Shown: positions 1 to 64,000 of the stretch, piece after piece | How the letters are laid out: each line of letters opens with the position of its first letter | Numbering within the stretch: the stretch's first letter is position 1 | From: Escherichia coli | GTDB lineage: Bacteria > Pseudomonadota > Gammaproteobacteria > Enterobacterales > Enterobacteriaceae | Length of the DNA stretch: 64,000 nucleotides | NCBI RefSeq assembly: GCF_024298765.1 | Contig: NZ_CP101210.1 | Direction: 5' to 3' (one strand) | Position numbers and translations under genes: made by a program | Notes under the pieces: model-generated | Database searches by the model: none | Seen by the model: only the letters and a program-made list of their open reading frames with translations | What the model was told of the DNA's origin: nothing

Positions 1-18090: not shown

Positions 18091-18809
18091 GCCTGTGGTT
18101 TACGACATTGCCGGGTGGCACCAACCGCCTGGCGAATTCGCGGTTTATTCTTGCTCTGTTTCATCGGATTTAGCGTTAAAGGAATAGTCCGTTTCCGGGC
18201 AACAATAAGTTGTAAGCAACCAAGCGCAGGAATATGCGCATTCAATAGTTTTCCTCCGTGTTTGTTCCACGGAAGAACGTGGAAACGGCTGGCGTGTAGC
18301 ACTTCAAAATTCAACAAAGAGAGCCAGTCCAGCTGCCGCATCAGAGTGAACATCCGGCTGTTATAGGGCGATGTTTTGCGCAATACCGGCACAAGTTTGC
18401 GTAATCCCATTAAACTGATGGGATTGAAGCCACTAATCACCAGCCAGCCATCATCAATCAGTACCCGATCGGCTTCACGCAATAAACGATGCGGATCAGT
18501 GCACCACGGCAATGTATGTGCCAGTAGACAAACATCAACGGATTTATCGGCAAAAGGAAGATGAAGTGGATCCGCCTGCACCTGGACGGGCATTCCTTGC
18601 GCAGAAACATTCACTTGATGAGAAACCGCGCACGCTTCGCAATTGATTTCTGCGCTTAAATTGCCAATCTTAAGCAGATGAAAACCATACATTTTAGTGA
18701 ACCACGGGTTGAGCTGACGCTCCAGCGCCTTGCGATAAAGCTCTCCCCAGGGCAAATCGCCCCAGCAATCAGGAGCCACGACAGTTTGAGGGACTCTTGC
18801 CGGTTTCAT
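18087..18809 (-). CDS. yafS: SAM-dependent methyltransferase YafS
   Basis: Recalled match to K-12 YafS; start chosen at MKPARVPQ. Confidence 0.85.
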
Positions 18810-18839
18810 CACAACCTTCCGTTTCACACTGAGAGGTAA

Positions 18840-19598
<759 letters not shown>

Positions 19599-19669
19599 TA
19601 AAACTTTCTTGTCATCGGCTCCGTTCGCCGTTATGATCGGTCGTCTTTTAAGCAACTATTGACACACAC

Positions 19670-21028
19670 ATGAAGGCAAAAGCGATATTACTCGCCTCTG
19701 TCCTGCTCGTGGGTTGCCAGAGTACCGGCAACGTTCAACAGCACGCACAGAGCCTTTCTGCAGCTGGTCAAGGGGAAGCAGCAAAGTTTACAAGTCAGGC
19801 ACGATGGATGGACGATGGGACGTCTATCGCGCCAGATGGTGACTTGTGGGCTTTCATTGGCGACGAGCTAAAGATGGGAATTCCGGAAAACGACCGGATT
19901 CGCGAACAGAAACAGAAATATTTACGCAATAAGAGCTATCTCCACGATGTAACTTTACGGGCAGAGCCGTATATGTACTGGATAGCCGGGCAAGTTAAAA
20001 AACGTAACATGCCTATGGAACTGGTACTACTACCCATAGTGGAGAGCGCTTTTGATCCTCACGCAACGTCTGGCGCCAATGCCGCGGGCATCTGGCAGAT
20101 CATTCCGAGCACGGGGCGCAATTATGGTTTGAAACAGACACGCAATTATGACGCGCGTCGCGATGTTGTTGCTTCAACAACTGCCGCGCTGAACATGATG
20201 CAGCGTCTGAACAAGATGTTTGACGGCGACTGGCTTCTGACCGTAGCGGCTTATAACAGCGGCGAAGGTCGGGTCATGAAGGCAATTAAAACGAACAAAG
20301 CGCGTGGGAAATCCACGGACTTCTGGTCGTTACCGTTGCCGCAGGAAACGAAGCAGTACGTGCCTAAAATGCTGGCATTGAGTGATATTCTCAAAAACAG
20401 CAAGCGTTATGGCGTACGTCTGCCAACGACCGATGAAAGCCGTGCTCTGGCGCGTGTGCACCTGAGCAGCCCGGTTGAAATGGCGAAGGTTGCAGATATG
20501 GCGGGGATTTCCGTCAGCAAGCTGAAGACATTCAACGCAGGCGTGAAAGGCTCCACGCTGGGCGCAAGTGGTCCGCAGTACGTGATGGTGCCAAAGAAGC
20601 ATGCAGATCAACTGCGTGAATCTCTGGCTTCAGGCGAAATTGCTGCTGTACAGTCGACGCTGGTTGCCGACAATACGCCGCTTAACAGCCGTGTTTACAC
20701 CGTACGCTCTGGCGACACGCTTTCAAGTATCGCTTCACGTCTCGGCGTAAGCACCAAAGATTTGCAGCAGTGGAACAAACTGCGCGGATCTAAGCTGAAG
20801 CCAGGCCAAAGTTTGACGATTGGTGCAGGCAGTAGCGCACAGCGACTGGCAAACAACAGCGATAGCATTACGTATCGTGTGCGCAAAGGCGATTCGCTTT
20901 CAAGCATTGCTAAACGCCACGGCGTGAACATCAAAGATGTAATGCGCTGGAACAGCGACACTGCGAATCTGCAACCAGGCGATAAGCTGACGTTGTTTGT
21001 GAAAAACAACAACATGCCAGATTCCTGA
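19670..21028 (+). CDS. mltD: Membrane-bound lytic murein transglycosylase D (lipoprotein with LysM repeats)
   Basis: 452 aa; lipoprotein signal (LLVGC) and C-terminal LysM repeats. Confidence 0.9.
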   Translation: MKAKAILLASVLLVGCQSTGNVQQHAQSLSAAGQGEAAKFTSQARWMDDGTSIAPDGDLWAFIGDELKMGIPENDRIREQKQKYLRNKSYLHDVTLRAEPYMYWIAGQVKKRNMPMELVLLPIVESAFDPHATSGANAAGIWQIIPSTGRNYGLKQTRNYDARRDVVASTTAALNMMQRLNKMFDGDWLLTVAAYNSGEGRVMKAIKTNKARGKSTDFWSLPLPQETKQYVPKMLALSDILKNSKRYGVRLPTTDESRALARVHLSSPVEMAKVADMAGISVSKLKTFNAGVKGSTLGASGPQYVMVPKKHADQLRESLASGEIAAVQSTLVADNTPLNSRVYTVRSGDTLSSIASRLGVSTKDLQQWNKLRGSKLKPGQSLTIGAGSSAQRLANNSDSITYRVRKGDSLSSIAKRHGVNIKDVMRWNSDTANLQPGDKLTLFVKNNNMPDS

Positions 21029-21041
21029 CAAACCAGATAAT

Positions 21042-21075
21042 AAAAAAGGCACCGATTCCCCCGGTGCCTTTTTTA
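21042..21075. terminator. Bidirectional rho-independent terminator between mltD and yafE
   Basis: Hairpin AAGGCACCG-loop-CGGTGCCTT flanked by an A-run and a T-run. Confidence 0.6.
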
Positions 21076-21076
21076 T

Positions 21077-21847
21077 TTATGCCGCTTTATGTGCTTCTAG
21101 CATGATGATATCACTGGTGAAAGAGCCATCATTCTGCAAGGCAAAATACGTTTTCACCTCTGTCGATGCGCTCTGTTGGTAAATGCGAATAGCGTCTACT
21201 AACGCTTCTGGCGTACGCATTCTCGCTACCCATGAAGAAAATTCCAGCGGTAACTTATCTGTAATTAAATTATCAACTATCAGATTGGCTTCACTGATTA
21301 ACGTCAACCACTCACCGCTGGCGTAGTTTCGTACGTGAGAGGTATCGCGTAATGCTTCTACCGTCTGTAACCAGATGTCGCGCACTGGATGACCCGGAGA
21401 CATTACGTCCATCACAATCAGCCTACCGCCAGGTTTCAATATCCTATTCACTTCTCGCAGTGCTGCACCAACATCATGCCAGTGATGGGCAGAATAACGG
21501 CTGATAACAATATCAAATGCGTTATCGGCAAATGGCAGGCTTTCGACATAACCCTGGCGGGTGGTGATATTTTTCAGTTGCCGGGCTTCGGCAGCTTGTG
21601 CCACAACATCCAGCATATGGGCAGATAAGTCATACGCCACCACCGTGCTCACGTTTTGCGCAGCGACAAAGCTGGCATGCCCTGCTCCGCAGCCCATATC
21701 AAGTACACTTGCATCAGGATAATCAGCCAGACGCACCGCCAGACGCTGTAAATCTCGTCCGGATGCATGTACGGTACTGGTCAGATATTCGCTGGCTTGA
21801 GAGCTAAACTGCTTTTCTACGTGGTCATGGTGGGATTGTGTTGTCAT
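21077..21847 (-). CDS. yafE: SAM-dependent methyltransferase YafE
   Basis: Methyltransferase motif LDMGCGAGH; start may differ from K-12 annotation. Confidence 0.85.
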   Translation of the reverse strand: MTTQSHHDHVEKQFSSQASEYLTSTVHASGRDLQRLAVRLADYPDASVLDMGCGAGHASFVAAQNVSTVVAYDLSAHMLDVVAQAAEARQLKNITTRQGYVESLPFADNAFDIVISRYSAHHWHDVGAALREVNRILKPGGRLIVMDVMSPGHPVRDIWLQTVEALRDTSHVRNYASGEWLTLISEANLIVDNLITDKLPLEFSSWVARMRTPEALVDAIRIYQQSASTEVKTYFALQNDGSFTSDIIMLEAHKAA

Positions 21848-21924
21848 TGCGCTGTCCTTTTGTTATTTGAGTATAAAAGGGCAGCGCCAAACGTTGGTCT
21901 GCCCTGTGGCAGACCTGACATACC

Positions 21925-22776
<852 letters not shown>

Positions 22777-22965
22777 CTACTGTTATAGGGATTTTAGCTC
22801 ACTCTTTCAACGAGCAATTGTATATTGTTATGTAAGCAAGTGCTTACACCGGTCAGGATTTTGCTCATTATTGAGAACATTAAATCGGATGGCATATCTC
22901 GCATCCTGATGGTTTAATGACAAATAAATTCAAAATATCTCTTCTATTTTGCAACAGGAGCAAAA

Positions 22966-23880
22966 ATGAAAGCCACGTCGGAAGAACTCGCCATTTTTGT
23001 TTCAGTCGTCGAAAGCGGCAGCTTTAGCCGGGCAGCGGAACAATTAGGGCAAGCAAACTCAGCGGTAAGCCGGGCGGTGAAAAAGCTGGAGATGAAACTT
23101 GGCGTTAGCCTGCTTAATCGGACCACGCGGCAACTTAGCCTGACGGAAGAAGGCGAGCGTTATTTTCGTCGCGTACAGTCAATTTTGCAGGAGATGGCAG
23201 CGGCAGAATCAGAAATTATGGAGACGCGTAATACACCGCGTGGACTGTTACGGATCGATGCCGCAACTCCAGTGGTGCTGCACTTTCTGATGCCGTTGAT
23301 TAAGCCTTTTCGTGAACGCTATCCGGAAGTCACTTTATCGCTAGTCTCCTCCGAAACGATTATTAATTTGATCGAAAGAAAAGTGGATGTCGCGATACGC
23401 GCCGGTACGTTAACGGATTCCAGCTTACGTGCCAGGCCGTTATTTAACAGTTATCGAAAAATTATCGCCTCCCCCGATTATATTTCCCGCTACGGGAAGC
23501 CAGAAACGATCGACGATTTAAAGCAACATATTTGCCTGGGATTCACTGAACCCGCTTCCCTCAATACCTGGCCGATAGCCTGTAGCGATGGACAATTACA
23601 TGAGGTGAAGTACGGTTTGTCCTCCAATAGTGGGGAAACACTGAAACAGCTTTGCCTGAGTGGCAACGGGATTGCGTGTTTGTCCGACTACATGATCGAC
23701 AAAGAAATCGCTCGCGGAGAATTGGTGGAGTTAATGGCAGATAAAGTGTTGCCAGTGGAAATGCCATTCAGTGCAGTCTATTACAGCGACCGTGCGGTAA
23801 GTACGCGCATCCGGGCTTTTATCGATTTCCTTAGCGAGCATGTAAAAACAGCTCCCGGAGGAGCTGTCAGAGAGGCTTAA
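22966..23880 (+). CDS. yafC: LysR-family transcriptional regulator YafC
   Basis: N-terminal HTH plus LysR substrate domain; 304 aa. Confidence 0.9.
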
Positions 23881-24680
23881 TCCCATTCAGGAGCCAGACC
23901 TTCCGGGCTAACCAGGCGGTCGTTGCAATCCAGTGCGGCGATCGCTTTTTTATCTTCGGCATCAAGCTGTAAATTTTGTGCCTTAAGATTACTCTCCAGG
24001 TTTTCACGTTTAGTAGAAGAAGGAATTACTGAGTAACCTTCCCCCATAGCCCACGCCAGAATCACTTGAGCCGGAGTCGCATTGTGTTTAGCTGCAATAC
24101 GAGCAATAACCTTATCTTTCAGTGCATTGCCATACGCCAGAGTCATATAGGAAGTAATATGGATACCGTGCTGTTTAGCCCAAGCGACCACTTTACGGTT
24201 TTGCAGATAAGGAGAGAGTTCAATCTGGTTAGTAGCGATGTTTTCAGCGCCAACAGCAGCAATCGCTTTTTCCATCAATGGGATCGTGAAGTTGGAAATA
24301 CCGATCTCACGCGTCAGCCCTTGTTTTTTGGCTTCCAGCAGCGCCTGCATAAACTCTTCAGCAGAGACTTCATCGCTTGGTGACGGCCAGTGGATTAGCG
24401 TCAGATCAACATAATCGGTACGCAATTTTTGCAGGCTCTCTTTCAGACTCGGGATCAATTTGTCTTTGCTGAGATTTTCAATCCAGATTTTAGTGGTGAT
24501 GTAGAGTTCATGACGTGGCACGCCACTTTCTGCAATCGCCTGACCTACTGCGGCTTCGTTATCATAGATTTGTGCGGTATCAATTGCGCGATAATCAAGT
24601 TCAAGCGCCGTTTTCACAGATGAAATAACAACGTCGTCTTTCAGACGGAAAGTGCCTAAACCAAATGCAGGGATAGCCAT
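23877..24680 (-). CDS. dkgB: 2,5-diketo-D-gluconate reductase B (aldo-keto reductase)
   Basis: 267 aa aldo-keto reductase; synteny. Confidence 0.9.
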
Positions 24681-24802
24681 AATATGCCTCTTTTAATGCT
24701 ATTTTCGTTAACTGAGGTGATTATGGGCTTCAGACTGTTGTGGAAAAATGGCGTAAAACGCAGAGGATTTTTGCGATTTTGGCAATAATAGAAATACAAA
24801 CG

Positions 24803-24830
24803 AAAAAAAACCTCGAGCGTTAACTCGAGG
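24803..24830 (-). terminator. rrnH operon terminator
   Basis: On the minus strand, hairpin CCTCGAG-loop-CTCGAGG followed by a U-run, immediately downstream of aspU. Confidence 0.6.
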
Positions 24831-24842
24831 CTTCTTAATAAG

Positions 24843-24919
24843 TGGCGGAACGGACGGGACTCGAACCCGCGACCCCCTGCGTGACAGGCAGGTATTCTAA
24901 CCGACTGAACTACCGCTCC
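24843..24919 (-). tRNA. aspU: tRNA-Asp (GUC), distal tRNA of rrnH
   Basis: Exact reverse complement of E. coli tRNA-Asp. Confidence 0.95.
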
Positions 24920-24970
24920 ACCGAATTCTTTTACAACCACCGGTTTATAACCGGCTTACTGCTAAATTTG

Positions 24971-25090
24971 ATGCCTGGCAGTTCCCTACTCTCGCATGGG
25001 GAGACCCCACACTACCATCGGCGCTACGGCGTTTCACTTCTGAGTTCGGCATGGGGTCAGGTGGGACCACCGCGCTAAGGCCGCCAGGCA
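24971..25090 (-). rRNA. rrfH: 5S ribosomal RNA
   Basis: 120 nt matching recalled E. coli 5S rRNA. Confidence 0.95.
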
Positions 25091-25188
25091 AATTCTGTTT
25101 TATCAACACGTCTCGTTATGACCTGTCGATTTAATCTGTATCAGGCTGAAAATCTTCTCTCTATCCGCCAAAACACCTTCGGCGTTGT

Positions 25189-28094
<2,906 letters not shown>

Positions 28095-28268
28095 TCACAA
28101 CCCGAAGATGTTTCACTTCAGAGTTGCGAAAATTTGAGAGACTCACGAACAACTTTCGTTGTTCAGTGTTTCAATTTTCAGCTTGATCCAGATTTTTAAA
28201 GAGCAAAACTTCGCAGTGAACCTTTGCAGGTACACTCTGAAGTATTTTTTATTTAATCACTACAGAGA

Positions 28269-28344
28269 TGGTGGAGCTATGCGGGATCGAACCGCAGACC
28301 TCCTGCGTGCAAAGCAGGCGCTCTCCCAGCTGAGCTATAGCCCC
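28269..28344 (-). tRNA. alaV: tRNA-Ala (UGC), spacer tRNA
   Basis: Reverse complement of E. coli tRNA-Ala. Confidence 0.93.
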
Positions 28345-28386
28345 ATAACATGTAGTTAAAACCTCTTCAAATTTGCCGTGCAAATT

Positions 28387-28463
<77 letters not shown>

Positions 28464-28531
28464 GTAGAGGTTTTACTGCTCATTTTCATCAGACAATCTG
28501 TGTGAGCACTGCAAAGAACGCTTCTTTAAGG

Positions 28532-30073
<1,542 letters not shown>

Positions 30074-30206
30074 AAAAGTTTGATGCTCAAAGAATTAAAC
30101 TTCGTAATGAATTACGTGTTCACTCTTGAGACTTGGTATTCATTTTTCGTCTTGCGACGTTAAGAATCCGTATCTTCGAGTGCCCACACAGATTGTCTGA
30201 TAAATT

Positions 30207-30219
30207 GTTAAAGAGCAGT
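30207..30219 (-). promoter_or_regulatory. rrn leader boxA antitermination element
   Basis: Reverse complement of TGCTCTTTAACAA in the 16S leader. Confidence 0.6.
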
Positions 30220-30249
30220 TGCGACGCGGCTTTCAGCTCACTGTCGCGA

Positions 30250-30400
30250 GGTGGCGTATATTACGCTTTCCTCTTTCAGAGTCAACCCTGAATTTCAGGA
30301 TTTTTCTCTTCAACCGAACCGGCTGTTTGTGTGAAGTGATTCACATCCGCCGTGTCGATGGAGGCGCATTATAGGGTGTCGGCTCAGGAAGACAAGCGGA
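30250..30400 (-). promoter_or_regulatory. rrnH P1 and P2 promoters (P2 -35 near 30279-30285; P1 -10 near 30370-30375, -35 near 30391-30395)
   Basis: Reverse complements of the characteristic rrn promoter hexamers and GC-rich discriminator read from sequence. Confidence 0.5.
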
Positions 30401-30438
30401 AAAATGCATTTTTATTTCAACCGCTCATCTTTTAATCA

Positions 30439-31011
30439 TTACGCCGGTTTTTGCTGCTTTTTTATCGCTTGCGGCAGGTCTGCCAGGCTATTTAACACCC
30501 AATCCGCCGCGTTTTCTGCTTCAGGCGTAACAGGTTTACCCGTACGCACCAGCACTTTTGTTCCCACGTTCGCCGCAGCTGCTGCCTGCATATCTTCTAA
30601 TTTATCGCCCACCATATAAGAAGCGGCCATATCAATATGCAAATAATCGCGTGCTGACAAAAGCATCCCCGGATGTGGTTTGCGGCAGTCGCAGACCTGG
30701 CGAAACTCTTCAACACTACCCTGCGGATGATGCGGGCAATAATAGATACCATCCAGATCGACATCGCGGTCCGCCAGCGACCAGTCCATCCACTCGGTCA
30801 GCGTTTCAAACTGTGCTTCAGTAAATTTACCGCGAGCAATGCCAGACTGGTTGGTTACTACCACCAGCGCAAAGCCCATTTTTTTTAGCTCGCGCATGGC
30901 GTCAATAACACCGTCGATAAATTCAAAGTTGTCGATCTCATGGACATAGCCGTGATCGACATTAATGGTGCCATCACGGTCAAGAAAAATTGCGGGTACG
31001 CTCTTCGCCAC
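30439..31011 (-). CDS. gmhB: D-glycero-beta-D-manno-heptose-1,7-bisphosphate 7-phosphatase
   Basis: HAD motif DRDGTIN; 190 aa. Confidence 0.9.
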
Positions 31012-31198
31012 CTTTTATAGCTCCTTAATAAGGCATGTGACGCTAGTATCGCATGTTTCGACCAGCAAGAAAGTGCTCTTCGCATAAACCTGATTGATTT
31101 AGACGTCTGGATGCCTTAACATCCATTTCATTGAAGGCGTTGCCCGTTCCAGGCATTCGAAATGCCACGACTAACTTAATGACGATAATAAATAATCA

Positions 31199-32230
31199 AT
31201 GATAAAACTTTCGAATATCACCAAAGTGTTCCACCAGGGCACCCGCACCATCCAGGCGTTGAACAACGTCAGCCTGCATGTGCCAGCTGGACAAATTTAT
31301 GGCGTTATCGGTGCCTCTGGCGCGGGTAAGAGTACGCTTATACGTTGTGTAAACCTGCTGGAGCGCCCAACCGAGGGTAGCGTGCTGGTCGATGGCCAGG
31401 AACTGACCACGCTGTCAGAATCCGAGTTGACCAAAACTCGCCGCCAGATTGGTATGATTTTCCAGCATTTTAACCTGCTCTCTTCGCGTACTGTTTTTGG
31501 CAACGTGGCTCTGCCGCTGGAGCTGGACAACACACCGAAAGATGAGATCAAACGTCGCGTGACGGAATTGCTGTCATTGGTTGGTCTTGGCGATAAGCAT
31601 GATAGCTACCCGTCGAATCTTTCCGGTGGGCAGAAACAGCGTGTGGCGATTGCCCGTGCGTTAGCCAGCAATCCCAAAGTATTGCTGTGTGATGAGGCCA
31701 CCAGCGCGCTGGATCCGGCAACGACACGTTCTATTCTCGAACTGCTGAAAGACATCAACCGCCGTCTGGGTTTGACGATTCTGTTGATCACCCACGAAAT
31801 GGACGTTGTGAAGCGTATTTGTGATTGCGTGGCGGTCATCAGCAATGGCGAACTGATCGAGCAGGACACGGTAAGTGAAGTGTTCTCGCATCCGAAAACG
31901 CCGCTGGCGCAGAAGTTTATTCAGTCGACCCTGCATCTGGATATCCCGGAAGATTACCAGGAACGTCTGCAAGCGGAGCCATTCACTGACTGCGTGCCGA
32001 TGTTGCGTCTGGAGTTTACCGGTCAATCGGTCGATGCCCCACTGCTTTCTGAAACCGCGCGTCGTTTCAACGTCAACAACAACATTATTAGCGCGCAGAT
32101 GGATTACGCCGGTGGCGTTAAGTTCGGCATCATGCTGACTGAAATGCACGGCACACAACAAGATACGCAAGCCGCCATTACCTGGCTGCAGGAACACCAT
32201 GTAAAAGTAGAGGTACTGGGTTATGTCTGA
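31199..32230 (+). CDS. metN: Methionine ABC transporter ATP-binding protein
   Basis: Walker [13 protein letters not shown] signature LSGGQKQR; 343 aa. Confidence 0.95.
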
Positions 32231-32876
32231 GCCGATGATGTGGCTGCTGGTTCGTGGCGTATGGGAAACGCTGACAATGACCTTCGTATCCGGTTTTTTT
32301 GGATTTGTGATTGGTCTGCCGGTTGGCGTCCTGCTTTATGTCACGCGTCCGGGGCAAATTATTGCTAACGCGAAGCTGTATCGTACCGTTTCTGCGATTG
32401 TGAACATTTTCCGTTCCATCCCGTTCATTATCTTGCTGGTATGGATGATTCCGTTTACCCGCGTTATTGTTGGTACATCGATTGGTTTGCAGGCAGCGAT
32501 TGTTCCGTTAACCGTTGGTGCAGCACCGTTTATTGCCCGTATGGTCGAGAATGCTCTGCTGGAGATCCCAACCGGGTTAATTGAAGCTTCCCGCGCAATG
32601 GGTGCCACGCCAATGCAGATCGTCCGTAAAGTGCTGTTACCGGAAGCGTTGCCGGGTCTGGTAAATGCGGCAACTATTACCCTGATTACCCTGGTTGGTT
32701 ATTCCGCGATGGGTGGTGCAGTCGGTGCCGGTGGTTTAGGTCAGATTGGCTATCAGTATGGCTACATCGGCTACAACGCGACGGTGATGAATACGGTACT
32801 GGTATTGCTGGTCATTCTGGTTTATTTAATTCAGTTCGCAGGCGACCGCATCGTCCGGGCTGTCACTCGCAAGTAA
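32223..32876 (+). CDS. metI: Methionine ABC transporter permease
   Basis: 217 aa multi-pass membrane protein; synteny. Confidence 0.95.
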
Positions 32877-32915
32877 CGTTCAACACAACATAAATAATTG
32901 AAGAAGGAATAAGGT

Positions 32916-33731
32916 ATGGCGTTCAAATTCAAAACCTTTGCGGCAGTGGGAGCCCTGATTGGATCACTGGCACTGGTAGGCTGCGGTCAGGATGAAAAAG
33001 ATCCAAACCACATTAAAGTCGGCGTGATTGTTGGTGCCGAACAGCAGGTTGCAGAAGTCGCGCAGAAAGTTGCGAAAGACAAATATGGCCTGGACGTTGA
33101 GCTGGTAACCTTCAACGACTATGTTCTGCCAAACGAAGCATTGAGCAAAGGCGATATCGACGCCAACGCCTTCCAGCATAAACCGTACCTTGATCAGCAA
33201 CTGAAAGATCGTGGCTACAAACTGGTCGCAGTAGGCAACACATTTGTTTATCCGATTGCTGGTTACTCCAAGAAAATCAAATCACTGGATGAACTGCAGG
33301 ATGGTTCGCAGGTTGCCGTGCCAAACGACCCAACTAACCTTGGTCGTTCACTGCTGCTGCTGCAAAAAGTGGGCTTGATCAAACTGAAAGATGGCGTTGG
33401 CCTGCTGCCGACCGTTCTTGATGTTGTTGAGAACCCAAAAAATCTGAAAATTGTTGAACTGGAAGCACCGCAGCTGCCGCGCTCTCTGGACGACGCGCAA
33501 ATCGCTCTGGCAGTTATCAATACCACCTATGCCAGCCAGATTGGCCTGACTCCAGCGAAAGACGGTATCTTTGTCGAAGATAAAGAGTCCCCGTACGTAA
33601 ACCTGATCGTAACGCGTGAAGACAACAAAGACGCCGAAAACGTGAAGAAATTCGTTCAGGCTTATCAGTCTGACGAAGTTTACGAAGCAGCAAACAAAGT
33701 GTTTAACGGCGGCGCTGTTAAAGGCTGGTAA
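32916..33731 (+). CDS. metQ: Methionine-binding lipoprotein
   Basis: Lipobox LVGC; 271 aa. Confidence 0.95.
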   Translation: MAFKFKTFAAVGALIGSLALVGCGQDEKDPNHIKVGVIVGAEQQVAEVAQKVAKDKYGLDVELVTFNDYVLPNEALSKGDIDANAFQHKPYLDQQLKDRGYKLVAVGNTFVYPIAGYSKKIKSLDELQDGSQVAVPNDPTNLGRSLLLLQKVGLIKLKDGVGLLPTVLDVVENPKNLKIVELEAPQLPRSLDDAQIALAVINTTYASQIGLTPAKDGIFVEDKESPYVNLIVTREDNKDAENVKKFVQAYQSDEVYEAANKVFNGGAVKGW

Positions 33732-33768
33732 TATTTAGGCTGTTTCCACAATTTGTAATATCATTCAG

Positions 33769-33797
33769 GACGGGCGCTTGCCCGTCTTGTCATTTTT
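33769..33797 (+). terminator. Rho-independent terminator after metQ
   Basis: Hairpin GGACGGGC-loop-GCCCGTC followed by a T-rich tract. Confidence 0.5.
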
Positions 33798-33848
33798 ACA
33801 AGCGCCTGATTCAATATTGACGTTTTGATCATACATTGAGGAAATACT

Positions 33849-34253
33849 ATGCGTGCTTTACCGATCTGTTTAGTAGCACTCATGCTAAGCGGCTGTTCCA
33901 TGTTAAGCAGATCCCCTGTCGAACCCGTTCAAAGCACTGCACCCCAGCCGAAAGCGGAGCCTGCAAAACCGAAAGCGCCGCGCGCCACGCCGGTCCGAAT
34001 TTATACCAATGCAGAAGAATTAGTCGGCAAACCGTTCCGCGATCTCGGTGAAGTCAGTGGCGACTCTTGCCAGGCCTCTAATCAGGACTCTCCGCCGAGC
34101 ATTCCAACCGCACGTAAGCGGATGCAAATCAACGCCTCGAAAATGAAAGCCAATGCGGTATTACTGCATAGCTGCGAAGTCACCAGCGGTACGCCAGGTT
34201 GCTATCGTCAGGCTGTATGTATCGGTTCTGCGCTTAACATCACGGCGAAATGA
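33849..34253 (+). CDS. rcsF: Outer-membrane lipoprotein RcsF (Rcs phosphorelay sensor)
   Basis: Lipobox LSGC; 134 aa. Confidence 0.92.
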   Translation: MRALPICLVALMLSGCSMLSRSPVEPVQSTAPQPKAEPAKPKAPRATPVRIYTNAEELVGKPFRDLGEVSGDSCQASNQDSPPSIPTARKRMQINASKMKANAVLLHSCEVTSGTPGCYRQAVCIGSALNITAK

Positions 34254-34957
34254 GCAGTTTCCAGTTCGAGCAAATAGGCGTTATTCGCTCGCCCTATAAA
34301 GAAAAATTCGCCGTTCCGCGCCAGCCAGGTCTGGTAAAAAGCGCCAACGGCGAACTACATCTCATTGCTCCCTACAACCAGGCCGACGCCGTTCGCGGCC
34401 TGGAAGCATTCAGCCATTTATGGATCCTTTTCGTCTTTCATCAAACGATGGAAGGCGGCTGGCGTCCGACTGTGCGTCCGCCTCGTCTCGGCGGTAATGC
34501 CAGAATGGGTGTTTTCGCTACGCGCTCCACTTTTCGCCCTAACCCGATTGGTATGTCGCTGGTAGAGCTGAAAGAGGTTGTTTGCCATAAAGACAGCGTG
34601 ATTCTGAAGCTCGGCAGTCTGGATCTGGTCGATGGTACGCCGGTAGTGGATATCAAACCGTATCTCCCCTTTGCTGAATCGCTTCCCGATGCCAGTGCCA
34701 GCTATGCGCAAAGTGCGCCAGCGGCAGAAATGGCGGTGTGTTTTACCGCAGAGGTCGAAAAGCAGCTTTTGACGCTGAAGAAGCGTTATCCGCAGTTAAC
34801 GCTGTTTATCCGCGAAGTACTGGCGCAGGACCCGCGCCCGGCCTATCGTAAAGGTGAGGAAACGGGCAAAACCTATGCCGTCTGGCTGCATGATTTTAAC
34901 GTTCGCTGGCGCGTCACCGACGCAGGTTTTGAAGTCTTTGCGCTGGAACCGCGTTAA
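34250..34957 (+). CDS. tsaA: tRNA (adenine37-N6)-methyltransferase TsaA (YaeB)
   Basis: 235 aa; synteny. Confidence 0.9.
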   Translation: MSSFQFEQIGVIRSPYKEKFAVPRQPGLVKSANGELHLIAPYNQADAVRGLEAFSHLWILFVFHQTMEGGWRPTVRPPRLGGNARMGVFATRSTFRPNPIGMSLVELKEVVCHKDSVILKLGSLDLVDGTPVVDIKPYLPFAESLPDASASYAQSAPAAEMAVCFTAEVEKQLLTLKKRYPQLTLFIREVLAQDPRPAYRKGEETGKTYAVWLHDFNVRWRVTDAGFEVFALEPR

Positions 34958-35067
34958 ATTCACGCCCTTCTCTTTTGACATTTCTTTTGCACTGGTAAAC
35001 TAAATCACTTTTTTTGTCCCAGGCTCGCCTTGAGCCTGTTCTACCTTCCAACTGGAACCGTAACAAC

Positions 35068-36786
35068 ATGCGTACTAGCCAATACCTGCTCTCCACTCTC
35101 AAGGAGACACCTGCCGACGCCGAGGTGATCAGCCATCAGCTGATGCTGCGCGCCGGGATGATCCGCAAGCTGGCCTCCGGGTTATATACCTGGCTGCCGA
35201 CCGGCGTGCGCGTTCTGAAAAAAGTCGAAAACATCGTGCGTGAAGAGATGAACAACGCCGGTGCGATCGAGGTGTTAATGCCGGTGGTTCAGCCATCTGA
35301 ACTGTGGCAAGAGAGTGGTCGTTGGGAACAGTATGGCCCGGAATTGCTGCGTATTGCTGACCGTGGTGACCGTCCGTTCGTACTCGGCCCAACTCATGAA
35401 GAAGTGATTACAGACCTGATTCGTAACGAGCTGAGCTCTTACAAACAGCTGCCGCTGAACTTCTATCAGATCCAGACCAAGTTCCGCGACGAAGTGCGTC
35501 CGCGTTTCGGCGTCATGCGTTCCCGCGAATTCCTGATGAAAGATGCTTACTCTTTCCATACTTCTCAGGAATCCCTGCAGGAAACCTACGATGCAATGTA
35601 TGCGGCCTACAGCAAAATCTTCAGCCGCATGGGGCTGGATTTCCGCGCCGTACAGGCCGATACCGGTTCTATCGGCGGTAGCGCCTCTCACGAATTTCAG
35701 GTGCTGGCGCAGAGCGGAGAAGACGATGTGGTCTTCTCCGATACTTCTGACTATGCAGCGAACATTGAACTGGCAGAAGCTATCGCGCCGAAAGAACCGC
35801 GCGCTGCTGCTACCCAGGAAATGACGCTGGTTGATACGCCGAACGCGAAGACCATCGCGGAACTGGTTGAACAGTTCAATCTGCCGATTGAGAAAACGGT
35901 TAAGACTCTGCTGGTTAAAGCCGTTGAAGGCAGTAGCTTCCCGCTGGTTGCGCTGCTGGTGCGCGGTGACCACGAGCTGAACGAAGTTAAAGCAGAAAAA
36001 CTGCCGCAGGTTGCCAGCCCGCTGACTTTTGCGACCGAAGAAGAAATTCGTGCCGTGGTTAAAGCCGGTCCGGGTTCACTGGGTCCGGTAAACATGCCGA
36101 TTCCGGTGGTGATTGACCGTACCGTTGCGGCGATGAGTGATTTCGCTGCTGGTGCTAACATCGATGGTAAACACTACTTCGGTATCAACTGGGATCGCGA
36201 TGTCGCTACCCCGGAAATTGCTGATATCCGCAACGTGGTGGCTGGCGATCCAAGCCCGGATGGTCAGGGTACGCTGCTGATCAAACGTGGTATCGAAGTC
36301 GGTCACATCTTCCAGCTGGGTACCAAGTACTCCGAAGCACTGAAAGCCTCCGTACAGGGTGAAGATGGCCGTAACCAAATCCTGACGATGGGTTGCTACG
36401 GTATCGGCGTAACGCGTGTGGTAGCTGCGGCGATTGAGCAGAACTACGACGAACGCGGCATCGTATGGCCTGACGCTATCGCGCCGTTCCAGGTGGCGAT
36501 TCTGCCAATGAACATGCACAAATCCTTCCGCGTACAGGAACTTGCTGAGAAACTGTACAGCGAACTGCGCGCACAAGGTATCGAAGTGCTGCTGGATGAC
36601 CGCAAAGAGCGTCCGGGCGTGATGTTTGCTGATATGGAACTGATCGGTATTCCGCACACTATTGTGCTGGGCGACCGTAACCTCGACAACGATGATATCG
36701 AATATAAATATCGTCGTAACGGCGAGAAACAGTTAATTAAGACTGGTGACATCGTCGATTATCTGGTGAAACAGATTAAAGGCTGA
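35068..36786 (+). CDS. proS: Prolyl-tRNA synthetase
   Basis: Starts [20 protein letters not shown]; the ORF track adds an 18-codon upstream extension that I exclude. Confidence 0.95.
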
Positions 36787-36795
36787 TGCCAGAAA

Positions 36796-36828
36796 GGGTC
36801 CTGAATTTCGGGGCCCTTTTTTACATGG
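36796..36828 (+). terminator. Rho-independent terminator after proS
   Basis: Hairpin GGGTCC-loop-GGGCCC (one G-U wobble) followed by TTTTTT. Confidence 0.55.
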
Positions 36829-36838
36829 ATTGTATAAA

Positions 36839-37663
36839 ATGGATAAACCAAAGGCGTACTGCCGCCTGCTTCTCCCCTGCTTTCTTTTACTTTCGGCCTG
36901 TACCGTTGATATCAGCCAGCCAGACTCATCAGCCACAGTGGTAAATGCCGAGGCGAAAACATGGGCTGTTAAATTCCAGCATCAAAGCTCTTTCACCGAA
37001 CAATCAATAAAAGAAATAACGGAACCAGATCTCAAACCCGGCGATTTGCTTTTCTCCTCAAGCCTTGGGGTAACCTCATTTGGTATCCGCGTATTCAGCA
37101 CTTCCTCTGTGAGTCACGTTGCAATCTATTTGGGAGATAATAACGTTGCCGAAGCGACAGGCGCTGGCGTCCAGATTGTTTCCCTTAAAAAAGCCATAAA
37201 GCATAGTGATAAGCTTTTCGTCTTACGAGTCCCGGATCTTACCCCGCAACAAGCCACAGAAATCACCGCGTTCACCAACAAAATTAAAGATAGCGGTTAC
37301 AACTATCGCGGCATTGTCGAATTTATTCCATTTATGGTGACTCGCCAGATGTGCTCACTAAATCCGTTCTCCGAGGATTTTCGTCAACAGTGCGTCAGCG
37401 GCCTGGCGAAAGCGCAGTTAAGCAGTGTGGGCGAAGGAGACAAAAAGTCGTGGTTTTGTTCGGAATTTGTCACTGATGCATTTGCCAAAGCCGGGCATCC
37501 GCTTACGCTGGCGCAATCAGGCTGGATTAGCCCTGCCGATCTGATGCATATGCGTAGTGGTGATGTCTCTGCATTTAAACCAGAAACGCAGTTACAGTAT
37601 ATTGGGCACCTGAAGCCAGGGATTTATATTAAAGCAAGTCGCTTTGTTGGACTGACTCAGTGA
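36839..37663 (+). CDS. yaeF: Lipoprotein YaeF (NlpC/P60-like)
   Basis: Starts MDKPKAYCRLL; lipobox LSAC. Confidence 0.9.
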   Translation: MDKPKAYCRLLLPCFLLLSACTVDISQPDSSATVVNAEAKTWAVKFQHQSSFTEQSIKEITEPDLKPGDLLFSSSLGVTSFGIRVFSTSSVSHVAIYLGDNNVAEATGAGVQIVSLKKAIKHSDKLFVLRVPDLTPQQATEITAFTNKIKDSGYNYRGIVEFIPFMVTRQMCSLNPFSEDFRQQCVSGLAKAQLSSVGEGDKKSWFCSEFVTDAFAKAGHPLTLAQSGWISPADLMHMRSGDVSAFKPETQLQYIGHLKPGIYIKASRFVGLTQ

Positions 37664-37688
37664 TAAAAGCCAGCCTCGTGCGCAAAAT

Positions 37689-37796
37689 GCCGGATGCGGC
37701 GTGAACGCCTTATCCGGCCTACAAAATCGTGCTAATTCAAAATATTGCATTGTATGCTTTAGGCCTGATAAGCGCAGCGCATGAGGCAATATTTCA
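37689..37796. repeat. REP/BIME repetitive extragenic palindromes
   Basis: GCCGGATGCGGCGTGAACGCCTTATCCGGCCTAC and a second inverted REP-like unit (AGGCCTGATAAGCGCAGCGCAT). Confidence 0.7.
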
Positions 37797-37818
37797 TTTG
37801 TTTCTGTCTCAAGACGGG

Positions 37819-38529
37819 TTACAGCCCCAAACTACTGCAATCCTGGTTTGGGTAAAATTTACCTGCCGTATCGGGCGCTAATACTTTAGTCGGCGCACCG
37901 GTATCGGGATTAGCCTCCAGCGTAAAGTGACCTTCAACTGACAGTAACACTGGTTTTTCACTGTTACCGCGCGCAGCCAGGTAGCCACGCTCCAGCTCTG
38001 CGTTATTCGCCACCATGAAACGTTTTCCGGTCGCGCAATCAGTGAAGGTCGCCGCATCAGCCATATAAAAATACATGCCCCGCAGGGTCATCGGCGTCAT
38101 GGGTAAGCTGGATTGTGCCGGTTCCAGCGTGTAGTTGAACTGCGATTCAATCGGATTACCTTCACGATCGAGCATCTCCAGCGCATCTCCTTTCGCGCGA
38201 TAATATGACTTTTCACCTTTGCTATCGGTTAATACCAGCTTGTCAGCGGTTCGCGCCCATGTACCGTAGGAAGCGAAGGAGGAAGGTTCTTCACGAGCCC
38301 CCAGATAACGCTCATTCATCACCCAGGTTCCGTCTTTTTCGAGGAACAGAGAGGTTTCGATTCCTTCGCAATCAGCACACGGCAGCACGCCACGCCAACT
38401 TTGCGGCATCGGTTTCAGTTCGGCAGCCTGCGCCGGAGAAAGCGTATCGACTTCGGCCCGATTATTACATCCCATCAGAGTAAAGAGGCTGATTACAGCC
38501 ATCGCTGTCACTATCGCTTTTTTCACCAT
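37819..38529 (-). CDS. nlpE: Envelope-stress sensor lipoprotein NlpE (CutF)
   Basis: Lipobox LMGC, CxxC motif; 236 aa. Confidence 0.92.
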   Translation of the reverse strand: MVKKAIVTAMAVISLFTLMGCNNRAEVDTLSPAQAAELKPMPQSWRGVLPCADCEGIETSLFLEKDGTWVMNERYLGAREEPSSFASYGTWARTADKLVLTDSKGEKSYYRAKGDALEMLDREGNPIESQFNYTLEPAQSSLPMTPMTLRGMYFYMADAATFTDCATGKRFMVANNAELERGYLAARGNSEKPVLLSVEGHFTLEANPDTGAPTKVLAPDTAGKFYPNQDCSSLGL

Positions 38530-38542
38530 CCATTCCTTCTTT

Positions 38543-38965
38543 TTATTCCCGACCGCTGCGCACTTTGCCGCGCATCGCCTTCACGCTTGATTTTTGTGCT
38601 TTCGATGCCAGCCTGCGCTCTTTTGATGCACGGGTGGGCCGCGTAGGTCGTCGGGCTTTTTGTTCTGTTGTTAAATCTTTAATCACTGCCACCAGCCGGG
38701 CCAGCGCCGCTTCGCGGTTCAGTTCCTGACTGCGGTATTCCTGTGCCTTAATGACAATCACTCCGTCACTGCTGATCAAATGATGGCTGGCGGCGAGCAG
38801 ACGCTCTTTGTAATACTCTGGCAGGCTGGACGCCCGAATGTCAAAACGCAGATGAATAGCCGTTGAGGTCTTATTAACATGCTGCCCGCCCGCGCCCTGC
38901 GCACGAATGGCGGTGATCTCAAACTCGCCATCAGGGATAGCAACATGTCGGGAAATCACAATCAT
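38543..38965 (-). CDS. arfB: Peptidyl-tRNA hydrolase ArfB (YaeJ), ribosome rescue factor
   Basis: GGQ motif ([10 protein letters not shown]); 140 aa. Confidence 0.92.
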
Positions 38966-39507
38966 GAAGGTTGTTGCCAGACGGTTAAGTTCACTTCCAG
39001 ATTATTCTTATCATCCGATAACCAGATAACACCATCCTGAATCGTTGCCTGCAGCGTCATAGTACGATCGGCAAAGGCGCTCACTTTCGCCAGTTGCTCG
39101 TCGTCCAGATACCAGACGGAAAGATTGGCAAACTGCGCACATTTGCTCTGATTTTGCTGCCACCAGATTTGCGCCGCCCGACTATTATAGGCAAACAGCG
39201 CCACTTCTGCGGCCTGGGTGCAGGCTTTCTTAATCCGCCGCTCATCCGGCAGCCCCAGCTCAATCCACAAATCAATACCCAAATGATCGTTACGCAGCCA
39301 CGCTTCCGGCTCATCATCAGCACACAAACCACGGGTAAATTGCAGACGTTCATCGGCATATTTTAGCCACGCCAGCAGGCGCAGCATCATGCGCTCCTGG
39401 GTTTCTGAAGGATGGCGCGCCAGCGTCAGAGAGGCATCGAGAAACTGGTTGCGGTCGAGATCGGCCACATTAACCGTCGCTTTATAAATTGTCGCTTTAA
39501 GCGCCAT
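38962..39507 (-). CDS. yaeQ: Conserved protein YaeQ
   Basis: 181 aa; synteny. Confidence 0.9.
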
Positions 39508-39672
39508 AAGAAAACTCCTTTCGAATCAGGAGGCCATTGTAACGGAATACGTGCAGTTGCGGCGCTGATATTGCAGAAATGAGTGTGGTATAGTCACCTT
39601 GCGAAACAGAGTTTATCTTCGTAGGCTTAGACTTGCATCCACGGTTAAGTCAGAGTGCTGACAGGAGGGCAT

Positions 39673-39873
39673 GTGGAAAAATATTGTGAGTTAATACGCA
39701 AGCGGTACGCGGAAATCGCCAGCGGAGACTTAGGATACGTTCCGGACGCGCTGGGCTGCGTTTTGAAAGTGCTGAATGAAATGGCTGCCGACGACGCCCT
39801 TTCTGAGGCTGTCAGGGAAAAAGCAGCATACGCTGCGGCAAACTTACTGGTGAGCGATTATGTCAATGAATGA
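39673..39873 (+). CDS. yaeP: UPF0253 protein YaeP
   Basis: GTG start preceded by AGGAGG; 66 aa. Confidence 0.85.
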
Positions 39874-40120
39874 TACGTATCAACCAATCAATTGTGATGA
39901 TTACGATAATCTTGAGCTCGCCTGCCAGCATCATTTAATGCTGACACTTGAGCTGAAAGATGGCGAAAAATTGCAGGCGAAGGCCAGCGATTTAGTCTCC
40001 CGCAAAAATGTGGAGTATCTGGTCGTCGAGGCCGCTGGTGCAACCCGCGAGCTGCGTCTGGATAAAATTACCAGCTTTAGCCACCCGGAAATCGGTACGG
40101 TGGTGGTGAGCGAGTCCTGA
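39866..40120 (+). CDS. rof: Rho-binding antiterminator Rof
   Basis: Starts [17 protein letters not shown]; 84 aa. Confidence 0.9.
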
Positions 40121-40129
40121 TTGACTTTC

Positions 40130-40162
40130 GCCGGATGCGACGTTTGATGCGTCTTATCCGGC
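40130..40162. repeat. REP element between rof and tilS
   Basis: GCCGGATGCGACG...CGTCTTATCCGGC palindrome; overlaps the 3' end of tilS. Confidence 0.6.
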
Positions 40163-41467
40163 TTTCACTTGACTAAGCGTTTTCTGCCAGACAAAACTGA
40201 CGCCATTCTCACCTACAGCCACACCTTCTTGCGTCACAAATACCCCTGCCGCCGCAATCAGCGTTTCGCCATAAAACAGCAGTGGCGTGGTGTCACGTAG
40301 CCACGGCGGAACGCCTAACTCTTGCCAGATTTTCTTCAGCTTACGTCCGCCGTTGCGCCCGACAATATGCAGCAATCCTGGCGCTTTGAAACGCACGCTG
40401 ACCGCTTCGTCTGCACGCGGAGGGCGAATATCGCCTCCCGCAGTAAGCTGTACACTTCCCAGCCCCGCCGGTAATTCCAGCGGTTGTAGCCACGTCTGCC
40501 ACGGCAGAATGGTTTCGCTTTGCCCAGTGACGGATTTAATCCACCACAGTTGCGACTGATAGCGGCGGATTTCAAACGCACCCAAACGTAAACAGGGGGA
40601 AGCATCTTCTCGCGCCAGCGCCACTTCCTGCCAGATCCTCACCAACGCGTCGCGGGAAGGCATCGGTGCATTCTGCCCTGCCAGCCAGCGGCGGATAATC
40701 GCCGCGCGACGGGCATCGCTCATTGCCACCATTGGCGCAATCTTTAACGTTCCCTGTTGCGTTTGGCAGTGCGCTAAATCATCCGCCAGCAGTTCATCTA
40801 ACAGGCTCTCTTGTTCAGCGCAAAGTGCGGCGCTGCGGGCTGTTGCTTCGGCAAAATGCGGCCAACGCTGCTGCAATAATGGCACTACGCGCAGGCGCAG
40901 AAAGTTACGATCGTATGAGTCATCCTGATTACTTTCGTCTTCAATCCAGCGTAAACCATGCGCTAACGCCCACTGCTCCAGTTCCCCCCGCGTGCGGGCA
41001 AGCAACGGGCGGATAAGCCGTGTTCCGGCAAACTCCGAAACTTCCGCCATAGCCGAAAGCCCGGCAGGGCCGCTACCGCGTTTTAGCGCCAGCAGAAAGG
41101 TTTCACATTGATCGTCGAGATGTTGCGCTGTAACCAGCACTTCACCGGGCAACAAGGTGCGGGCAAATGCCTGATAACGTGCCTGCCGCGCCTGGGCCTC
41201 AATACCTAGCCCCTCTTGCGCAAGCTGCACACGTTCGACCACCAGCGGCACCTGCCACTGTTGGCAGATGTTTTCACAATGTTTCACCCAGGCATCAGCA
41301 TTGGCGCTTAAACCGTGATGCACATGGATAGCGCGCAGAGTGACGCCCGGATTTTCCGTCCGCCACTGCACCAGTTGATGCAGTAAGACAGTAGAATCAA
41401 GGCCGCCGCTAAAGGCCACCAGAATCTGGCGTGAGGAGAGAAGTTGTCTATTGAGCGTGAGTGTCAT
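40154..41467 (-). CDS. tilS: tRNA(Ile)-lysidine synthetase
   Basis: PP-loop SGGLDS; 437 aa. Confidence 0.93.
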
Positions 41468-41531
41468 GATGGTGCGATTTTACAGTAGCAATGCCGGGCA
41501 CGTTACCGGGCAAATGCGGCGATGACAAGCC

Positions 41532-41921
41532 TTACTGCTCATACAGTTCCAACGGCAGCCCGTCCGGATCGTTAAAGAACGTGAAGCGTTTTTGCGTGTA
41601 GGGATCGACACGGATGGCTTCACACTTCACGTTATGGCTTTCAAGGTGCGCCACTGCCGCATCGATATCATCAACGCTAAAAGCCAGATGACGCAGGCCG
41701 CAAGCTTCCGGTCGGCTGGGGCGCTCCGGCGGGAACGGAAATGAGAAAAGCTCAATCACATATTGCCCATTAAGCGCCAAATCCCCTTTCCACGAGTCGC
41801 GCGCTTCGCGATAGACTTCGCTTTGCAGCGTGAAACCAAGAATATCGCAGTAGAAAGCTTTGCTCATCGCATAATCCGTCGCAATAATCGCAATATGGTG
41901 AACCTGTTTTAAACCCAGCAT
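41532..41921 (-). CDS. yaeR: Glyoxalase/VOC-family protein YaeR
   Basis: Start chosen at MLGLKQVHHIAI; the ORF track adds a 9-codon upstream extension. Confidence 0.85.
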   Translation of the reverse strand: MLGLKQVHHIAIIATDYAMSKAFYCDILGFTLQSEVYREARDSWKGDLALNGQYVIELFSFPFPPERPSRPEACGLRHLAFSVDDIDAAVAHLESHNVKCEAIRVDPYTQKRFTFFNDPDGLPLELYEQ

Positions 41922-41977
41922 AACGTCTCCTTTATTTGTTAACAGCACGTTACTCGCCCGGAAGCCGCTCTGGCAAG

Positions 41978-44119
41978 TTATCCTGCCATTTTTAGGACTC
42001 GTACGCGGTAAACACCGTCTTCGTCCTGTTTCGCGCCGTGAATATCCGTTTCAAAACCGGGGTAATGTTGCCCTACGGAACAAAGCATCAGTAGAAAATC
42101 GAGTACCGTGCGGCTCTCTTCGGTAAGCATTTCTCCCGGCATCAGCAGCGGTACGCCGGGTGGATAAGGCAGGATCATATTTGCCGATACTCTACCGACC
42201 AGTTGTTCCAGCGCAATGGTTTCTACTTCGCCTTTAATCTGTCTCTGCCATGCCTGATGTGGCGTCATGATCATCTCCGGCAAGGTATCAAATGCCCGCA
42301 ACATCAAACCGGGAAGATCGTGTTTACGAATCAGCTTATGGATCCCTTGCGCCAGATCCTGAATACGCATATTGCGGTAGAAATCGGGATCTTCTGCATA
42401 GAGATCGGGCAGCATATTTTTGATCCGCAGGTTGAGATCGTAAGAGCGCTTAAATTCCGTCAACCCACGCAATAATCCCATTGCTTTGGTTTTATCGATG
42501 CCAATACTAAAGAGAAACAGCAGGTTATAAGGGCCGGTTTTCTCTACTACGATCCCACGTTCGTCGAGGAATTTTGCCACCAGCGCCGCCGGGATCCCCT
42601 CCTCGCTCATATTGCCCTGCTCGTCCATCCCCGGTGTCAAAATAGTGACTTTAACCGGATCGAGAAACATGTGATTGGCATCCGCATCGCTAAAGCCGTG
42701 CCACTGTTCGCCAGGCGCAACGGGCCAGCATTCGGCTTCATCCACCTGCGGCGGTTGCCAGATATCGAAAAACCAGCCGTCAGACTCTTCCCGCAGCCGC
42801 TGGACCTCTTTGCGAAAATGCAGAGCTCGTTCTACTGAACGGTTAATCAGCCGTTTGCCCGGATTACCACGCAACATCGCCGCCGCCGTCTCAACAGAAG
42901 CAACAATGGGATAACTGGGCGAGGTGGTGGTATGCATCATAAAGGCTTCGTTAAACGCCTCTTCGTCATACTCACCTTTAATGTGGATCAGCGACGCCTG
43001 CGATAACGCCGCCAGCATTTTGTGGGTCGACTGCGTTTCGAAGATCACTTTTCCTGCAACACGCTCGCCGCTCATACCACTTTTACCCTGGTAGATTGGA
43101 TGAAAATGGGTGTACGGCACCCAGGCAGAATCGAAGTGAATCGACGGGACATCCAGCGTCTGTTTGATCCAGTCGGTGTTGTAGAGCAAGCCATCATAGG
43201 TGGAGTTGGTGATCACCGCATGAACCGGCCATTGTGCCTGCGTGGTGGCAGCGACTTTCTCTTCGATGCTGTCGCGAGTAAATTCACGGCGCGGGATCCC
43301 ACCCAGAATCCCCAACGCATTACGCGTCGGTTTCAGCCAGACTGGCACTACATCGTTCATCATCAACAGATGCGCCAGCGATTTATGACAATTGCGGTCG
43401 ATCAACAGCGTACTGCCGAATGGCGCGGCGTACATACCCACAATTTTGTTCGACGTCGATGTTCCGTTGGTAACGATATAACTCTGTTCCGCGCCAAACG
43501 TCCGCGCGATGTACTCTTCCGCTTCCAGGTGTGGCCCGGTGTGGTCGAGCAACGAACCAAGCTCGGTGACCGAAATAGAGACGTCCGCCTTGAGGGTATT
43601 CCCGCCGAAAAAATCATAAAACAGACAGCCAACCGGGCTTTTTTGATATGCGGTGCCGCCCATATGCCCCGGCGTACAAAAGGTGTACTTCCGCTCTTTG
43701 ACGTAGGTAAACAAGGCTTTCGTGAACGGCGGCGTAATGTTATCAAGATATTCGTTGGTGTACTGACGCATACGAATGGCGATATCTTCCGCCTGCCCCA
43801 GCGCATATTCAAAAAACCAGAGCGCCATCCGCATATCCTGCACGCTGACATCCATCGTCGAGTGGGTGTTGATGAAGGCATAAAGCGGGAGATATTCATT
43901 AAGTTGATTGATATCGCTACATAAATCGAGACTGTACTCATCCCAGTCAAAAATCACGCCGCAAATTCGTGGGTTATGTTCGATAAACTTCAGCAAATCA
44001 ACGCTGTTTTGTGGCCAGATAATCTGAAAGCCTTGCGCCACCAGCGCCGACTCCAGTTCTTTGATGGGCTCATCTTTATAAAAGACGCCATGCGGTCCCA
44101 TAATGGCAATGATGTTCAT
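41978..44119 (-). CDS. ldcC: Constitutive lysine decarboxylase
   Basis: 713 aa; recalled match; synteny next to accA. Confidence 0.95.
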   Translation of the reverse strand: MNIIAIMGPHGVFYKDEPIKELESALVAQGFQIIWPQNSVDLLKFIEHNPRICGVIFDWDEYSLDLCSDINQLNEYLPLYAFINTHSTMDVSVQDMRMALWFFEYALGQAEDIAIRMRQYTNEYLDNITPPFTKALFTYVKERKYTFCTPGHMGGTAYQKSPVGCLFYDFFGGNTLKADVSISVTELGSLLDHTGPHLEAEEYIARTFGAEQSYIVTNGTSTSNKIVGMYAAPFGSTLLIDRNCHKSLAHLLMMNDVVPVWLKPTRNALGILGGIPRREFTRDSIEEKVAATTQAQWPVHAVITNSTYDGLLYNTDWIKQTLDVPSIHFDSAWVPYTHFHPIYQGKSGMSGERVAGKVIFETQSTHKMLAALSQASLIHIKGEYDEEAFNEAFMMHTTTSPSYPIVASVETAAAMLRGNPGKRLINRSVERALHFRKEVQRLREESDGWFFDIWQPPQVDEAECWPVAPGEQWHGFSDADANHMFLDPVKVTILTPGMDEQGNMSEEGIPAALVAKFLDERGIVVEKTGPYNLLFLFSIGIDKTKAMGLLRGLTEFKRSYDLNLRIKNMLPDLYAEDPDFYRNMRIQDLAQGIHKLIRKHDLPGLMLRAFDTLPEMIMTPHQAWQRQIKGEVETIALEQLVGRVSANMILPYPPGVPLLMPGEMLTEESRTVLDFLLMLCSVGQHYPGFETDIHGAKQDEDGVYRVRVLKMAG

Positions 44120-44216
44120 GTGTTCCTCCTGGAAAATCCTTCCTTAATCATAGCCTGCTCAAACCGTGGCGATAAAAAAGGGCCACCGAAGTGACCCTTT
44201 TCAGAACATTTGCCGA

Positions 44217-45176
44217 TTACGCGTAGCCGTAGCTCATCAGGCGCTGATAACGACGATTTTTTAAATCTTCAGTGCTTAACACGTCGAGATCGGCCAGATC
44301 CGCCAGCAGCTGCGCTTTCAGAGACGCCGCCATCGCTTCCGGGTTACGGTGAGCACCGCCCAGCGGTTCCGGGATGATGGAGTCGATCAGTTTCAGCTCT
44401 TTCAGACGCGGAGCGATGATACCCATCGCTTCAGCCGCCAGCGGCGCTTTGTCAGCGCTCTTCCACAGAATGGATGCACAACCTTCCGGCGAGATAACGG
44501 AATAGGTGCTGTATTGCAGCATATTCACTTTATCGCCCACGCCAATCGCCAGCGCACCACCAGAACCACCTTCACCGATAACCGTACAAACTACCGGTAC
44601 GCCGAGGCGAGACATTTCACGCAGGTTGCGTGCAATGGCTTCAGACTGACCACGTTCTTCTGCGCCCACGCCCGGATAAGCCCCCGGGGTGTCGATAAAG
44701 GTGATGATAGGCATCTTAAAACGTTCAGCCATTTGCATCAGACGCAGTGCTTTGCGGTAACCTTCTGGCGCTGGCATACCAAAGTTACGGCGAATTTTTT
44801 CTTTGGTTTCACGACCTTTTTGATGACCAATGATCATCACCGGACGACCATCGAGACGGGCGATACCACCGACGATAGCTTTATCGTCTGCATACGCGCG
44901 GTCGCCAGCCAGTTCGTCAAATTCATCAAATGCCAGGCGAACGTAATCCAGGGTATAAGGACGCTGTGGATGGCGTGCCAGTTGCGCAATCTGCCATGCA
45001 CCGAGATCGGCGAAGATTTTACGCGTCAGTTCTACGCTTTTTTCACGCAGACGATGCACTTCTTCATCGATGTTAATATCCAGTTTCTCATCCTGACGGC
45101 TAACCGCGGTCAGAGAATCGATTTTCGCTTCCAGCTCTGCAATCGGCTGTTCAAAATCAAGGAAATTCAGACTCAT
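44217..45176 (-). CDS. accA: Acetyl-CoA carboxylase carboxyltransferase alpha subunit
   Basis: 319 aa; recalled match. Confidence 0.95.
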
Positions 45177-45188
45177 AGTATTCCTGTA

Positions 45189-48100
45189 TTAGTCAAACTC
45201 CAGTTCCACCTGCTCCGAACCAATGAGGCCACGGAGATCGTTTAATAAACGATCGCTCGGAGAGACACGCCACGTCGCGCCAAAACGCAATCGCGCGCGT
45301 GCATCCGCCCTCTGATAGTAGAGATGTACTGGAATTGTCCCAGAGCGGTGGGGTTCCAGAGACTGACGGAGTCGGTTTAAAAGCTGGTCATCAATTTGCC
45401 TGTCCGTCAGCGAGATAGCAAGCCCGCGAGCATATTTTTCCCGGGCTTCGTCAATATCCATCACTTCGCGAGCGGTCATTTTAAGCCCACCGCTGAAGTC
45501 ATCAAAGCTGACCTGTCCGCTGACGATAAGTATGCGGTCTTTTTCCAGCAATTGCTGGTATTTATCCAGGGCGTCAGTAAACAACATCACTTCCAGCCGC
45601 CCGGAACGGTCATCCAGCGTGCAGATACCGATACGATTGCCGCGCTTGGTGACCATAACCCGCGCGGCAACAACGAGCCCCGCAGCCGTGATGACTTTAC
45701 CACGTTCTGTCGGGTGCATGTCTTTCAGCCTTACGCCTCCGACATAACGCTCAATCTCTTTTAAATACTGGTTGATAGGGTGTCCCGTCAGGTACAGACC
45801 TAACGTTTCACGTTCCCCATCTAACACCACCTGCTCCGGCCACGGTTGGCAGCTGGCGTAGGATTGTTCAATTTGTTCCGGCTCTTCGGCCAGCACGCCG
45901 AACATATCGGCCTGACCGATAGCTTCCGCTTTCGCGTGTTGATCTGCCGCTTTTAACGCATCGCCCAGCGAGTTCATCAGCGCCGCGCGGTGTGGCCCAA
46001 GACGGTCAAACGCCCCGGACATGATCAGTTTTTCCAGCACCCGCCGGTTTAACTTTTTGGTGTCGGTACGGGCGCAGAGATCAAACAGTTCGCGGAAGTA
46101 GCCGCCTTTATTGCGGGCTTCGATGATCGCCTCAATCGGACCTTCACCGACCCCTTTGATCGCGCCAATACCATACACGATTTCGCCGTCGTCGTTGACG
46201 TGGAAATGGTAAAGACCGGAGTTTATATCCGGCGGCAGGATTTTCAGCCCCATCCGCCAGCACTCATCCACCAGGCCCACCACCTTCTCGGTATTGTCCA
46301 TATCGGCGGTCATTACCGCCGCCATAAACTCCGCCGGATAGTGCGCTTTCAGCCATAACGTTTGATATGACACCAAAGCATAGGCCGCAGAGTGCGATTT
46401 GTTAAATCCGTAACCCGCGAATTTCTCCACCAGGTCGAAGATTTTCATCGCCAGTTCAGCGTTGATTCCGTTCTTTTCTGCACCTTCAGCAAATACAGAA
46501 CGCTGCTTAGCCATCTCTTCCGGCTTTTTCTTACCCATCGCACGACGCAGCATATCCGCGCCACCGAGGGTATAACCAGAAAGCACCTGCGCAATCTGCA
46601 TGACCTGTTCCTGATACAGGATGATGCCGTAGGTTGGCTCCAGTACCGGTTTCAGGCTTTCATGCTGCCACTGCACGTCCGGATAGGAGATCTCTTCGCG
46701 ACCATGTTTACGGTCGATAAAGTTATCCACCATCCCTGATTGCAACGGGCCGGGGCGGAACAGTGCCACCAGTGCGATCATATCTTCGAAGCAGTCAGGT
46801 TGCAGACGCTTGATCAGGTCCTTCATGCCGCGCGATTCAAGCTGGAATACCGCCGTGGTTTCCGAGCGTTGCAGCATGTCGAAGCTTTTCTTGTCATCCA
46901 GCGGGATCGCGGCGATATCCAGCGGCGGCTCGCCATTCTTCGCCCGCCGCTTGTTGATCATCTCCAGCGCCCAGTTGATGATGGTGAGCGTACGCAAACC
47001 GAGGAAGTCGAACTTCACCAGCCCGGCGTATTCAACGTCGCTTTTATCAAACTGGGTGACCGGATGTTTGCCCTCTTCATCGCAATAAAGCGGCGCAAAA
47101 TCAGTAATTTTGGTCGGCGCGATAACCACCCCACCGGCGTGCTTACCGGCGTTACGGGTGACCCCTTCCAGTTTGCGCGCCATGTCGATCAGCGCCTTAA
47201 CTTCTTCATCCGCTTCGTAGATTTCCGGCAGCTGTGGCTCGGCTTCAAACGCTTTCGCCAGCGTCATACCCGGATCGGGCGGGATCAGTTTCGAGATACG
47301 ATCGACAAATCCGTACGGATGCCCCAATACACGGCCTACGTCGCGGATCACCGCTTTCGCCGCCATCGTACCGAAGGTGATAATCTGCGATACCGCATCG
47401 CGACCGTACATGTCCGCTACGTGCTCGATAACCTGGTCGCGTTTCTCCATACAGAAGTCAACGTCGAAGTCAGGCATGGAGACACGTTCCGGGTTAAGGA
47501 AACGTTCGAACAGCAGGTCAAATTCCAGCGGATCGAGATCGGTGATTTTTAACGCGTAGGCCACCAGTGACCCTGCACCAGAACCACGGCCTGGCCCTAC
47601 CGGTACACCGTTATCTTTCGACCACTGGATAAATTCCATAACGATGAGGAAGTAACCCGGGAAGCCCATCTGGTTGATAACCTGAAGTTCAGTATCCAGA
47701 CGTTCGTCATACTCCGGACGACGCTTAAGACGTTCTTCCTCGTCAGGGAATAAAAATGCCAGACGCTCTTCCAGGCCCTCTTTTGCACGCTTGACCAGAT
47801 AATCTTCGGTGCTCATGTCCCCGGTCGGGAACTGCGGCAGGAAGTATTCACCAAGGCGCACGGTCACGTTACAGCGTTTGGCGATCTCAACGGTGTTGGC
47901 AAGGGCTTCGGGGATGTCGGCAAACAGCTCACACATCTCCTCTTCGCTACGCATATATTGCTGCGGCGAATAGTTACGCGGGCGTTTAGGATCGTCGAGG
48001 GTAAAGCCGTCGTGAATCGCGACGCGGATTTCGTGTGCGTCAAAGTCGCTGCTGTCGATAAAGCGCACGTCGTTGGTCGCCACAACGGGCAAACCGCGTG

Positions 48101-48671
48101 CTTCCGCCAGTTCCACCGCAGCGTGCAGATAGCTTTCTTCGTCCGGCCTGCCGGTGCGGATCAGCTCGAGAAAATAGCGATCCGGGAAGTGTTCTTCATA
48201 AAACGCGACACACTCATCTACCAGCGCGCTGTTACCACGCAAAAGACTGCGTCCAACGTCGCCCATGCGCCCGCCGGAAAGAAGGATCAACCCTTCATTT
48301 AATTCGATAAGCCAGTCGCGATCGATGATCGGCCCGGCGGTACCGTACCCGCGCTGATACGCTTTTGAGATCAGCAACGTCAGATTCTGATAGCCGGTAT
48401 TGTTCGCCGCCAGCACCGTCAGGTGAGTTAACTCATCACCCAGCAGGTCGCACTGGACGTTAAAATCCGCCCCGACGATGGGCTTAATCCCTGCGCCATG
48501 TCCCGCTCCGTAGAACTTCACCAGACCGCAAAGGTTGGTGAAATCGGTGATCGCCAGTGCTGGCATACCCAACGCTGCCGCCTTTTTTACCAGCGGTGCG
48601 GTTTTGGCCAGGCCATCGATCATCGAGTAGTCGCTGTGCACCCGCAGGTGTACGAAACGTGGTTCAGACAT
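45189..48671 (-). CDS. dnaE: DNA polymerase III alpha subunit
   Basis: 1160 aa; starts [16 protein letters not shown] (PHP domain). Confidence 0.97.
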
Positions 48672-48707
48672 CTTCAGATTCCGGTTTACTTAATCTCGAC
48701 ACAAGAA

Positions 48708-49304
48708 TCAGGACGCAAGTCCCAGTGCGCGTTTGACAGGCCCAAAGCTGCGCCGATGGTGTTCGGTCGCGCCGTGTTCAGCCAGTTTTTCCAGATGAAA
48801 AGCGGTTGGATACCCTTTGTGTTGGGCAAAACCATATTGCGGGAAAACAATATCCAGCGCTGCCATTTCGGCGTCACGCGTCACTTTCGCCAGGATAGAC
48901 GCGGCACTGATTTCCGGTACGCGGCTATCGCCTTTCACCACAGCCATCGAAGGCATCGGTAATTTCGGGCAGCGGTTACCATCAATCAACACATATTCCG
49001 GCGCAATATGCAGTCCAGCGACGGCACGCTGCATCGCCAGCATGGTCGCATGTAAAATATTCAGTTCGTCGATTTCGTGAGGTTCCGCGCGGCCCAGACT
49101 CCAGCTCAACGCTTTCTCTTTGATCTCTTCACAGAGCGCCAGACGGCGTTTTTCGCTCAGCTTTTTGGAATCATTCAGCCCGGCAATTGGGCGCGCCGGG
49201 TCAAGGATCACCGCAGCGGTGACGACCGCGCCAACTAACGGCCCGCGTCCGACTTCATCCACACCCGCAACCAGCTGCGTGTGCGGATAGACAAATTCGA
49301 TCAT
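48708..49304 (-). CDS. rnhB: Ribonuclease HII
   Basis: 198 aa; recalled match. Confidence 0.95.
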
Positions 49305-50449
49305 TGTGCTAACTCCAGAACGGCTTGTGCCGCCTGCTCATCGGCATTGCAGCGGATCTGCTGATGCAGCTCGCGGAAGGTGTCGTGCATCGCATGGCTG
49401 GTTTTCCCGTTCGCCAACAGCGGTAACAGCGCCGCAGCCAATTTTTGCGGCTCACACTCTTCCTGCAATAGCTCTTTGACTAACTCTCTGCCCGCCAGCA
49501 GATTTGGCAGCGAGACATAATCAGTTTTCACCAGTCGCTTCGCCAGCCAGAAGGTGAAAGGCTTCATGCGATATCCCACTACCATCGGGCATTTAGCCAG
49601 CATACACTCCAGTGCTGCCGTACCCGACGCCAGTAGCGCCGCATCACTGGCGACCATCGCCTCACGGCCCATTCCATCCAGCAAATGAACCGACAGGTCT
49701 GGCGCGACTGCAGCTTTGATGCGTTCAAACTGCTCGCGGCGTTTGGCATTCACCAGCGGCACCACGATTTCGAGATCCGGATATGTCTGGCGCAAAAGCT
49801 GGGCCGTTTTCAGGAAATCGGCACTAAGCATTTCGACTTCTGCACCACGGCTGCCCGGCAACAATGCCAGACAGTGGGCATCGTAAGGGATCCCCAGCAC
49901 ATCACGGGCACCATTTTTATCTGGATCTAATGGCATGGCATCAGCCATGGTATGACCGATAAAGCGGCACGGTACGTTGTATTTGTCATAAAACGCCTTT
50001 TCGAAAGGCAGAAATGCGAGCACCAGATCGGTGGCTCTGCCTATTTTGAAAACGCGTTTCTGTCGCCACGCCCAGACGGACGGACTGACGTAATGAATGG
50101 TTTTGATACCCTGCTTTTTGAGGTTACCTTCAAGAGTAATATTGAAGTCAGGCGCATCAATACCAACAAAAACATCTGGCTTCAGTTCGCCAAAACGCTT
50201 TGTCAGATCGGCACGAATATGTAGTAAGCGACGCAGACGACCGAGCACTTCAACAATGCCCATCACTGCCAGTTCTTCCATTTCGTACCAGGCTTCGCAG
50301 CCTTCAGCCTGCATTCGTGGCCCGGCAACACCAACAAAGCGGGCGTTGGGCACACGTTCTTTCAGAGCGCGGATTAAACCGGCCCCCAGGATATCGCCGG
50401 AGGTTTCTCCGGCGACCAGGGCAATCGTTAATGGACGCTGTTCAGTCAT
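49301..50449 (-). CDS. lpxB: Lipid-A-disaccharide synthase
   Basis: 382 aa; recalled match. Confidence 0.95.
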
Positions 50450-51237
50450 TAACGAATCAGACCGCGCGTTGAGCGTGCAAAGAAATCGGTAAAGGCTTTC
50501 ACTTCCGGATATGTTTCCGCCAGTTCAGCAATTTCCGGTTTCACTTCATCGAGCGTTTTACCGCTACGATAAATCAGCTTATACGCATTGCGGATAGCGG
50601 TAATCGCCTCACGGCTGAATCCGCGGCGCTTCAGCCCTTCGATATTGACACCGAACGGCGTTGCGTGGTTACCCTGCGCAATGACATAAGGAGGGACGTC
50701 CTGCGCCACACCGGAGCAGCCGCCAACCATCACATGCGCACCAATGATGCAGAACTGATGGACTGCGGTCATGCCGCCGATGATCGCGAAGTCGTCAACC
50801 GATACGTGACCCGCCAGCGTTGCGTTGTTGGCGAGGATGCAGCGGTTACCTACCGTACAATCGTGCGCAATGTGCGCATTGATCATCAGTAAGTTGTCGC
50901 TGCCCACCTTCGTCAATCCACCGCCCTGGACTGTGCCACGATGAATGGTGACGCTTTCGCGAATGCGGTTACGATCGCCGATTTCCACGCGGGTCGGTTC
51001 GCCAGCATATTTCAGATCCTGGTTAACTTCGCCGATGGAGGCGAACTGATAAATCTCATTATCGCGGCCAATTTTAGTATGACCATTCACGACAACGTGA
51101 GATTTCAGTACGGTACCCTCACCAATTTCGACATGGGGTCCAACGATACAAAAAGGACCAATGTGAGCGTTCGCGCCAATCGACGCGCCCTCTTCCACAA
51201 TGGCGGTTGGATGCACAAAGGCGGATTTATCAATCAC
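50449..51237 (-). CDS. lpxA: UDP-N-acetylglucosamine acyltransferase
   Basis: 262 aa; hexapeptide-repeat protein. Confidence 0.95.
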
Positions 51238-51240
51238 GTA

Positions 51241-51696
51241 TCAGGCCTCCCGGCTACGAGCACACATCATCGTTGCTTCGCAAACTACTTTACCGTCGAC
51301 CAGAGCAACCCCTTTAAAACGGGTCAGGCCGCGGCGCGTTTTTTCGAAAGTGACTTCCATGATCATTTGATCGCCAGGCACGACCGGGCGCTTAAAGCGC
51401 GCTTCGTCAATACCGGCGAAGTAGTACAGCTCACCCGGTTCCAGTTTTCCTACGCTTTTAAACGCCAGAATACCTGTTGCCTGTGCCATTGCTTCCAGAA
51501 TCAGCACACCCGGGAAAATCGGTTTTCCAGGGAAATGGCCCTGGAAGAATGGCTCATTGACAGAGACATTTTTTACTGCGCGCAGAAAACGACCTTCTTC
51601 AAAATCCAGCACGCGATCCACCAGTAAGAACGGGAAACGGTGCGGCAGAAGTTCTAAAATCTCTTCAATCTGCAGAGTATGAGTGTTAGTAGTCAA
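51241..51696 (-). CDS. fabZ: 3-hydroxyacyl-ACP dehydratase FabZ
   Basis: 151 aa beginning at a TTG codon ([27 protein letters not shown]); the ORF-track extension is an artefact. Confidence 0.92.
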
Positions 51697-51800
51697 GATA
51701 CTCTTCCTGTCAAAATATAAGAAACGACAATAATAACACGGCCTGCCGCAATCGTAAGAATGAGACAGGCCGTAAAGTTTGGCGAACAAAAGATGGAACG

Positions 51801-52826
51801 TTAGTCTTGTTGATTAACCTTGCGCTCAAGCGATTTCAGACGCTTGCTCATGTCATCAATGTTCATCACCAGTGCAGCGGTTTTGCGCCAGACTTTGTTG
51901 GGTTGCAGCGGAATGCCTGAGGAATAGACGCCTGGTTCAGTGATGGGACGCATCACCATACCCATGCCCGTAACCGTCACTTTGTCGCATATTTCCATAT
52001 GCCCGTTGATTACGCTGGCTCCGCCGATCATGCAGTAACGACCAATTTTCAGGCTGCCCGCCATAATGACGCCACCGGCAACTGCCGTATTGTCGCCAAT
52101 CACGACGTTATGTGCAATCTGGCACTGGTTATCAATGATCACACCATTGCCAATAACAGTGTCATCCAGCGCGCCACGATCAATGGTAGTGCAGGCACCG
52201 ATCTCCACGCGATCGCCAATAATTACGCGACCAATCTGTGGGATCTTCACCCAGTTACCACGATCGTTGGCATAACCAAAGCCGTCTGCGCCTACCACTG
52301 TTCCGGACTGGATCAGGCAATTCTGACCGATCTGGATCTCATGGTAAATGGTTACGTTCGCCCAGAGACGCGAACCTGCACCGATTTTGCTGTTTTTACC
52401 TACGAAGCAACCGGCACCGATAATCACGTTATCGCCCAGTTCAACGCCGGACTCAATCACCGCGTTAGCGCCAATCGATACGTTGTTACCCAGCTTCGCC
52501 GTCGCGTCAATCACCGCACTGGGTGCAATGTTCTGCGCGGGCTGCGGCGTGGTATCTAAAATTTGCGCCATACGCGCGTAAGTCAGGTAGGGATTCTTCA
52601 CTACCAGCGCGGCACTTTTCGCGAAAGGAAGATCGTCCTGGGTCATGACAACCGCGGACGCCTGGCACAAGCCTAAATGCTCACGGTATTTGGGGTTAAC
52701 CATGAACGTAATGTGACCTGTTTGTGCAGATTGCATGGACGCAACGCCGGTGATGACGATATCGCCATCACCGTGTAGTTCTGCATCCAACTGCTGCGCT
52801 AAATCAGCCAGTCGAATTGAAGGCAT
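51801..52826 (-). CDS. lpxD: UDP-3-O-(3-hydroxymyristoyl)glucosamine N-acyltransferase
   Basis: 341 aa; hexapeptide repeats. Confidence 0.95.
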
Positions 52827-52829
52827 TAC

Positions 52830-53315
52830 TTATTTAACCTGTTTCAGTACGTCGGCAGTGATGTCTTTTACATCGCTGCTGTTGTAAGCAACGGCATTTG
52901 CATCAACAACCAGATCGATATCCTGGCTGTTGGCAACGGATTTCACAGCAGTCTGGATACGAGTAACCAGTTTGCCGCGTTCTTCGTTGGAACGACGTGC
53001 GCGATCCTGCTCAAAAGCCTGCGCTTTCTGAGCAAAAGTCTGGCGCTGAGCCATCACGTCTTTTTCCAGCTTAGTGCGATCGCTGCCCGCTTTCATGGAC
53101 TGCAGCTTTTTCATTTTAGCCTGCAGATCGGTTTCCATACGCTGCAGTTCGCTGGCACGGCCTTTGAACTCGTTTTCCAGCGTGTTAGAAACACCGGTTT
53201 TCTGCGCTACCTGCTGGAACAGGCTGCCCATATTGACGATTGCAATTTTGTCAGCCGCCTGAGCAGAAGTTGCCAGTGCTAAACCGAGACCTGCAGCTAA
53301 TAACCACTTTTTCAC
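52830..53315 (-). CDS. skp: Periplasmic chaperone Skp
   Basis: 161 aa with signal peptide. Confidence 0.95.
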
Positions 53316-53436
53316 AATAAACTCCTTACCATCCCATTTGCACCGGAGGGTGCAGTTCTTTGCGTGGCCCGGCGATCTTATATTGATCGCCTAAAGTCAT
53401 CGCTACACTACCACTACATTCCTTTGTGGAGAACAC

Positions 53437-55887
<2,451 letters not shown>

Positions 55888-55898
55888 CTAACTAACTC

Positions 55899-57251
55899 TC
55901 ATAACCGAGAGAAATCATTGAAAAGTGCAAGCCCCATTAACAGCACCAGCAGAATCGAGCCAATGCGATAACAAAAGTCTTGAACCCGCTCGGATACCGG
56001 TCCGCCCTTGATCTTTTCGATCGCAAGGAACAGCAGATGCCCCCCGTCAAGTACGGGCAACGGAAACAGGTTAATTATCCCTAAGTTCACGCTAATAAGC
56101 GCAAGAAACGGCAGGTAATAAACTACCCCGAGTTCCGCTGTCATCCCAGCCCCCTTGGCGATAGAGATCGGCCCACTGAGGTTGTTCAGTTTCACATCAC
56201 CGGTGATCAATTTTCCCAGCATACTGACCGTCAGCTTCATCAACTGCCACGTTTTGTCCGTGGCTTCGACGATAGCGTTGAACGGCCCATACTGGCGTAC
56301 AACTTTATACTCATCTGGCAAAGGAATGACTTTCGGCTCAATACCGACAAAACCAATCGCTTTACCCTTACCCGGTTTACTCTCCGGGATTAATGTCAAA
56401 GACAAGGGACTCCCCTGCCTTTCGATTTCTAACGCTAAGGATTTACCCGGGTTATCCCGGACAAGCATCACAAAGGTCACCCACTGCGTTAAGGGCTGAC
56501 CATCGACTTTAACGATCCTGTCGCCTGCTTGCAAACCTGCCTTGCTTGCCGCCGAGTTTGGCTGCACATTTTCCAGTACAGGTTCAATTTGCGGCCCACG
56601 AGGACGAATCCCCAACGAAGATACCGGATCTTCTTTATCAGGCTCAAACGCCCAGTGACGTAAATCGAGCTTTACATCCCGCCGTTGGTCGCTGCCAAAT
56701 GGCGCTACCGTAATGGTGGTGCTTTCATCGCCAATTTTATCGACCAACTGCAAACGCACGGCATCCCAATCAGGCGTTTCGATACCATCTACGGCTTTTA
56801 GTTCCGTACCTGGTGCAATTTGTGCTTCCGCAGCTATCGAATTGGCTGCTATTTCACCAACCACCGGACGTACGCCAGGCACACCAATAATAAAAACCAG
56901 CCAGTAGGCAAAGATAGCAAAAATGAAGTTTGCAACCGGACCTGCGGCAATAATCGCCGCTCGTTGGCCGACAGATTTATTATTGAAGGCATGGTGGCGG
57001 AGTTCCGGAACGACCGGTTCTGCGCGCTCATCCAGCATTTTGACATAACCGCCCAACGGGATCAGGGCGATAACATATTCGGTGCCGAGCTTATCAGTTC
57101 GCCGCCAGAGCGCCTTACCAAACCCTATTGAGAAACGCTCAACGCGAACACCACAACGCCGGGCAACCCAGAAATGACCAAATTCATGCACGGTGATAAG
57201 TACACCCAGTGCAACGATGAACGAAGCCAAATCCCAGAGAAAACTCAGCAT
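55899..57251 (-). CDS. rseP: Regulator of sigma-E protease RseP (site-2 protease)
   Basis: HEFGH zinc motif; start chosen at MLSFLWDL (450 aa). Confidence 0.93.
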
Positions 57252-57262
57252 ATTACCTTCCG

Positions 57263-58120
57263 TTAAAGCGTCCTGAATACCAGTAACAACAAGCAAGCAA
57301 AGACCGGTACCGCAGCCGTCAGGCTATCAATACGATCTAAAATACCACCGTGTCCTGGAATTAAATGACCGCTGTCCTTAATTCCTGCTTCACGCTTAAA
57401 CATACTTTCGGTCAGATCGCCGAGCACTGAGGCTAACGCTGCGACAATAGAGCAAATGAGTAAGGTGACGGGAGCGACGTCGAGATTCACCCACATGCCA
57501 TAACCCCATGAGATTACCGCTGCGGTCACTAGTCCACCGATAAAGCCTTGCCAGGTTTTACCCGGAGAAACCTTCGGTGCCAGCTTATGTTTACCAAACA
57601 ATTTGCCAAACATATATGCGCCAGAGTCAGCGCCCCATACCAGGATCATGACATAGAGCAGCCATATTGCGCCACTGTAATGATTCTCGTCGTAGTGCCA
57701 GGCCCGTAACGCCAGCATGCCCCAGAAGAAGGGAACAATGGTTAGCACGCCAAAAATAAGGCGCAATGTTTTAGAGTTACGCCAGATTGCTGCGGAACCT
57801 GGGTAAAACAGCACCAGCAATAGCGCGACAATCCACCAACCCAGCGAAGCCCAAAGTGAGATTTCAACCAGCGGTTGATGAATATTTCGGTGATATTCCG
57901 GCAACAGAAAAAGCATCAGCGCCAACAATAACCCGCATAACACCGCCAACCATACTCGCTGCGAACGAGTGGTAAAACCGCTAAGCTGTCCCCATTCCCA
58001 CGCTGCCAGCATGCAGACCACCAGCGTTACAATGGCGAACCCCACCGGCGGCAACAGAAACAACGCCGCGATGACAACGGGTATTAACACAAAAGCAGAT
58101 ATCAGGCGATACTTCAGCAA
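57263..58120 (-). CDS. cdsA: CDP-diglyceride synthase
   Basis: 285 aa membrane protein. Confidence 0.95.
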
Positions 58121-58132
58121 AAGCGACCCCCA

Positions 58133-58894
58133 TCAGGCTGTTTCATCACCGGGCTCGGTGCCGCCGAAACGACGCTCTCGATTAGCAAAGGCATTTAACG
58201 CCCCTTCAAAGTCTTGTTCATCGAAATCGGGCCAGAGAACATCTGTAAAGTAAAGTTCGGCATAGGCAATTTGCCAAAGCAAAAAGTTACTAATGCGATG
58301 CTCCCCCCCAGTCCTAATTACTAAATCTACAGGGGCCAGTTCATGCATACAGACATGCTGGTTTAGCATCTCTTCATCTATCTGATCTGGTTGCAGGTTT
58401 CCTTGCTGCACCTTTTCAGCCAGTTGCCTGACTCCCTGGACTATATCCCAACGTCCACCGTAGTTCGCCGCAATATTCAGCGTCAGACCGGTATTCCCGG
58501 CTGTTAGCGCTTCAGATTTACGAATACGTTCTTGCAAACGCGAGTTAAAGCGACTGGTATCGCCAATAATACGCAGACGCACGTTATGTCGGTGCAGACT
58601 TTTTACTTCGCTATCTAGCGCCCACACAAACAGTTCCATTAACGCACTGACTTCCTGCGCTGGTCGGTTCCAGTTTTCACTACTAAAGGCATACAGCGTT
58701 AACGCCTCAATACCGTTGTTGGCCGCAAAAGAGACAGCCCGGCGGACGGATTTTGCCCCGGCTTTATGCCCAAAGGCACGAATCTTCCCTTGCTTTTTTG
58801 CCCAGCGACCATTGCCGTCCATAATGATCGCAACATGACGACAGCCATGCGCTGGCAATTTTTCGCTAAGTGGTTGAGTAGCAGACAACATCAC
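58133..58894 (-). CDS. uppS: Undecaprenyl-diphosphate synthase
   Basis: 253 aa; recalled match. Confidence 0.95.
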   Translation of the reverse strand: MMLSATQPLSEKLPAHGCRHVAIIMDGNGRWAKKQGKIRAFGHKAGAKSVRRAVSFAANNGIEALTLYAFSSENWNRPAQEVSALMELFVWALDSEVKSLHRHNVRLRIIGDTSRFNSRLQERIRKSEALTAGNTGLTLNIAANYGGRWDIVQGVRQLAEKVQQGNLQPDQIDEEMLNQHVCMHELAPVDLVIRTGGEHRISNFLLWQIAYAELYFTDVLWPDFDEQDFEGALNAFANRERRFGGTEPGDETA

Positions 58895-58949
58895 GCGTTT
58901 CTTATTCCCTGACAGGGTTTACGGTACTCAGGAATACTGAAGCCTATAC

Positions 58950-58975
58950 AAAAAAAAGCCGTGTAAAACCACGGC
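58950..58975 (-). terminator. Rho-independent terminator between dxr and uppS
   Basis: On the minus strand, hairpin GCCGTG-loop-CACGGC followed by a U-run. Confidence 0.5.
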
Positions 58976-59079
58976 ATACCTGACCTTATAAAGCCAACTA
59001 CTTACGATCAGATGGCGCAGACTATATCACTGAAGCCCTACGCTAACAAATAGCGCGACTCTCTGTAGCCGGATTATCC

Positions 59080-60276
59080 TCAGCTTGCGAGACGCATCAC
59101 CTCTTTTCTGGCGACTTCACGCGCGTTCGCATCAACAGATAACACATCGTCCACACATTGTGGTTCGCGCATATCCATTTTTTCCAGTACGGATAAATTC
59201 AACGCGGCGATATCCGTAAAGCGGATTTGTTGCGCAAGAAAAGCAGCTACGGTGATTTCGTTTGCGGCATTCAATGCTGTCGTCGCTGCCTGGCCTTGTT
59301 CGAACGCCTCCATCGCCAGTTTCAGGCATGGATAACGATCATAATCCGGTGCGGCAAATGTCAACGCACTTAGTTTGCAAAAATCGAGCGGCTTCACGCC
59401 AGAGTTCACGCGATTCGGCCATGCCATGGTGTGGGCAATTGGCGTACGCATATCCGGTTCCCCCAGCTGCGCCAGAACACTGCCGTCCTGATAGCGCACC
59501 ATTGAGTGAATCACTGACTGCGGGTGAATCAGCACTTCCATCTGGCTGGCGCTGGCGTTAAACAGCCAACGCGCTTCAATGTATTCCAGACCTTTGTTCA
59601 TCATGGTAGCCGAATCGACAGAAATTTTACGTCCCATCGACCAGTTCGGATGACGGCAGGCTTGATCGGGCGTCATTGTTGCCAAATCGCGCAATGGCGT
59701 CTCACGGAAAGGGCCACCAGACCCGGTAAGTAAAATGGACACCACGCCATTTTGCTCAAGGTCAGCGTATCCCAGATTATGCTGGATAGGTTGCGGTAAA
59801 CTCTGAAAAATGGCGTTATGTTCGCTATCGACCGGTAACAATTGCGCTTTGCTCTGCTTTACGGCGTCCATAAACAGACGTCCGCAGGTAACCAGTGATT
59901 CTTTATTGGCCAGCAAAATGGTTTTACCCGCGCGGATCGCAGCAAGCGTAGGTAACAGCCCAGCAGCGCCAACAATGGCTGCCATCACCTGATCAACATC
60001 CTCAAGCGCTGCCATATCGCAAGCGGCTTGTTGCCCACTTAAGACTTCGGTGCGGCTACCCTGTTGCTGTAGCATCGTTTTAAGAAGTTTCGCACTCGCT
60101 TCATCATCCATTACAGCATAGCGGGGAGAGAATTCCAGGCACTGTTCTACCATGCGAGTGACATTTTTGCCTGCCACCAGCGCAACTACGCGGAAGTGTT
60201 CGGGATTATGGCGCACCACGTCCAGCGTGCTGCAACCAATCGAGCCGGTCGAGCCCAGAATGGTGAGTTGCTTCAT
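59080..60276 (-). CDS. dxr: 1-deoxy-D-xylulose-5-phosphate reductoisomerase
   Basis: 398 aa; starts [14 protein letters not shown]. Confidence 0.95.
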
Positions 60277-60302
60277 GAAACATCCAGAGTTGAGACAGAA
60301 TA

Positions 60303-60352
60303 AAAAGCAAAACGCCGCCAGCCGATCCGCAAGGATCTACTGAGCGGCGTTT
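60303..60352 (-). terminator. Rho-independent terminator after frr
   Basis: On the minus strand, GC-rich stem-loop (CGCCGC...GCGGCG) followed by a T-rich tract. Confidence 0.5.
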
Positions 60353-60367
60353 TTGTCGTTCAAGAAA

Positions 60368-60925
60368 TCAGAACTGCATCAGTTCTGCTTCTTTGTCTGC
60401 CAGCGCCGCTTCAATTTTCTTGATTGCAGCATCAGTCAGTTTCTGTACATCGTCCTGAGAACGGCGATCGTCGTCTTCGCTGATCTCTTTATCTTTCAAC
60501 AGTGCTTTCACTTTGTCGTTCGCGTCACGACGCACATTACGTACTGCAACACGCGCTTGTTCTGCTTCACCACGAACGATTTTGGTCAGATCTTTACGAC
60601 GTTCTTCCGTCAGCGGCGGCAGCGGAACACGGATGTCGCTACCCGCAGAGTTCGGGTTCAGGCCAAGATCGGACGCCATAATCGCTTTTTCAACGGCCGG
60701 AGACATTGAACGATCAAACACGTTGATTTTCAGAGTACGGGAATCTTCTACCGTTACGCTTGCCAGCTGACGCAGCGGCGTCGGCGTGCCGTAATATTCC
60801 ACGACAATGCCATCCAGCAGGCTGGGAGAAGCACGACCCGTGCGTATTTTGCTGATTTGGGTTTTGAACGCTTCTACGCATTTATCCATGCGTACTTCAG
60901 CATCTTTTCTGATATCGCTAATCAC
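60368..60925 (-). CDS. frr: Ribosome recycling factor
   Basis: 185 aa; recalled match. Confidence 0.97.
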
Positions 60926-61216
60926 GTTACGAATCCTTGAAAACTTGTCTCAGTCAGACCAGACAGTCACACACAGTGGAAGTGTGCTAAGTATAGCCCT
61001 GATTAAACATATTACGGGTAATCGTCTGGATTATTAGGCTATTTTATTTGCCATTTTGGCCCCGGGCAGTGCTCGCCATCCTCACGTACTTTTGTACGCT
61101 CCGGTTGCTGCACGCTGGCCGTGACCAAACTGCCTGCAACAATAACGCCTTATAACCAGACTTACGCCCCCGCGATACTTACGCGGAATCTTACCCTTAT
61201 TTATCCATCACGGGAA

Positions 61217-64000: not shown

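Follow-up and report, generated by a model that had tools for sequence, protein, structure and literature searches.

Initiation in Escherichia coli uses ATG in 83% of genes, GTG in 14% and TTG in 3% (quoted in bioRxiv 10.1101/063800). Belinky et al. (PMC5622118) described a general pressure toward AUG, with AUG-to-UUG switches being strongly selected against, as well as a general trend for non-ATG starts to go with a stronger Shine-Dalgarno (SD) sequence. In K-12, fabZ (b0180) has been named among the essential genes with a TTG start, in a paper that dissected the start of another essential envelope-lipid gene, cdsA, by mutagenesis, showing that several neighbouring codons are able to initiate and that an ATG version is toxic upon induction (PMC11448367). 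The K-12 yaeP-rof operon (b4406, b0189) has a GTG behind AGGAGG, with rof overlapping the end of yaeP, an overlap that is general in Enterobacteriaceae according to the literature. Finally, the K-12 rdcA-rdcB locus (yjdA-yjcZ) pairs a dynamin-family gene with a downstream YjcZ-family gene that has a non-ATG start and overlaps it by 4 nt. We compared these systems with their counterparts in a 64,000-nucleotide stretch of E. coli DNA (the window), which is inverted in orientation relative to K-12 and 100% identical to E. coli strain 104 and others, a lineage that differs from K-12. The MG1655 record NC_000913.3 served as the curated K-12 reference, and NZ_CP029164.1, which is 100% identical to the window, as the strain for comparison with PGAP, the automated annotation of NCBI.

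Non-ATG start codons in the window and the placement of fabZ and yaeP

Eleven of the 59 annotated CDS in the window have a non-ATG start (8 GTG, 2 TTG and 1 CTG), which is not a significant enrichment over the ~17% found genome-wide (binomial P(>=11) = 0.42), nor is the span from yaeP to fabZ enriched, with 3 of its 13 genes being non-ATG (P = 0.38); the non-ATG share in the window is thus the genomic average. Among the window genes, SD pairing is stronger for the non-ATG genes than for the others (-7.6 vs -5.3 kcal/mol, one-sided p = 0.013). The initial annotation had listed fabZ, yaeP and a gene in an island as non-ATG genes, and all three stand. However, its list was incomplete, since it left out lpxA, although this gene lies within the very span from yaeP to fabZ, as well as skp, frr, gmhB, yafD, cdsA and ispU elsewhere in the window. 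Two adjacent starts are both used in ispU, and the cdsA TTG, at 58120 in the window, is accompanied by back-up initiation codons (PMC11448367). The features around fabZ and yaeP are as follows.

51241..51696, minus strand: fabZ CDS (151 aa), TTG start at 51696-51694 (K-12 b0180 and PGAP starts, Pfam)
51701..51708, minus strand: weak SD-like sequence AGGAAGAG before the fabZ TTG (duplex -4.3 kcal/mol)
51697..51789, minus strand: non-coding lpxD-fabZ spacer, the 31-codon extension in the ORF list (TTG at 51789)
51737..51774, minus strand: predicted terminator-like hairpin in the lpxD-fabZ spacer, 11-bp stem followed by a U-rich tail
50449..51237, minus strand: lpxA CDS, GTG start at 51237-51235 (GTG at the same place in K-12 b0181)
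39663..39668, plus strand: Shine-Dalgarno sequence AGGAGG, 4 nt before the yaeP GTG (read from the sequence)
39673..39873, plus strand: yaeP CDS (66 aa, UPF0253), GTG start at 39673-39675 (K-12 b4406, PGAP, Pfam)
39860..40120, plus strand: rof CDS according to PGAP (ATG 39860, 86 aa), overlapping the yaeP end; the K-12 ATG is at 39866 (84 aa)

The TTG at 51696 and the GTG at 39673 behind AGGAGG, which had been proposed as the starts of fabZ and yaeP, were read at these positions, and the contexts of the K-12 starts at 202101 and 214125 map onto them exactly, in agreement with PGAP. As NC_000913.3 has TTG and GTG, respectively, at these two sites, the statement that K-12 uses the same codons is also borne out. 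In the case of fabZ, the start position, the TTG, the upstream 25 nt, the first 15 residues and the length of 151 aa are all as in K-12, so that the start site shows no difference whatsoever. These 25 nt directly upstream are CTTATATTTTGACAGGAAGAGTATC, and the motif ACAGGAAGAGTAT upstream of fabZ is nearly invariant among Enterobacterales. The predicted spacer hairpin has an RNA fold z-score of -2.74 in a 137-nt region, and a scan for terminator-like structures matches the same site. The two proteins match their families, FabZ, the 3-hydroxyacyl-ACP dehydratase, having a FabA-like hot-dog domain (PF07977, 2.8e-40), and YaeP residues 1-65 aligning with positions 1-65 of the 65-position profile PF06786 (7.5e-34).

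The start codons are also conserved in other species, with the reservation that the counts take in related genera, so that the lineages are not fully independent. After correction of alignment offsets, fabZ starts with TTG in 41 of the 48 species loci, comprising 23 of 26 Enterobacterales loci and all 18 loci of Vibrio, Aeromonas and Alteromonadales type. At the homologous yaeP codon, 16 of the 19 species loci have GTG and two have ATG; all 17 loci whose yaeP N-terminus is intact retain the GGAGG core. The lpxA GTG is found in 23 loci, i.e., in nearly all Enterobacterales and in Aeromonas. The computed SD/anti-SD duplex of yaeP is the strongest in the window (-10.8 kcal/mol), suggesting that a weaker GUG may here be paired with a very strong SD sequence; that of lpxA amounts to -10.3 kcal/mol.

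The fabZ and yaeP starts are thus supported by curated annotation and comparative sequence. The TRAINSPOTTER N-terminomics table includes frr, ispU and gmhB and an internal site in skp, but it jumps from b0178 to b0200 and has no b4406, and fabZ, lpxA, rof and yaeP are absent; nor are fabZ, yaeP, lpxA, rof or cdsA mentioned in the TetRP paper and its supplements. The 1994 FabZ paper by Mohan et al. reportedly included protein sequencing. For FabZ, YaeP and the island protein, neither a measured N-terminus nor an initiation-site profiling signal was found in the literature searched, and a full-text search on fabZ with TTG, UUG or 'initiation codon' returned only the passing mention in the cdsA paper (PMC11448367).

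The rof gene differs between the two annotations, overlapping yaeP by 8 nt in K-12, where the second ATG is taken, and by 14 nt according to PGAP, which takes the first. Of 24 loci, 22 have kept the first ATG, and 8 of them lack the second; rof constructs of both 86 aa and 84 aa exist in the PDB. PGAP and the comparison across species both point to the first ATG, at 39860, as the better start for rof, and the K-12 annotation, with its start at 39866, probably cuts off two codons.

The RdcB-family gene of the island operon

The island carries a three-gene operon with the following features.

452..2848, plus strand: island gene 1, dynamin-family GTPase (798 aa; Pfam Dynamin_N 3e-18, PGAP)
2833..2836, plus strand: GGAG, possible SD sequence in the 3'-terminal part of the dynamin gene, 8 nt upstream of the middle-gene GTG (duplex -6.4 kcal/mol)
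2845..3750, plus strand: island middle gene, RdcB/YjcZ family (301 aa), GTG start at 2845-2847 (PGAP WP_000203555.1)
3747..4817, plus strand: island gene 3, patatin-like phospholipase (356 aa), ATG start (Pfam Patatin 3.3e-25, PGAP)

That the middle gene would use the GTG at 2845 had been suggested before; this codon is indeed the first NTG of the 301-aa ORF, and PGAP places the start there as well. It overlaps the TGA stop of the dynamin gene as GTGA (CTGTGA at 2843-2848), and the ATG of island gene 3 in turn overlaps the stop of the middle gene by 4 nt. The middle protein matches the YjcZ domain over the entire profile (PF13990, 5.5e-71, positions 1-272 of 272) and can be aligned over its full length with 15 homologues (292-305 aa), with conservation starting from about residue 15. 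Three invariant residues, E23, K24 and F25, are located upstream of the sole other NTG, the GTG at 2920.

The arrangement is that of K-12 rdcA-rdcB in gene order, 4-nt overlap and non-ATG start. However, the stop/start overlap is TTGA in K-12 and GTGA in the island; the island protein is a distant paralogue of K-12 RdcB, with 31% identity over 283 residues; and the patatin-like phospholipase gene that follows in the island is absent from the K-12 locus. Regulation of the diguanylate cyclase DgcE is known solely for the K-12 paralogue. The set of dynamin, RdcB-family and patatin genes recurs in four other genera, namely, Pectobacterium, Yersinia, Pseudomonas and Methylomonas, and at the homologous dynamin/RdcB-family junction, Yersinia has GTGA, whereas Pectobacterium and Pseudomonas have ATGA. 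Ribosomes finishing the dynamin gene would probably restart at the overlapping GUGA to make the middle protein. The variation of the start among ATG, GTG and TTG fits such translational coupling, which would explain why these codons interchange among the relatives of the island gene. A PADLOC scan of the operon for anti-phage defence systems yielded marginal matches only (LeoBC, 1.6e-4; phospholipase effector, 1.6e-4), with no stretch passing alone and no match at all for the middle gene.

Retention of the fabZ UUG codon across orders

Although GTG and TTG starts in these genes are routine and had been annotated before, the retention of the fabZ TTG across several orders is the one point of mild interest. 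fabZ would combine the weakest canonical start codon, UUG, with a weak SD sequence, its duplex of -4.3 kcal/mol being an exception to the stronger pairing of the non-ATG genes in the window. In the Vibrio, Aeromonas and Alteromonadales-type loci, identity to E. coli at four-fold degenerate sites is down to ~30%, i.e., these sites are saturated. Because the TTG has been retained across orders while synonymous sites have become saturated, and because switches from AUG to UUG are generally selected against (Belinky et al.), so that long retention of a UUG itself argues for selection, fabZ has probably been under selection for a weak start. Such selection would probably act by capping, via the UUG, the output of FabZ from the shared skp-lpxD-fabZ-lpxA transcript. 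As (R)-3-hydroxymyristoyl-ACP is the precursor common to FabZ and LpxA (PMC10607373), we tentatively suggest, while giving it somewhat less than an even chance, that the fabZ UUG, which in enterics goes with a weak SD sequence, is ancient, predating the split of Enterobacterales, Vibrionales, Aeromonadales and Alteromonadales, and actively kept; that it limits FabZ relative to LpxD and LpxA, thereby helping to divide this precursor between phospholipid and lipid A; and that, together with the non-ATG starts of skp and lpxA, it may form a stoichiometry code for the operon.

The main competing explanation is neutral drift, in which ATG, GTG and TTG are interchangeable and the non-ATG codons have no tuning role. 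This agrees with the interchange of all three codons at one and the same junction in the island gene and its relatives, with the ATG of yaeP in 2 of 19 species, and with a non-ATG share in the window that is merely the genomic average. However, drift does not readily account for a TTG kept in the great majority of fabZ loci despite a four-fold-site identity of ~0.30, under a general pressure toward AUG and against the change from AUG to UUG (Belinky et al.), nor for the lpxA GTG being fixed through Enterobacterales, or for the near-universal non-ATG start of skp within Enterobacterales (GTG, with TTG in 3 loci). We therefore regard drift as unlikely, though as a serious competitor to selection for a weak start.

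It is far less probable that the T of the fabZ start is conserved by an overlapping element instead of the strength of the start. In E. coli and most enterics, GAGUAU (-7 to -2) can pair with AUACUC (+17 to +22), leaving the UUG in the loop of a start-enclosing hairpin, but the arms are conserved only among nearly identical Enterobacterales sequences with no covariation, and the hairpin is absent from the 18 distant loci that have the TTG. Likewise, TTG and the second codon ACT form TTGACT, which is near the -35 consensus, but ACT is found only in enterics, being replaced elsewhere by GCN or GAY, so that TTGACT is not conserved, and a promoter scan found no minus-strand promoter at the fabZ start. 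Accordingly, both the hairpin and the -35 box were rejected.

Alternative start sites and gene boundaries

The least credible of the alternatives, to which we give hardly any weight, is that one or more of the true starts lie elsewhere, at TTG 51789 for fabZ, GTG 39655 for yaeP or GTG 2920 for the island gene. In its favour, the mechanical ORF list opens fabZ and yaeP at the first two of these sites, the Pfam YjcZ profile begins at island residue 26, which is exactly the internal GTG, and cdsA offers a precedent for multiple starts. However, curated K-12 annotation (fabZ and yaeP) and PGAP support the sites given by the initial annotation, and the alignments largely refute the others. In the case of fabZ, Erwinia, Rosenbergiella and Pantoea have a stop 6 codons ahead of the TTG, and many Alteromonadales have one 1-5 codons ahead of it, with no NTG in between in either group; the upstream stretch is not conserved as protein, and many species have no alternative NTG within 12 codons downstream. 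In the case of yaeP, the in-frame GTG at 39655..39657 (plus strand), where the ORF list starts a 72-aa protein, was rejected, since E. albertii has GTA there, most species lack the codon, and locus L012 has a stop codon in its place. In the island gene, residues 15-25, including the invariant ones, are conserved upstream of GTG 2920.

Since K-12 and PGAP annotations agree, the homologous start codons correspond, and stops or conserved residues exclude the alternatives, we accept the three starts. We are highly confident that the starts of fabZ, yaeP and the island RdcB-family gene are ordinary bacterial start codons, correctly placed, and that the longer ORFs are artefacts. Initiation by fMet-tRNA at the UUG of fabZ or the GUG of yaeP and the island gene would give Met as the first residue in each case. 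The view that such starts are ordinary biology, relevant to gene boundaries, holds in light of the agreement with curated K-12, the cross-species alignments and the average non-ATG frequency. As cdsA shows, a single annotated start can hide minor alternatives; its start has been dissected by mutagenesis (PMC11448367), whereas no comparable experiment on fabZ turned up in the literature searched.

The main value of checking start codons lies in annotation. The ORF list had been said to over-extend several genes, and an in-frame NTG indeed lies further upstream in 20 of the 59 annotated CDS, the over-extension being 31 codons for fabZ, 6 for yaeP, 9 for yaeR, 37 for rnhA and 21 for rpsB. A longest-ORF rule would therefore lengthen FabZ by 31 spurious residues and YaeP by 6, and misplace the starts of those 20 window genes. 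The result on the fabZ UUG refines known biology and is not a discovery, but its retention may provide a cheap, testable handle on the ratio of FabZ to LpxA and LpxD, i.e., on the balance between phospholipid and LPS.

Non-ATG starts in the window and in curated annotation

We extracted the start codons of the K-12 MG1655 record (NC_000913.3), in which fabZ is located at 202101-202556 and yaeP at 213925-214125, and then mapped their sequence contexts into the window, whose orientation is opposite to that of the K-12 chromosome. The K-12 starts of fabZ, yaeP and lpxA map to TTG at 51696 (-), GTG at 39673 and GTG at 51237, respectively. The stretch 39400-52000 (12.6 kb) matches several complete genomes at 100% identity, e.g., strain 104 (NZ_CP029164.1), and is found in 5424 of 5426 E. 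coli genomes. The NCBI automatic annotation (PGAP) of this identical strain gives fabZ, yaeP and lpxA the same starts as K-12, and places the middle gene of the island operon at 2845-3750, naming its product 'diguanylate cyclase regulator RdcB family protein'. The initial annotation had assigned non-ATG starts to fabZ, yaeP and this island gene, and this observation is confirmed: the fabZ TTG (51696-51694, -) and the yaeP GTG (39673, with AGGAGG at 39663-39668) are read in the sequence and match both K-12 and PGAP, and the island GTG at 2845, where a 301-aa ORF has its first NTG, is identical to the PGAP start. GUG and UUG are read by the initiator tRNA as Met, with an efficiency that in reporter assays is about 10-100% of that of AUG (10.1101/063800); by this route all three proteins would begin with Met.

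Across the entire window, mapping of the PGAP annotation gave 59 intact CDS, 48 of which start with ATG, eight with GTG, two with TTG and one with CTG.

Non-ATG starts among the 59 intact CDS of the window (PGAP)
GTG: rdcB-family gene, yeeU-family gene, yafD, gmhB, yaeP, lpxA, skp, frr
TTG: fabZ, cdsA
CTG: DUF957 gene adjoining IS debris, 15364

The CTG start at 15364 is probably an annotation artefact, and the non-ATG starts of frr, cdsA, gmhB, yafD and skp are the same in the K-12 curation. Compared with the E. coli start usage of 83/14/3% quoted in 10.1101/063800, non-ATG starts are in excess neither in the window (11/59, P = 0.42) nor between yaeP and fabZ (39673-51696; 3 of 13 genes, P = 0.38). 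The earlier reading of these starts as ordinary biology is supported, as is its warning that the ORF track over-extends genes, since in 20 of the 59 a longest-ORF rule would move the start to an in-frame NTG further upstream. Two further genes differ in length from K-12. TilS (40154-41467, -) has 437 aa in the window versus 432 aa in K-12, with a different C-terminus, and the following methyltransferase has 256 aa (start 21847) versus 207 aa for K-12 YafE.

21077-21921, minus strand: yafE-like methyltransferase; the K-12 yafE start maps to 21921

General selection toward AUG has been reported, with stronger Shine-Dalgarno (SD) sequences offsetting weak starts (Belinky et al., PMC5622118). Accordingly, computed SD/anti-SD pairing was stronger for the ten GTG/TTG genes than for the 48 ATG genes (-7.6 vs -5.3 kcal/mol, one-sided p = 0.013), the strongest being that of yaeP (-10.8 kcal/mol) and lpxA (-10.3 kcal/mol).

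As for experimental evidence, the TRAINSPOTTER N-terminomics table confirms the GTG of frr and that of gmhB, and for ispU it confirms two neighbouring starts, GTG and ATG. These form GTGATG (58891-58894, -), K-12 using the GTG and PGAP the ATG one codon later, with peptides reported for both N-termini (2026 table, PMC13245402). The cdsA TTG at 58120 (-) is the K-12 start; mutagenesis of this gene has demonstrated that codons 1, 2, 6 and 7 are all able to initiate, and that the ATG version is lethal when induced (PMC11448367). The published N-terminomics and initiation-profiling data that we searched contain no measured N-terminus or initiation signal for FabZ, YaeP, LpxA or Rof.

Retention of the fabZ TTG

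We collected 80 species loci, often holding both fabZ and yaeP, by scanning for AccA with 10-kb flanks. Among 48 loci, the homologous fabZ start codon is TTG in 39, or in 41 after correction of two alignment offsets (Acerihabitans and Colwellia 75C3). Of these 41, 23 are from Enterobacterales (of 26 loci; two Photorhabdus and Arsenophonus have instead an ATG one codon downstream), and the other 18 are all of the Aliivibrio, Aeromonas and Alteromonadales-type loci. ATG is found in three gammaproteobacteria that are more distant, and one further locus is ambiguous. In many species TTG is the sole possible start, because a stop codon precedes it by 1-6 codons without an intervening NTG, and no other start occurs within 12 codons downstream. 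In the 18 distant loci, FabZ is about 60% identical to the E. coli protein, and four-fold degenerate sites are only 30% identical, i.e., saturated, yet TTG is kept, which argues that the T is held by selection rather than by short divergence time. From these alignments, retention of the TTG probably reflects selection.

Neither a hairpin around the start codon nor a TTGACT promoter box accounts for this conservation; both were tested and rejected. fabZ is the exception to SD compensation, combining UUG with a weak SD (-4.3 kcal/mol). FabZ competes with LpxA for (R)-3-hydroxymyristoyl-ACP, and a proper balance between FabZ and LpxC is critical (PMC10607373). The simplest reading would be that fabZ is purposely left with a weak start.

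Of the four envelope genes in a row here (50449-53315, -), three have non-ATG starts, namely, skp (GTG), fabZ (TTG) and lpxA (GTG), with lpxD starting at ATG. Non-ATG starts of the three are retained in most Enterobacterales loci; in Alteromonadales, judged from provisional N-termini, skp appears to start mostly with TTG. The 104-nt lpxD-fabZ spacer contains a terminator-like hairpin with an 11-bp stem followed by GUUAUUAUUGU (51737-51774, -); between the two genes, this predicted structure might attenuate the transcript or make it more stable.

Starts of yaeP and rof

In 19 loci, the codon homologous to the yaeP start is GTG 16 times and ATG twice (Enterobacter sp. Bisph1 and Budvicia), and the Pfam UPF0253 profile aligns with YaeP from residue 1. 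The upstream GTG chosen in the mechanical ORF list was rejected, as it is not conserved and one species has a stop codon in its place. The yaeP GTG also shares bases with an ATG in another frame (ATGTG), from which a 7-codon ORF runs (39671-39694, +); the preceding AT is present in nine of ten Enterobacteriaceae loci with a GTG start. This ATG may compete for initiation, or the AT may merely be a context preference.

For rof, the K-12 curation takes the second ATG (39866, 84 aa) and PGAP the first (39860, 86 aa). Of 24 Enterobacterales loci, 22 have the first ATG, whereas eight lack the second (MSTN.., MSIN.., MSKD..), which argues that the K-12 start probably omits two codons. Rof structures in PDB have 86 aa (1SG5 and 8PTM) or 84 aa (8W8D).

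The island operon and its middle gene

The island gene belongs to a three-gene operon, distantly paralogous to K-12 rdcA-rdcB and with a phospholipase gene in addition.

452-4817, plus strand: dynamin-family GTPase, RdcB/YjcZ-family protein and patatin-like phospholipase genes, with 4-nt overlaps between genes

Database search returned many homologues of the middle protein of about 300 aa at full coverage, and in an alignment of 16 sequences a variable leader (about 14 residues) precedes a strongly conserved part that begins at about residue 15. The only other NTG, GTG at 2920, was rejected as the start since the invariant E23, K24 and F25 lie upstream of it. The GTG at 2845 and the TGA that ends the preceding 798-aa ORF overlap as GTGA. 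The same gene trio is seen in the DNA of four homologues (Pectobacterium, Yersinia, Pseudomonas and Methylomonas), and the homologous junction reads ATGA in two of them (Pectobacterium and Pseudomonas) and GTGA in Yersinia; the K-12 rdcA-rdcB pair has the same 4-nt overlap, with a TTG start. Thus, the start position is kept while codon identity drifts, as a putative translational coupling at the overlapping stop and start would allow.

PADLOC returned only marginal matches on the operon (LeoBC, phospholipase effector). The operon may encode a module that acts on membranes or serves in defence. The island (1-16700) adjoins a tRNA-Asp gene (about 16618-16694) at the site of aspV in K-12, taking the place of the sequence that follows aspV there. 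It also carries DUF932, an antirestriction gene, a JAB-domain gene and a yeeU/cbtA toxin-antitoxin pair, along with IS66 and IS630 remnants with frameshifted genes.

Modest by-products of this analysis are the deep conservation of the fabZ UUG, a rof that is likely longer by two codons, and the conservation of the dynamin/RdcB-like/patatin trio; the non-ATG starts themselves are biology already known, of use for setting gene boundaries.
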